DNA from: Histomonas meleagridis 2922-C6/04-290x
Lineage: Eukaryota; Protista; Parabasalia
Assembly (NCBI GenBank): GCA_020184695.1
Contig: JAANOX010000029.1
Coordinates: forward strand, 124,001-188,000
Length of the DNA: 64,000 bases
Direction: 5' to 3'
Shown: positions 1 to 64,000 of the stretch, piece after piece
Layout of the letters: every line of letters starts with the position of its first letter
How positions within the stretch are numbered: the stretch's first letter is position 1
Notes under the pieces: generated by a model
Told to the model about the DNA's origin: nothing
Databases searched by the model: none
What the model saw: the letters and a program-made list of their open reading frames with translations, nothing else
Translations under genes and position numbers: made by a program

Positions 1-331
1 ATAAAGAATTCACAAATTTCCAATATGTAAGCTTCTTGTAAATTTGAATTATGACCAACAAACACTCATATTGAGGGTTCCATTTCTACTTAAAACTTAT
101 GTTTTATACCCATCTTTGGATGAGATTCATCCCAAAATTTCCGCCCGCAATCAATTGAATACGGTTTTTTTGAATACTTATCGAACACCATAATTATAAC
201 TTTTTGAAAAAAGATTCAATGTAATCTGATCGTTTTTGTTTTTACACACGAAATTTTCACATTCCAATTATCGGGCGGTGAACTTTTTGAATGGCCAGTT
301 TGGGGAAAAATTTTCACATCACCTCAATAAA

Positions 332-916
332 ATGGAATCAAAATATGATATCAAAGTTATACTCTCAGGTGAATTTACCACTGGCAGAACATGCTTTATA
401 TTCCGCTTGATCGATAGTGTTTTTCCAGATCAAGGACCATATTTCTTGCCAAATGGTCAAGCCACAAAAACATATGAGATTGAAGGAAAGACGTTAACTT
501 TCCAGATCTATGATGTTATGGGTTCAGCAGATTTTCGCGAACAACCACCAAGTTATTATCAAGATGCAATGGGTGCAATTATTCTCTATGACATTACGAA
601 TGAAGATACATTCCAAAAGGTTCCCTTTTTTATTCAAGAAGTTCGTCGCTATGCAGACAGTAAAGCTGTCATCATGCTAATTGGATCAAAATGCGATCTT
701 GAAAACGATAGGAAAATTTCAACTAGCGAAGGCGCTGAACTCAGCAAGCGCGAGGGACTCATCTTCTATGAGGCATCACCGATCAATGGCACTAATGTTC
801 ACGAAGCGTTTGCAGCTATGGCAACTAAAATTCTTCATGTTCTTGAGGGAAAAGAAGAACCAAAGCAAACTAATAACAAAAATGGAAAAGATAAGTCAAT
901 TTGCAATTTGAGTTGA
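332..916 (+). CDS. Divergent Rab-family small GTPase
   Basis: ATG moved to 332 (TCAC Inr-like motif just upstream). G1 GEFTTGRT, G3 YDVMGS, RabF motifs YYQDAMGAIILYDIT, G4 GSKCD, G5 EASP, C-terminal CNLS. Confidence 0.85.
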   Translation: MESKYDIKVILSGEFTTGRTCFIFRLIDSVFPDQGPYFLPNGQATKTYEIEGKTLTFQIYDVMGSADFREQPPSYYQDAMGAIILYDITNEDTFQKVPFFIQEVRRYADSKAVIMLIGSKCDLENDRKISTSEGAELSKREGLIFYEASPINGTNVHEAFAAMATKILHVLEGKEEPKQTNNKNGKDKSICNLS

Positions 917-1299
917 TATATATCATTTATAAATAATGATATTAATTTTGAAATAAAAAATATTTTATGAGATGTAAGAAACGTATAATTATGTCTATGT
1001 ATGTATACATAAACGAAGTTTGGGTTAATTTCCAAATATAATTGTTGTGTAATTTAATAAATAATTTTCGAAAATTTTTTTGTGTTAAACAATATTATTT
1101 GTTAAAACAAAGTAAGATATTTCAATTTTTTTTAATAAAATTAAGAAAAGGATACTTTAATTGTATTCTATTGGAAATAAAAATGAAGCAAAGGTTGATA
1201 AAAAATTTCGAAATGAATATGGAAAACTTATTTCCAGCAAACAAATTGTTTTTCTGCAGTTAATCAGAATGAAATATCTTCACAGAATAAGATGAAATA

Positions 1300-1480
1300 T
1301 GTTCATATGTTACATTCATTGATTATGTAGCATTTTTTTCTTCGGTTAAATGTTTTAAATATTTACTCGTGATAATGTAAATGTATATACATTAATAATG
1401 CATACAATACAGTTAAAAATGCTGTTGAAAATGGAAACGAAAAAATCATTCATCGTTTAAAGGTGCTGATAAAACAGCGT
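1300..1480 (+). pseudogene. Relic of a trichomonad DUF3447/ankyrin-type gene
   Basis: Manual translation gives VTFIDYVAFFSSVKCFKYLL (1309-1368) and NAVENGNEKIIHRL-KGADK (~1417-1475), separated by stops and frameshifts. These resemble the recalled TLIEYAAFFGSIKCFKYL...AVxGGNxEIIHxL motifs. Confidence 0.45.
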
Positions 1481-1872
1481 TTAATTTTATCGCAATGATA
1501 TCTTTAAACATGATGATAAATTCGAAAAATTTTTGTTATAGAAAAATCAGGAAAGAAATGTGTTTTATGTCATAATTATGAGTTTTTATGTTTTTTGATA
1601 GAAAACGGAATTAATTAAAAATATATAAAAGCAAAAAATATTTATTTGTGTTTTTTAACTTAAAATTTTAAGGCTGTATGGAACTTAGTTTACTTATTTG
1701 AACAGAAAGAAAATGATATTAATGATAAAAATTTTTATTTGTTTTATTTAAAATTTTGACAATTAGAAATAATTTTAAAAATTAAACAAAAAGATGACAA
1801 AGTAATACTTTAATGATACTTTTGATGAAAAATTTATATTTTTAAATTAACGGTCATTTTATCTGGATATAA

Positions 1873-1880
1873 AAAGTGAC
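1873..1880 (+). promoter_or_regulatory. AAAGTGAC core-promoter motif (trichomonad M2-like)
   Basis: Exact AAAGTGAC 14 nt upstream of ATG 1895. The same octamer occurs at 34710 (+), 43071 (+), and on the minus strand at 16747, 34403 and 34433, all upstream of starts. Confidence 0.55.
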
Positions 1881-1894
1881 GCATTGAAGATCCA

Positions 1895-2470
1895 ATGGTT
1901 GAAAAGTTTCTTGGAGAATATAAAAGTTTAAAGTCACGATGGAATCATGTAATAGATGATGCTTCAAAAGGAGTGATGCAAAAAGCATTGAATCAAATAA
2001 TTTGGATTCAACATGTTCAGTCATTTGAAATTTCGGATTGGGGTGAATTATGCGACTTTAATGGTTTGCAAGATAATATCCTTCACGAAGGTCAAAAAAA
2101 GTATAAAGAACTTATTAATGAACTTCCACAAATTATTGATTCTTTGGAAACTGTTCTGAATTTATTAAAAGAAAGTATAGATTCTCTAGATAACTCAACT
2201 CCTTTACTCTCTGCTTCAGAAAGTAAAATGAAGGATTTTATTAGTCAACTTTTAGATGCATATAATACAGAATTTAAATTAAGAAAAAAAATTGTCGAAT
2301 ACCTACAATCATGCGACATACTATACATTCCATATGATGTAATTGTTACATTAAGTTCGATGTGGTCTGGCAAATTATATACAAGCGATCGAATGATAGG
2401 ACATGTTGAAAAAATGTTCGATTTCGAAGTTAGTGCGCTCAAGGCACTAATTATTTCGAAACAAAAATAG
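1895..2470 (+). CDS. Helical protein, possible C1orf109/AIRIM-like
   Basis: 191-aa ORF. W, WGELCDFNGLQDNIL and YNTEFKLRKKIV are spaced like recalled C1orf109 motifs (LRAFPDLKERL; YRKSYLKRKYLL). The CDS is secure; the family call is tentative. Confidence 0.5.
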   Translation: MVEKFLGEYKSLKSRWNHVIDDASKGVMQKALNQIIWIQHVQSFEISDWGELCDFNGLQDNILHEGQKKYKELINELPQIIDSLETVLNLLKESIDSLDNSTPLLSASESKMKDFISQLLDAYNTEFKLRKKIVEYLQSCDILYIPYDVIVTLSSMWSGKLYTSDRMIGHVEKMFDFEVSALKALIISKQK

Positions 2471-2644
2471 TTTATAATTTCATCTGAACATATCTAATAA
2501 ATTGTTAGCATATTTATTAATTTTTTGTTTCTTTTCTATACTTTAAAAACAATTAATCTGGTAAAATAAAATCATCTTTTAAGCAAATTCATAAAAAGGA
2601 AATTTTGAATTTTATTATTTTTCAAATCACATTTCATTTAAAAA

Positions 2645-5002
2645 ATGAAAAACAACAAAACAATGAATTTTTATCATAAACAATGCCGTGAGCTCAAAGC
2701 AGTATTATCTTTCCAAAAAAAAGAAATCAAAAATGCACGCGAACATCTTCTTGAGAAAATGAAAGTAACTCAAGAGCAGCGATCTCTTGCTACACTTCGC
2801 TCTGGCTTTTGTCTCCGTGCTAATACTCAAAACATCAAAGACATTATTCAACTTCCTTTTGTTAAATCGGAAGGATTTTGTGTCAAATCCGGTGCTTCTG
2901 AAGTTTGTGATTTTGGACCTGATGTTGATAATTTTTTAAAGTCCATATACAAGAACTTTTCTTCTCTTCCTCAACTTCTTTCACAAGCGCAAGATTCATT
3001 ATTTTTACAAAACTATCCTTTTTTACCATCTAATGTCAAACCACGAGAATTTTTAGCTAGCTCTACATTACCTGCATTATTTGGTCATTGTTGGACGACA
3101 GAACTTCGTAGAGCTTACATTCATTTTTTGATGGAAGTTTCCAAATCTTCCACATCCACGTTCTCAAACATCCGCGAGCATTGGTTATTTGACTGTTTTA
3201 AGAACTTTATCTTTTCCTCCGACATACAGCAATTTTTAAAGGTTTCAATTGGCGATACAATTCTTCGTGTTGTTCGCGAAAACACAAGTAATCTCACTAA
3301 ACTTAATAGTTATGTCAAGGAGATGGTTTCCAACATGTTATTAAACTCGAACATATTTCCAAAAGATGTCAAATTATTAATCCGTAGTTTTGCCGACTTA
3401 GCGAACGGCTCAAATCAACGTCTTAATCGCGTTGAGATGTTATTCATCGACTGCATATTAGCGCCTGCGATCTCATTGCCGAAAGCATATTGTATATTAC
3501 CGCCGAGTTATCAACTCGACATGAGTCCGACAGGACCAGCGCGAACATTACAACAACTTGCGCAACATTTTCGTCTCATACTACATCCAGCGCAAGCGAA
3601 ACTCCGTAACATGAGTGAGAATGATATCGAAGCTTTAAAAGCAATTTCATTTGATAAATTACTTGATGAATTATTTGGGCCGATTAATAAAGACGAATCA
3701 AATGAATTAAATGAGCCCGATACCAATGAAATGCTAAAGTTATTATCATCGAACTCATTAAATATGATATTCACAATGAGTGATATCTGTTTACTTGCGA
3801 GTTTAGTTGTTGCGCCCGAATTATCGATACATCAAATTCGGGTTCCAATGAATCGCGAGTTTAATTATGAGTTCTTTAGGTTCAAAGTTGATGACTTAAG
3901 TATATTTAATATAAATGTTAATAATAAAAATGAAAATGATAATCGTAAAGATAATAGTAACGTTTCTTCTGCCGCAAATACATTGTTCAGGTTACTCAGC
4001 CATATAATCCCAAACAATAACGCGCCGGATGAGTTCTTGCAATTCATGAAATATTACGAGAAGCAAACAAGATTGAAGCATGACTTTAAGACTTACACTT
4101 ATTTAAATCATCTTTTCTCGAAACTATCATTGCTTAAAGATAAGGAGCAATATATGTTATTGGATTCTTTCGAAGAAGAAATTGATAACATTCGAATTAT
4201 AATTAATGAAAACGATTATCTTTTGACTCAAATCGAACGTGTTTGTCATGAACTTGATAATCAAATTAAATCATACAAACAAAAGGCAGATCAGTCTTAT
4301 TCTGTTTTATATTCAGCTTTATTAAACTTGTTCTTGCAATCAGATCCTTCAATTACTCAAACAATTAAAGCAAAACGTAAACATATAATGTCAGATAAAA
4401 CCGTTTTCATCAACTTTTTCCAAGAGTCCATTCAAAAAATTCAAAACTTTATTCAGCCGATAGCGAAAATGACAATTTCTGGTGTTATCATACATTTTCA
4501 TACTTGGGTGATGCAAATGATTCCATTAAAAGATTTCATCGAAGAACATCCTCAATTTGTTCCATTCGATAATAATTTGGCAGTTGTAAACCATGAATTG
4601 ACAAAGTCTGTTTGCATTGATCCATCGGCCGATAAGTTAAAACGGTTTTTTTCAAATCCGTCACTTTTCGAGTTTGCTGAGGCTGAATTAAGAGATGCTG
4701 AATTCGTCGAATTACCAATGGAAGCATTAAAATATATTTCTTCTATGATGGATATCCTTAGGTGTATGTTTAATCTTGAATTTAATGCGATACCTCAAGC
4801 AGATGAAATGACACCATTAATTAGTTTTACTTTGCTATCAAGTAAATTAACAAATATGTACTCGTTCTCTAAGTATTTGGAACATTTCTTAATGGGGTTG
4901 CCACAAGGTGATACACAAATTGTAAGTGAAACAGAAAATGTCGCATTGACACATTTTATTAATCACGTTGAATCTTTAAAGAAAATTGTGGCGGAAGCAT
5001 GA
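2645..5002 (+). CDS. RasGAP-like plus VPS9 domain protein (GAPVD1/RME-6-like Rab5 GEF)
   Basis: 785 aa. N-terminal FLASSTLPALFGHCW and ILAPAISLPKAY...ARTLQQLAQ are RasGAP-like. C-terminal ADEMTPLISFTLLSSKLTNMYSFSKYLEHF matches the VPS9 ADD..P signature. Confidence 0.75.
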   Translation: MKNNKTMNFYHKQCRELKAVLSFQKKEIKNAREHLLEKMKVTQEQRSLATLRSGFCLRANTQNIKDIIQLPFVKSEGFCVKSGASEVCDFGPDVDNFLKSIYKNFSSLPQLLSQAQDSLFLQNYPFLPSNVKPREFLASSTLPALFGHCWTTELRRAYIHFLMEVSKSSTSTFSNIREHWLFDCFKNFIFSSDIQQFLKVSIGDTILRVVRENTSNLTKLNSYVKEMVSNMLLNSNIFPKDVKLLIRSFADLANGSNQRLNRVEMLFIDCILAPAISLPKAYCILPPSYQLDMSPTGPARTLQQLAQHFRLILHPAQAKLRNMSENDIEALKAISFDKLLDELFGPINKDESNELNEPDTNEMLKLLSSNSLNMIFTMSDICLLASLVVAPELSIHQIRVPMNREFNYEFFRFKVDDLSIFNINVNNKNENDNRKDNSNVSSAANTLFRLLSHIIPNNNAPDEFLQFMKYYEKQTRLKHDFKTYTYLNHLFSKLSLLKDKEQYMLLDSFEEEIDNIRIIINENDYLLTQIERVCHELDNQIKSYKQKADQSYSVLYSALLNLFLQSDPSITQTIKAKRKHIMSDKTVFINFFQESIQKIQNFIQPIAKMTISGVIIHFHTWVMQMIPLKDFIEEHPQFVPFDNNLAVVNHELTKSVCIDPSADKLKRFFSNPSLFEFAEAELRDAEFVELPMEALKYISSMMDILRCMFNLEFNAIPQADEMTPLISFTLLSSKLTNMYSFSKYLEHFLMGLPQGDTQIVSETENVALTHFINHVESLKKIVAEA

Positions 5003-5036
5003 ATAAAAATTTATTGAATTGTGTGAAAATTTAATA

Positions 5037-5390
5037 TTATGTAGCTTCTTGTTGAGTTGGTGTAATATAACTTTCTCCTGCTGGGTGAAGACCATTTGTT
5101 ATTTCAGGGTAGAAACGGCGATCTTCGCTAGAACAATACTTCCAATCTTTATCAGAATATTCAAGACCATCTTCAAAAAACATTTGGCCATCTATAACTT
5201 TCCCGTGATCCCATTGAGCTTTGTAACAGCCTCTTCCAGGATAATAAAGAACGCCTTGTCCATGAAATTGACCATCTAAAAATTCGCCAACATAACGTGT
5301 ACCATTGGAAAAAGTAAATTCTCCTTTCCCATTCATTGTTCCAATTTGATTTCTTTCACCCTCATATTTGCATTGTATAAATTCCTCCAT
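5037..5390 (-). CDS. MORN5: MORN repeat-containing protein 5 homolog
   Basis: MORN repeats (YEGE..., YVGEFLDGQFHGQGVLYY) followed by FEDGLEYSDKDWKYCSSEDRRFYPEITNGLHPAG, closely matching the recalled MORN5 [23 protein letters not shown]. Confidence 0.85.
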   Translation of the reverse strand: MEEFIQCKYEGERNQIGTMNGKGEFTFSNGTRYVGEFLDGQFHGQGVLYYPGRGCYKAQWDHGKVIDGQMFFEDGLEYSDKDWKYCSSEDRRFYPEITNGLHPAGESYITPTQQEAT

Positions 5391-5721
5391 TTACATTTAA
5401 CGTATATAAAACCGTTTGTTTTCATTGGTTTATCGAATGTTTACTATTCCTGATTAATATACAAATATTTCTTTAACTTAATCATAATATATATTAAAAC
5501 TGTTTAAATATGATTAAGAAGTTTTATTATAATTTGTTTGATTTATTGTGTTTAATATATGATTTATATGATGAAGATACTTATATTTGTAAAAGTTGGT
5601 GAACAAAAAACTTTTTACAACAAATTTTCAATTGGTCAGGATCAACTTTTTCTGTGTTAATATTCGTGCCGCCTTTTTTTGTTACATAATAAAAATTGCC
5701 AGAATAAATTTTCACTCACAC

Positions 5722-6858
5722 ATGAATTTTTCCCAGCCAATTCCACAGCCAATCTTTTTAAATTCAAACGAAAATACAAACCGCAATTTACCTGTCGATC
5801 AAAATAATTCACCATGGTTAATACCGAATAAACCATCTACCCCACTTCAACATCCAATTGTAAGACGTATTCATCCCATGAGACCTGTTTCTACTTTTGT
5901 TCACACTCCAGGTACTCAAAAAATGAAACCTGTTGCAGCACCTTTTCCAACATTACCATCCAATAAAGAAATTCAAGAACAAAAAGCTAATGTTGAGCAA
6001 GAAATTAAATTTGCTCAAGCAGAGTTATTGTCGCTTCAACACCAACGCGATTTTTATGATAATTCATCCAAAAGATTAATACCCACAACAACAATTAATG
6101 GTATTCGTGAGTATCACAATTTAATTCTTTGTGACTCTGTTATTGATGGTGTTATTTCCGAAAACAAAGAAAAAAAAATCGAATCAGAAAAATTGACCTT
6201 AATAAATACACAAGATACCTCGAAGTATTCGCAAATTATGGATATTCCAACTTACAGACAAAAGACGCGAGAGTATTATGATCTCGTTACCCCACTTTTT
6301 TTTGTCCAAATGCTCAATAAGGAGATTATCGAAGAAAAAAAGCAATCATTAGCACAAATTTACGTTGAGATTCAGAAGAATTGGCTCCGTGGCTCCAAAG
6401 CTATTGACGAATATTCCACTCGTGTTGATGATTGCCATGAAAATTGGCCACCCGAATTTCCAAAAGGTCGAACTAAATCGAACAATTTAGAAGAAGTTAT
6501 GAAGTATACAGCCCCTGACCAACCACAATTTATGACCATGGTTCGAAAACGAACGAATTGTTTTTACAATACAAATGGATTTGTCGAAGATCCAGAAGCT
6601 GCACATAATGAGTTTAAGAATCGAATTTCATGGAGCGAAGAAGAGAAAGAAAAGTTTGTTACGAAGTATATGCAACATCCAAAGAAGTTTCACATCATTG
6701 CGAAACATTTGCCTCTTAAATGCGTGAAAGATGTTATAGAATTTTATTACGTGAGTAGATACACTCTGAGCTTGAAGGAGAAAGAAGGTGTGTACCGAAA
6801 GAGAGGCGGAAGAAGGAAAATTGTTTCTGAAGGGACAACAAGAACAAACAGATACTAA
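5722..6858 (+). CDS. SANT-domain protein, NCoR/Snt1-like corepressor
   Basis: ATG 5722 follows a TCACT Inr. C-terminal WSEEEKEKFVTKYMQHPKKFHIIAKHLPLKCVKDVIEFYY is an NCoR/Snt1 SANT1-type domain. Confidence 0.8.
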   Translation: MNFSQPIPQPIFLNSNENTNRNLPVDQNNSPWLIPNKPSTPLQHPIVRRIHPMRPVSTFVHTPGTQKMKPVAAPFPTLPSNKEIQEQKANVEQEIKFAQAELLSLQHQRDFYDNSSKRLIPTTTINGIREYHNLILCDSVIDGVISENKEKKIESEKLTLINTQDTSKYSQIMDIPTYRQKTREYYDLVTPLFFVQMLNKEIIEEKKQSLAQIYVEIQKNWLRGSKAIDEYSTRVDDCHENWPPEFPKGRTKSNNLEEVMKYTAPDQPQFMTMVRKRTNCFYNTNGFVEDPEAAHNEFKNRISWSEEEKEKFVTKYMQHPKKFHIIAKHLPLKCVKDVIEFYYVSRYTLSLKEKEGVYRKRGGRRKIVSEGTTRTNRY

Positions 6859-7079
6859 AATGTAACATCCATTGAAATAAATTGGTTAAAACACTTTTTC
6901 TGTGCAGGCAAAAACGATTATATCTCAAAGCAAATTTTTGTATGATTTTATGGCCGTTCTGGATCTGGATTTGAATGAAAAATCGTTTTTTCTGACAATT
7001 TATCAATTTACAACAGATGCTGAAGGCTTTCTTCAAGCATTTCAAAATAAAATTCACATGTTTTTTGTGTGCTCTACAT

Positions 7080-9458
7080 ATGATATTTATCCCTAATAGA
7101 AAATTAACAACCACAGAAGATTATATTAACAACAAAAATCAAATTTTCGAATTTAACATTTTCTCAAAAAAATTTGAAAATGATTTTGGATTTTTGAGCG
7201 CTCTTATAGTTGTTACATATATTCTGAGCGTATCAATTCTTTTTAATACAACATTTGTTTTTATATTGAAATTGATTCCAACTTATAATCAAATATTTTT
7301 GTTATGTCTCAAACTTAAATGCAAATTTTTACATTACCTTTTTTCATATTTGAAAGATCTTTTCCAATTTATATCAAATAATTTCAAACTTCATTTGATT
7401 TTAAATTCTATTATTATCGAGAAATTTATTTGTTACATCAAAATAATAGATTCTTATATAATATCTAAATTAAGTGATAGAATCGATAAGAAAGCAAACA
7501 TCAAATTTGTTTTCATATTGTTTATTTTGTTTTTTTCTCATTCGATACAAACTTTTGATACAGATACATCAACATTAACTATAACGGATCCAAATGAATT
7601 TACAAATGATTATCAAAGTAATACAAAATATATTATCATTTCAAGTGGAATAACAGAAATCCCAGATTCCGCTTTTTATGAATGGACATCATTGCTTACA
7701 GCAGAGATTGCAGACTCAGTCACTTCAATTGGATTTTATGCATTTTTTATGTGTTCTAATTTAGAAGAAGTTTCATTTGGAGAAGGTATTACAAGTATTG
7801 GATCAAGTGCATTTCAAAACACTGCATTAAAATATGTAACAATTAAAAGTCCTCTTACAACAGTTGGTGGAGATGTATTTAATGGATGTGATAAACTTGA
7901 AAGTGTAATTTTTTGTGAAAGTGTTCAAACAATTGGATCTATGATGTTTCAAAACTGTATTAATCTTAAAGATGTTACAATTTCAAGTACAATTTCTTCA
8001 ATATCAACAAATCCATTTATTTATTGTACTAGTCTTCAAATTATTAAAATTGCAGAAGATAATTCATATTATAGTAATTATGAAAACGATGGAGTTTTAT
8101 ATGATAAATTGATTACGAAACTCATTATTTATCCTATTGGAAATCTCAGGGAAACATTCAGCATTCCAGATTCAGTCACTTCAATTGAATCAGATGCATT
8201 TAATTTATGTACAAATTTAATAACAATTTCAATTGGGAAAAGTTTAAATACGATAAAAAGTTCTGCATTCTCAAGTTGTGTATTTACGAATTTCATAATT
8301 CCAAACACTGTTATAGATATTCAATCAAGTGCTTTTTCATTCTGTTATGAATTAGAAACGATTATCATTGGCGAAAGTGTTGAAAATATTGGAAATCAAG
8401 CATTTGCGTATTGTACATCACTGAAATGTATTTATTTTTATGGCGAAACTTCACCAGCATTTGGAAGTGATTGTTTTCAAGATGTTCCAACAGAATATGT
8501 TATGGTCAATGAAACATATACAAGTGAAGGATTTGGAGAATTAAAGATAACGAAAGGAACAATTGACGAATGCATTCTTCCAACACTTACATTTACTAAT
8601 TCAAATACATTTACAAATACATTTACAAATACATTCACAAATACATTTACTAAATCCAATACATTTACTAAATCAAATGTTTTCACTAAATCAAATGTTT
8701 TTACTAAATCAAATACATTTACTGAATCAAATGTTTTTACTAAATCAAATGTTTTTACTAAATCATATACATTTACTAAATCAAATACATTTACTAAATC
8801 AAATACATTTTCTATATCAAGTACATATTCTAAATCGAATGCATTTTCTAGGTCAAATACATTTACTAAGTCAAATACATTTACTAAATCAAATACATTT
8901 ACTCAATCAAATATATTTACTAAATCAAATACATTTACAAATTCGAATGTTTTTTCTCTAACAAATACAAATTCGCATTATTCGTCTTTAACGCATTCAT
9001 TCATTTTAACAAATATTATGTCGATTACGATAACAGCTTCTATTTATAAATCATATATTACGAATTCGTTAACTATTTCCCACATCAATTCTTCATTTAC
9101 ATATTCTAATACGAAATTTGTTCATTATGAATACGTCAATATCATTTATTCTACTTATTCCCAAATTTATAGTAATTTCTTCACAATATTAAACTATCAA
9201 AATGATAATGATGAACAAAATCCAATGAAAACAAATGTTCTCATTAGCATTGTATGTTGTACAGTTGTAATTGTTTTTGTAATTATCGGAATTATAATAT
9301 TTTTAATTAAGAAAAAGCACAAAAAGAAAACATATTCAACAACAGATGCACCAACTCATATATCAAACGTATCAATAAATTACGAAGCAGAACAAACAGA
9401 ACATGTCAACAACGAGGTCAAAAGTCTTGTTCAAAAAGATGATGACCAATGGATTTGA
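7080..9458 (+). CDS. BspA-like (TpLRR) type I surface protein, copy 1
   Basis: TpLRR repeats (e.g. IADSVTSIGFYAFFMCSNLEEV), FTKSNT stalk, TM VLISIVCCTVVIVFVIIGIIIFLI, basic stop-transfer, tail ending DDDQWI. First ATG in frame is 7080. Confidence 0.9.
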   Translation: MIFIPNRKLTTTEDYINNKNQIFEFNIFSKKFENDFGFLSALIVVTYILSVSILFNTTFVFILKLIPTYNQIFLLCLKLKCKFLHYLFSYLKDLFQFISNNFKLHLILNSIIIEKFICYIKIIDSYIISKLSDRIDKKANIKFVFILFILFFSHSIQTFDTDTSTLTITDPNEFTNDYQSNTKYIIISSGITEIPDSAFYEWTSLLTAEIADSVTSIGFYAFFMCSNLEEVSFGEGITSIGSSAFQNTALKYVTIKSPLTTVGGDVFNGCDKLESVIFCESVQTIGSMMFQNCINLKDVTISSTISSISTNPFIYCTSLQIIKIAEDNSYYSNYENDGVLYDKLITKLIIYPIGNLRETFSIPDSVTSIESDAFNLCTNLITISIGKSLNTIKSSAFSSCVFTNFIIPNTVIDIQSSAFSFCYELETIIIGESVENIGNQAFAYCTSLKCIYFYGETSPAFGSDCFQDVPTEYVMVNETYTSEGFGELKITKGTIDECILPTLTFTNSNTFTNTFTNTFTNTFTKSNTFTKSNVFTKSNVFTKSNTFTESNVFTKSNVFTKSYTFTKSNTFTKSNTFSISSTYSKSNAFSRSNTFTKSNTFTKSNTFTQSNIFTKSNTFTNSNVFSLTNTNSHYSSLTHSFILTNIMSITITASIYKSYITNSLTISHINSSFTYSNTKFVHYEYVNIIYSTYSQIYSNFFTILNYQNDNDEQNPMKTNVLISIVCCTVVIVFVIIGIIIFLIKKKHKKKTYSTTDAPTHISNVSINYEAEQTEHVNNEVKSLVQKDDDQWI
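8592..8958 (+). repeat. Coding 18-bp (FTKSNT hexapeptide) tandem repeat with 12-bp FTNT units
   Basis: TTTACTAAATCAAATACA-like units; about 18 hexapeptides plus 3 tetrapeptides. Confidence 0.9.
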
Positions 9459-9944
9459 TATTTTTGATCCTTATTAATATTGTATTCGAATTCTTTGTTT
9501 ATTCAGTTTCGATTCATCAATCACTTTAATTTTAAACTTATTAATGACAACTAAAATTTATTGTATATAATGAATTCACTCTTAATGCACTTGAAATATA
9601 TTAATTACCATGCATAATAACAAATATTACTTGATTCATATTTGGTTCCAAATATAAATATTCGCACTTCACAAGATGTTTCTAAAAGGTTCAATCAAAC
9701 AAAGATTGTTTTGCATTAAATAATTTCAGTTTTTATTACTTGAAGCTCAATGAAATATTTTCGTTATCTGATTTGATATTTTGCTATGAATAATAATATT
9801 ATGAACTAAATGAACATTACAATCGCTCATTAATGATTTAACTTAATATATTTTATGGATTTCATCAATAAAAAATATCATGTTATCGCTTTTCACGTAT
9901 TTACACAGTGTGAAACATTGAGAGAAACAAATTTTTATTTACTT

Positions 9945-10601
9945 TTATTCTTTATTTTTCGATACGATATAATTATGAATCAATTTAAGTGTAGTTGGAC
10001 TACATAATGACAAGTCGATCTCGATGACGCTTTTGTGGTGTGTGTAATTAGTTTCGTATTTTGTCAAAATATCAGCAATATTTTGGAGATCAGAATCTGA
10101 TTTCAATTCTGAAATTTCTTGATATATTTTATTTGGATCATAATTTTCTACTTCTTCCTTATCCTTTATCTTTTTGATGACAGGTATTGTTTCCTCTTTC
10201 AGTTTTTGCATTGCTTTAAATTCTTTGAGATTATTTGGTAATTCTTTTGCTAAATTTGCAAGGCTTTCAATTATTTTCTGAAGTTCGCCACTCGTGTCTC
10301 TATGTTCCTTTGGTAAAATTGATTCAGCATCTTCATTTATCATTTGAAGTAAAGTCAAAATTAAAAGAGATAGTTCACTTTCAGTTCCAAGATTCCTTGC
10401 CTCCATATTGAACGAAGTTCTGACATCATTGATCCATTCATTTGGTGATGAATAAGAATTACTTTCTAATTTATTTCGAATTAGTTGAAAAAATGGGACC
10501 CCTTGAAAAGTAGAATAGTGCGTTGTGATACCTTCTCCTAATGGAGAAGACATAATTCTTTCGTATATATTAGAACATTTGGAAAGAAGGATTGGGTCCA
10601 T
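9945..10601 (-). CDS. Degenerate bromodomain plus ET(NET)-domain protein
   Basis: FQLIRNKLESNSYSSPNEWINDVRTSFNM is bromodomain-like. LQNIADILTKYE...IEIDLSLCSPTTLKLIHNYI is an ET domain. Confidence 0.7.
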   Translation of the reverse strand: MDPILLSKCSNIYERIMSSPLGEGITTHYSTFQGVPFFQLIRNKLESNSYSSPNEWINDVRTSFNMEARNLGTESELSLLILTLLQMINEDAESILPKEHRDTSGELQKIIESLANLAKELPNNLKEFKAMQKLKEETIPVIKKIKDKEEVENYDPNKIYQEISELKSDSDLQNIADILTKYETNYTHHKSVIEIDLSLCSPTTLKLIHNYIVSKNKE

Positions 10602-10645
10602 TTGTGTTAACGTACTCCATACCGGGGCACGTTAAAAAACCGCAA

Positions 10646-11205
10646 ATGGACCACAATAGTGTCAAATTCACATTCGTAGGAGGTGGTAAGACAAGTCTTT
10701 TAGTAACTTACACACGCGATGGTGTTTTTCCTGCGGATTATGCCCCAAAATTTTTGGTGGTTTTTCTGCTCCTTTCTGCTTTAAAGGTCATCATTTTTAT
10801 TTAAATTTAGAAGATACATGTGGTAAAGATGAATACCTAAAATTACAGAGGCTTGTATACCCGAACACAGATGTTTTTATGATTTGTTTTTCACTTGTGT
10901 CACCAAAATCATTCCAAAAAATTCGAACCACATATATTCCAAACATAGAACAACATTACCCTGGCAAACCATATGTTTTAGTTGGGCTAAAAAGCGATCT
11001 TAGGGAAGAAGAATCAAATGTTTCAATTAAAATTTCAACATCTCAAGGCGAAGAATTCAAAAACATAATTGGGGCTCTTGCCTACATTGAATGCTCTTCA
11101 TTAACCAACGAAAACATAAGAGAAGTATTCGAGGCAGGTTTTCAAATTGCCTTCACAGGAGGTTACAAACCCAAAGAAAGAAAAAACCGTTGCTCTGCTT
11201 TTTGA
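10646..11205 (+). pseudogene. Rho/Rac-family GTPase interrupted by a -1 frameshift
   Basis: Frame 1 reads MDHNSVKFTFVGGGKTSLLVTYTRDGVFPADYAPK. The -1 frame continues IFGGFSAPFCFKGHHFYLNLEDTCGKDEYLKLQRLVYPNTDVFMICFSLVSP...GLKSDLR...YIECSS...CSAF. Shift at 10744-10750; the P-loop lacks 3 residues. Confidence 0.85.
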
Positions 11206-11325
11206 CTAGATTACACTTCTCTCAAAAAGCTTCCCATTTATGTATGTAAACTATTGAATTTTTCGACTTGTTTTTGTATACAAAGCATTTAAATCATTAA
11301 AACAAAAGAACTTATTACTTAAATT

Positions 11326-11700
11326 TTACACAAAAACATGGTCGTTTTTGTATTTTGATATCGATTTCTCATTATTTCCAGCATAAATTAATAATTTAGC
11401 AATTTTACTTTTTTTATTATTTATTGCATAATTTCCCTCATTATTCATTACATTAACATCAATACCATAATCAATTAATAATTTTGCGATTAAATATTAC
11501 ATTTTCTCCATTGTTGTTTCGTGAATTAACATCAGCACCTGCACCAACATATGCTTTAGCATTATCGCAATCGAAGCTATTGAAAATTGGTGTTTCTCAA
11601 TCTTTATTTCTTTTATTAACATCAGCATTAATTAATAAAATTGTATGATACTTCACTACAATGAAAAAGTGCTGTTTCGCCATCTTTATCCTTAATGTCT
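11326..11700 (-). pseudogene. Ankyrin-repeat pseudogene
   Basis: Minus-strand fragments IKDKDGETALFH, NADVNKRNKD*ETPIFN (TGA at 11597-11599), GAGADVNSRNNNGENVIFN and AKLLIDYGIDVNVMNNEGNY...IAKLLIYAG lie in different frames. Confidence 0.75.
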
Positions 11701-11985
11701 TATAAGACTTGAATGATGTTGGCTGCCATCCATTCGGTTCAAATAAAAAATGTGAAACGTGCCATATGAGAAAAATTGTCCAATTAAATGGTTACGTAAT
11801 TGAAAAAAACTCACTTAAAGACATGTGACATATAGTTATATCTCTATGTTAATATTACCGGTTATATAAAAATCCGATTGTGGAATTCTTCTATAAAAGT
11901 TCATTTTGTTCATAACAATGATTCATCAGAATAACATTAGATTAGAAAAAACATAATTTTACTTTTTTATTAAAATATCATATTA

Positions 11986-14900
11986 CTATACAATTTCGAG
12001 TGTTTCCCATTCTTCGTCATCACTTGTGTCATCATTTTTCCTCTTTAAATTCTCGCTTGAGAATTGTTTCAAATGAAGCACATTTTGTTTTCTTTTATTT
12101 TTATCGACGAAATTTTCCAAGAGATGTATTAACGTTTGTTGTTCTCTTTGAGTAATTTCGAAGAATATTTCTTTCACAACGATTTCATTTTTCGAAGTTA
12201 TTTTCTTAATCAGTTTAATTGCAGATTCAATAATCATTGAACCGAAATGTGAATCATTTCCATGTACAATTATACATTTTATAGCACATTTTATGATAAC
12301 TTTTAATAAATCGTTTTCGAAATCACATAAAACAATTGCCAAACATAAAAAATTCAAGAAAACAGAAGAATTTTGTATATTTTTCTCACATAACAAACAA
12401 ATTATCCTCAACTTATCAAAACACAAAATCTCATAACCAATTTTAGGGTTTTCTAATAATATTTGAGCTAAACAATTCATTCCTCCTTTCTTAAATAGTC
12501 TAAAAATGAAATCGAAAATTTCCTGCCGATTATTTTGAATTGAAATTTCCGAAAGTTTTAGAATTCGTTCCAAAAGTTTTAACTTAAATTCGTCGTTAAA
12601 ATTAGATTTAAACAAAGATGAAAGTTCATATTCCCATTGAACATTAATTAGAATTGTTAATAGTGATAATGCTTTTGGATTTGATTCATTTAAATCGAAA
12701 ACTTTTTCACATATTTCTTTTGAATATTCTTTTGGCGGATTTTTTCTTATTAATTTTCCAATTATTTCATAAGAAAACGAATTATTTAAAGTTAATTCCA
12801 TTAAATTATTCCAAAGATTCGAATTAATTTCGATGTTTAACGTCGAAATATATTTCAAAAATTTCGGAAGAATTTCATTAATTTCATTTGAAATTATAAT
12901 TTTCTTTTTAATTATTTCCGTAATTTCATATAATACGTTCATTGGAATTATTTCTTTATTTGTGGAATATTGTAAAATTGTTGTGATACAATTAATAGCA
13001 ATTGATATTCTCCAATTTTCGTTTTCTTCTTTAATTTCATTAATCAAAAACTCAATGTTAATAACTTTTTGATTTATAGTTTTAATCCAAACAAAAGAAT
13101 TTAATAATTTTCCATAATAACTTTGTTTCGATGATTTAAATATTGTATATTGTACAGGGTTTGGAGGGTTTTGTTTAAATAATATCATTGTTTCATTAAT
13201 GAATTGTTCGAAATCATTTTCAAATGTTTGGAAAATATTTTGGAATTTTTCATAAATTTTTATATTATTTTGTGCTATATCACATAAATTTATAATAATT
13301 TTATAATAAAAATCTGTTTTAACTTTAATATCTTTAATTCCATTAAAATAAACTTCAATTAAATTAATGAAATCATTTGTTCGATTTAAGAAATTATTCA
13401 TTTGGAAACATAAATATTCATATAAAAACTCATCGGATATTTCGAAATTAATTAAAAATCCATTTCGTACTGTTAATGCAAATTGAGGTTCATATAATTC
13501 AAGTAATAAAACTCCGTTTTGCATTTTCTTATCTTTAAATAATGTAATAATTTTAATGAAGAATTTATAAGCTGATTTTGATATATTTTCATCTTGAATT
13601 TCTAATGCTCGAGTTTCAGATGTAATTAAATCATCTAAACATTCATTCATTAAAGGATTCGTTTTAGATATAACTTTAATAATCATTGAAGATATCTTCG
13701 AACAAACTCTTTTCACTTGAAGTGAAGCTTCGATTTGTAAATTCGGTAACAAAGAACCATTTGATAAAACATTTTTGATGATATTAATCCAAGAAATTAA
13801 TTGTTCTGAATTAATAAATTCTTGAATAGAAAATTTATGTGCAATTGTTTGTATTAAATCAACAATTCTTTCATCATTTCTTTTTTGTAATAAAACAAAT
13901 AAATTCGGAATTAATTCGAAATAATCTTCTTTAATATTATTCTTAACTTTTAACATATCCGAAAACGCTCCACAAGCAGAAATTTGTAATGAAATAGAAC
14001 TTCCTAATTCATTAGGAAATTCGATTAATGTTAAATTAGAATAATCACGTATGAAAGCAAATACGCCACGTAATACATGAAACATAATTTGTTTACTATA
14101 AGGAATTTGTATACAACAAAATGATTGAATGATTAACTTTATAGTATTTAATGAAGGAGATGTTGATATTTCTGCAGATATAATTGGTAATAACATATTA
14201 AATGATAATGACATATTATATAAATTATATGGCGCTAATAAATTTGGCGTGTTTAATAATGATAATAAAAACGTAAATTGAATATCTAAAAGATGTAATT
14301 CATCAATTCGAAATGATAAATGATTATATGCATTAGATAATGCAAATTGTGCATAACTATTAGTAATTGTTGATTTAGACATTTCATTTAAGTCATGAAT
14401 CATAGATATTATATAACTGTTCGATAAATTAATATAAGAAAATATTGATGAAAAACATAAACATTTCCCAATACATTTATATTTCATGAAATAATTTATA
14501 ACTTCATTTATAACATTTTGATTTAATGTACACCAAACTGATATACATTCCGAAGTAATTTGCATTTGTAATATATCATTTTCATCATTAATTAACATTG
14601 GCAATAAAAACATATGAAGATTATTCGGAAATAATCTTTGCGTTTCAATGTTTTTAAGTAATGTTAATATTAATAAATGTGTAACAATTAAATTAGTTGT
14701 ACAATTAATTAAATGATTAATAACATTTTCGACTTCATTATCAGTTAATGAAAGTATTAAATTCGGATAAAATTCAATCGCATGTTGTGAGAAATATGAA
14801 ATCGAAACTTTCGAATATATAATATCATGTTTGTTAAAAGTAGTAATTACACGATGTAATGTTTCACTAGCTGGTAACATTGGAGACTTAATTTTTGAGA

Positions 14901-16626
14901 TTATATAATTACGTGTTGGTAATGAATCAAGTAATGTCGGAAACAAAAAGTTTTTATATATCTTTGAAGCAATTGAAGCTTCTGTTGATGCGATCATTGC
15001 GCAAAGTGCTGTTGTATGTGTTTGTAATATTTTGTTTTGTGATATTAATATTAAAAATTGTTCAATTAATTTTGTGTTTGGATGTGAAGCTAAAAATGAT
15101 GTAACATATCGAACAATTGTTATTAACAAATCAATTTTACGATTTGTGTTATCCATTTTATTATTTTTGATATAATTTATTAATAACATTAATGACTCGT
15201 CAATTTTAGTTTGATTGACATATTCAGATGGTAATACTGTTAATATTAAATAAATAGAGTAATATTCGGATGAATATATATTTTTGCATTCAATTGCTCG
15301 ATTTAAAAAAATCTTCAAGTTTTGTGAAACTAACTCAATAAGTTTGTTCCGTTGTGTCGCAGAGCCAATAATATGCGAAGTAATTAATGCCATTCCATGT
15401 AAATCGTCTTCAAGATTTTCATTATCTTCTGGTGGTACTGCTAAATATAATGTAGCCATTTGTAAATAATGTATTGCTGATTGGCGATTCTTTTCTGGTA
15501 ATAAGGAAAAAAATGAAGCACCACATAAATGTGATGTTGGTGATTTAGACGAAACTAATTGTAATGACAATCCCGCTATTTCTTGATCAGATGTTACATC
15601 ATATGATAATAAACGCAATAAATGTTGTTGTTCAACAGATGGTGGCTGTTCTAATGATATTTCATGGAAAAGTTCACTTCTGACATCTTTACCGAAAAGT
15701 GCCATTAATTGACTGACTTCTGAAATTTGAATGCTTCGAACAAATTTGAATAAAACCGAAATGTTATCGTAAATTAGTTCTGGTGGCATATAATCCAAAA
15801 AATGCCCAAGAATTTGAGGAAAATGCTTTTTAGATATGGTGAGAAATTCAAAGGTTTGCTGAAAGTTTTCTGGTGTTAGGCTTTTGTTTTCTTTTTTTAA
15901 TGACCAATCACTATTTTGATTTTGAGAATTTTGTAACTTACTTAATGGGTGATATGCACAAAGTGCACAAATATTAAGGATTTCTTCTTGTACAAAAATA
16001 TCAAGATTTGTATTGATAATTTCAAGTATGAAAAGTTGAACTTTTCTTATTGGAATTAAATTAGTTAGAATAAGATAGCGAATTGTTTCTGTTGCAAAAA
16101 GTTGTGCTGTTTCTTCTGGTGTTTTAGTTGTAAAAGCAGATTGACAAATACTAAAAATTTTATCGGCAAATTGTTGAGTTTCTATGGGCGCTTTCAAAGC
16201 GCATGAACCTAAAGCATATATGATTGGAGTTGCATTGATTTTTGATGAAATTAAGACTTTGAGTAATCCTGGAATCATAGATCTCGAATGTTCTCCAATT
16301 TTTCTAATAATAGACCCAATTGCATATACACCAGAAACTGTGGGCTTATTTGTTACTGTTGAAAAAAGATTCCACAATTTTAATGATTGATTTGAATAAA
16401 GATAAAGTAAACATTTACCAATTTGAATTGAACAACCTTGACTAAGGCATCCCGTATTTGCATAAAATAATGAGAATAATGCCTTTTCTGCAGATTCGAA
16501 ATTAAATTTTGTTGACTTATTAAATTCTTCTTCAAAATCACATAAAACCCTTGAAATTATTTCTTCTGCTGGTATAAGCCTTTGTTTCTTTGATAAAGCC
16601 TGTATATTTTGTAGAAGTGCATCCAT
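11986..16626 (-). CDS. HEAT repeat protein, HEATR5/Laa1/SWEETIE-like (AP-1 accessory)
   Basis: 1546-aa helical protein. VYAIGSIIRKIG, LDDLITSETRAL and LLELYEPQFALTVRNGF resemble the recalled HEATR5 LEQYQANVGAALRPAF region. Confidence 0.65.
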   Translation of the reverse strand: MDALLQNIQALSKKQRLIPAEEIISRVLCDFEEEFNKSTKFNFESAEKALFSLFYANTGCLSQGCSIQIGKCLLYLYSNQSLKLWNLFSTVTNKPTVSGVYAIGSIIRKIGEHSRSMIPGLLKVLISSKINATPIIYALGSCALKAPIETQQFADKIFSICQSAFTTKTPEETAQLFATETIRYLILTNLIPIRKVQLFILEIINTNLDIFVQEEILNICALCAYHPLSKLQNSQNQNSDWSLKKENKSLTPENFQQTFEFLTISKKHFPQILGHFLDYMPPELIYDNISVLFKFVRSIQISEVSQLMALFGKDVRSELFHEISLEQPPSVEQQHLLRLLSYDVTSDQEIAGLSLQLVSSKSPTSHLCGASFFSLLPEKNRQSAIHYLQMATLYLAVPPEDNENLEDDLHGMALITSHIIGSATQRNKLIELVSQNLKIFLNRAIECKNIYSSEYYSIYLILTVLPSEYVNQTKIDESLMLLINYIKNNKMDNTNRKIDLLITIVRYVTSFLASHPNTKLIEQFLILISQNKILQTHTTALCAMIASTEASIASKIYKNFLFPTLLDSLPTRNYIISKIKSPMLPASETLHRVITTFNKHDIIYSKVSISYFSQHAIEFYPNLILSLTDNEVENVINHLINCTTNLIVTHLLILTLLKNIETQRLFPNNLHMFLLPMLINDENDILQMQITSECISVWCTLNQNVINEVINYFMKYKCIGKCLCFSSIFSYINLSNSYIISMIHDLNEMSKSTITNSYAQFALSNAYNHLSFRIDELHLLDIQFTFLLSLLNTPNLLAPYNLYNMSLSFNMLLPIISAEISTSPSLNTIKLIIQSFCCIQIPYSKQIMFHVLRGVFAFIRDYSNLTLIEFPNELGSSISLQISACGAFSDMLKVKNNIKEDYFELIPNLFVLLQKRNDERIVDLIQTIAHKFSIQEFINSEQLISWINIIKNVLSNGSLLPNLQIEASLQVKRVCSKISSMIIKVISKTNPLMNECLDDLITSETRALEIQDENISKSAYKFFIKIITLFKDKKMQNGVLLLELYEPQFALTVRNGFLINFEISDEFLYEYLCFQMNNFLNRTNDFINLIEVYFNGIKDIKVKTDFYYKIIINLCDIAQNNIKIYEKFQNIFQTFENDFEQFINETMILFKQNPPNPVQYTIFKSSKQSYYGKLLNSFVWIKTINQKVINIEFLINEIKEENENWRISIAINCITTILQYSTNKEIIPMNVLYEITEIIKKKIIISNEINEILPKFLKYISTLNIEINSNLWNNLMELTLNNSFSYEIIGKLIRKNPPKEYSKEICEKVFDLNESNPKALSLLTILINVQWEYELSSLFKSNFNDEFKLKLLERILKLSEISIQNNRQEIFDFIFRLFKKGGMNCLAQILLENPKIGYEILCFDKLRIICLLCEKNIQNSSVFLNFLCLAIVLCDFENDLLKVIIKCAIKCIIVHGNDSHFGSMIIESAIKLIKKITSKNEIVVKEIFFEITQREQQTLIHLLENFVDKNKRKQNVLHLKQFSSENLKRKNDDTSDDEEWETLEIV

Positions 16627-16973
16627 TTTATGATGATAGGTTTGAATACAAATTTATCGTTTCTTTCATATTTGTGAATGCGGTTCAGTTTCTGGTAAAC
16701 CTCTTATAAAAATAAACCATTTAATGATTTTACAGTAATCAATTCTGTCACTTTTGCAATTCCATGAAATCATCAAATTATTTTTTTTCCAATATATTAA
16801 AACTATGTAATACTTTAACTTGTTTAGAATTTCAGTTTATTTTAGTCGATAAGAAAATATTTGATTGCAAATTACTTTAACGATAGTGTGTAAACTTATC
16901 AATTTTGATTAGTTTACTTAAATAAAAAAAGAATTTTAAATAAATCGTTTTTTATTCTCTATATTAAAAATAT

Positions 16974-17882
16974 TTATACTCCGAGGCAGTCATCGAATTC
17001 TTTCTCTTCGATATCCAAGAAAACGTTTGACTTCGAGTAAATAGATTTTCGCTCGTTGTTGATCCAATCCCACCCGAGCACTTTCTCGAAGAACGGATGT
17101 TCCATTATTTCTTCCGCAGTAATTCTTTTCTTTGGGTCAAATTCGATTGTTTTTTGTATCAGATCTTTCAAATCTGGATACTTTGACCAAAGAGGATCAC
17201 TATAATCAGGCTTTATTTTCATAGCCTCCTGATACATTTCTGCAATTTCCTTTAAATGCAAAAGGTTATTTTGTGTAACGAGATAATAAAATGTTAATCC
17301 ATATGAGAACACATCAGATGGATATGAATGTGGCTGGTTATTAAGAAGCTCTGGAGATGAATAAACACATGTCATTAAGTGACAATGACAAGATTCATTA
17401 TCTTCTAATTTTACGGCATGTCCAAAATCAATGATTTTTGGTACTGGATCTTCACTGTCTGAGTTCTCTATAACAATGTTAGCTGGTTTTATATCTCCGT
17501 GAAGAATATTATTTCTATGTAATGCTGCAAGAGCTGTAGCAGTTCTAAACATAACAATCGCGATAAAGCGTATCGAGACATTGAATCTATCTCTTGTATT
17601 AATCAAAGTTTCACCAATAGCTTTTGGCATCACAAGAACTCTAAAATTATCGTGTTGGAATTGTTCTAATATTGGCATAATATAAGGATGTTGTATTTCT
17701 GACTGTATTTGACATTCTTTCTCAATCCTTTCTATATTTTCTTTTGTAACGAAAATGAATTTCAATGAAAACTTTTTCGGTGATGGTGGCTTTGTTGCCG
17801 TGTATACGTACGAGTTCCTTGTGTGTGACTGACAGAACATTAGTCTGTATCCATTCACACGTAATGGAGGAGCACGAAACAT
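16974..17882 (-). CDS. Ser/Thr protein kinase (CAMK-like, non-RD)
   Basis: HGDIKPAN, DFG, YSSPE and DVFSYG are present; there is no canonical GxGxxG loop. Confidence 0.9.
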   Translation of the reverse strand: MFRAPPLRVNGYRLMFCQSHTRNSYVYTATKPPSPKKFSLKFIFVTKENIERIEKECQIQSEIQHPYIMPILEQFQHDNFRVLVMPKAIGETLINTRDRFNVSIRFIAIVMFRTATALAALHRNNILHGDIKPANIVIENSDSEDPVPKIIDFGHAVKLEDNESCHCHLMTCVYSSPELLNNQPHSYPSDVFSYGLTFYYLVTQNNLLHLKEIAEMYQEAMKIKPDYSDPLWSKYPDLKDLIQKTIEFDPKKRITAEEIMEHPFFEKVLGWDWINNERKSIYSKSNVFLDIEEKEFDDCLGV

Positions 17883-18791
17883 TTACAGCAATAAAATGAT
17901 TTTGTATTTACGGTTATAAAAGTGAACTCCCTTTGTAAACGTGAACCTTGTCGTTCGTGTAGTGACAAATAAGAAACCAAAATGTAAAATTTTTTAAAAC
18001 ATATTTATTTTAGTTTTAGGTTATATTTTTCGTTAATATATTATAGCTTTATAACAAGAAATTTATGTTTTGGTTATGAAATTTGCAATTGAATGATTTA
18101 CACAATTTTGCATGGCAAGTTTTCAAGTCCGAGTTAAGAAAAAGTCAGTTTGACACAAACAAGGCTTTGTCCATTCGACCTCTGATAAGTGTGCCACATT
18201 TGTGAACAAGAAGCTCAGTGAAAAGGCCGATATGGAATCCATATTGATGATGTGATCTTAAATGGCGGCATCACAATGCTAATTTGAGAACTCTTGTTGG
18301 TATCTTTTTTTTTGATTTTGTTTTGATAATAAAACCAAAACAAAGTGGTTCCGACTAAATATTACATAATTTTCAATTGAAAATTAAATCAAGTAAAGTT
18401 ATTAAATTAGATAAACGTTCTCTTCATACTTTTGATGATGCAGAGTGACTTTAATAATAAAATATTCCAATGAATTAAGATACAATTGGATAATATTGGC
18501 AATTTTTGGAGATAAACCTAACAATTATATATTGTAAACCATTCAAACACAAAATTCTTATTTCAACTTTTACCAACCTTTGTAGTTTTTTTTTTTATTT
18601 TTTTTTTTGGCTTCAAAATCAGGTTTTCCCTGAGCTTAACCCAGCGCCTTACTGAACAGTAACACATTTTAAGTAACAATTTGTTACTAACAAAGCACAT
18701 TAAGTTTCTCATTATTTACCTCCAAAACTTTGATAGTTTTAGAATTGAAATTTGTTGAACATGTAAACTATACAAATTTAGTTCCTGAGGC

Positions 18792-20822
18792 ATGATTTAC
18801 CAGATCCTTTTGCTGCAACTCAAATTTTGTTCATGTAATATTTTCGATATGAATGATTTATCGGTGACTGGCTTCAGCCTCTATTCAATAAATATTACAA
18901 AAAATGAACATTTTTCATCAAAATCTTTAATTCATATTAATACCAACAAACCATTAGTATTTCTAATTACACATCAACTAAGTCCTATTATGTCATCTCA
19001 TGTATTAACTCCAGTGAATATTTTATTTCTTAAAAATCAAAAGACAAAAAAAATTTCTCATGTTTTTAATGTCCATTATTTCTTTTCTACAGTGAATAAC
19101 GAATATATATTCAATGTATTTTCTTTTTTATTTAATATTTTTCTAGTAATTTTACTCACTTTTTTTGTCACCAAATTATTTTTCAACAAAATGAAACACA
19201 TATCAATAAATTTATTTGATAAATTAATAAAACATATTAAAACAATAAAAAACAAATTCCTTCCTTTAATATTCATTATTTTTTTCATTCATACAAGTGA
19301 AACATTTTCTACAGAAACATCAACACTTACCATCACTACTTCAAGTGAATTTGATGAAAGATCTTATTACCAAAACATAACGTTAAATCTTATAATTGAA
19401 AGTGGAGTTACAGCAATATCAGATAATGCATTTTCCCATTGGACTTCTTTAGTTTCAGTTATAATTGGTGATTCTGTAACATCGATTGGATATAGTGCAT
19501 TTTTTCGATGTTTAAATTTAGAATCAGTTATAATTGGAGAAAATGTTCAATCATTTGGAAGTCGTGCATTTGAGCAGTGCGGTCAATTACAGAATATCAC
19601 TTTCCCAGCATCAGTAAGTTCATTTGGTAATGCTGTTTTTATATCATGTCCGAATGTTAAGTTTTATAAAGTGTCTGAAAACAATCCGTATTTTTGTAAT
19701 TTAAATGATGATGATGTTCTTTATGATAAAAATGTTAAAACTATTTATTATTATCCAGCAGCTAAAGAAGGAAATACATATAAAATCCCATCAACAGTTA
19801 CTTATATTCGAGATATTTCATTTTATTATTCGAATTTAGAAGAGATTACAAATTGTGATAACATTGAAAGTTTTGGAGAATATGCATTATGCAGATGCAC
19901 TAAACTTAAATCATTTTCAATTTCAAGCAAAGTCACAACAATTTCAGAGGGTTTATTCTCATCATGTACCTGTTTAACCACTGTTTACATTGGAAAAAAT
20001 GTAAATAAAATCGAAATTTTCGCATTTAATTCTTGTAATAGTCTCACATGTGTTTACTTTTATGGTGAAAATGAGCCCACAATTGATGCAAATGCTTTTA
20101 TTTATGTTACAGTTGAAATCATGGTATTAAACACATATCAAAGTAAAACATTTGGTAAATTTGATGTGACATATGAAACAGTTCCAGAGTGCTTTTCAAC
20201 ATATACATTCACTGAATCAAATACATTCACAAATACATTTACTAAATCAAATACATATTCACAATCAAATACATTTTCTAAGTCAAATTCATTTAGTAAG
20301 TCTAATTCATTTATAATAGAGAATTCATTTGAATATTTCACAACATTTTCATATTCATTAACATTGAAATATACGATATCATTTATACAAACAATTTCAA
20401 ATTATTCATTTTTATCAAACACATATATCATTTCAATGTTATCTTCATCTATTACATATTTTGTCACAGAATATTTATATTATAATTATACGATTATTCA
20501 ATATTCGACATATTTAAGTTATTATTCAGATTTCTTTACTATTTTCAATCAAAATGAAGGAAATGATAATGAGAAACAAACGAATACTGTTATTATTATC
20601 ATTATTGTTTGTGTAATAATAGTTATTATTCTAATTATAATAATTGTTGTTATATTTCTTAATCATCAACGAAACAAAACCAAAAATGAAGAAAACGCGA
20701 TAAGTGTTGAAACGAATGACAATAATACGACAGAAGGATTTTCAGTTCCTAATCAAATGTCGAACATTGCTGAAGATCCATTTGTTGAAGATTTCAAAGA
20801 GGATCATTTTGTTAATATATAA
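18792..20822 (+). CDS. BspA-like (TpLRR) type I surface protein, copy 2
   Basis: TpLRR repeats, short FTKSNT stalk, TM VIIIIIVCVIIVIILIIIIVVIFL, tail with DPFVEDFKED. Confidence 0.9.
   Translation: MIYQILLLQLKFCSCNIFDMNDLSVTGFSLYSINITKNEHFSSKSLIHINTNKPLVFLITHQLSPIMSSHVLTPVNILFLKNQKTKKISHVFNVHYFFSTVNNEYIFNVFSFLFNIFLVILLTFFVTKLFFNKMKHISINLFDKLIKHIKTIKNKFLPLIFIIFFIHTSETFSTETSTLTITTSSEFDERSYYQNITLNLIIESGVTAISDNAFSHWTSLVSVIIGDSVTSIGYSAFFRCLNLESVIIGENVQSFGSRAFEQCGQLQNITFPASVSSFGNAVFISCPNVKFYKVSENNPYFCNLNDDDVLYDKNVKTIYYYPAAKEGNTYKIPSTVTYIRDISFYYSNLEEITNCDNIESFGEYALCRCTKLKSFSISSKVTTISEGLFSSCTCLTTVYIGKNVNKIEIFAFNSCNSLTCVYFYGENEPTIDANAFIYVTVEIMVLNTYQSKTFGKFDVTYETVPECFSTYTFTESNTFTNTFTKSNTYSQSNTFSKSNSFSKSNSFIIENSFEYFTTFSYSLTLKYTISFIQTISNYSFLSNTYIISMLSSSITYFVTEYLYYNYTIIQYSTYLSYYSDFFTIFNQNEGNDNEKQTNTVIIIIIVCVIIVIILIIIIVVIFLNHQRNKTKNEENAISVETNDNNTTEGFSVPNQMSNIAEDPFVEDFKEDHFVNI
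20208..20312 (+). repeat. Coding FTKSNT-type repeat (about 5 hexapeptides)
   Basis: FTESNT FTNT FTKSNT YSQSNT FSKSNS FSKSNS. Confidence 0.8.
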
Positions 20823-21439
20823 TAATATTTTTAATTGACTTCTTTATTATGTAGAGAACAGATCTCGCTAAGCATTATATGAAGCACTGACATCAAGTTG
20901 AAGGCGCATATTTATATGTTTCATGACTAAGTCTGTTAGATCACCAAAATTCACAATCGCTCACAGCCCTCGGAGTATGTTGCAAACCATTTTTCTCAAG
21001 TCAGCCAATGGAGGCACCTCCGCACGACTAAGTAGTGACCGAACATTTGGACCTAATCTATCTCTCACAAAATATTTTGTGATTATAATTCAATATGACA
21101 CCATTTCTCTTCTTTCGAATATATGTTATACAAATGTAAACGCCAAAAGTTATTTTACCGTTTAATTATCTTGAAAATTATAACTGAAGTTTTATAGTGT
21201 ATTTATTTAAAGAAAAAATATTTTGTAATAAATAAGTGAGTAATAAATCTAAGAAAGAATTATTAAACATAAATAATTCTCATTTCTTTAAGAAAAATAT
21301 TAAATTTAAGGAAATCAATTTTTAATCAAAGATTGTAGTAAGTTCATAGTATGGACTTTAATATTGACTAAATGTTCTCATATATTAATGAGAAAATATG
21401 ATATAAAACAAGGTGGAAAAAAACATTTTCCTATCGGCT

Positions 21440-21984
21440 TTCTTCACTTCACCAGAATATTGATCAGATATAAAAATTTATATAAAAAATATTTTCAAAA
21501 AATAATCAAATATTTTCAAAAAATAAAATAATATATTTTTATCCACATATAAATAAAGACCAGTTCCACTTCATATAAAAAGTTGGATTTTCATGAATGT
21601 TGGAGAAGTCGTTTTTTTTTTATGTATTTTCACTTTTTCTCAAAAATTTCAATAAAAATGATACAAGATAATAGTTTAAAAAAAAATAAATATATCTAAT
21701 AAATAAAGAAAAAATCACTTCACATTAGTTTTTTCACTTCACCAAAATTTCAATCATTCATAAAAATCCATGCAAAAAATATTTTTATTTAACAATCACA
21801 TTTTTTTAAATAATAAATCATATATTTTTATTCATAAATAAATAAAGACCACCGCCACTTTATATAAAAAGTTGCACTCGATTTATTATCGACTAAGTTG
21901 ATTTTTTCATATATTTTCACTTTTTCTCAAAATTTTTAATGAAAATGATAAAGGATAATAGTTTAGAAAATAAACACATCTAAT
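21440..21984. repeat. Diverged ~290-bp non-coding tandem duplication
   Basis: Shared blocks: TTCACTTCACCA (21443/21733), AAATAAAGACCA (21551/21840), TATTTTCACTTTTTCTCAAAA (21625/21912), GATAATAGTTTA and ATCTAAT. Offsets are 287-290 bp. Confidence 0.8.
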
Positions 21985-22450
21985 ATGCAACATTACTATA
22001 TAGGAAATAATCCAAAATTCCAGAAAAAGTATGGTCGAAATCAGATCGAATTTCGAAAGATTGTACAGTCGAAATTTCGAAAAGAGGGTATTTTTGTAAT
22101 CTCCTCCCAATGCTATCCTTAACATAAACATAGATATCACTTTGTGATTTGCCATTGGAACCTGAAAAGAAACAATCTCCAACATGTGGTCTGTTCATCC
22201 AGTGAAAAAAAGTTATAGCTGATCCTTCAGAACCAAATCTATTATTATAAAATTGACAGTGATGATATTGTGCCAAGGCAGATTTTTCAGGCCATTCCCA
22301 AAATTCACCAAAATTAAGAGCATAAGTATTTTTGATTATAACAAATTTCAATATTGGTACTGTGAACTCGAAACGCACGCCGGCAATGCAATTTTGGGCT
22401 TCACAATAATTCAGGTTTGTAAAGAGTTCTCTTTTTCTGTTTCCAAGCAT
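21980..22450 (-). pseudogene. Fragment of a beta-helix (pectin-lyase/Pmp-like) surface protein
   Basis: YHHCQFYNN..GSAITFF..VGDCFFSGS..DIYV resembles the parallel beta-helix pattern. There is no signal peptide or TM, and the ORF ends at the edge of the duplication. Confidence 0.35.
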
Positions 22451-22793
22451 TGAATTAATTTCAAAATGATTTCTAAAATAACATATTGTTATAATAATTT
22501 TATATAAAGTTTCAACCGACCATACTCACACGAAGGCATTTGCTTTCAACGATATTAATTTAAAAAATGCACTAATTTGATTAAAATTAGTCATTGCCCA
22601 AAATTTGCCAAACCTCAAAAAAGCGCAAATTTTACTTTTGTTTTAATTTTCATGAGTTTAAGGACGTAAACCAGTTTTTAGTATCGAATTTAAACAATTT
22701 CTTTAATTTGCAAATACACAAAACGACCGTTTATTGATCATAAAAATTTGAGAAAGTTTGTTCGGAAATGGTTTCAAATGTTATTTGGTCGCA

Positions 22794-23939
22794 ATGGAAT
22801 TAACAGTTGAGCCACAAGCCAACGAGTCCATCATCCAAAGCATCGCACGGATATACAGTGAGCGAAGGCTCGGCTTGAACGATATAGCCAAAAACAAATG
22901 GGTCAACAAAAATATGTCGAAGCCAATATCTGAACCTCCGCAGCATACGTTCATCCTCCTGATCGGGGACCACTCCACCGGGAAGTCGAGTTTCATCAAC
23001 TGGTACTATCAGAAGGAGATCCAAAATGTTTCAGTTTCGATCGAAACCTCTTCGATCACGTTCATCACATCAGGCGCATACGACTCCACACTCGATGGCC
23101 AGTCCACAGTTGACAAGTTTCGCATATTACGCAAAATCAAAGATATTCAAAATTATCAAAATCACATCAAAACAGAGATATGCCTTCCACGATGCCAACG
23201 CCCGTCACTTGTTACCCTCATTGACACTCCCGGACTTATTCCTGACCGAAGTCGGCTGAATTTTGATCTCGAAGATATCTTAATTTCGTTGTCGGACTAC
23301 GCGCAGCTGATACTCTGCTTCATGGACTCGTCGAGCCAAGCGTTTTCTCCACATCTTCAAAGTTATCTCCAAAAGATACAGAAATTTCATCGCCGGAAAC
23401 TTCGGTTCTTTCTCTCCAAAGCGAACACTATCATTAACAGCGTTGGACGAAGTCGAATTGTGGCATCGATCGCGCAGCAGTTAAGTAATTTAATAACGAC
23501 GTCGATTGAAGTTAAGTCGTTTTATATACCGAATAACAATGAAAATATCGAAGAAGGTAATGAAATTAATTACATTGTTAATATAATTAATAACGCAAAT
23601 GATGAAATGGTAATGGAAGCAATCGATAAGTTACAAGAAGACGTACGGAATGTAACAATTGCATCGGAGAAAGCTCTTGAATGTATCGATGTAATGCGAA
23701 GAAGACAAATGTATTTGTTGATGATGTTTTTGATATTGTTTGTGTTGTATGTGTTGTCGTATAAAGTAAAGGGAATGTTCAGGAAGTGGAGGACGAAGCT
23801 GCCAATGACGATGATATGCGTTATGTTATGCGTGCTGACTTTGATGATGCCGAAGAATGAAGAGAAGAAACAAATTTTGGAATTTATGAAACTGAAATCG
23901 AAACAAATCCGAATGGAAATTAACCATTTTTATAATTAA
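22794..23939 (+). CDS. EHD/sarcalumenin-like dynamin-superfamily NTPase with two C-terminal TM segments
   Basis: G1 GDHSTGKSS, G3 DTPG, G4 SKAN. Hydrophobic segments MYLLMMFLILFVLYVLSY and LPMTMICVMLCVLTLMM. Confidence 0.7.
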   Translation: MELTVEPQANESIIQSIARIYSERRLGLNDIAKNKWVNKNMSKPISEPPQHTFILLIGDHSTGKSSFINWYYQKEIQNVSVSIETSSITFITSGAYDSTLDGQSTVDKFRILRKIKDIQNYQNHIKTEICLPRCQRPSLVTLIDTPGLIPDRSRLNFDLEDILISLSDYAQLILCFMDSSSQAFSPHLQSYLQKIQKFHRRKLRFFLSKANTIINSVGRSRIVASIAQQLSNLITTSIEVKSFYIPNNNENIEEGNEINYIVNIINNANDEMVMEAIDKLQEDVRNVTIASEKALECIDVMRRRQMYLLMMFLILFVLYVLSYKVKGMFRKWRTKLPMTMICVMLCVLTLMMPKNEEKKQILEFMKLKSKQIRMEINHFYN

Positions 23940-24365
23940 ATTTGTTTGTAGTTATTTGTTTTGCGTTTTCGTTATTAATCATTTTTACAATTTAATTTGT
24001 TTGTAGTTATTTGTTTTCGTTATTAAACATTTTTACAATTTAATTTGTTTGTAGTTATTTGTTTTCGTTATTAAACATTTTTACAATTTAATTTGTTTGT
24101 AGTTATTTGTTTTCGTTATTAAACATTTTTACAATTTAATTTGTTTGTAGTTATTTGTTTTCGTTATTAATCATTTTTACAATTTAATTTGTTTGTAGTT
24201 ATTTGTTTTCGTTATTAATCATTTTTACAATTTAATTTGTTTGTAGTTATTTGTTTTCGTTATTAAACATTTTTACAATTTAATTTGTTTGTAGTTATTT
24301 GTTTTCGTTATTAATCATTTTTACAATTTAATTTGTTTGTAGTTATTTGTTTTCGTTATTAAACA
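23919..24365. repeat. 48-bp tandem array, 9 units
   Basis: Unit ATTAA(A/T)CATTTTTACAATTTAATTTGTTTGTAGTTATTTGTTTTCGTT. Starts at 23919 (diverged, +7 bp), 23974, 24022, 24070, 24118, 24166, 24214, 24262 and 24310, with a partial unit at 24358. Confidence 0.97.
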
Positions 24366-27116
24366 AATGTAATTGAATGTCTTCATAAATGTTTCGAGTG
24401 TTTCTTGATCGGATACATATTGGTGTATAAATGTCATTGGTTCGTTATGTTTACTTGTTTCATTTTGTATTATTTCATAACATTTAATTAGAATTGGTAA
24501 CATTTGCTGAGAAAAATGTAACGAAAGTAATTTTATGGATAAGCCAACGAAAAATGTTTTGTTGTTTGGATTATTTTCATAATATGAAAGAACAAATTCA
24601 AATATTTGTGGATTTGTACAATTATATATATAAGGTAATATAATGTTAAAGAATTCTTCTGCTGAAATTATTTGGATATTGTTTTGGATGATAATTAAAA
24701 TTAATATAATGTTATTTAATGTTTTAGTTTTAATATTTTGTTGAAGTTTTTTAATGATTAATGGAAATATTATATCGATTGGTAACAATTTACAATTTAT
24801 TTGAAGAATTTTTTTAATGATTTTTAATGATTGTTTTGTGTTTATATTATTTTGTAATGAATCAATTGAATATTTGATAATAAAATTAATTTGTTCATTA
24901 TCCATTAAATTCATTATATTATATAATAATTTTAATGAATATTTTCTGATGAATTTAATTGAACAATTTAAATAATTACAAAAATTGTTAATTAAAATTA
25001 TTGTTATTTCATTATCAATTAAATTTAACTTAAAATATCTTCGAATTGTATTTAACATTTCATTTTTGTCTTGACTATATTCATTCATAATTTGTTTTAA
25101 TAATTTCATTATAACATTTGATTGATATGTCGAATTATTATTATATTTATATAATAAATTTATTATATCAATATAAATAATTTGAAGGTTTTCATCAACT
25201 ATTTCGATATTTATGTTAATATCATTGATAATTTCATTAAAAATTGTAATTTCTTTATATTCTTCAAAAACATTTAAAGTTAATTCTAATGAAGATAAAA
25301 TGAAAATTGTTGAATTTATGTTATGTTTTTTAAATATATTTATATAGAAATATGATAAAATTGGAATTAATTCTTTTGATTTATATGAATGGAATATTAA
25401 TGATAATGAATTTATTGCATATTCTTCATTAACTTCATTATTACATTGTTCAATAATTAAATTAATGTTTTGTTGAATGAAATCTTTTATTTCATTTTTG
25501 TAAACTATTGATATAATACCAAAGAAGTAACAAATTTGTCCAATTATTTCGATATCATTTTCATTTTTAATTATCTCAAATATCATTGGAATATATTCTT
25601 GAAATTGTTTAGGAAATTTTAAAACAAATGAAGTAATTAAACAATAACTATAAGATCTAATATTTGTATCATTATTCGTTAAATGTAAAATTATTATTTG
25701 AAATATATCCGAATAATTTTCGAGTTGAATTTTCTCGATTAATACTTCGATAATTCGTAATGATATCAAAACTTCGGAATTAATTCCATTTCTTAAATAT
25801 GTAAATATAATCATTTTAATGTTATTATATATATCTATAGATATTTCATCTGAAAAAATGATAACATTCGATAAAAAATCGCCAATAATTTGTATGTAAT
25901 TATGTAATGTTTGAAATGCATTTATTGATATATTAAAAAGAAATTCCGAATTTTTACAAATCGATTTCGATATAAATTGATATATTTCATTAAAACATTC
26001 TAATGCGAATATGAAAACTTTGGAATTATTCATTAATAAACATTGTGAAAATAATTGAACAAATTCATCAAAATCGCCATAAACAATTACAAATGAAGAA
26101 AGTAAAGTGAAATATGTAAATTTATAATATATTATTTCATTATTTGTTAATAAATATTTTAATTTATTAAAACAAATTATTTTACTTTCTTCAAATGGAA
26201 TTTTCCGTAATATATATACAAAGAAATCAATTGATTGTATTGGTTCATCTACTTCAAATGAATATATTTTAATACATAACTCAATAAATACATCGAATAT
26301 ATATAATAAATCTGTTGATTCAATGTTCGTTTCTGTTATTCGTTCATTGATATAATCAATAAATATAAGAATTTGTGTATTTGTTAAATTTAATGTTTTT
26401 AAATTTAGTATTATTTCGGAAATTGGACAAAATATTTCAATAACATCAATTTGTGTAACTTTGAAATATTTAATAACTTTAAGAAATAATAAAATTTGTA
26501 GATAATCTGTATCTGGTAAAAAAAGTTTTTCGAATATATTTCGAATTTGTGCAGTATATGTAATAAGAATATCAATGGATTTATGTATTGGATATGAAAG
26601 TGCTAATAAACAAAAAGAAGAAATTTGTGTTTTGATTTCATTAGATTCAATTCCGATATGAATTTTATTAAGGATGATTTCTAATGGAATATGATGATTA
26701 TGTGATGAGTATTTGGAAAATAATGTAAAATAATGGCTAGTTAATTTGTCTGAATTTTTCAAATAATTTTCAATTTCTAAAATAGGGTCATGGTAATTGG
26801 ATAAAATTAAGGATAAAATGTCAATGGTAATTGTTGACCCAATTTCTCCTTTTAATATCTCTAAAAGATGATGAGAAAGATAAATTATTTGATTAACATC
26901 AAAACTTGAAATTGAAATCGTAATACATTTTTCAAGCCCTAATAAAATGCCTTTTTTAACAAATTCGTTTTCAGTTTGAAAAAAAGCTGTAATTAGAGAT
27001 GGAATATTATTTGGATTTTGTACAATCATAACAAATTTATCAGATATCTCTGTTATCCACTCTTGATTGCTTGAAGAAAGCTTTGTATATAAGTCGATTA
27101 TTATTTTTGGTTCCAT
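24321..27116 (-). CDS. HEAT/ARM repeat protein, importin-beta (karyopherin)-like
   Basis: 931-aa helical protein. N-terminus NPNNIPSLITAFFQTENEFVKKGILLGLEKCI resembles an IBN_N domain; the sequence is very Ile/Asn-rich. Confidence 0.6.
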   Translation of the reverse strand: MEPKIIIDLYTKLSSSNQEWITEISDKFVMIVQNPNNIPSLITAFFQTENEFVKKGILLGLEKCITISISSFDVNQIIYLSHHLLEILKGEIGSTITIDILSLILSNYHDPILEIENYLKNSDKLTSHYFTLFSKYSSHNHHIPLEIILNKIHIGIESNEIKTQISSFCLLALSYPIHKSIDILITYTAQIRNIFEKLFLPDTDYLQILLFLKVIKYFKVTQIDVIEIFCPISEIILNLKTLNLTNTQILIFIDYINERITETNIESTDLLYIFDVFIELCIKIYSFEVDEPIQSIDFFVYILRKIPFEESKIICFNKLKYLLTNNEIIYYKFTYFTLLSSFVIVYGDFDEFVQLFSQCLLMNNSKVFIFALECFNEIYQFISKSICKNSEFLFNISINAFQTLHNYIQIIGDFLSNVIIFSDEISIDIYNNIKMIIFTYLRNGINSEVLISLRIIEVLIEKIQLENYSDIFQIIILHLTNNDTNIRSYSYCLITSFVLKFPKQFQEYIPMIFEIIKNENDIEIIGQICYFFGIISIVYKNEIKDFIQQNINLIIEQCNNEVNEEYAINSLSLIFHSYKSKELIPILSYFYINIFKKHNINSTIFILSSLELTLNVFEEYKEITIFNEIINDININIEIVDENLQIIYIDIINLLYKYNNNSTYQSNVIMKLLKQIMNEYSQDKNEMLNTIRRYFKLNLIDNEITIILINNFCNYLNCSIKFIRKYSLKLLYNIMNLMDNEQINFIIKYSIDSLQNNINTKQSLKIIKKILQINCKLLPIDIIFPLIIKKLQQNIKTKTLNNIILILIIIQNNIQIISAEEFFNIILPYIYNCTNPQIFEFVLSYYENNPNNKTFFVGLSIKLLSLHFSQQMLPILIKCYEIIQNETSKHNEPMTFIHQYVSDQETLETFMKTFNYICLITKTNNYKQIKL

Positions 27117-27263
27117 AAAACAAAATCAATTTATACATCAAAGATTGATGTAATTAAAACCGAATTTTGCGTTGAATTTTGATAAGATTCGGTTTATTAT
27201 GTACATTTAAATTTGATGGGAGTAAAATGACATCTAAAAAATGCCAAAAAAAAATTGGATTTA

Positions 27264-27899
27264 ATGGTTCAAATTAAGCATTCTCTTTTCAATAGAAAAT
27301 ATTCTGCTGTTTTAGGAGCTGCTGGATTAGCTTTTATACTCGCTTTGCTTTCACTTTTTTCATCGAAGGAATCAATCAGAATCATTGGAATTACTGTTCT
27401 AGTTGGTAATGTTTATGGAATTATTAATGATATGTTTGCATGTTGAGAATGCATTGAATATTTTACAGTTCGACATTTTTATGATGGACAAAATCTCGAA
27501 AATAGACTTTTAAGAACTTTAAATCCAACACTAAATGCAATTGCATGGGGTATTGTTGCTACCTGGCATGTATGTGCTTATGCTGGATCAGTTTTAGCCT
27601 TTTTTGCCAGAAAGAATATGAGATGGTTTACTACTCAAATCACATCAACACAATTATTACCATATTTAGCATTAAGCGCATTAGTTGCGATAGTAATATC
27701 ACATTTTGTAAGTCGTATTTTCCGTAAATCTGTTGAAAAAAATCCACAAAGAATATATTATAATGTTCCGCTTGAATTGCAAGCGCGTTGGATTGCATGT
27801 GAATCTCGTAATACAACAGGCTATATATCAATTTTTGTTTGTTTAATAATCCTTTGTGTGCTTATGATATTATCAAGAAAAGGAATTTTTGTTCTATAA
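27264..27899 (+). pseudogene. Multi-pass membrane protein (211 codons) with one in-frame TGA
   Basis: Track ORFs 27255-27446 and 27618-27899 are in the same frame. The only stop between them is TGA 27444-27446: YGIINDMFAC*ECIEYFTVRH...PTLNAIAWGIVATWHV. Confidence 0.85.
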
Positions 27900-28413
27900 A
27901 TTTTGTATCGAAAAAGATTTTATTTTATGTTTTTGATCTGTGTACGTGCTTAATTACGTAATTTATTTTGTAGAATAACAAATGTCTGAGAATTTAATTA
28001 TAAATGAGAAAATATATGTTTTGTATGATCTATCCTTGAAAGAAAAATTATAATTATATTTAATTTCTAATATCACAAAAATGAAATCATTCTCTTAAAT
28101 ATGATGATTTGAGTACTTAAATGTTAATTTCCTTAATAAACATGAAAATGATAAAATTTAGTCCATTTTTTATAAATAGATGAGCAAAAAATGATTGGAA
28201 ACTTCATTTTATTGTATATGATGCATCACGCTTCTGAGTTGTAGCGGTTAGTTAAATACGATAAAAAACAGGCAGGCCGAAAAAGCACGTTAATTTTATG
28301 TATGTGCTTCCTTTTCTGTTCCTGCAAAACCCGATAACACTTTTGTTAAGATACACAGAAATTTTCTACTGTGCATGGCGATACTTTAACGTGCTCGGTC
28401 ATACGCGATCAGA

Positions 28414-30330
28414 ATGTCCAAATATATTTCTCATTCATACAAAAACATTAAATCAGGTCTATTTCAAGGAAAAAATTTGCCCCATATAGAAGATTTCATG
28501 TTATCCCATGTTAAAAATTTCATAAATTTTCTCTTTTCAAAATATTTGAACATCATACATTTTATTTCTTCTTTCATACAAATAAACATCAATATTCCAC
28601 TATCTTTTAATAAATCAACTCTTTTAACAAACATGTCACACCAAAAAATCATGGATGTTAGATTCTTTGCGAAACAAAACTATTTTTCATTTAATTTTAT
28701 GAACATTTTTGAATATTTCAAGTTAATCTTTTGTATTATCTTTAATTTTTTATATAATAATATTTTAATTCTATTATTTTTTATTAAATTATTTCATTAT
28801 TATTTCAATAAAACGAATAAAAGTTATAAAATTAATTATAAAATTATTTCATTTTTATTTATTCTCTTTTTTATTGAAACTCATGAAACATTTGATTCAG
28901 ATACGCAAACTTTAATTATTAATAATTCTAGTGAATATTCAAATAGAAAAACATATAAAGAACAAGTGAAACATATTATCATTAATGAAGGTATTTCTGA
29001 GATAGAATCTAATGCTTTTTATCAATGGGAAACAATAATTTCAATTAAACTTTATTCATCAATTACAATTATTGGAAGTTCTGCATTTTTATCATGTCGT
29101 AATTTAGTAACAGTTCATCTTAATGAAAATTTAGAAACAATTAATAAATCAGCATTTCGATCATGTTCATCATTAACAAATATTATTATTCCAAATTCAG
29201 TTACAACGATTGGATCTTATGGATTTGAATCATGTTCCGATTTAATTACTATTAATATATCAGAAAATTTAGTACGAATTTGTGATTATACATTTCAATA
29301 TTGTTCATCATTAACAAATATTACAATTCCAAATTCAGTTACAACGATTGGAAGTTCTGCATTTTTATCATGTAGTAATTTAGTCACAGTTATTATTGGC
29401 GAAAATGTAACAACGATTGGGGATAATGCATTTTGTTCATGTCAAAAACTTAACTGTATTTATTACGAAGGTATTACATCACCAACATACATAAGTTCAA
29501 ATGCATTTTCTGATATTTTAACGAAATATGTTATGACATCATATTTATATCAAAACGCGACATTTGGAACTCTTAATGTTTCACATAAAATGCTTTCAGA
29601 ATGTGATATATATTTATGGTCAACACTTACATTTACTAGAAGTGATACATTTTCAAATACATTTACTCAATCAAATACATTTACAGGAAGTAATACATAT
29701 TCAAATACATTTACAGGAAGTAATACATTTACTCAATCCAACACATTTACCAATTCAAACAAATTTACTAAATCCAATACATTAACTCAATCTAATACAT
29801 TCACTAATTCAAATATATTTACTAATTCAAATATATTTACTCAATCCAATGAATTTACAAATTCGTTATTTCCAAGTATTTCAATTTCATTTTCATTAAT
29901 TAATTTTTATTCTGTTACGCAAACATTTATTGTTAACACATACTTATCGAACACATTAATAAATACATATATTGAAACAAGTTATACCTTTACGCATTCA
30001 CAAGTCATCTATTATAATTATACAATTTATCAATACACTTCACAGTATAATATTTACACCAGATTTTACACAATTATTGTGGAAAGCGAGATCAATAATG
30101 CAAAAACTATTCCAACAAATGTATTAATTGGTATAATATGCGGTGCAATTATAATTGTTCTTTTGATTATTGGAATTGTTGTTTTTGTTGTTAAAAAAGC
30201 TAATAATCAAAATTTAGTTACAAAATCAGGAAAATCTTTTTCATCAAATGATGATAATAAAGATCAAACTGAATACGTTGGCGGTGATTTCAAAGAATAT
30301 ATTGATAAAGATAATGATCAATGGATATAA
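28414..30330 (+). CDS. BspA-like (TpLRR) type I surface protein, copy 3
   Basis: TpLRR repeats (IPNSVTTIGSYGFESCSDL), FTQSNT stalk, TM VLIGIICGAIIIVLLIIGIVVFVV, tail ending DNDQWI. Confidence 0.9.
   Translation: MSKYISHSYKNIKSGLFQGKNLPHIEDFMLSHVKNFINFLFSKYLNIIHFISSFIQININIPLSFNKSTLLTNMSHQKIMDVRFFAKQNYFSFNFMNIFEYFKLIFCIIFNFLYNNILILLFFIKLFHYYFNKTNKSYKINYKIISFLFILFFIETHETFDSDTQTLIINNSSEYSNRKTYKEQVKHIIINEGISEIESNAFYQWETIISIKLYSSITIIGSSAFLSCRNLVTVHLNENLETINKSAFRSCSSLTNIIIPNSVTTIGSYGFESCSDLITINISENLVRICDYTFQYCSSLTNITIPNSVTTIGSSAFLSCSNLVTVIIGENVTTIGDNAFCSCQKLNCIYYEGITSPTYISSNAFSDILTKYVMTSYLYQNATFGTLNVSHKMLSECDIYLWSTLTFTRSDTFSNTFTQSNTFTGSNTYSNTFTGSNTFTQSNTFTNSNKFTKSNTLTQSNTFTNSNIFTNSNIFTQSNEFTNSLFPSISISFSLINFYSVTQTFIVNTYLSNTLINTYIETSYTFTHSQVIYYNYTIYQYTSQYNIYTRFYTIIVESEINNAKTIPTNVLIGIICGAIIIVLLIIGIVVFVVKKANNQNLVTKSGKSFSSNDDNKDQTEYVGGDFKEYIDKDNDQWI
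29632..29865 (+). repeat. Coding FTxSNT repeat (about 11 hexapeptides plus 2 tetrapeptides)
   Basis: FTRSDT FSNT FTQSNT FTGSNT YSNT ... FTQSNE. Confidence 0.85.
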
Positions 30331-30654
30331 TAATTCATAGTGAATATGAATATCTATACTTTTAAAACAAAAATATTGAAAATTTAAATAAAAACTTTAT
30401 AAAAAATAATCGTTTTTCTTTTGGTTGTTTAGTTTGATCATGTTTATATGCGTTTTTATTTTCATTAATTTCTTATTTTAATACTTTTTTCGAATAAATT
30501 TTCATTTTAATTCATATTGTTATGAGATTTCTTTAATATATAAAAAAATCTGATGAACTTTTATATTATAATTTTGATTTTTTTTTAACTTAAGGATTTC
30601 AACCGTTTTGTCTGACAACAATTGACTAGGTTTGTTAGATTACTATTAACAAAA

Positions 30655-31308
30655 ATGGTTCTAGAATGGAACATTTTCCGTTACTTAGCAGACTTTTCCC
30701 ATTTAATATCAGTTTGCATCCTTTTGTATAAAATGATTTCTAAACGAACTTGTAATGGCGTTTCACTTAAAACACATATTCTTTATTTAATCGTATTCGC
30801 AACAAGGTATATCAACCAGTACTTCTTTTACCCACCTTTTTACAACATTTTCTTCAAAATATTTTACATATTTTCAGAAGCATTAATTGTTATTTTAATG
30901 CTCACAAAGTTATCTAGAACATATGAAAAAAGGCATGATACATTTCGCATAATTTTTATCATTGTTATTTGTATTCCTTTTTCTTTAATTTCAATGCCTA
31001 GAAAATCATTCGAAAGTTTCCTACATACTTTTTCCCTATGGGTAGAAAGCTTTGCCATTTTCCCACAATTGCTTTTACTTAAAAGGTCCTTCAAACTTGA
31101 TGTTATCAACCTTGAATACATTTTCTTCCTTGGCATTTACCGATTGTTCTATCTTTTGAATTGGATCTATAAAGTTGCCTCAGACACTGGATCAACACCT
31201 AAGGTTGTTTGGATTACAGGAATTTTACAAACACTTATTTATAGTGATTTTATTTATCAATATTTGAAGATGAAAATCACCGGAACTGATGTTGATTTGC
31301 CTCTTTAG
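30655..31308 (+). CDS. ERD2: ER lumen protein-retaining (KDEL) receptor
   Basis: NIFRYLADFSHL, GVSLKTHILYLIVFATRY, FSLWVESFAIFPQL, YRLFYLLNWIY, GILQTLIYSDFIYQY. Confidence 0.95.
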   Translation: MVLEWNIFRYLADFSHLISVCILLYKMISKRTCNGVSLKTHILYLIVFATRYINQYFFYPPFYNIFFKIFYIFSEALIVILMLTKLSRTYEKRHDTFRIIFIIVICIPFSLISMPRKSFESFLHTFSLWVESFAIFPQLLLLKRSFKLDVINLEYIFFLGIYRLFYLLNWIYKVASDTGSTPKVVWITGILQTLIYSDFIYQYLKMKITGTDVDLPL

Positions 31309-31725
31309 AAAGGAACTCCTAAACGATCATATCATTTTTAAATAATTTTCTACTTTGTTAATGTGTTTTTTATTCTTTATCTTCCATCTTTCAAACGACC
31401 GTTATATCATTGCATGTTAAACTACAAACGGTCTACAAATAAAGTATTCTAATTTCCATCGAACGACCGTTTAATACTTTGATCTTTTAATGCTTAAATT
31501 TGCAAATTCAATGAATGTTCATCTTCAATGAGATATTGAACAACACGGGTATATTCAGATGCTTAGATATGTATTGAAATCTTTATTTTGGGAATATATA
31601 TTCATCTGTAGATGCTTACTAATTTTTAAACATGTTAAAGTTTTTATAGTTGTTTTCCAATCTCATGTGAAACGATTCAAATTTGTTGTTTTGGGTTCTT
31701 TTACTTCTTACAATATTAAGTAATT

Positions 31726-32607
31726 TTACTTTCTATAGAGTGACCAAATTGCTATACCTCTATCATCACCTCCACTTGCGAGCAAACCATCTTGAGCAAA
31801 CGCAACGGTGTGTATTCCTCCTCTATGGTGCTTTAACACTGCCAATGGTATCTTTTTCTTCGCATCGAACAATCGAACTCTTCCATCCCATCCAGCAGTC
31901 GCCCAAATTCTCCCATCGCATCGTATGGCAATGTCATCAACGCCCGCATGCGGCATCTCGTAGAAAACGCTTTTTCCTGTTGGCGTAACTTCATAAACTT
32001 CTTTTTGACTACTTCCTACAACACATTTGTTTTCATTCACAGTAGCTAATGATATAATTGGATCTTTGAGCTTCATTTCATGTGACCAAACTGGTTCGGC
32101 TGTATTTCGTGAATCATAAACAACAACTGTGGAATCTTCAAGAGCGAGGCTAAAATATTCGTTGAAAACAGAAATATCCATAATCATCCCATGGTTTTTA
32201 TAATCAAGAATAGGAAAATGTGTACCTTGATTTGTATCATATACATAAACACGCCCATTAAATGCATCTGCAAATAAGAGATCTGTGCCTTGAAGTCGAC
32301 ACCCGGCAAAACCTGCTGTGATTCCTGTACTAATTTCTTTGATGAGCTGACCATTCATATCATATGAAAAAATTCGGCCAAGTCTGGAATTAACATAGAT
32401 TGTTTTATCATTGGCTACTGCACGAAGAAACCCATCATCATTTTCCTCTGATTTATGAAGAGTTGATATAATTCTTCTGGATTGAATGTCCCAAATAAAA
32501 AGTTCACATCCGCTGGAAGCAGAAATAAGGCGATCAGGGATGAAACACAATGAAGTGACAGAGGATTTATGCCCTCGCAAAACTGCTACGGGAGGTGGAG
32601 GTTGCAT
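31726..32607 (-). CDS. GNB1L: WD40 protein, GNB1L/Asa1-like
   Basis: PVAVLRGH at the N-terminus. RCDGRIWATAGWDGRVRLF..PLAVLKHH..LASGGDDRGIAIWSLY matches the recalled GNB1L C-terminus. Confidence 0.8.
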   Translation of the reverse strand: MQPPPPVAVLRGHKSSVTSLCFIPDRLISASSGCELFIWDIQSRRIISTLHKSEENDDGFLRAVANDKTIYVNSRLGRIFSYDMNGQLIKEISTGITAGFAGCRLQGTDLLFADAFNGRVYVYDTNQGTHFPILDYKNHGMIMDISVFNEYFSLALEDSTVVVYDSRNTAEPVWSHEMKLKDPIISLATVNENKCVVGSSQKEVYEVTPTGKSVFYEMPHAGVDDIAIRCDGRIWATAGWDGRVRLFDAKKKIPLAVLKHHRGGIHTVAFAQDGLLASGGDDRGIAIWSLYRK

Positions 32608-32786
32608 TTTATCCGACCATTTATCCGCTTAAATACTTCTTCTTGGTAATCCGCAGAACAAACAAATTTCACGTGAAAAAGAATTTGTTCTTTTACTATT
32701 ACAAGCAAGGTGTTCATTTTTTTTCATTGAAAAAAGTTTATAAATATCATTATGAAATTTTATTGAATAATTTAAACTCAAACCAT

Positions 32787-33212
32787 TTACTTGCGCTTGT
32801 TTCCTTTTCCTTTGTTTGGCTTGTTGAATTTTTTGTTTGGCTTTTCGAATTTTTTATTAAAAGGTTTATCAAGTTTTTGACTCTTTTTATTTTCATTCCC
32901 ACCTTTTTCATTTCTCTTTGTTTCTGCGTTTTTGTTTTCAGCTTTGCTTCTTTGAGTTGCTTCTTTTCTTAATTTTTTATAATTTTCTTTTGCAACTTCA
33001 ATTTTTCCTTTTTCCTTTGGAGCAGATGGTCCTGCTTCTGGGTCAATTTCCTCTTGTTTGTTTACTGCTTTTGGTTGTTTTTTATCAGAATTCTTTTTCT
33101 CTTTTTTGACAACTGGCTTTGGATCATCTTTTGTATCATCAATAAGAGTTTTCATTAATTTGTAATCTGCTAAATTACAAATGTCTGTGAAGTACTGAAG
33201 CTTTTCTTCCAT
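32787..33212 (-). CDS. Lysine-rich hypothetical protein
   Basis: 141-aa ORF with ATG and TAA; divergent from 33314; basic low-complexity C-terminus. Confidence 0.65.
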   Translation of the reverse strand: MEEKLQYFTDICNLADYKLMKTLIDDTKDDPKPVVKKEKKNSDKKQPKAVNKQEEIDPEAGPSAPKEKGKIEVAKENYKKLRKEATQRSKAENKNAETKRNEKGGNENKKSQKLDKPFNKKFEKPNKKFNKPNKGKGNKRK

Positions 33213-33313
33213 TTTTTTGCTCGACCAGTACTAATTGACAATTTTCAATTTGAGAAAAAAAGATGTGACGAATTAAAATTAATTCAATTATTTAACTATG
33301 TTTGTTCAAATAT

Positions 33314-33745
33314 ATGGAAAACCAACGCAAGCTGAGAGATCATGTTCAGCTTTTACAGACTATGTTTCAGGACCAACTTCAGGCAATGACGAATGTCATT
33401 GGTAATATACAAAATTTTGCACATATTGATCCCAAAGATTTTCCACCAGGAATTGCATATACAAGAGATCAAATTCCAAAAGATGCACAATCTATTATAG
33501 AGAAAGCTCTTATTATAGATAAACTCATTGATGAAGCCAATGAAACTACATATTTAGGCAAACCCATGGCTGAAATCCTTGAATTGTTGGTACTTGAGTC
33601 CAACGAATATGAAGAAAAACTATCGGAACTTGATGAATACAAGATCAAAGGTGAGAGGTGGCTCGAAAAGATCCATCAAATGATGGGCTTTTTAACATCC
33701 AATACTCCTTGGTACAATGATTTTAGTGAAGAAGAATCCGAATAA
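33314..33745 (+). CDS. Mediator subunit Med21 (Srb7)-like
   Basis: DHVQLLQ..QAMTNVIGNIQ, AQSIIEKALIIDKLID and KGERWLEKIHQMM parallel the recalled Med21 DRLTQLQ..FCNAIGVLQ, AALIARTAKDIDVLID and RGDMLLEKIQSAL. Confidence 0.65.
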   Translation: MENQRKLRDHVQLLQTMFQDQLQAMTNVIGNIQNFAHIDPKDFPPGIAYTRDQIPKDAQSIIEKALIIDKLIDEANETTYLGKPMAEILELLVLESNEYEEKLSELDEYKIKGERWLEKIHQMMGFLTSNTPWYNDFSEEESE

Positions 33746-33812
33746 TTTTGATGAATATATTTATATAGAACATATTTTTTTTTTGATAAAATTTCGAAAA
33801 AAATTATTTTTT

Positions 33813-34394
33813 TTAGAAAATTATGACTGGCTTGCTTGGGTCCTCGACCTTTTCCACTTTTAAGTTCAGTCCGAAAACGGAACCAATTACAATTTGGAAC
33901 AGTTTCTTAACGTTAATTGAATGAGTGTTAGAACAATAAACCAGGGGTGCCCCAATAGCCGCTGCGAACTTCTTTGCTTTGTTTGTAATGGCAATTCTTT
34001 CTTGTTCGGGGAGCTCGAAGTATTTATCGAACTTATTGCCGACTAAAAAGACGCGTGCTGTTTGGTTGCATTGGTATGCTGCTTTGTACCAATCTCGAAG
34101 TGCTGTTAAGGATTTGATATTGGCTAAATCAAACATGAAAATCATGGCATGAGCTCCTTCACAGCAAATGTTAAGCATGTCCATAAAGTTCTTTTGACCA
34201 CCAATATCCCAGATGACAAGGTTAACTGGAGTGTTCTTAACTTTGATGGTACGCTCTAGAAATTGGACACCTAGTGTGGCAATGTAGTCTTCACTAAATG
34301 TGCCTTTGCAATACTTAACCATAAGTGAGGTCTTACCAACCATTGTACTACCAATAAGAGCGATTTTCACGGTGACAGTCCCTTCGGCTGACAT
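33813..34394 (-). CDS. Spg1/Tem1-family GTPase
   Basis: GSTMVGKTSLMVKY, EDYIATLGVQFLERTI, IWDIGGQ, IFMFDL, VGNKFD, YCSNTHSINVKKLF; no prenylation Cys. Confidence 0.9.
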   Translation of the reverse strand: MSAEGTVTVKIALIGSTMVGKTSLMVKYCKGTFSEDYIATLGVQFLERTIKVKNTPVNLVIWDIGGQKNFMDMLNICCEGAHAMIFMFDLANIKSLTALRDWYKAAYQCNQTARVFLVGNKFDKYFELPEQERIAITNKAKKFAAAIGAPLVYCSNTHSINVKKLFQIVIGSVFGLNLKVEKVEDPSKPVIIF

Positions 34395-34402
34395 TTCTTT
34401 TT

Positions 34403-34440
34403 GTCACTTTTAAAAGTGTCATTTGATCCGAAGTCACTTT
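34403..34440 (-). promoter_or_regulatory. Two AAAGTGAC motifs upstream of the Spg1/Tem1 gene
   Basis: GTCACTTT at 34403-34410 and 34433-34440, 8 and 38 nt upstream of the minus-strand ATG. Confidence 0.55.
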
Positions 34441-34729
34441 TTGAAAACTTCTTCAACGTGATTTTTTCTTTTTTGTTTAAGGCAACTAACAATTTGTGAA
34501 TATTCCTAAAAAATTAGTTTAAGGATGATGAATGTTATGAAATATTTGGAATTTGTCCATAAGATAATCAAAAATTAATAACAAATGAAAAAGAATCTAA
34601 AAATAAATAATACACTGGGCGTTCAGTCTTATGGCTATGATCTTTGTAGGAAACATTTCTTTCACCAACTTTTATGCTTTTTTTAAAGTTTTGCAAAAGC
34701 CATAAGCAAAAAGTGACACATTGGTTCTG

Positions 34730-35185
34730 ATGAACAGTGATGTGAGGATTGCCCGAGAAATAAAAGAATTAGCAACATCACCGCCAAGTGGAATTACTGC
34801 AAAACCATATCCAGACAACAATCGATATTTTGAAGCAAGAATTCTTGGACCTGTAAATTCTCCATATGAAGACGGATTATTTAAATTAGAAGTTTTCTTG
34901 CCAGATGGATATCCTATCACTCCACCAAAGGTTAGGTTTCTTACAAAAATATATCATCCAAATGTTGACAAAATTGGACGAATTTGCTTAGATATTTTGA
35001 AAAATAAGTGGACTCCTGTATTAAAAATATCAACAGTTTTATTATCAGTTCAATCACTACTTTCTGATCCAAACCCTGAAGATCCACTTGATACAAATGT
35101 TGCAAATCATTGGATTAAAAACAAAGCAGAAGCGGAAGAAACTGCCCGTAAATGGACTAAAGAGTATGCAAAGTTTACAGATTGA
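34730..35185 (+). CDS. UBC13: Ubiquitin-conjugating enzyme E2, Ubc13/UBE2N-like
   Basis: [30 protein letters not shown] with the active Cys; [16 protein letters not shown]. Confidence 0.9.
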
Positions 35186-35271
35186 AGAATCTTTGTTTCG
35201 AATAAAATAGATTTTTTAATTTAAACGTCTTTTGCTTAACGTATTCCATATAATAAACGTCCTCTTATGTA

Positions 35272-36393
35272 ATGGCTGATTGTAGATCCACAGCAACCAT
35301 TGTCATTTTAATTGTTATACAATGGACATTAACTTCAATTTTCCCAGTATTTAATAAGGAGCTATTTTCTTTTGCTCCTTTTCCTTTGTTCCTAACTTTA
35401 TTACAAATGATTCTATCAATTCCAGAAGGATTACTTGCTGCATGGGTTAATTTAGGTTTCCCTAAATCAACAAGATGGCTAATTCCACCAAAAGAAATTA
35501 TTTGGCATCTTATCTTCTCTTCAATGACTTATGGAATCATGATGTGCTCCAATAATCTTGGTATATTTGTTTCAGATGTAGACTTCACTGTTATATTCAA
35601 AGTATCAGGTGTTGTTTGGCAAGGTCTTTTTGCTGCCATATTTTTAAAAGAAAAAATTACACTTTATTTTGTTGTATCAGTTTCATTTGTAATTGTAGGT
35701 ACTATTTTAATTTCTGCTAAGTTCCAATGGTCTACAGACAAAATGCCATCATTTGGACAATTTTTGTTACAATTTATTTCAATTATTTTCCAAACCTTTT
35801 CATCTGTTTCACTCAAAAAATCCATGAACATAATCGAAGGGAGTGAAAGAAGCATTTCATTATTAACATTTTTAGCATGGCGATATTTCATTGCCTGTAT
35901 TCCAATTACATTTTTCTCACTTTATCTCGAACCAGGCGCATGGATAAACATGGGGAAGATACTTACATCCCAAACCTGGTTATTTATTGTCGTTGGATCG
36001 ATCATTGGTGAAATTTTCCAATTAGTTAATTTATCTATCACTAAAAAGATATCAATGATTTCGGGTATAATATTAGCACAACTAAGGTTTGTTCCAACCC
36101 TTATCATTTCACACTTAATATATGGCGATACACAATGGACATTGCTCCAAATTTTCGGAACAATTTCATTATGTTTCGGAGCGTTTATTTATTCTTTTTC
36201 AGGATTTTTGCTCTCAGATAAACAAGACAAAAAGAAAAGACATCACAGACATCATCATCGACATCAAAAACAAGTTGAACAAGAATTACTTTCGATTGAA
36301 GAATCAAATAACGAAGAAAAAATCAAAATAAATGTTGAAGAGGAAGATGAAATAGAAAAACATTCCTCAAAAAGTAGTGATGAAGCTGAATAA
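35272..36393 (+). CDS. SLC35/triose-phosphate-type nucleotide-sugar transporter (DMT superfamily)
   Basis: About 10 TM segments; FNKELF..PFPLFLTLLQ and IFKVSGVVW..IFLKEK; His/acidic tail. Confidence 0.8.
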   Translation: MADCRSTATIVILIVIQWTLTSIFPVFNKELFSFAPFPLFLTLLQMILSIPEGLLAAWVNLGFPKSTRWLIPPKEIIWHLIFSSMTYGIMMCSNNLGIFVSDVDFTVIFKVSGVVWQGLFAAIFLKEKITLYFVVSVSFVIVGTILISAKFQWSTDKMPSFGQFLLQFISIIFQTFSSVSLKKSMNIIEGSERSISLLTFLAWRYFIACIPITFFSLYLEPGAWINMGKILTSQTWLFIVVGSIIGEIFQLVNLSITKKISMISGIILAQLRFVPTLIISHLIYGDTQWTLLQIFGTISLCFGAFIYSFSGFLLSDKQDKKKRHHRHHHRHQKQVEQELLSIEESNNEEKIKINVEEEDEIEKHSSKSSDEAE

Positions 36394-36704
36394 TGTATTT
36401 TAATATATGTAAAAATGTGTTTTGATTTTATATAATATTTTATACTTCTGTTTGAAATTAGTAATAAATGTGAACGTTCATTATTATTTATTATTAGTAT
36501 CAATTCATCGAAAAAAAGTATAAAGTGCTCTATCCTATTTTTATAAAAATTCACACAATTTTCATAGATATTAAGTATTTAAAGTCAAAAACCTATATCA
36601 TAAAAACATAAATATTTTTCTCTCAATTTTTCAATTTTTTCACGAATTTTTTTGAAATTTCATTTTTAGCTGAACCAAAAACCTTAATTACTCATTATTA
36701 AAGA

Positions 36705-39700
36705 ATGATATTCTGCTTAATATTAATTAATAAATGTTTAAGTTATTCAATATGCATTGGTACATCAAATGAGCAATGCAAAGAAACATATGCTGATAAA
36801 TTTTACGAAATCAAAGATTTTGATCCAGATGAATTGAATAGTGGTAGCACTTTATATGTTTATGGTGATGCTAGTTCCGTAAAAATTTCTTTTGTTAATG
36901 CTCCACTAGAATTTGAAATCATAGGAATTTCTGGTAAAGACAATATTGAACCTATAATTACATTTGACATTGGAAACATTAACGCTATAAATACCATTAA
37001 ATTAAGAAATATTGTCATTATAAGTGTGTCTGAAATTGTTTCATGCGTTAAAATGGATATGAATAATGTTATTTTTAAGAAAGGTAATCAAATATCAAAA
37101 TGTGTACTTGATTCTACTTTTACTGTTAGTGATTCAAAATCGCTTATTTATTTTGATTCTATTACTTCTGCAAATTTCATCTTAACAAGCATTGATAAAG
37201 ATATTACTTCTGATATTACAATAAACATCGAACATTTTCAAACTACTTACCTAACGCCAACTTTCTTTATTGGACCTAGAATTACTATTTCAAAAGATAT
37301 CAAAGAAAATGCTGAAATAATTCTTTCTGCTTATTCATTTTCAATCAAACCATACAATGGGAATAATAAAATTTCTTTTAAAACAAAATATTCATTCACA
37401 AAAGTATATTTCAAAGATATCACTTCTAAATATACATTTATTCAAAAAGAAAAATTTGGTTTTCATGAATCATTTCTTTTTGATTTAAAGCTTAATGGAG
37501 GAATAGTTTCTTTTCCAAATGATTTCCAAAAGTCATTATCATTTGGAATGCCTTCAAATAAAGTGTTAGGTCCAATTTTCAATATTATACAAAAAGAAAA
37601 GTCAACAATTGAAATTGGAGGATTAAATGTTCCTGCTTTAATTGCAAATATTGGTAGTGCTGGAATTAATATAATAACAACATCAAGAGAATGTGGAATA
37701 ACAAATAGTTTGATATTAAAATCATCAAGTAACTCAATAAATTCTCAAATCACAGAACCTATAATTTTTTATGCAAATGAAGTTAAAAATTTGGAATTAA
37801 ATTCTGATTTAAATTCTAATAATCAGTTAACTTTAATGGTTTCTTATTTAGACATACCAATCTCTTCTTCAAAAAATGTGAAAACCAAATCTATGAATAT
37901 TAATATTTTAAGTAATAAAAACAAAGAATCTAATTACTTTGACTTAATTTCCGGAGGTACTATAACATTAGAAATCAAAATTGAGAAGACTGGTAAAATA
38001 ATATTACCTAATATTAATTATAAAGCTGAAATTCCTTATGATTCACATAACTTAAAATATAATTTAAACATAAATTTAAATATGGATAAATCAATTCATT
38101 TTGAAGAGTTAAAGAAAAAAATTAATATTCCTTTAAATCTCATGTGCGCAAATAAAATTCCTCAAAATGCATTTAATTATAATTTTATAAATGAGGATGC
38201 TGATGAATTTAAGGAAATTACAGAATTCAAAATTGAACATATTAACAATCAAGATTGCATTCAAATGATTATGAAAAGTCTTCCTGCTTCTATTCCTGAA
38301 AAATATTGTTATGGTTCAAAATGTAATGTTAACAATAATGATTATGTTCCTGTAAAACTCACTGAAATTACAAATCCAAAAAGTATAATACATAAAGGAA
38401 CAAAGAAAATAAACTTTTTATTTAATGAATCATTAAAAGATTCAATAAAATTATCTGAATTACCAAATATCAATACTGAAATATCAATAACATCATTGAT
38501 AAAAAATGAATTAACCATTGATATAGATCAAACTGATATTCAACATATTAAAAAACTTAGAATTGAAAATTGTTCTTTAGATATTAATTTTAAAAATATA
38601 ATATCTAATAAAGATATTGAAATGAAGATTCCATATGTAGAACTTATTAACAATACTATCAAAGGAAAACTTTATGAAGATAATGTTTTGTTTCTAGGAA
38701 AAGAAGTTTTTCTTGATTTTAAAACTTTTGGATCACTTACAAAATCAGTGTATAATAATTTAGGATTACAATCTACATATCCAATGTCTATTCAGTTTAA
38801 CGATAATGATATTAATATTGGGACGAATTTAATTAAGAAAGAAAAACATAAAGGAATTATTGAATATCAAATTTTAACAGATTCATTAAATAATAATGAA
38901 GTCACTCTTTCTCAAAATAGTGTTAAATTTGATGGATTCATCTTAAATACTCAAGCATTAAACAAAGAATTAACTTTGAATTTTAAAGGAAATTGGGAAA
39001 ATTCAAAATTTACTAAACCTTTAATAATTAAAGGAAATAATCTTAAATTTGTAGATATTACAAATAATATAAAGTTATCATTAAATGAGGTAAATGATGC
39101 TTCTTTTTCTTTTAAATATGATAATATTAATTATTTATTAAATGATCCAATTACAATAAATTGTAATAATGAGAAATTCTCTTATCGTGCAAATAATGGA
39201 ATTATTAAATATACTGAAATTAATTTTATAAAATGTAATAATATTGAATCAAGCTTTATGGAAAATTCAAAAATTAATAACAAATTAATTACTAATAATA
39301 TTAATGTAATGGAATCTGATGAAATAATATTTGGAGATTTAATTATTGGTAAAAAATTATCACTTAAAAATACCAAAACATTAAAATCTAATTATATTGA
39401 TATAAAAAATGGAATTGTTGAAATTAATTATTCATTCGGTTCATTCCCTTTAATTTTAACCAGAAATGGAATGACAACTCCAAAAGAAATTATATTAAGA
39501 TATGAAGGTAAAGATAAAATTACAGATGACTTGCTTAATTCAATAAGCTTTGTCTATTGTGCAAAGAGAAAAATATTTTCTATACAAAATTGTAATTCAT
39601 ATAAAAAATTAGTTACATTTAAATCAGATAATCCAGAACTTAATGGAAAAAATTCAAGAATAAAACCATTTTGTACATCTTACTTCCTTAAGGATGAAAG

Positions 39701-40031
39701 CGAATTGCAAAATTGTCTCGGCGTTATGATAACAGATGCACAACCAAATGAACCAGAAGTCCCTGATGAGCCTGATGTGCCTCAAGAACCAGATGAACCT
39801 GGAAAGAAAACTGAAGAACCAGAAAATCCTCCAAAAACAGATAAATCATCCAATATAACAAGTCAAATTACCAACAATAAAAAGGATCACAGCAAATTTT
39901 CAAGAGTTGGATTGATTGTGGGAATTATAGCAGCTCTTGCTGGGATAAGTGCCATTACAGGAGGTATAATCTTTTATATAAAAATGAAAAATGGAAATAA
40001 CTCAAATGAATTTATTGATACAAGTTTATAA
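36705..40031 (+). CDS. Large type I membrane (surface) protein
   Basis: Short signal-like N-terminus followed by ICIGT; Ile/Asn-rich ectodomain; PEVPDEPDVPQEPDEP linker; TM VGLIVGIIAALAGISAITGGIIFYI. Confidence 0.8.
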   Translation: MIFCLILINKCLSYSICIGTSNEQCKETYADKFYEIKDFDPDELNSGSTLYVYGDASSVKISFVNAPLEFEIIGISGKDNIEPIITFDIGNINAINTIKLRNIVIISVSEIVSCVKMDMNNVIFKKGNQISKCVLDSTFTVSDSKSLIYFDSITSANFILTSIDKDITSDITINIEHFQTTYLTPTFFIGPRITISKDIKENAEIILSAYSFSIKPYNGNNKISFKTKYSFTKVYFKDITSKYTFIQKEKFGFHESFLFDLKLNGGIVSFPNDFQKSLSFGMPSNKVLGPIFNIIQKEKSTIEIGGLNVPALIANIGSAGINIITTSRECGITNSLILKSSSNSINSQITEPIIFYANEVKNLELNSDLNSNNQLTLMVSYLDIPISSSKNVKTKSMNINILSNKNKESNYFDLISGGTITLEIKIEKTGKIILPNINYKAEIPYDSHNLKYNLNINLNMDKSIHFEELKKKINIPLNLMCANKIPQNAFNYNFINEDADEFKEITEFKIEHINNQDCIQMIMKSLPASIPEKYCYGSKCNVNNNDYVPVKLTEITNPKSIIHKGTKKINFLFNESLKDSIKLSELPNINTEISITSLIKNELTIDIDQTDIQHIKKLRIENCSLDINFKNIISNKDIEMKIPYVELINNTIKGKLYEDNVLFLGKEVFLDFKTFGSLTKSVYNNLGLQSTYPMSIQFNDNDINIGTNLIKKEKHKGIIEYQILTDSLNNNEVTLSQNSVKFDGFILNTQALNKELTLNFKGNWENSKFTKPLIIKGNNLKFVDITNNIKLSLNEVNDASFSFKYDNINYLLNDPITINCNNEKFSYRANNGIIKYTEINFIKCNNIESSFMENSKINNKLITNNINVMESDEIIFGDLIIGKKLSLKNTKTLKSNYIDIKNGIVEINYSFGSFPLILTRNGMTTPKEIILRYEGKDKITDDLLNSISFVYCAKRKIFSIQNCNSYKKLVTFKSDNPELNGKNSRIKPFCTSYFLKDESELQNCLGVMITDAQPNEPEVPDEPDVPQEPDEPGKKTEEPENPPKTDKSSNITSQITNNKKDHSKFSRVGLIVGIIAALAGISAITGGIIFYIKMKNGNNSNEFIDTSL

Positions 40032-40337
40032 AAACTTTTTTTAGAAAATGCATTTATAATTTTTATAAACATAATAATATTCTCATAATTCCACAAACTC
40101 GTTTACACATAAAAATTGAATAACAATGTGATACATATTTTTTTTTGAAATTATGATGATTTTAATAATCTCTTGTATAATTACGTTCAGTAGTTATGTT
40201 TTCTTTCTTAGATATGAAGCTATAAATGTGTTACATTAGATATCTTTTTTGTCAATTTATTTTTTGAACGTAAATAATAATGCAACGAATATTTTCATTC
40301 AAATTTTCTTTGTCAGTAATTTTGCCAAATAATTATC

Positions 40338-40688
40338 ATGAAAGGAGGCAGGTCCAAGAAGGAACATTATGAAATGCATCCTGAGGCAAGAAAAAAGTAT
40401 GAAAGACGCGACGAAAGGGACTATCCAGATCCTAGAATGAGACCAAGCAAAGCAATGCTGAATAAAATGGATAATCCAATCGAAATGGAATATTATGATT
40501 ATTATGATCAAGAAGGGTACATGAGCATGAAAAGTTTAAAGAAGAAGCCAACACGAATGGAAGATCTTATTCCATTTTTCGAAATTGATTATTCATTACC
40601 AAAACAAATATTCACTGCAAAGGAACCAGAAGAAGCATCTCTCGCTGCAGATGGACAACAAAAACCAAAGGCAAAACAAGCTAAATAA
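40338..40688 (+). CDS. Hypothetical protein
   Basis: 116-aa ORF, GC-richer than its flanks, ending in TAAA; no family recognised. Confidence 0.6.
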   Translation: MKGGRSKKEHYEMHPEARKKYERRDERDYPDPRMRPSKAMLNKMDNPIEMEYYDYYDQEGYMSMKSLKKKPTRMEDLIPFFEIDYSLPKQIFTAKEPEEASLAADGQQKPKAKQAK

Positions 40689-40791
40689 ATTGTCGAACTA
40701 ATAATTTTTATTTTAAATTGTTGAAACAGCCAATGCGCTCATTATCACTCCCACACCGACGACAACATCAATTTTTTTTTTTTTTAATATT

Positions 40792-41775
40792 TCAGTATTT
40801 TTCTTCATCAGATTTAAATACATTTTTTGGTTTCTCAATAAATCCAATTAAAACAGCAAGTGCAATTAGGGTAAGCCCAATAACAGAGATTGAAATTTCC
40901 CATGAGCTATATGAATTCCATTCTTTAAGCCAAAAAATTCCAAGAATTACCCCAACAATTATTTGACCGAAACATACAAAGTTTGCGCCACCTGCACCAA
41001 GTTCTTTAATAAGAAACATCATACATTGAATAGATATTCCAGAAGCAAAAATTCCTAATATTAGAAGCCATATCCAATCAATAACATCTGCTCTAACTGC
41101 ACATTTATGCATATTATGAGGACCAGTACAAATTAGAGTAAAAATCAAACAAAAAATAAAAGAACTTAAATTTTGGATCAATGAACTTATGGTTATATCA
41201 ACAAGTGGCGTTTTGTATTTTAAAAATACTGCAGCAGCACCAAAAAGAGACATACCCATAAAAATTAAAACATAACTTATAATGGTATCATTTGTTGTGT
41301 TTGGTGGTTTTGTGAAAGAAGGAATTGCATTAAAAGAAACACCAATGAATGCACATCCTAAAGCAGAAAATTTAAATCTGTTGAGTTTTTCATCAGCAAA
41401 TAAAAAATGGGAAAAAATTTGTGAAACAATTGTCGTGAGTGGTCTTGAAATCTGAATAATTGCTGATTGACACCATTGTAATGCAACAGCAATTAATGTA
41501 TGTGGAATACCAAGGTTAATAAGTCCTCCAATTAATAAATATATATTAATCATTTTGAAATTTAAATGAGATTTTACTTTATTAAAATAATCTCTTTCGA
41601 ATAAGCAGCGAAATATTAATATAATTAAACAAAAACAAAATCCAAATAATATCCTGTACATTACAACCAACTCAGGTGTGAAAGATCTTAATGCTAATGA
41701 AGATAATGCTGAAGAAGCTCCAAACGAAACAGTACAAACAATAAATGAAATTGCAATAGTAAGACTGCATTTCAT
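40792..41775 (-). CDS. EamA/DMT family transporter
   Basis: About 10 TM segments; FTPELVVMYRILFG, GLINLGIPHTL, FLFADEKLN, LIKELGAGGANF, GIFWLKE. Confidence 0.8.
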   Translation of the reverse strand: MKCSLTIAISFIVCTVSFGASSALSSLALRSFTPELVVMYRILFGFCFCLIILIFRCLFERDYFNKVKSHLNFKMINIYLLIGGLINLGIPHTLIAVALQWCQSAIIQISRPLTTIVSQIFSHFLFADEKLNRFKFSALGCAFIGVSFNAIPSFTKPPNTTNDTIISYVLIFMGMSLFGAAAVFLKYKTPLVDITISSLIQNLSSFIFCLIFTLICTGPHNMHKCAVRADVIDWIWLLILGIFASGISIQCMMFLIKELGAGGANFVCFGQIIVGVILGIFWLKEWNSYSSWEISISVIGLTLIALAVLIGFIEKPKNVFKSDEEKY

Positions 41776-42048
41776 ATTAAATGCATTTCCAACTTATATT
41801 TTTTAATTACAATCGTATGCTTAACTTTTTCATTAATCATCTAAGAAATCTTAAGGTTTTCTATAATTTTTGATTAGTTTAATATTAATTGAGTAGTGCT
41901 TTTAATCAAATTATATAATTATTTTTGAACGAGTGCATCTTAATATATATAATAATAATTCAAGTTATTTCATGTTCAAATATTAGTTAATTCACTTAAT
42001 TTAATAAAGAACATTATAATTTTATAACATTTATTATTATATTCTATT

Positions 42049-43056
42049 TCATATCAAAGTTTTTTTGAACAAGTTCAACAAGTTCAATTTCATATTTAAT
42101 TGATCTTTAGCTTTTCGTGACATTCTTTTACTTTCGAATATCTTTTTTGTCACGTTCAGTAAGCCCTCCAAAGCTTCTTTTCCATTCTCTACGATCTTAT
42201 TCATTACGTTTGACAAAAAGCATTTCTCAGGAATATTCTTTTTGACCCATTCCATTTGTTGCTTTTTTGTCGAATTATTAATGATTTCAGAAAAACTCAC
42301 AATATTTTCCTCATCAATTTCATTAATACCGGCTGAATCAAGTAATGTGCCGTCCACACTTCGAAATGTGCCACAAAAATCATTTATGGAAAAAACCGCT
42401 TCTTCGACGGTTTCGAATCGTGATGAGTATTTAACTCTCTCATTAGAAAAGAAGGCAACAGGAAACAGATTTTCGATTTCATTGTAACATATGTTAAAGT
42501 ATTCCTTACAGTCAATAAATCCAAAGTTAACATTTTTGTCGCCAGAAAATATCTTTGCAACTTTGCGCATTAATATTCGAAAGTCTTTAGTGCTTCGATA
42601 CCAAGTATTTCCAAATATTAAAATATTACATTCACTGGTGTTAATGAACGAATAATATGAAATTGGATTAATTCTATGGATATGGGAATGTGAAAAATTT
42701 CGATAATACGATTGAGTTTCAATAAAATCTGTAATTGAGTCTGCTGTTCTTGGAAGTGTATATTGAATATATGTTTGATTTTGAAATTCTGGAAAATATA
42801 AAAATGTAGGAAGCCCGATTATTGAAAATTTGTCGCAAACCCACGAAAAAACATCACAGTTGATGTTCAAAAAATGAATGTTTTTAAATCTTTTTGCAGC
42901 TTTGGAAAAATGTGATTGAACATATTTTGAAAAAAATGATGTTGGTGAATAAAAATTTGCAAAGACAGTGTCATTAGATAAAATCAACTTATCCCAAATT
43001 TCTCGTGTTAAATTCAATTCTATAGAAAGAAAATGATGAAAAAACAACGAAAGCAT
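42049..43056 (-). CDS. PDI/ERp29-like thioredoxin-fold protein lacking CXXC
   Basis: Signal-like MLSLFFHHFLS; VFANFYSPTSFFSK...INCD...VCDKFSIIGLPTF; second Trx-like domain; ERp29-C-like GTLLDSAG...KLNLLNLF. Confidence 0.7.
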   Translation of the reverse strand: MLSLFFHHFLSIELNLTREIWDKLILSNDTVFANFYSPTSFFSKYVQSHFSKAAKRFKNIHFLNINCDVFSWVCDKFSIIGLPTFLYFPEFQNQTYIQYTLPRTADSITDFIETQSYYRNFSHSHIHRINPISYYSFINTSECNILIFGNTWYRSTKDFRILMRKVAKIFSGDKNVNFGFIDCKEYFNICYNEIENLFPVAFFSNERVKYSSRFETVEEAVFSINDFCGTFRSVDGTLLDSAGINEIDEENIVSFSEIINNSTKKQQMEWVKKNIPEKCFLSNVMNKIVENGKEALEGLLNVTKKIFESKRMSRKAKDQLNMKLNLLNLFKKTLI

Positions 43057-43868
43057 TGGATTGAATACAAAAAGTGACAATTCATGAAACTAAAAAATCG
43101 AAAACAGATATCTAATTTTGATAATGCAACTCTTTACGTACATGAAATTTTATTTGTTTTTCAGGTCTATTAATCAAAATCTGATTTTCAGATTTGATTC
43201 AACAATATTGTTTTTTTTTTTTTTATTTTTGCAAAAATGTGATATATGATGATTAGAAAAATGTTTAATTTATACATGAACTTGTTTTTACACAATTTCT
43301 TTTGGTTATTAAAAAAATTGAATAAATTAATTGATCAATTTTTTTTGTAAAGGACTTTATGCAAAAAAGATTTTTCACTGAAGAGTTATGGCAAGTTTGG
43401 ATTTTATCCCATAGATAAAGATTTTTGAATTCTGATAATGCATGTATGATTTTAAACAATTTTGAAGTTTAATGATAAAAAGTTTCTTGCATTTAGTTGG
43501 GCTGTTTATTCATGATTTTACAAGTATAGTCCATGAAGTAATTTTGAAATTAAGAGATCTTTTTTTTATGTTGTTAATAATATATTATATTTCTTTAGTT
43601 TTACACAATGAAAAAATAATGGAAGTTCGTTGTGCAGAATTTTATCTATTAACGACGTAAAGAAAGTGATGGTCTTATTTAATACATAAGCATTGAGTAA
43701 TATGTACAACACATTTGTTTTTAACATTCATGTGCATTTTTCAATAATTAATATTTGCTTGTTTAAAGTCTTATATTTGCGGATATTTTTATTCTTTTTG
43801 GAAGAATACCTTATCACAGTTTTTGAATGATTATTCAATTATTCTTTATTAAATTAACGTTCGACCAT

Positions 43869-45563
43869 ATGTACCTTCGGAAAAAAAGCATTTTTTTTGG
43901 CCAGAAAATAAGATTCATACTAACTTTTATTGTATTCTTCTTTACATCTGAAGTTATTCTTTCTAAATTAATTCCATACCCTCAAAAAATAAAACGGAAA
44001 GAACAAAAAATAATAATTGCACGAAATCGTATTCCTTCAGTTCCATCAATTTGCACAGATATCAATTCCATACTAATCACTGATGATATCATTTCTATAA
44101 CATATCCAGAATTACCAACTCAAAACAAAAATATTTTTAGCTTACATTTCGCTCTAAGAACAACATGGCTTAATCAGCAAATTTTCTTTCCAATTGGTAA
44201 AGGGGAAGTTTTATCAATAGATAATACCACGTATCAACTTCGATTTTTTTTGCCTGTTCTTGATTATTATGAAGGCGAACTTCTTTGTTCATCATCCGGT
44301 ATTAACGTATCTGAGTCATATGAAGATTTTAAGCCATTTATAAATTCTGCTTATAAAGTTCAATTATCAACTACAAGATTTGCTAATTCCACCGAATATT
44401 CACAATTAAAATGTCACCATAAGAATTCATTTTCAAAGCGTTGGTGCGAATATCAAAATTTAATATTTTTTAATAATCATTTTTATTTTTTCTCGCCTGC
44501 CCAATTTCGGTATCCCGAGCCATTTTTAGTACCAGGAGCAAGAGCTCCTCCATTTGACAAAACCATTGATCGTTTTAATTCGGAACCCATTGTTCTTAAT
44601 TTCAAAATTTCACAGTTTCCTACTAACTTCAAAGAAGTCACTGATTTTAGTTACATCTATGGGACATTTCATAACTATTATATGCTCTGGCATTTTCTAT
44701 TTGATTTTAGTATCCCATTATGGAATCATATTCAATTATTAAAGCCGAATGCAACCATGAATAACAGTCAAGTCTTTGTCCGTAATGATGGCGTCTGGCT
44801 ATTTCATTGTGTTGCTAATATTTTCTCACACAAAGGCATCCAAGTGCTGTCGATCGTTAGAGACACACTTTTGTTACGACAAGGAACCGTTGGCATTGAA
44901 AAACTCGAAAAGAACCCCGACCCAAACCGCGATTCCAATCAAATGATTTCATTCAAATATGAAGTTAACCGCCAAAATGCTATCGGCTTTCGTGATGCTG
45001 TTTTAGAGAGTTTGAAATTCCCTTTAAATGCCCGGAAAACTAATGAAAGCAAACTATTAGTGATAATGATAGACAGACAAACTAGTCATCGGCGTATTGT
45101 CAATCAAGATGAAGTTGTGGAATTGATGAGAAATACATGTGATTTTTGTGATGTGCGATGCATAAAATTTGAGAGCTTAAAGGTACAAGAACAAATTAGT
45201 TTGGTTTCAAAGGCTTCTGTACTTGTCGGGCTGCATGGAAGTGGTCTCGCACATGTAATGTGGATGCATGAAAGTACAGATGAATTTCCGACATATATGA
45301 TTGAGGTTTTGCCGTTTGGTTATATTTGCAGAGATTGGTATAAAGTAGCTGCAAATGCTGCTGGCGTGAATTATTATGCGATAATGAATAAGAGGGCGCC
45401 ATCAAACTCTTCTTCGCAATTGATCACTTGTTTTAATTACCCAAAGTTGTGTTCGGAAGTTATATGTCATGATAGTTTGAGAGATCAATGCGTACAGCTG
45501 GAATTAAAGACTTTCAATCAAACTTGGTCAAATATAGTAAGTGAGCTAAGGAAAAAACTTTAA
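43869..45563 (+). CDS. Glycosyltransferase family 61 (EOGT/DUF563-like), type II membrane
   Basis: N-terminal signal anchor; NYYMLWHFLFDF, RRIVNQDEVVE, EQISLVSKASVLVGLHGSGLAHVMWM, IEVLPFG. Confidence 0.85.
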   Translation: MYLRKKSIFFGQKIRFILTFIVFFFTSEVILSKLIPYPQKIKRKEQKIIIARNRIPSVPSICTDINSILITDDIISITYPELPTQNKNIFSLHFALRTTWLNQQIFFPIGKGEVLSIDNTTYQLRFFLPVLDYYEGELLCSSSGINVSESYEDFKPFINSAYKVQLSTTRFANSTEYSQLKCHHKNSFSKRWCEYQNLIFFNNHFYFFSPAQFRYPEPFLVPGARAPPFDKTIDRFNSEPIVLNFKISQFPTNFKEVTDFSYIYGTFHNYYMLWHFLFDFSIPLWNHIQLLKPNATMNNSQVFVRNDGVWLFHCVANIFSHKGIQVLSIVRDTLLLRQGTVGIEKLEKNPDPNRDSNQMISFKYEVNRQNAIGFRDAVLESLKFPLNARKTNESKLLVIMIDRQTSHRRIVNQDEVVELMRNTCDFCDVRCIKFESLKVQEQISLVSKASVLVGLHGSGLAHVMWMHESTDEFPTYMIEVLPFGYICRDWYKVAANAAGVNYYAIMNKRAPSNSSSQLITCFNYPKLCSEVICHDSLRDQCVQLELKTFNQTWSNIVSELRKKL

Positions 45564-45969
45564 ATTATATTGTTTAGTAAAATATTTATGCTTTTATACT
45601 TTGAAATAAGTTTGATTTTACTCAAAAATAATTTGCACATGATATTAAAACGAAATAATTTATATAAATATTTCAACATATTGAACCAATTCTAATAAAA
45701 AATGAAATAATAATCCCCTTTCATTCATTATAAACATCAATCATAAAAACATTTTAATTAATATTTGAAAATACTTATAAAAATCCCTAAGTCTAGTTTT
45801 GAAATTTGTATTCACATTATACTTTTAGTAACAATGTTTTCATATGAAGCAGCCAAACTTTTTTGCTGAAACAAAATTCGTAATTCATTTAAAACCAATA
45901 CCTCTAATAAAAAATATTTTTAACAGTTTCATGCCATTAAATATTATATTTAGAATTCTATCACATTAT

Positions 45970-47136
45970 TTATTGAGATAAACCTTCAGATTCGAACTTC
46001 TGTATTCCGACTTCACGTGATTCTTTTCGTTCTGGGTAGAAAGGGAAAACGGGTTCAGTTTCGTTTCCATGTGCAGGAGACATTGGCAACAAAATTTCGT
46101 TTGGTTTGAGAGGAGTCTTTTGCGCTCTTTCCCAATACATCTTTCTTGTTTCATCGAATCTTTCAATAGCGTCATTTGAAAATGAGAACCTTCCATAGTC
46201 CTTATCAGCCTTACTTTTATCAGCTATTGTATGGAAGAGTTGATATGAAAGAGCTGATTCAGGTCTCTTAATATGTCTCATTGACAACTTATTTGTTATC
46301 CAATCCCAAACAATACATTCTCCATTCGCTAAAATCAATGAAATAAAATGTTCGGCTATAATCGAAATAAGATACATTACCATTGGGATTCGGTTGATAC
46401 AGAAACCGTTAAGATAAATATTTGCCGATAGAACGATAGGCGGTTTTACCGCTGTAAAAGCCATTGATGTGATAACCGATGTGTTCGAAAAGACGTTATG
46501 TTCGGGTGACTCGATAATTACGCGCACAGGTGCGTAAAGAACTATGTCTTTAATAACAACAGTAAATGGAACTCGAAATATAGTGAAGTCACATGAAAGA
46601 GAAATATCATTCGCAAGAACAGTTGCAATTTGAAGTGATAAAGAATTAGGAAATGGTGGTTCTTCTGTGACAGCTTGTAAAAGCTTAGGTGGATTAGAAC
46701 CAAAGGAAATGGCAGTGAAATTGAGATTCTTAACAAAAAATGGTAATAAACCTTGTAATGTAGAACTTGCAATTGGACATAAAAAATCACTGTATGTATC
46801 AGTTATCATTTTGCTATATACGTTCTCAAAGAGAAGATTAGCAAAATGACAACTTTCACCTCCGCTTGCAACAATTGATTCATTAACCCATTTCTTGAAT
46901 TGTTCTCTTCTCTCTTGGTCAATGAGTGGAGCTTTGAATCTACACCATGCTACAGCTATTTCTATAAAGAAGAAAATAAAGAAAGGAAGCTTGACTCCAA
47001 TTGATAAAAAAAGGCAACCCAAGATAAACAATAAAACCCTTAAAAGGAAAAAATTATTGTAAATAAAGTAAACTACCTTTCCAATGCCATAATATTTGAT
47101 TTCAATCTTTATTCTGTCCTTGAGTTCTTTTTCCAT
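45970..47136 (-). CDS. SMP-domain lipid-transfer protein (E-Syt/tricalbin-like, no C2 domain seen)
   Basis: N-terminal hydrophobic hairpin, then ESCHFANLLFENVY and FTAISFGSNPPKL (SMP hallmarks). Start moved to 47136 to remove the overlap with 47190. Confidence 0.7.
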   Translation of the reverse strand: MEKELKDRIKIEIKYYGIGKVVYFIYNNFFLLRVLLFILGCLFLSIGVKLPFFIFFFIEIAVAWCRFKAPLIDQERREQFKKWVNESIVASGGESCHFANLLFENVYSKMITDTYSDFLCPIASSTLQGLLPFFVKNLNFTAISFGSNPPKLLQAVTEEPPFPNSLSLQIATVLANDISLSCDFTIFRVPFTVVIKDIVLYAPVRVIIESPEHNVFSNTSVITSMAFTAVKPPIVLSANIYLNGFCINRIPMVMYLISIIAEHFISLILANGECIVWDWITNKLSMRHIKRPESALSYQLFHTIADKSKADKDYGRFSFSNDAIERFDETRKMYWERAQKTPLKPNEILLPMSPAHGNETEPVFPFYPERKESREVGIQKFESEGLSQ

Positions 47137-47155
47137 TTCGATTTTTGGAACATAC

Positions 47156-47165
47156 GGGGTACCCC
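47156..47165. promoter_or_regulatory. GGGGTACCCC palindrome in a 53-bp divergent promoter
   Basis: Perfect 10-bp palindrome between the starts at 47136 (-) and 47190 (+); it recurs at 51899. Confidence 0.45.
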
Positions 47166-47189
47166 TAACCGCAGTATCGTTCCAAAAAA

Positions 47190-48101
47190 ATGCAAAATTA
47201 TTGGGAATCAATTCGCCCATTAATTTTTCCATCTGATGTTCCTAACATTCATCCATGGATGCAAAAGCTTACCAATATTGTGCTTTTAATACAGCCTTTA
47301 GATATAACTTCAAAATATTTAAAAAACGTTGCAACAGCGATTTTCCAACTAAAAAACGAAGCATATAAAGAAATGGAAAGCAAAATAGATAGGTCAGGTT
47401 CTGTGTATGATCGGCCTGATTATGTTGTGAGAGAATGTCTTCGCTTATCCAAAATTCAATTTCTTTTACAATACTGTCGTCAGGTTTCAAAAGGCTTTAT
47501 GTCTGGTGATTTGGTAATTTCAGATAAAGGGGAGTTAGTGAATCAAAAAACAAAATTTGATCCTTTTATTACATCAACTTTATTGGTTGAAATCCCAACT
47601 TTACTTTGTCTATGTTTCACAGCCAAAGAAACAGTTGGTATTATAAACATTGATGAATTCATGCAATTTTCATCTGAAATCCTTTCGTATATTCAAACCT
47701 GTTCACATCTTTCGATCAACACCACGCCACCACAACTCACCATTTTTTCTGCCCCTTCCTTTATTCTTAATCAATGTCTCCAAAATTTGTTGAGTTTAAA
47801 CACTGAACTATTTTTTGTCGAATTTTCAGAAAAATCGATTTTTAAGCTCCTTACACAAACAGCTGTACGCTCGTCAAGAGAAAACCAGTCAATTCTCTTC
47901 GATAATACCATTGAATGCATGTGCTCTTTCATTCAAGCTTCGCAAAGCGAACCTGAAAGAAAACATTTAATTGAAGATAATGAGTTCGTAAATGCATATA
48001 AAACACTTGTGAACGAAGTGATAAACCCATTGTTAAAGACTCACCCTGAAATGAGAAGTAAGTTTAGGTCAATTCTGTTCTATTCGAGATCTTTGAGATG
48101 A
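47190..48101 (+). CDS. Hypothetical helical protein
   Basis: 303-aa ATG-initiated ORF; no family recognised. Confidence 0.75.
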   Translation: MQNYWESIRPLIFPSDVPNIHPWMQKLTNIVLLIQPLDITSKYLKNVATAIFQLKNEAYKEMESKIDRSGSVYDRPDYVVRECLRLSKIQFLLQYCRQVSKGFMSGDLVISDKGELVNQKTKFDPFITSTLLVEIPTLLCLCFTAKETVGIINIDEFMQFSSEILSYIQTCSHLSINTTPPQLTIFSAPSFILNQCLQNLLSLNTELFFVEFSEKSIFKLLTQTAVRSSRENQSILFDNTIECMCSFIQASQSEPERKHLIEDNEFVNAYKTLVNEVINPLLKTHPEMRSKFRSILFYSRSLR

Positions 48102-48570
48102 ATTTTCTTGTTTTTAAACATTAAATTTAAGTATGTTTTTTTTCCAAAAAATTTGAAAAATACTGTTTTCCAATTCGGTACTATAAATTTTATAACATTA
48201 CTTGTGTGAACATGCCAGAACCACATGATCAATCTTTGTGATACATAATAAAAAAAATTTTGGGAAGTCATTTTTTCTTAAGAAAACTTTTTCATAATTT
48301 TATGATCGTTTCTGTGCACAATTTGATTTTATCGTTCTTATCGCACGGTAGAATGAATTTAGTATTAAGATATTAATACCATACTAAATGAATAAGTTTT
48401 AATAATCATTTTATTAACGCCATTCTTCGATTGAAGTTCCCTTTCCTAAAATGTTATTATTTCCCGGGAATTCTTATTTTTTATTGGAAAAAATAAACGT
48501 ATATCGGCCATGAAAATAACCGTCAGTGGCATTGAAAAAACCTCAAAAATGCCTACGTTTAATTTCAGAA

Positions 48571-49494
48571 ATGAAAATAACAAGATATGAAAAACATCAA
48601 AAATTAGGCGAAGGATCCTATGGTGTTGTATATAAAGCAATAGATAAAGTCACGAATGAAATAGTAGCACTAAAAATTTTGAAATTGGAAAACATTGAAA
48701 AAGATGGCATTCCGTCTAATCTTCTAAGAGAGATATCAATACTCAAATCACTCTCACACATAAATGTCATATCTTTACGTGATGTTTGCACATCAACAGT
48801 GCCGATATATCTTGCATTTGAATATGTTGATATAGATTTAGCACGTTTAATGAATTTAAAAACACATCAATTTCGACCAAGCCTCATCAAATCATATGCA
48901 TTCCAGATGCTCGCAGGTGTGTACTATCTTCACTCACACAGAATCATTCATCGCGATATAAAACCCGAAAATATTTTAGTTTCAAAAAATGGAATTTTAA
49001 AAATTTGTGATTTCGGAATGGCGCGATACTTTGCGGTCCCAATGCGGCTATACACTAAAGGGGTTGTAACGCCATGGTACAAAGCACCAGAACTAATACT
49101 TGGAAGTTTTTATGAATTGTCAATTGATATTTGGAGTATTGGTTGTATATTGTATGAAATGATAACCTATTCGCCGCTTTTTGCTGGCGATAGCCAGTTG
49201 GACCAAATGGTAAGAATATTGAAGGTCCTAGGAACTCCAACTGAAGAAGAATCTCCTGGATTTAGAGAAAAATTCATGAGGACATATAACGTAGAATTGC
49301 CTCATTACGAAGGAAGCAACTTAGCAGCAATGATGAGTGGTGCTGATCCTTTGTTAATCGACTTAGTTTTGAGAATGCTAAGATTTGACCCAATGAAAAG
49401 AATATCAGCAAAAGAGGCGCTTAACCATCCGTACTTTGATGGTATTATCCCGGAAATGAGGAGAATTTGTTTGGGAACAGAAGCGAAATTATAA
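48571..49494 (+). CDS. Cyclin-dependent kinase (cdc2-related)
   Basis: GEGSYGVVYKA, VALK, PSNLLRE (PSTAIRE variant), HRDIKPEN, DFG, YTKGVVTPWYKAPE. Confidence 0.95.
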   Translation: MKITRYEKHQKLGEGSYGVVYKAIDKVTNEIVALKILKLENIEKDGIPSNLLREISILKSLSHINVISLRDVCTSTVPIYLAFEYVDIDLARLMNLKTHQFRPSLIKSYAFQMLAGVYYLHSHRIIHRDIKPENILVSKNGILKICDFGMARYFAVPMRLYTKGVVTPWYKAPELILGSFYELSIDIWSIGCILYEMITYSPLFAGDSQLDQMVRILKVLGTPTEEESPGFREKFMRTYNVELPHYEGSNLAAMMSGADPLLIDLVLRMLRFDPMKRISAKEALNHPYFDGIIPEMRRICLGTEAKL

Positions 49495-49571
49495 AGAAAT
49501 AGATTTGTTTTGTTTATTTGTGTTTGAACTGAACGATAGACAATTCTGATTGTAAACATTCAAAAAGTTTT

Positions 49572-50090
49572 CTATTCAAAAAATGCCTTCGATATAACAT
49601 CAATTGGTTCCGAAAAAATAGCTTTGTTTCGCTTTTCATTGAACTTATTTCGAGCTCTACTCATTCGCATGTTATTGATTGGTGAAAGAACAAAACCAAC
49701 AACATTATTGAATATAGACATTGTTACGGATTGCATAGCACCACTGAATGCACCAGTAGCAATACCATTTAAACCATTTCGAACCTCCATAAGAGCACCT
49801 GTTGCTGCACCGCTAACCACACTTCTGAGCCATGGAGTTTGAATATGTGGTGCAATGTATGGTTCAATTGTCGAACTTACTATTGACCACTTAGCCATTT
49901 CAATTCCATTGTTAAAAGAGTTGTATCCAAGGTCAGAAATAAATCCTTGTAATTTTTTGCCTGGTGGATTATTCATGAGAGAATGATAAGCTGATGATGC
50001 AGCTGTCAAGCCTTGTCCTACGATGAAACCATTTCCAACGGAATGGAAAAATTCATTTGAAAAATGTGGAAGAAAGTTGTTGTTGAACAT
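49572..50090 (-). CDS. Tim17/Tim22/Tim23 (PRAT) family protein, probably hydrogenosomal
   Basis: Gly-zipper TM segments and WLRSVVSGAATGALMEVRNGLNGIATGAFSG, resembling the Tim17 NSIxSGAxTGAxLxxRxG signature. Confidence 0.75.
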   Translation of the reverse strand: MFNNNFLPHFSNEFFHSVGNGFIVGQGLTAASSAYHSLMNNPPGKKLQGFISDLGYNSFNNGIEMAKWSIVSSTIEPYIAPHIQTPWLRSVVSGAATGALMEVRNGLNGIATGAFSGAMQSVTMSIFNNVVGFVLSPINNMRMSRARNKFNEKRNKAIFSEPIDVISKAFFE

Positions 50091-50214
50091 TGAAATTGGT
50101 CGATTTTAGAGTTAACGTTCGATTCAGTCTAAATGTTAACGGTCGCATAAATGGCAAAAAGATTTTTATTCAAAAAGTGATATCCTCAATTTTTTCATGC
50201 AAAAAGTTTAACAT

Positions 50215-50886
50215 ATGTCCCAATCGTCTGCATCAGATTTTGCAAAAATTCTAGAAGAACTTACAGACAAACGAAATAAGCTTGCTGAGCGACTTAAAGA
50301 CCAAAGTGAACAACTAGAAAATATTCGTAAAAAGAAAGTCGCAATACAGAATTTATTTGATAATCTAAAAAAATCACAAAGAGAGCAAATGCTTAAACTT
50401 GAAGAGCTGACAAATGTGGAAAGTCAAAAAATGAAAGAAACAAAAGAAAAATTTTCAAATGTAATCTCTATTCTGAAAAATGAAATTTTTACATATCAAG
50501 GACCACTTAATGAAGAAAAAGCTAATTACCAAATGGTTGCAGAACGTTTGAATTTTGTTGTTGAAAGAAGTGAAGAACATAAAGCTAATATTTCAAGAAG
50601 AATATCTCAAAACAGATACCAATTAAATTTGGTTAAAGCTAAGATGAGAGAAACAAATCAAAGGATAGTTGCTCTTCGGTCATATTTACAGGAAAGTAAT
50701 CCTGAATTAACAAATGAAGAAATTTCCAATGCTAACACTCTTGAAGCAATTAAATTAAGTAATAGAAAACTTCTAGTAGAAACTGATGAAAAACAAAAAG
50801 AAGTTAATAAGCTTGAAAAAATATGTCGCCAACTAACAGATCAGAAAAAATTATTAGAAGATCAAATCAAAATGCGGCACCAATAA
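50215..50886 (+). CDS. Coiled-coil hypothetical protein
   Basis: 223-aa ORF rich in heptad-like E/K/Q/L. Confidence 0.75.
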   Translation: MSQSSASDFAKILEELTDKRNKLAERLKDQSEQLENIRKKKVAIQNLFDNLKKSQREQMLKLEELTNVESQKMKETKEKFSNVISILKNEIFTYQGPLNEEKANYQMVAERLNFVVERSEEHKANISRRISQNRYQLNLVKAKMRETNQRIVALRSYLQESNPELTNEEISNANTLEAIKLSNRKLLVETDEKQKEVNKLEKICRQLTDQKKLLEDQIKMRHQ

Positions 50887-51133
50887 AGCCAACTTTTGGG
50901 TTGTTTAAAGGACATTATTTTCATGTTACTATATATATTTCCAATGTTGGGAATAGGAACTGCCGATACCAATTTTTTGTGTTTCTTTGTTCGAACACAG
51001 ATTCTGAATTAATAAACTATTGAATTATCTACTTTTGAGCTAAAGACAACGAATTGATTGGGGCACCCTATTGTGATATGTCATTTTGCGGCGGTTTACA
51101 ATGGGCGTTTTTGACGGTTTTCACTTTTCAGAA

Positions 51134-51691
51134 ATGGAAGATATTTTGTCTGGAGGAGGAGCCAAATCTATTCCAAGCAATGGACCAACCGACGACCTTT
51201 TTGGTGGTTCAAATGGTGGGGCCTCAAATGATGATATTTTTTCTGGAAATCCAAGTACAAATGTTGACGATATGCTTGCAGGAACAAATGTGGATGATAT
51301 GCTTGCTGGTTCAGACGATGATGATCTTTTTGCTCAGACACCAGAGCCACAGCAACCCCAAGAAGAAGAAAAATCATCTGCATTAGTTGAATGGGAAAAG
51401 GAGAAACAAATAGAAATTCAACAGCTTGATGCCAAAAATGACGCTGCTGATGAAGAAATGAAAAATAAGGCTAAAGAAATCCTTGCTAACTATCATTCCA
51501 AATTATCTGAAGCACAAGAGAAAAGAGCCAAAAATAATCTTGAAGTTGATCAACAATTCATGAGCGACCTTGAAAACGAGCCAAGCAACAAATGGGAAAA
51601 AGTTGTTAGCTTCATCGATTTCAATAGGTCAGATCTCCATCAAAGAGATGTTTCCAAAATGAAAACACTTCTTTTACAACTTAAACAATAA
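51134..51691 (+). CDS. CLC: Clathrin light chain
   Basis: Acidic DDLF repeats, ALVEWEKE, KNN, WEKVVSFIDF, DVSKMKTLLLQLK. GACGGTTT (M3-like) and TCACT (Inr) lie directly upstream of ATG 51134. Confidence 0.9.
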   Translation: MEDILSGGGAKSIPSNGPTDDLFGGSNGGASNDDIFSGNPSTNVDDMLAGTNVDDMLAGSDDDDLFAQTPEPQQPQEEEKSSALVEWEKEKQIEIQQLDAKNDAADEEMKNKAKEILANYHSKLSEAQEKRAKNNLEVDQQFMSDLENEPSNKWEKVVSFIDFNRSDLHQRDVSKMKTLLLQLKQ

Positions 51692-51898
51692 AACCAAAAT
51701 TTGAGATTCTTTATTATTTCAACTTTTTATGACAAATATATATCAATTCTTTCTTTCAAACAAACGATATATCAAATCTTTCGAACATTGTTAAAGATCA
51801 GTACACTACAATGGAATAATATTCTGTTTTTAATAATAAACACCCAGATGTAATTGTTGACAAAATATAAAATCTCACAATTTTTGATGACTAAAAAT

Positions 51899-51908
51899 GG
51901 GGTACCCC
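51899..51908. promoter_or_regulatory. GGGGTACCCC palindrome upstream of 51958
   Basis: Second exact copy, about 50 nt upstream of the ATG. Confidence 0.45.
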
Positions 51909-51957
51909 TTTCTATCGTTTCCCCCTAATTTATTTCGAGACAACATTTTTTTCTTGA

Positions 51958-53601
51958 ATGCCAAAAACGACAAAAGTTGTCGAATTGTTTTCGGCAATAG
52001 AGAAATTTTTAGGTGATAATGGAGCAGGAGATCGAAAAGGGAATTTGTTGATTACTTTATGGAGAATTCAAGGTGAAATTTTATCAATGATTCGTAAATC
52101 ACCAAATTCATTTTCACCATCAGCACTCCTCGGCAAGTGGGAACAATTTAAAAAGCAGGTTCAAAAAACTTTAGGAAATTTAGACCAAAATAAATCTGTA
52201 AATCAATTATTTACAGATCTACAAAGAATCATCTCAAGTACTCATGATAAAGCGCCAACTCTTCCTAATATTAAATCAAAACATAACAATTCTTATATCG
52301 GAATTAAAAAAACTGTAAATGAAATCCAAAAAATGAGCACTTCAAGAAACAGCGGGAATACGCAATTGCTGATAGATAAATTGAAAAAATTCTATGATGA
52401 TATTCCAAATACATACTCATTATTTTTTCAGACCACTAGTTTAACTCGAGCTGAAAAAACTCAGGCACAGAACAATGTTAAAAGTATAGTATCTCAACTT
52501 ATCAAAGTATTAGAATCACCACAATCTGAGATTTCTGAAATTACAATTCCTTCTGAATTTGATCAAATTTCAGATATAATTAAATCAGAAGAATCTAATA
52601 AGCGTTTAGTTTCACCACGTCCTCAAACTCCACCACCTATTTCTTCTTTATCCACAATTCCAAATTCCGAAAGACCAAAACGTAAAAACCTAAAATCCTC
52701 AACCAAAGTTCTTTCTACACAATCCCGAACACCACCAGCGCATACTCAAAACTCCAAACGAAAGGGTTCAATTATCTCATCAGCAATTCAATTAAACATA
52801 CCCAAAACTAACAGTGCTATATTTCAAGAGAATATGTTACTTAAGAAGCCATGTTCACCATCACTCGAGAAGTTTCAACATGAGTTAAATTCCATCGAGA
52901 AAAAAGACGATAAAAACCACATCAAATACGATATCAACGCTCTATTGAAATCTATTGAATCCGATCTTCCACTTTTTGATAGCATTATATCTCTCAAAGA
53001 AAAAATTGATTTTTATAATAAAGAAATTGATTTATCCAAAAATGAGTTTCCTTTGGAAATGCAACTTATAGAGATCGAGGAAAGCATCTTAGAAATCACT
53101 AAAATGAATGAAACTGAGAAAAAAATTTATGAAACATCAAAATCCTTAAAAGCGATTAATAAAGAATTTGAAGGAAATAAATTCGAAGAAATCGACATCA
53201 AAAAATGTTGTGATTCGATATCTCAAATAATTAATGAAGTTTCATTATTTCAACCAGAAAATGTTTCAGATTTGGACGAATTCATTTCGACATTAAAATA
53301 TTTCGAAAGAGAACAAAAAAGAAATAATGAAATGACATTAATATTAAACGAGAACAAAATGTTAAAACAAGACATAAAAAGAATAAATGAAAGTATTACA
53401 AATATAAACAATGAAAATGAACTAATTGTTGAACTTGAAAATGTTCAAAAGAAACTTTTGAATTATAATAAATGTTTTGATGAGCTCCAAAACAAGGAAA
53501 CAATTGTTTTGGATGGGAAAAATGAAAATAGAGAAAGTTTGAATAAAATAATACATCAGCTTATACAGAAGGAAATGAAAATCCTCAAAGACCTGAGTTA
53601 A
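51958..53601 (+). CDS. Hypothetical protein with an S/P/T-rich linker and C-terminal coiled coil
   Basis: 547-aa ORF; no family recognised. Confidence 0.75.
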   Translation: MPKTTKVVELFSAIEKFLGDNGAGDRKGNLLITLWRIQGEILSMIRKSPNSFSPSALLGKWEQFKKQVQKTLGNLDQNKSVNQLFTDLQRIISSTHDKAPTLPNIKSKHNNSYIGIKKTVNEIQKMSTSRNSGNTQLLIDKLKKFYDDIPNTYSLFFQTTSLTRAEKTQAQNNVKSIVSQLIKVLESPQSEISEITIPSEFDQISDIIKSEESNKRLVSPRPQTPPPISSLSTIPNSERPKRKNLKSSTKVLSTQSRTPPAHTQNSKRKGSIISSAIQLNIPKTNSAIFQENMLLKKPCSPSLEKFQHELNSIEKKDDKNHIKYDINALLKSIESDLPLFDSIISLKEKIDFYNKEIDLSKNEFPLEMQLIEIEESILEITKMNETEKKIYETSKSLKAINKEFEGNKFEEIDIKKCCDSISQIINEVSLFQPENVSDLDEFISTLKYFEREQKRNNEMTLILNENKMLKQDIKRINESITNINNENELIVELENVQKKLLNYNKCFDELQNKETIVLDGKNENRESLNKIIHQLIQKEMKILKDLS

Positions 53602-54969
53602 GTTGATATTTGCTGCATTTTTTATAATGTAAAATTGTTTTTTAATAAATTTTGTTCTAATTTTTATTGTATATTTAGATCTGAATATGAATTTCATATG
53701 TTCAATTATTAAATCCGCAAAGAATAAAAATCGAATTGGATATGAAATATGTGATACACAACTTGCACAGGTAGAAATTCTATTCCTAGAGGAACAAAAA
53801 ATGGCTATAAAATGATACAGATGTGTATAAAATAACCTTCTCATGTCAAATATGGTTCGAATTAATTTTTATTAAAATCGATTTTTATTGAATATTAAAA
53901 AGAAATCTTAATATCTAAACATGTAAAAATATAAACTACAAATTCATGATAATCATATATATAAATTATAATAAAAAATTCAAAGTATATAACAAGTTAT
54001 AGAATAAAATATTTAAAATTTAACTCTTTTTTATTTCGTTGAATAATTAATATTTGAATTTTTTTCCAAGTTTATTAAATTGCTAGTTAATAATATAATT
54101 TATATTATTTTCGTTAAGCTTTTGATTAAATTTTCAAATGACATTTTTTTTAGTCAGTTTTTATAAAAACATTTTCATTTTTTTTCAAGTATCACAGAAT
54201 ATCGAAACTAAAGTTTTTTTCTCAGTAAGAAACTTATTTTTATCTTCTTTGTTTTGTTTTAAAATCCAAAAAATGGATTATAAATACCAAAAAGGTAAAT
54301 TCATTTATATATAATATAAAATCTTATATACACCTCCAATAATGATTTAGGAAATGGATATATATGATATGGGTATATTCAAATGGAATACTTAATAGTA
54401 AGCTCTTTCAATGCCAAACACTAAAGAGTACCCTAAACAAACCAGGAACATTTCCATGGAAACCCTGAAATTCTAAAAATATGGCAAGCATGCTTTTTTT
54501 GCAAATGGCAGCACATTTTTTAAAAAAGTAACACTCTATCGGAGCGGTTATTATCGTAATCACAAAAAGTTGTTTTCATATAAAAGTGACTTTTTTGCAT
54601 TCTTCTCTTAAAACATAATAAAGTTAATGTTTCATTTGATTTTTGAAATTCCTTTATGCCACATTTTGATCATTTTTCATTTAAAAATCTGTTAAGATAT
54701 CATCTTCTTTCTTTCAGTTTTTTGTCTGCTTCGACAATTTAAATGAGGGAACTATCTGTCACTTTTCATTAAAACATTGCGTTTCGAATTTGTAAGCTTA
54801 TTTACCATTTTAACTGAATATTAACTTCATGAAGAAAATGTTCGAATTCAATGAAACTGTTCAAATTCTAATGCGTTACTTTTTTATTTTGGGATTTTTT
54901 ATATTTTATGAAATCAAATTAAATATTTAATTAATAAATTGAAAACAAACGAAAAGAAAAAACAGAAAA

Positions 54970-55194
54970 ATGTTTTAATTTTTCATAAATTCTTTTCAAA
55001 TATTTTATAATGATAATTTTACATTAATAATAACAAATAAAAATGATTTTGATGATATTGAACAATATCAAAATAAAACGAAATTTATAAATATTTGTGA
55101 AGGAATTTAATTAATTCCAAATAATGCATTTTCATCATGGTCAACAGTTATTTCCGTGAATTTTGGTGATTCTATATCATCTATTGGAAGTTAT
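54970..55194 (+). pseudogene. BspA-like pseudogene (5' fragment)
   Basis: MF*FFINSFQIFYNDNFTLIITNKNDF...KFINICEGI*LIPNNAFSSWSTVISVNFGDSISSIGSY, with TAA at 54976 and 55108. It aligns by eye to the first LRR of the three intact BspA genes. Confidence 0.75.
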
Positions 55195-55356
55195 GTCCCT
55201 CTAATAATGATTTCATTTCATCCCTATGATTTTATAATTCAAGTAAATCATAGCTACTATTGGTTGTGATCACTTTGAAAACAATGAATAAAAAAGACTC
55301 ACAACAAACTTCTTTTGTCGAAACTATATATTTTATTTAATATCGCCCAAAATTGA

Positions 55357-56409
55357 TCAATTGAAAACAACAAATTTTTTGTTTTCCCAAGCGTTAGGTT
55401 TCCCGTTCTTATTTACAACAACATCTAGTGATGCAGGAAAAGAAGCATTCTCAGGGAAATTTACATCTGTCAAATCAATTATGTTGAGCTCAGGCAATTG
55501 ATCCAATTTAGCTTGCCATGTTGACTCCATCTTTGAGTTCCCTCGAAGATATATACAATTAAGTGACTTACAACTCGAAATCCAAGTTGGAAACATCTTC
55601 AAATTTGTGAATGAAAGATCCAAAAATTTAAGATTCTTAAACGCTGACTGACAAGGGTTGCATCTACCTAAGTCATTGAATGCTAAAGATAGGAAAACAA
55701 GCCCAGGAAAAGCATTGGAATTTAATGAATTGGGCCATTCACAAAAAGCATTAAAACTGAGATTGATACCATGAAGGTTCTTCCAGTGAAGTTCATTTGG
55801 AAGAGATGTAATATAATTATGTGATAAATCTAGTGAGATAACATGTTTGGGAAGTGTGGTTAATCCAGATGGAACTTCAGCAAGATTGCAATTCTTAAGG
55901 CAAAGGATTCTAACTTTGGAATATTTAGGTGAGTACTTAAACCCAAAAAACGGAATATAATTTCCGTTAAAATTAATAAAGGTTTTTTCCTTCTTATTAC
56001 CTTTGTGCTTGAATGGACTTGGATTTGAGCTTTCCTTGGTATCATTTTTGGAGTCAGTTGGAGTCATTTTTGAATTATCTGAGGATTTTGATTTTTCTTT
56101 ATCTTTGGAACCTTTAGGACTTTGAGACCCAATTTTCATCATTTCCTTACGAACACCTTGAGCCATATCAATTGAGTAAAAGTAATTCCATAGAGAAGGA
56201 AAAATTTGATAATCTGTTGATTTTTCCTTTTTGCTTTTCCTTATAGCTGCAAAATATTGTAGGTTTTCTTCGAAGATTTTTGCAGCAGTTTCGTTATTTT
56301 GATTTGGCTCATCTTTTGTTTGTTTTTTCATTTCTTCAATTCTTAAGTCTGATTTTACGCACTTTTTGTATGAATTTAACGGCCTACAATTGAAAACACT
56401 TTTTTTCAT
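55357..56409 (-). CDS. Leucine-rich repeat protein
   Basis: LDLSHNYITSLP, INLSFNAF, LSLAFNDL, LDLSFTNL, IYLRGN after a basic low-complexity N-terminus. Confidence 0.8.
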   Translation of the reverse strand: MKKSVFNCRPLNSYKKCVKSDLRIEEMKKQTKDEPNQNNETAAKIFEENLQYFAAIRKSKKEKSTDYQIFPSLWNYFYSIDMAQGVRKEMMKIGSQSPKGSKDKEKSKSSDNSKMTPTDSKNDTKESSNPSPFKHKGNKKEKTFINFNGNYIPFFGFKYSPKYSKVRILCLKNCNLAEVPSGLTTLPKHVISLDLSHNYITSLPNELHWKNLHGINLSFNAFCEWPNSLNSNAFPGLVFLSLAFNDLGRCNPCQSAFKNLKFLDLSFTNLKMFPTWISSCKSLNCIYLRGNSKMESTWQAKLDQLPELNIIDLTDVNFPENASFPASLDVVVNKNGKPNAWENKKFVVFN

Positions 56410-57016
56410 AAAGAATAAAGCAGACTGTAAACTGTCAAAAAAGATATCTTCGTAATGAGCAAAACAACATTAATTCCCGCTAATTTTATGTCGCTATTAC
56501 TTATGTCGCTTACACTATGCTATTACATATGAATCTATTTATAAATTTGTTTTATCTTAATATTTAAATCAAATAAATCCCTTTTCATTTGGCAAAGCAT
56601 TCTCAGGGCTAGATATCAATGTTGGTTATTATTTTTTAGTTGGGAACATTAAAATATTAAAAATAAGTACTATTCATGAAAACGAAATTTAAGCAAATTG
56701 TCTAACCAAATTTAATTTCATAAAAATAGTCAAGGTGTTTTATACATTATGGAGAAAATATGTCTTTGCGATCACATGACGATGATCATTTTAATATAAT
56801 TTCTCTGGGTTAGTTGTTGTTTAAAAATAATCAAGCAGTACTATTTTTGACTCAAACACACATAGCCTAAATTCAGATCTGAATCAGGACAAAGATGAGC
56901 AAAAATATTGGATGATTTTTCTGAAGTTTATGACTTCCCACACTCATTGAAAACTTATCGTACGTTCACAATTAGTGCATTCAAAACTTATCGAAATTAG
57001 CAAAACATTTTTAGAA

Positions 57017-57736
57017 ATGGAAAGACCCTACATTATCTGCCACATGTTAACCGCATTAGACGGTAAGATTACAGGACCTTATATGGATCATCCATATGCA
57101 GCACCTGTTTTGAATGCATATGATACAATTCAAAAAACTTTCAATTTCAATGCATTCCTTTGTGGTCGTGTCACTATTGACGAAGGTTTCACAAAATTTG
57201 AAAAACCTGATCTTGATGAAAATGCACCAAAAGTTGAAGAAGGTGATTATGTTGCAGGAGAAAAAACCGAAATTTACTTCTGTGCTGTTGATCCATCAGG
57301 GAAGTTAGGTTGGAAATCTAATAATTTAAAGTATGAGGATTATCCTGAAGCACATATCATTGAAATTTTAACAGAAAAAGTTACTAATCAATATCTTGCA
57401 TTCCTCCGTAAGATGAAAATATCATATATCATTGCTGGAAAAGAGCATATTGATTGTGAGCTTGCTGCCAAAAAGCTTCTCAAGTTATTTGACATCAAGA
57501 TTTTGATGGTTGATGGAGGAGGTATCATTAATTATTCATTTTTACAAGAAGGAATGCTTGATGAACTTAGTATTTTAATGGCACCAATAGCTGATGGTGA
57601 AAATAATACACCAACGCTTTTCGAAAAACCTGATTTTGTAACAAAATCTCAAACTTTCCTCTTCAAGTTAAAGGATGTACAAAAGATTGATGGTGATGGT
57701 GTTTGGCTCAGATACCTCGTTAATAATAAAAAATAA
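57017..57736 (+). CDS. RibD C-terminal (DHFR-like reductase) domain protein, bacterial type
   Basis: MERPYIICHMLTALDGKITG, LCGRVT, VDPSGKLGW, YLAFLRKMKISYIIAG, LMVDGGGIINYSFLQEGMLDELSILMAPIADG. Confidence 0.9.
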   Translation: MERPYIICHMLTALDGKITGPYMDHPYAAPVLNAYDTIQKTFNFNAFLCGRVTIDEGFTKFEKPDLDENAPKVEEGDYVAGEKTEIYFCAVDPSGKLGWKSNNLKYEDYPEAHIIEILTEKVTNQYLAFLRKMKISYIIAGKEHIDCELAAKKLLKLFDIKILMVDGGGIINYSFLQEGMLDELSILMAPIADGENNTPTLFEKPDFVTKSQTFLFKLKDVQKIDGDGVWLRYLVNNKK

Positions 57737-57788
57737 TTTTACCAATTTTTGTTCCTTATTATTGTTAACGTTCTTCTTATTTTAATGA

Positions 57789-57810
57789 AAACGGTTTTGG
57801 TCGTCCTTTT
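57789..57810 (+). promoter_or_regulatory. M3 plus M5 ribosomal-protein-type core promoter
   Basis: AAACGGTTTT followed by CCTTTT ending 5 nt before the ATG. M3/M5 pairing is described for Trichomonas ribosomal protein genes. Confidence 0.65.
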
Positions 57811-57815
57811 TACGA

Positions 57816-57971
57816 ATGACTGCTCATAAGACCCTTAGAATGAAGCGCATTCTCGCTAAGAAAATCAAGCAAAATCGCCCAATGCCACAATTTATCCGTG
57901 CAATGACAGGCGTTCGCCATGTTCAAAACCCAATGCGCCGCCATTGGAGGAGAAGGAAGCTTAACATCTAA
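57816..57971 (+). CDS. RPL39: 60S ribosomal protein L39 (eL39), missed by the ORF track
   Basis: [51 protein letters not shown] (51 aa). Confidence 0.95.
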
Positions 57972-58064
57972 AATGAATCAATAAAAACGGAAATGTTTTT
58001 CATATTTTCTTTCTTTTTAAATTCACAAAAAAAAAGGTAAGATATATCTTCAGCTGAAAATTTT

Positions 58065-58367
58065 TTAATCAAAAAAAGGGATCATGCCCCAATCATAACC
58101 TTTAACGCCCCTCCAGCAACAAATTGTTATCCACAAAGCATAAAGACCAGGACAAAGAGTTATAAATGAACAGAATGCCAGAGATGATGGTGAATTAACT
58201 GTTGAAAATGGACCTATGTCAAGCACTGATGAAGCCCAGATGGTTACAAATGCAAAACCAAATACGAGAAGACCTATCATAATTGCCATTGATTTTTTGT
58301 GTGTTGGTGGAGGAGGATTACCTTTCTTGAACCAGTCGATTACTGTTCGAAATAAGGTTGATACCAT
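58065..58367 (-). CDS. TMEM230 (DUF872)-like two-TM protein
   Basis: LCPGLYALWITICCWRGVKGYDWGMIPFFD matches the recalled TMEM230 [29 protein letters not shown]. The start is uncertain (58367 or 58418). Confidence 0.75.
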   Translation of the reverse strand: MVSTLFRTVIDWFKKGNPPPPTHKKSMAIMIGLLVFGFAFVTIWASSVLDIGPFSTVNSPSSLAFCSFITLCPGLYALWITICCWRGVKGYDWGMIPFFD

Positions 58368-58677
58368 ATCATAAAATATGAATTTCCGTGTTTGTTTGGG
58401 GTTTCTTCCTTCTTTCATGTCTGCTTTTATAACCATTGCAACCGTAAAACAAAAAGTGCACAAAATTACCTTTTTTGACTTTGGAAAATTCTTTAAAATC
58501 TCCATAATTTTTAATATAAAGAACGACCAATTATTCATTTCTGTTCTCTCTATGATCACCTAACTGTAATATTCATTGATTTTTAATTTTTTTTTTTCGA
58601 TCCAATTTGATGATACTCAAAAATATATTAAACGTGTTTATATATATTAAACTCAAAAAAGAAAGATTCAACACTTT

Positions 58678-59856
58678 TTACTTAAGAAATAGCGTTGATG
58701 ATCGCAAATGTTCGATAAATGATTGTTTGTTTTTCATTCGTTCAATACTTTCAACACGTGCGAGCATTCCGATTGTTTCACTATTCATTCTGTTATTCTC
58801 CATGATAAGGTCCTCTATTTCTTTGGACAACTTAGCTGCAGCATCATCGCTATCATCTGCATTTGCTTTTGGTTCAACCGATTTTATAAATGCCGTAAGT
58901 TTTGCGTGCTCCTTTTTGAGCTTTGCTTCTGTCTTTTTTAAGCTTTCATAATATTCCGGCTTAATTAATTCTTCTGCTTCTTTTATTTCAGCAAGAAGTT
59001 TGATGACGGTTGGATCGGTGGAGCCGTTAAAGCTGTCGACCGTTAGTGTATCGGCTTTGGACTTTTTCTCTAAATCTTTGATTTTGGCGTTGATTGCTTC
59101 CAACTCAAGCTGCATCTTCTTCTTGCGATCAGCAACTTCTTGTAGCGACTGAAGTTCTTTGTCGAGTTCGGCACCTGCTGCAATTGCATCATCTCGTTTC
59201 TTTTTTGCTTCGTTAAATTCAATTTGTTCTTTTGTTTGTGCTGACGCTTTAGGTTGTTGGGATTTCAGCTCAGCATTCTCTTTAAGAAGTTTTTCGTTTT
59301 CGCTTTTAAGAGTTTGAAGCATTTTTTCGTATTTGGATTTTAATAATGCTTTGGCATTTGATCGGGTTGGTGTTGTTGTTTGACTTGATTCAGGACTTCC
59401 TGGTGATGATGGCTTCTTGGACTTTGATTGGATAATGGATTTGATTGCTTTTTGCGTTTCAGATGGTAATGTTTTAATTCGTTCGAGGCCTTTAGCTTTT
59501 TCAGGGCCTTTTAATGAATATAAAATTAATGTATGTATAAGATCAGGAAGTGCTGTTGGAGAAGAAAGTCGTGCAATTCCTGTGCAATCAAATGTGCTTT
59601 TAAGTTTAGCAGCAGCAAATGGTTCTTTAATTTTCTCTTGGATAGATTTGATATTCTTGAGGCATGTGTACCAATCATCCTTTGAATGATCAACAGTTAG
59701 TAATTTTGATGTATCAATTTGACATGTATTTTGAAGTTGATTAAAAATAGTGGCAACAGCAAAACCTTCACGAAGGTTGTTGAACGAAGGACAGTTCTCC
59801 GGGGTTACTCCTTCAAAACTATAAATCCAAGGAAGAAGAGAATCATTGCTGGACAT
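58678..59856 (-). CDS. Hook-family-like protein (N-terminal Hook domain plus coiled coil)
   Basis: SLLPWIYSF, LREGFAVATIFNQL, DDWYTCLKNIKSI, LPDLIHTLILYSL, ERIKTLPSETQKAIKSIIQ parallel the Hook domain. Confidence 0.7.
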   Translation of the reverse strand: MSSNDSLLPWIYSFEGVTPENCPSFNNLREGFAVATIFNQLQNTCQIDTSKLLTVDHSKDDWYTCLKNIKSIQEKIKEPFAAAKLKSTFDCTGIARLSSPTALPDLIHTLILYSLKGPEKAKGLERIKTLPSETQKAIKSIIQSKSKKPSSPGSPESSQTTTPTRSNAKALLKSKYEKMLQTLKSENEKLLKENAELKSQQPKASAQTKEQIEFNEAKKKRDDAIAAGAELDKELQSLQEVADRKKKMQLELEAINAKIKDLEKKSKADTLTVDSFNGSTDPTVIKLLAEIKEAEELIKPEYYESLKKTEAKLKKEHAKLTAFIKSVEPKANADDSDDAAAKLSKEIEDLIMENNRMNSETIGMLARVESIERMKNKQSFIEHLRSSTLFLK

Positions 59857-61004
59857 CCAATAAATGACGATCAAAACCGCTGCATACATTCTTTAAACGG
59901 CTTCTTCTCATTGGAAGGTATATTGTTACATAACAAATAAATATTTTTTCAAGAAATAATATATCATTCTTATGTCATGTTTAAAAACCACATGCTACAA
60001 AAAATAAACAGCTTGATAATTATAATTTTGATAATAAAATTTTACGATTATATATTAAGGACTCTTTAGTTTCAAATACTATTGAAGAGCCTGTAAATAT
60101 ATGTATATAAAAATTATTTCAAAGTATTCATTTGCATTAACACTTTTTATGTAGCTTAATATTTTTTCTATCCATACGAATGAAATATACAACAAATATT
60201 AAAAGAATTATTGTTATTACTACAGCATAAACAAAAACAATAAAATGATTTGATTGATTATATTTTTATTTGCTTTGTTTTCATTCTGATTAATATTTGT
60301 ATAAAATCCAGTGAAATATTCAATTTATGCTGAGTATTCAACTACTCTATATTAGTATATGTTGAGCAAAATGCAGAAAGAGAAATAGGCTTCGTAAAAA
60401 TAATATCGAGAGTAATTGTTTGTGTTATTACATATGTAAAAGTACTATTGTATGAAAGGTGTAAAATCGTATGAATATGAGAATGTGTGAGTTTGTAATG
60501 GATATTGATTGAGTTCATTTAACAGAGGTACCTAATACTAAAGGAATTGTAGTCTCCTTTAATAAAAGAATTTGTAGAAATGAATCCTCCCGTATTGCTT
60601 GTGCATTTTCTCCCATTGTTATTTTTTCCAACTGAAGACAAGCATAAAATGCACTACACTAAAATATTATAGCAGATGATGGAATTGTAGAATTTGATAA
60701 TGAGGCACATCAAAAAGTGCATATACAAGATATTGCTCCAGATTAATCGAATGTAAGAATGTTTATATGCGCAAAATATAAAATATATATCAATGAAAGA
60801 AAAGTATCGATGAAAATTTGATAATACGGGAAATACGTATGTTAAACCACTTCGTTTCTAAACGAGTTTACTTGAGTACTGAAGAATTTATAAAATCAAA
60901 AATAATTATAATTTTAAGCCCAATTTTTATATTCATAAGCAATATACACCTTACTAAAAAGTTAAACATAAATTTTACTTTATTTTTTATAAATATAAAT
61001 TTAT

Positions 61005-62291
61005 TTATTTGAAGAAAGGATTTTGTTCAGCCCATTTTTGGAATGCCACTTTTGCAATTGGTACTTCATCTTTATCTGTAACGAAGACTCTCATTGCGTT
61101 TTCAGTGAAATGCGCTGGGACAATACACGAAATCTCCTCATCTTTTAAGTAAATAATTTTCTCATTATCCTTTTTCCAAAACAGAATCGACAACAAAGGA
61201 TGCTTTGTCTTGGACAAACCATACTTAAATCTCATTGACACAACTCTATACTTATCTCTATCACACTCATTCGAACATCTTAAGATATCATCCACAATCG
61301 ATTCGCGGGACTTCTGAGAATAACGAAAACCATTTTCATCATCCGGTTTTATGCGAATTTCATCAACACAACTATATAGTTTTCGACATAAAATTCGTTC
61401 AACAAGTTCTTTCGCTTCTTGGCCAAACATGCCAAGTTCGCATTGATATAATATATCATCATTTAATGATGAAAATAGCTTCGGATCGTTTAAGGATTCC
61501 GAAATTTTCGCTTTGTCGCAGATTATTGAGAAGATATCTTGAATCATGCACGAAATCGATTGAACGACTCGATGCTTATAAACACGCAAATGCATGTCAT
61601 TCATGGTATAAAATAAGGACTCAATGGTTGGGACCTCTGAAATCTTCCATGTCAATTGATCATCGATGACTCGACAATTGAATATAAGTCGTTCATACTC
61701 AAACATATGGGAGTTAAGAGATCGACTACTATCACGTGAAAGACGATCGAATTTAACGATATCAATGGCTGTTTTATGATTGACTACAACTTGAGATAAC
61801 CAATGTGGATATTTTTCATAGATATTGCCATAAATATATTCACAAGCAGCATCAATGACTTCTTTGGAAAAGTTAAGTTGGTATTTGTCAATAATATATC
61901 GTAACATTTTGGTTGACATTTCTTTTTGTGACCATGTAGTATCAATTTCTCGGGCAAATGCACGAAAGGCACTCGAAAATGGGCCACATCCGAGACAATG
62001 GCAAAGTGCTGCAATGACAACAGCTTGTATATGATTTGGTTCAATTTCTAATTTTGGTTGTACTTCAGAAATATGATTCATAAATTTACAAGCTAAATGA
62101 CAACAACCTAATGAATGTTCAAAACGTGTATGATTTGCACTTGGATAAACATAAGAAACTGATCCAAGTTGTGTAATCTGTCTAAGTCGTTGAAATTCGC
62201 AAGTATCAATAATTTTCCAACAGTAAGATGGGATTGTTAATGGACCATAAATGCAATCTTGTGGAGAATGTGTTATCTTTGACTCGCCCAT
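61005..62291 (-). CDS. SAMHD1-like HD-domain protein with a degenerate active site
   Basis: IIDTCEFQRLRQITQLG..VYPSANHTRFEHSLG is present. HDLGHGPFSH has become HCLGCGPFSS and IDVDKWD has become IDIVKFD. Confidence 0.85.
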   Translation of the reverse strand: MGESKITHSPQDCIYGPLTIPSYCWKIIDTCEFQRLRQITQLGSVSYVYPSANHTRFEHSLGCCHLACKFMNHISEVQPKLEIEPNHIQAVVIAALCHCLGCGPFSSAFRAFAREIDTTWSQKEMSTKMLRYIIDKYQLNFSKEVIDAACEYIYGNIYEKYPHWLSQVVVNHKTAIDIVKFDRLSRDSSRSLNSHMFEYERLIFNCRVIDDQLTWKISEVPTIESLFYTMNDMHLRVYKHRVVQSISCMIQDIFSIICDKAKISESLNDPKLFSSLNDDILYQCELGMFGQEAKELVERILCRKLYSCVDEIRIKPDDENGFRYSQKSRESIVDDILRCSNECDRDKYRVVSMRFKYGLSKTKHPLLSILFWKKDNEKIIYLKDEEISCIVPAHFTENAMRVFVTDKDEVPIAKVAFQKWAEQNPFFK

Positions 62292-62672
62292 TCCTTGGAG
62301 TACCCCTCTCCGAAACTCAAACCTACAAAACCGAAAAAAACCCATCAAAAATTTTCAATAAGCAAAAAAACGATCAACTTTTACTTTTTGAATTTCATAA
62401 AAATTGATAGACCGATCATTTTTATCTTAAAATCTGACCATACAAAATTGAGGGGACCGATGTTTTGGTCCAATTTTCTTGAGTTAAACATACAAATACG
62501 ATTAATATTTTGTATATTTATATAAAAACAATTAATGTATGTCTAGTTATGCATTGGAGCTATTAATAAAACATAAAGAAATAAAGATATTTCTGTTTTG
62601 CATTAAACCTATGTATATCGTTCTATAAACAACACAAAACATTCAATTTAAAAATGAACATTTCACTTTTCT

Positions 62673-64000
62673 ATGGAGCAACAACTTCAGTCTCAGGCAT
62701 CATTAACTGCCCCATCAATGGAAGTGTTTGACTTTGCCATTGATAAGATCCACGACCCACGTAATGAGAAGATCACTCGTACCCAACTTCTCTCTGAACA
62801 TGCTGTAAGTTCATTTTTACTCGTATCTCTTTACCAAAAGCTTTATGGTCGTCACCTTAGAATTGAACACTCTCTTGGAGATGGTTTTTATTATATCGAT
62901 TCCACTGAAGAACCAATTACCGAGCAACAAATTGATGAAATTCGAAAGGAATTCACTCAACTTGTTAACAACGACACTCCTTTAGAGCTTAGCACTATGC
63001 CACGAGCAGAACTTATTAAATACTTCAAGTCAATCAAATGTCAAGATAAAGTCGGAGTTTTAAAGGCATGGCAAGATGCTAACATCCCAATCATTCGATG
63101 TGGAGAATTCCTTGATTATGTCATTGAACCCATGAGTACCGATAAAAACAGACTTACAATATTCGAAATCCGCAAATATGAACAAGGACTTCTTATGCGG
63201 CTTCCAACCATGCTTAATCCAACTTCTATCAAAGAGTACAAAGATCCTAAAGTCCTTCATGAGATGTTTAGTGAGTATGCCGCATGGGCCAAATTAACAA
63301 ATGTCGATTGTGTTTCCAAACTTAACAATGCAATCTATACTGGCGAAATCATGAAGATCAAATTAGTTGCCGAAGGTCTTCACGAAAAGAAGATCAGCAA
63401 AATTGCATCCAAATTATGTAAGAATTTCAACTCAAAGAGAGTTATTACAGTTGCAGGTCCATCATCCTCAAACAAGACAACATTTGCCAAGCGTTTAGAA
63501 ATCCAATTGAACGTCAATGGATATGAAGCAACAGTTATCGAAATGGACGATTACTTCCAAGACACCTGTAAAATCCCATTCGGAGAGGATGGGCTTCAAG
63601 ACTTCGAACATATCTCAGCCATGAACCTTGAACTTCTTGGACAAAGAGTTCATGAATTACTAGAAGGTAAATCAATCCCAAGAAGGAAGTTCAACTTCAA
63701 ACGTGGAGTCGGCGAAGATAATCCTAAGCAAAGGCTAAGGCTTAAGCCAAACGCATTTTTGATTCTTGAAGGAATTCATGGATTAAATCCTGAACTTCTT
63801 AAATGCCTTGGAACTAGTAATGTTACACCTATTTATGTCTCTGCTTTGACCCCGTTGAACATTGATTACAACCATAGGTTCCCGACAAGTGATTTAAGAT
63901 TGATAAGAAGAATTATCCGTGACCATCAATTCCGTGGCCAATCACCTAGGACAACAATTAGAAGATGGACAAGCGTTAGAGTTGGTGAAGAAAGGAATAT
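62673..64000 (+). CDS. Bacterial-type uridine/nucleoside kinase with an N-terminal ThrRS/AlaRS-like domain (3' end outside window)
   Basis: Open frame from ATG 62673 (TCACTT Inr upstream) to the window end: IEHSLGDGFYY, VAGPSSSNKTTFAKRL, MDDYF, ILEGIHGLNP, YVSALTPLNID.NRFPTSDLRLIRRIIRD..FRG. Confidence 0.9.
   Translation, partial: MEQQLQSQASLTAPSMEVFDFAIDKIHDPRNEKITRTQLLSEHAVSSFLLVSLYQKLYGRHLRIEHSLGDGFYYIDSTEEPITEQQIDEIRKEFTQLVNNDTPLELSTMPRAELIKYFKSIKCQDKVGVLKAWQDANIPIIRCGEFLDYVIEPMSTDKNRLTIFEIRKYEQGLLMRLPTMLNPTSIKEYKDPKVLHEMFSEYAAWAKLTNVDCVSKLNNAIYTGEIMKIKLVAEGLHEKKISKIASKLCKNFNSKRVITVAGPSSSNKTTFAKRLEIQLNVNGYEATVIEMDDYFQDTCKIPFGEDGLQDFEHISAMNLELLGQRVHELLEGKSIPRRKFNFKRGVGEDNPKQRLRLKPNAFLILEGIHGLNPELLKCLGTSNVTPIYVSALTPLNIDYNHRFPTSDLRLIRRIIRDHQFRGQSPRTTIRRWTSVRVGEERN

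What the first reader, a model, noticed from the sequence alone, without database searches (positions are those of the whole stretch)
7080..7560. Three BspA paralogs carry a ~160-codon stop-free leader of conserved length and layout
Upstream of the shared motif F[IL][LIF]FF..[ST].[EQ]TF...T.TL.I, which looks like a signal h-region plus cleavage site, each intact BspA has an open frame from its first ATG of 157 (7080), 170 (18792) and 158 (28414) codons. The leaders barely align in sequence. At least copies 2 and 3 show a long hydrophobic helix, then an N/K-rich basic loop, then the short h-region; copy 1 has extra hydrophobic segments. Copy 1 has no ATG closer than 157 codons. Staying stop-free in very AT-rich DNA at three loci, with similar lengths, suggests selection. 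This could be an uncharacterised long or internal signal, a membrane-hairpin targeting domain, or a leader processed away (non-AUG start or unusual splicing). The pseudogene at 54970 has its ATG right at the h-region, so a leaderless form also existed.
Basis: partly seen in the sequence, partly recalled or inferred. Interest (0 to 1): 0.75.

Follow-up and report, generated by a model that had tools for sequence, protein, structure and literature searches.

The report
Long translated leaders on Histomonas BspA
Most BspA surface-protein genes of the poultry parasite Histomonas meleagridis encode a long extra N-terminal stretch, ending in a membrane helix and a lysine-rich loop, ahead of their signal-peptide-like segment, so the secretion signal lies deep inside the protein rather than at its start.

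Summary
The genome is the attenuated Histomonas meleagridis assembly. Each of the three window leaders is stop-free, with chance probability 3e-6 to 5e-5, while the other two frames carry 8-18 stops. Across 68 sampled BspA loci the in-frame open run upstream of the h-region has a median of 152 codons, against 8 and 3 in the other frames. Indels between paralogous leaders are multiples of three. The open run begins about 8 codons before an ATG. RNA-like contigs from four runs cover copy 1's leader without a splice. The leader is therefore coding sequence.

Its length is not conserved (29-227 codons per leader family). The layout is:
- a fast-evolving N-terminal part that looks non-coding
- a hydrophobic helix 20-36 residues before the h-region
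- a loop with net charge about +5
- a 10-11 residue h-region followed by a small residue that fits the -3/-1 signal-peptidase rule

Metagenomic relatives share this layout and start with a clear N-terminal signal peptide. The best reading is a recessed internal signal behind a membrane hairpin; topology and cleavage are inferred. The "leaderless" pseudogene at 54970 actually carries a decayed leader. First-stage readers of this scan noted the same pattern on other pieces of this genome.

The parts
7017..9458 (+). BspA copy 1, full ORF (813 aa counted from ATG 7017; second in-frame ATG at 7080; upstream in-frame TGA at 6993)
7017..7505 (+). Copy 1 leader: 163 codons from ATG 7017, or 142 from ATG 7080. 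Stop-free. The paralog on C245 conserves ATG 7017 but not 7080.
7047..7789 (+). Longest RNA-like contig (run X1). It begins between the two ATGs and runs unbroken through the leader, the h-region and into the LRRs. Run X4 has a contig starting at 7051. Runs X2 and X3 have contigs that cross 7500-7560.
   Evidence: table 8. Contig 5' ends are imprecise by about 50-70 nt.
7182..7280 (+). Copy 1's strongest leader hydrophobic segment (DFGFLSALIVVTYILSVSILFNTTFVFILKLIP). Poorly conserved in the paralog.
7398..7448 (+). Copy 1 TM1-equivalent helix (ILNSIIIEKFICYIKII). Weaker and more amphipathic than in most family members.
7464..7505 (+). Copy 1 basic loop (SKLSDRIDKKANIK)
7506..7544 (+). Copy 1 h-region FVFILFILFF plus c-region SHS. 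Predicted signal-peptidase site between 7544 and 7545 (SHS|IQTF).
18792..20822 (+). BspA copy 2, full ORF (676 aa)
18792..19103 (+). Copy 2 N-terminal part of the leader. Poorly conserved, with large indels among paralogs. AlphaFold pLDDT below 33.
19104..19187 (+). Copy 2 TM1 helix (YIFNVFSFLFNIFLVILLTFFVTKLFFN)
19188..19256 (+). Copy 2 basic loop (net charge +7). Contains the internal ATG at 19191.
19257..19295 (+). Copy 2 h-region FLPLIFIIFFI plus c-region HT. Predicted cleavage HT|SETF.
28414..30330 (+). BspA copy 3, full ORF (638 aa). TCATA initiator-like motif 15 nt upstream of the ATG.
28723..28806 (+). Copy 3 TM1 helix (LIFCIIFNFLYNNILILLFFIKLFHYYF)
28807..28842 (+). Copy 3 basic loop (NKTNKSYKINYK)
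28843..28881 (+). Copy 3 h-region IISFLFILFFI plus c-region ET. Predicted cleavage ET|HETF.
54794..55023 (+). BspA pseudogene: decayed '175-type' leader (TM1 plus loop remnants with stops), not a leaderless form

Best explanation
The leaders are real coding sequence, the N-terminal part of the BspA precursor.

Translation starts at the first ATG(s) of the long ORF. The precursor reads, in order:
- a variable, fast-evolving N-terminal region of 0 to about 170 residues, often with a hydrophobic, signal-like start
- a transmembrane helix (TM1)
- a lysine-rich loop of about 12-40 residues
- a short h-region of 10-11 residues with a small residue at the -1 position
- the LRR ectodomain, the FTKSNT stalk, a C-terminal TM and a tail

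By the positive-inside rule the loop is cytosolic. TM1 would then run from outside to inside. The h-region would act as a recessed (internal) signal that restarts translocation of the LRR domain. Signal peptidase probably cuts after it, leaving the leader behind as a membrane hairpin.

Shown here: the frame is kept open by selection, the leader is transcribed in copy 1, the layout is conserved, and related organisms share it. Inferred: where translation starts (7017 or 7080 in copy 1), the topology, the cleavage, and any function for the N-terminal part.
For: Open frame in the window: chance P 3e-6 to 5e-5 per leader, with 8-18 stops in the other frames.

Open frame across the family: 68 loci have a median of 152 open codons in frame, against 8 and 3 out of frame. 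55 of 68 reach 80 codons, against 0 of 68 reaching 50 in the other frames.

Divergence keeps the frame:
- 18 of 20 internal indels between paralogous leaders are multiples of 3.
- Neutral simulation predicts 2.5-6 new stops per diverged pair. None is seen (P 0.002-0.07 per pair).

Start of the open run: it begins a median of 8-9 codons before an in-frame ATG, although the Met density would predict about 38.

RNA: in four runs that behave like RNA, contigs cover copy 1's leader and cross into the LRRs with no joint. These runs show zero depth in the intergenic bin and very large depth differences between neighbouring genes. The earliest contig starts are at 7047 and 7051.

Layout:
- A hydropathy peak lies at -36 to -20 from the h-region (KD 1.5-1.7 against about 0.1).
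- TM1 is present in 24 of 25 representatives.
- Net charge is +0.4 before TM1 and +4.9 in the loop.
- The TM1 zone scores 2.24 against 0.98 for the adjacent zone, P 8e-5.
- T at codon position 2 is 0.59 in TM1, a sign of selection at the amino-acid level.

Conservation gradient: N-terminal part 0.21, TM1 plus loop 0.43, mature part 0.63.

Cleavage motif: the residue after the h-region is small in 65 of 65 sequences.

Short and leaderless forms:
- Short-leader members still keep TM1 (L072, L051).
- A few leaderless members use the same element as an ordinary N-terminal signal peptide (L048).

Cross-species: only 25 of 1.84 billion library proteins match the TM1-loop-h-region profile. Several carry 140-180 residues before the matched TM1-loop-h-region segment. 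They start with a clear signal peptide (for example MKIPHLSLALLIVFALLPSVTC). Their N-modules align at 25-41% identity over about 165 residues. They sit on eukaryotic contigs of 34-38% GC whose leaders are also stop-free.
Against: The N-terminal part of the Histomonas leaders has flat codon-position composition like non-coding DNA, apart from stop avoidance.

dN/dS is about 0.5-1.0 and does not differ from the body of the gene.

AlphaFold gives that part no fold.

Leader length varies eightfold.

Many members have an ATG 2-12 codons before the h-region that would give a classical signal peptide.

In yeast, N-terminal extensions reduce signal-peptidase cleavage (PMC8277137), so cleavage is uncertain.

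RNA evidence exists for copy 1 only. It comes from assembled contigs of runs whose RNA label is a guess, and contig ends are imprecise by 50-70 nt.

There is no protein-level evidence.
Confidence: 0.6

Rival explanations
1. The leader is translated but inert. The mRNA happens to start far upstream, so the first in-frame AUG is used. Any stop or frameshift would abolish BspA expression. Selection therefore keeps the frame open without caring about the peptide.
For: The N-terminal part of the leaders has non-coding-like composition with only stop avoidance. dN/dS is near 0.8. Leader families are unrelated and lengths run from 29 to 227 codons. The N-terminal part has no predicted fold. Leaderless classical-signal forms exist.
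Against: It does not explain several results:
- A hydrophobic helix and a +5 loop sit at a fixed distance from the h-region in 24 of 25 unrelated leaders.
- T is enriched at codon position 2 in TM1.
- TM1 plus loop is twice as conserved as the N-terminal part.
- Related organisms keep a homologous N-module with a proper signal peptide.
- More than 80% of sampled genes would need distant transcription starts.
Confidence: 0.2
2. Two isoforms. Genes with an ATG close to the h-region (copy 2 at 19191, copy 3 at 28699, and many paralogs 2-12 codons upstream) also use an internal transcription or translation start. The cell would then make both a classical signal-peptide form and a leader-bearing form.
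For: Proximal in-frame ATGs are frequent. The loop DNA is A-rich, like regions upstream of start codons in this genome. Leaderless members show that the h-region can work from the N-terminus. Depth of the contig covering the leader is somewhat lower than that of contigs on the body of the gene.
Against: Copy 1 and several paralogs (L021, L023, L033, L045) have no proximal ATG. An initiator-motif scan gave no enrichment at proximal ATGs. Contig depth cannot rank parts of a gene, and paralogous LRRs inflate it. With an upstream start, many AUGs in all frames lie before the proximal one.
Confidence: 0.12
3. The leader is not translated. It would be a 5' UTR or an intron, with translation starting at a proximal or non-AUG codon, and the open frame due to chance or base composition.
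For: The composition of the N-terminal part resembles non-coding DNA. The classical signal layout begins only at the loop.
Against: Openness is far beyond chance both in the window and genome-wide. Indels are multiples of three and stops are avoided during divergence. The open run begins at an ATG. The RNA shows no splice joint in the leader. Introns are scarce in this genome (PMC8529796).
Confidence: 0.03

Closest known systems
Trichomonad BspA-like surface proteins (TvBspA with C-terminal TM and cytoplasmic tail; Noel et al. 2010, PMC2843621; Handrich et al. 2019, PMC6701047)
   Same: LRR_5/TpLRR ectodomain, a C-terminal TM with a short tail, and a large multigene family. Signal peptides are often 'missing' from the N-terminus: only 35 of 193 TMD forms in T. 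vaginalis have a predicted one.
   Different: No long leader with TM1, basic loop and recessed h-region has been described for them. The profile of this module found only 25 proteins in 1.84 billion. None was checked for a T. vaginalis origin, and I did not confirm that T. vaginalis proteins are in that library.
Recessed signal sequences of Plasmodium exported proteins (PMC10900883)
   Same: The ER-entry hydrophobic segment sits tens of residues from the N-terminus in a protist surface or exported protein family. Classical and recessed forms coexist within families.
   Different: The Plasmodium recess is usually under 80 residues, has no preceding TM helix, and is processed at a PEXEL motif by plasmepsin V. 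Here the recess reaches about 230 residues, a TM helix and a basic loop precede it, and the site fits the -3/-1 signal-peptidase rule.
Long signal peptides with two-domain 'NtraC' organisation (Hiss et al. 2008, PMC2447879); from my own knowledge also foamy-virus Env leader peptide and the arenavirus stable signal peptide
   Same: A leader with an N-terminal domain, a transition and a C-terminal signal domain on single-pass membrane proteins. The arenavirus SSP has two hydrophobic segments separated by a basic residue and is cut by signal peptidase.
   Different: Those leaders are 40-150 residues long and conserved in sequence. Here the N-terminal part evolves almost freely and differs between paralogs. 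Neither retention nor any function of the cut leader has been tested.
Polytopic membrane proteins whose internal signal-anchor and stop-transfer segments alternate
   Same: Alternating hydrophobic segments with a positively charged cytosolic loop.
   Different: The last hydrophobic segment before the ectodomain has only 10-11 residues and is followed by a small residue. That is typical of a cleavable signal rather than a stable span.

Membership tests
BspA-like LRR proteins (Pfam PF13306 LRR_5) | LRR_5 repeats above the Pfam gathering score | tested here: met
   198, 128 and 233 bits against a cut-off of 27.7
BspA-like LRR proteins, trichomonad TMD-CCT type | C-terminal TM helix followed by a short cytoplasmic tail | tested here: met
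   Hydrophobic segments at aa 738-767, 595-627 and 565-597, each followed by a charged tail
Classical cleavable N-terminal signal peptide | Hydrophobic core within about the first 30 residues of the translated protein | tested here: not met
   The h-region starts at residue 164, 156 and 144 of the ORFs. It is at the N-terminus only in a minority of leaderless paralogs.
Classical cleavable N-terminal signal peptide | Positively charged n-region, a 7-15 residue h-region, and small residues at -1 (and -3) | tested here: met
   K/R fraction 0.2-0.4 in the 12 residues before the h-region. The h-region is 10-11 residues. The -1 position is S/T/A/C/G in 65 of 65, and -3 is I/M/S/T/A.
Classical cleavable N-terminal signal peptide | Actual cleavage by signal peptidase | not testable with these tools
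   Needs N-terminal sequencing or N-terminomics
Recessed signal sequence (Plasmodium PEXEL type) | PEXEL motif RxLxE/Q/D downstream of the hydrophobic segment | tested here: not met
   The sequence after the h-region is [ST]x[QE]TFD..T.TLTI. No RxLxE motif was seen.
Long signal peptide, NtraC organisation | Leader of at least 40 residues with an N-domain, a turn or transition, and a C-domain that carries the signal function | tested here: inconclusive
   The layout is comparable, but the leader contains a full TM helix and function was not tested
Coding sequence, as opposed to 5' UTR | Frame kept open beyond chance, indels in multiples of three, open run starting at an ATG, and presence in mRNA | tested here: met
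   mRNA evidence is for copy 1 only.
Coding sequence, as opposed to 5' UTR | Period-3 codon composition and dN/dS clearly below 1 | tested here: inconclusive
   TM1 shows T enrichment at codon position 2. The N-terminal part is flat. dN/dS is 0.5-1.0, the same as the LRR body.

The most novel reading that the evidence does not exclude
The leader is a functional second module of a bipartite surface protein. In this reading an N-terminal signal peptide puts a hypervariable N-module outside the cell, TM1 and the h-region form a hairpin with a cytosolic lysine-rich loop, and signal-peptidase cleavage (or its regulated absence) decides the outcome. The BspA ectodomain would either stay double-anchored or be separated from a stable 'leader protein'. 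The unrelated, fast-changing leaders would then be a separate layer of surface variation or a trafficking control. The same logic could explain why so many trichomonad BspA proteins seem to lack signal peptides.
Probability: 0.2. Interest if true: 0.8.

Novelty: new variant of a known kind. Interest (0 to 1): 0.6.

Why it matters
BspA-like proteins are the main candidate adhesins and surface antigens of Histomonas and other trichomonads. How they reach the surface has been unclear, because most lack a detectable N-terminal signal peptide (PMC2843621, PMC6701047).

Three consequences follow if the signal in Histomonas lies 40-230 residues inside the precursor, behind a membrane helix:
- Signal-peptide and topology predictions for this family would be systematically wrong.
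- Published gene models and family counts need revisiting. The genome paper lists 94 BspA proteins, while at least 159 loci match the N-terminal module here.
- The true mature N-terminus and any exposed leader domain matter for choosing vaccine or diagnostic antigens.

It is also an unusually clear case of a translated region whose N-terminal part is constrained almost only to stay open.

Tried and rejected
Searches that gave nothing useful:
- Word-based protein search with copy 1's leader and with copy 2's h-region plus N-cap: no hits.
- The same search over the LRR region: swamped by bacterial LRR proteins. One apparent Histomonas hit (P0039) proved to be a bacterial lipoprotein.
- Exact-protein look-ups for copies 2 and 3 in public assemblies: nothing.
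The survey rests on 70 loci.

Tests without power:
- Initiator-motif (TCAYW) scan upstream of first and proximal ATGs. It found 10 of 37 and 9 of 32. By my own rough estimates the chance rate is about 20% and about 7 of 20 ordinary genes carry the motif, so the test has no power.
- Nei-Gojobori dN/dS. Leader and LRR body both give 0.5-1.0, so it does not discriminate.
- Profile-profile comparison of the metagenomic N-modules with the Histomonas '175-type' and '207-type' leaders. Only a weak match over TM1-loop-h-region appeared (E 0.008, probability 5%). There is no evidence that the N-modules are homologous across species.

Readings considered and rejected:
- An antisense gene as the cause of the open frame. 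No ORF of 150 aa or more lies opposite the leaders.
- T-rich promoter DNA as the cause of 'TM1'. The T excess is strongest at codon position 2.
- The two contig joints (8448>8874, 8911>9438) as introns. They lie in the FTKSNT repeat region, not in the leader, and look like repeat collapse.
Full report
**Identity of the genome.** The window is contig C29:124001-188000 of a 43,133,364-bp assembly in 281 contigs. Its largest contig is 1,157,039 bp. These figures equal those of the attenuated Histomonas meleagridis strain in Table 1 of Palmieri et al. 2021 (PMC8529796). That paper gives 28% GC, scarce introns, and 94 annotated BspA-motif proteins. It does not discuss leaders.

**The observation.**
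- ORFs 7017-9458, 18792-20822 and 28414-30330 are BspA-type LRR proteins (PF13306). Each has a Thr/Ser/Asn-rich FTKSNT stalk, a C-terminal TM and a tail.
- All three share the motif F[IL][LIF]FF..[ST].[EQ]TF...T.TL.I.
- The stretches upstream of the motif are stop-free for 161, 155 and 144 codons. The other two frames of the same DNA hold 8-18 stops. A first-order Markov model of each leader gives P(open) of 3e-6 to 5e-5.
- In-frame stops lie 7, 1 and 8 codons upstream of the first ATGs.

**Is it more than chance across the genome?**
- A profile of the h-region plus the first LRRs (A1) finds at least 159 loci in this genome. I fetched 70 of them.
- In the 68 loci where the h-region is present, the in-frame open run upstream of it has a median of 152 codons. 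The other two frames, measured from the same point, give 8 and 3.
- 55 of 68 loci have at least 80 open codons in frame. None of 68 reaches 50 in the other frames.
- The leaders fall into at least 20 clusters with no detectable similarity to each other, so this is not one recent duplication.

**Signs that the leader is translated.**
- Between paralogous leaders, 18 of 20 internal indels are multiples of three. The two exceptions sum to 63 in a poor alignment.
- Applying the observed number and kind of substitutions at random would add 2.5-6 stops per diverged pair. None is present (P 0.002-0.07 per pair).
- The open run begins a median of 8-9 codons before an in-frame ATG. The Met density inside leaders (0.026) would put the first ATG about 38 codons in. 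The stop-free constraint therefore starts at an ATG, as in an ordinary gene.

**RNA evidence for copy 1.**
- Four runs from one study hold the locus. Their RNA label is a guess, but they behave like RNA. All four have zero depth in the intergenic bin 5401-5600. Depth differs by up to about 200-fold between neighbouring genes, and contigs break between genes.
- Run X1 has a 743-nt contig spanning 7047-7789. Run X4 has one starting at 7051. In all four runs a contig crosses the boundary between the leader and the h-region. No joint lies in the leader.
- As a calibration, contig starts for the neighbouring gene (ATG at 5722) scatter from 5651 to 5777. The 5' end is therefore good only to about 50-70 nt.
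- I cannot decide between ATG 7017 and ATG 7080. The paralog on C245 conserves 7017 (MLKAFF / MLQAFI) but not 7080.

**What is and is not conserved.**
- Length is not conserved: 29 to 227 codons across leader clusters.
- Layout is conserved. Aligned on the h-region, mean hydropathy peaks at -36 to -20 (KD 1.5-1.7 against about 0.1 further upstream). K/R frequency rises to 0.2-0.4 in the last 12 residues. The h-region itself is 10-11 residues.
- A 17-residue window with KD of at least 1.6 is present in 24 of 25 representatives. Net charge is +0.4 in the 15 residues before it and +4.9 in the loop, whose mean length is 24 (Wilcoxon P 1e-5).
- The TM1 zone is more hydrophobic than the adjacent upstream zone: 2.24 against 0.98, P 8e-5. 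Copy 1 and L049 are exceptions, with their strongest segment further upstream.
- In the TM1 zone T is 0.42, 0.59 and 0.49 at codon positions 1, 2 and 3, and A at position 2 drops to 0.25. This points to selection for hydrophobic residues rather than a T-rich DNA signal.
- The N-terminal part has flat composition like the DNA upstream of the ORF, apart from depletion of G2 and A3, which is stop avoidance. The LRR body has strong period-3 composition.
- Identity between related genes rises from 0.21 (N-terminal part) to 0.43 (TM1 plus loop) to 0.63 (h-region plus mature part). The copy 2 cluster shows the same gradient.
- AlphaFold2 on copy 2 (a shallow alignment) gives pLDDT below 33 for residues 1-105 and helices at 103-134, 139-150 and 157-167. 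The LRR part is confident.
- Members with short leaders still begin at or just before TM1 (L072 with 42 residues, L051 with 51).

**The h-region as a signal.**
- In 65 aligned sequences the third residue after the FF pair is S, T, A, C or G in every case. The residue two positions before it is I, M, S, T or A. This fits the -3/-1 rule.
- Predicted cuts are SHS|IQTF, HT|SETF and ET|HETF.
- About 10 of 68 loci have short open runs. Several are decayed leaders with stops. A few have an ATG directly before the same element (L048: MLTK-FASVIFLLFF-SHA), so it can also act as an ordinary N-terminal signal peptide.
- The window's pseudogene is of the decayed kind. 54794-55023 matches nucleotides 359-594 of a '175-type' leader at 80% identity, with stops.

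**Relatives elsewhere.**
- A profile of TM1, loop, h-region and N-cap (A3) found only 25 proteins at E of 0.001 or better among 1.84 billion. The best is 5e-13.
- They come from short ENA metagenome contigs. One contig also carries a eukaryotic-looking gene. The other carries a FTQSNT stalk, a TM and a tail. GC is 34-38%, and the leaders are again stop-free, with 9-15 stops in the other frames.
- In several the match begins 140-180 residues into the protein.
- Seven of eight examined start with a hydrophobic, signal-peptide-like N-terminus.
- The N-modules of P0121-P0124 and P0137 align with each other at 25-41% identity over about 165 residues. They share Cys residues and an N-x-T site.
- These N-modules are not detectably homologous to the Histomonas leaders.
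- In Histomonas, hydrophobic N-terminal starts are only mildly enriched (1.35 against 0.81, P 0.01).

**Mechanism.**
- Shown: the leader is coding, it is transcribed in copy 1, and it ends in a conserved helix, basic loop and short h-region.
- Inferred from the positive-inside rule: the loop is cytosolic. The region before TM1 would then be luminal or extracellular, which agrees with the signal peptide at the start of the relatives' N-modules. The h-region restarts translocation of the LRR domain.
- Cleavage after the h-region is plausible because the core is short and the -1 residue is small. It is uncertain because N-terminal extensions lower cleavage in yeast (PMC8277137).
- The N-terminal part in Histomonas may have little function of its own beyond staying open.

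**Comparison with what is known.**
- Recessed signals are known in Plasmodium (PMC10900883) and long two-domain signal peptides in vertebrates (PMC2447879). From my own knowledge, the arenavirus stable signal peptide and the foamy-virus Env leader are hairpin or long leaders.
- The papers I read on trichomonad BspA proteins note only that signal peptides are mostly undetectable. None describes this architecture.
- I rate it a new variant of a known kind.
- First-stage notes of this scan flagged the same pattern on other pieces of this genome. No follow-up results were available.

Noticed in passing
whole genome G000: At least 159 loci match the BspA h-region plus first-LRR profile at E of 1e-5 or better, with 4310 first-look candidates. 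The genome paper lists 94 BspA-motif proteins, so the family looks under-annotated.
   Followed up: partly
window 7017-7770 versus L023 (G000:C245:311386-314787): Copy 1 and its paralog are about 97% identical in the h-region and first 90 mature residues but only 61% identical in the leader. This suggests mosaic evolution: either gene conversion of the LRR/N-cap or much faster leader divergence. In the 207-type family the pattern is reversed, with the leader more alike than the body.
   Followed up: partly
L088 (ENA ERZ28614817, scaffold_28905) and L089 (ERZ28614869, scaffold_23898): Metagenome contigs of an unidentified eukaryote (34-38% GC) carry BspA genes with the same leader layout, FTQSNT stalk repeats, TM and tail. 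Probably a relative of Histomonas. The host or sample type is not known to me.
   Followed up: partly
window 9420-9458 and 30292-30330: The cytoplasmic tails of copies 1 and 3 both end in D-[DN]-D-Q-W-I. This shared C-terminal motif could be a sorting signal. Copy 2 ends differently (HFVNI).
   Followed up: no
window 8448-9438: RNA-like contigs show two 'joints' (8448>8874 and 8911>9438) inside the FTKSNT repeat region of copy 1. They are most likely assembly collapse across repeats or length-variant paralogs, not introns.
   Followed up: no
window 5722-6858: The upstream neighbour is well expressed in all four runs (depth about 90-180). Its long ORF starts at TTG in the mechanical ORF list, but the first ATG is at 5722, with a TCACT initiator-like motif 10 nt upstream (its central A 8 nt from the ATG).
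   Followed up: no
L050, L054, L055, L064, L067, L073, L078, L079, L086 (nine contigs): A '175-type' leader of exactly 175 codons recurs on at least nine loci at 74-96% identity. It has a conserved first ATG 8 codons after a stop and an ATG 12 codons before the h-region. A '207-type' leader family (L070, L080-L085, L087) starts with MRIFLLFSI, which looks like a signal peptide.
   Followed up: partly
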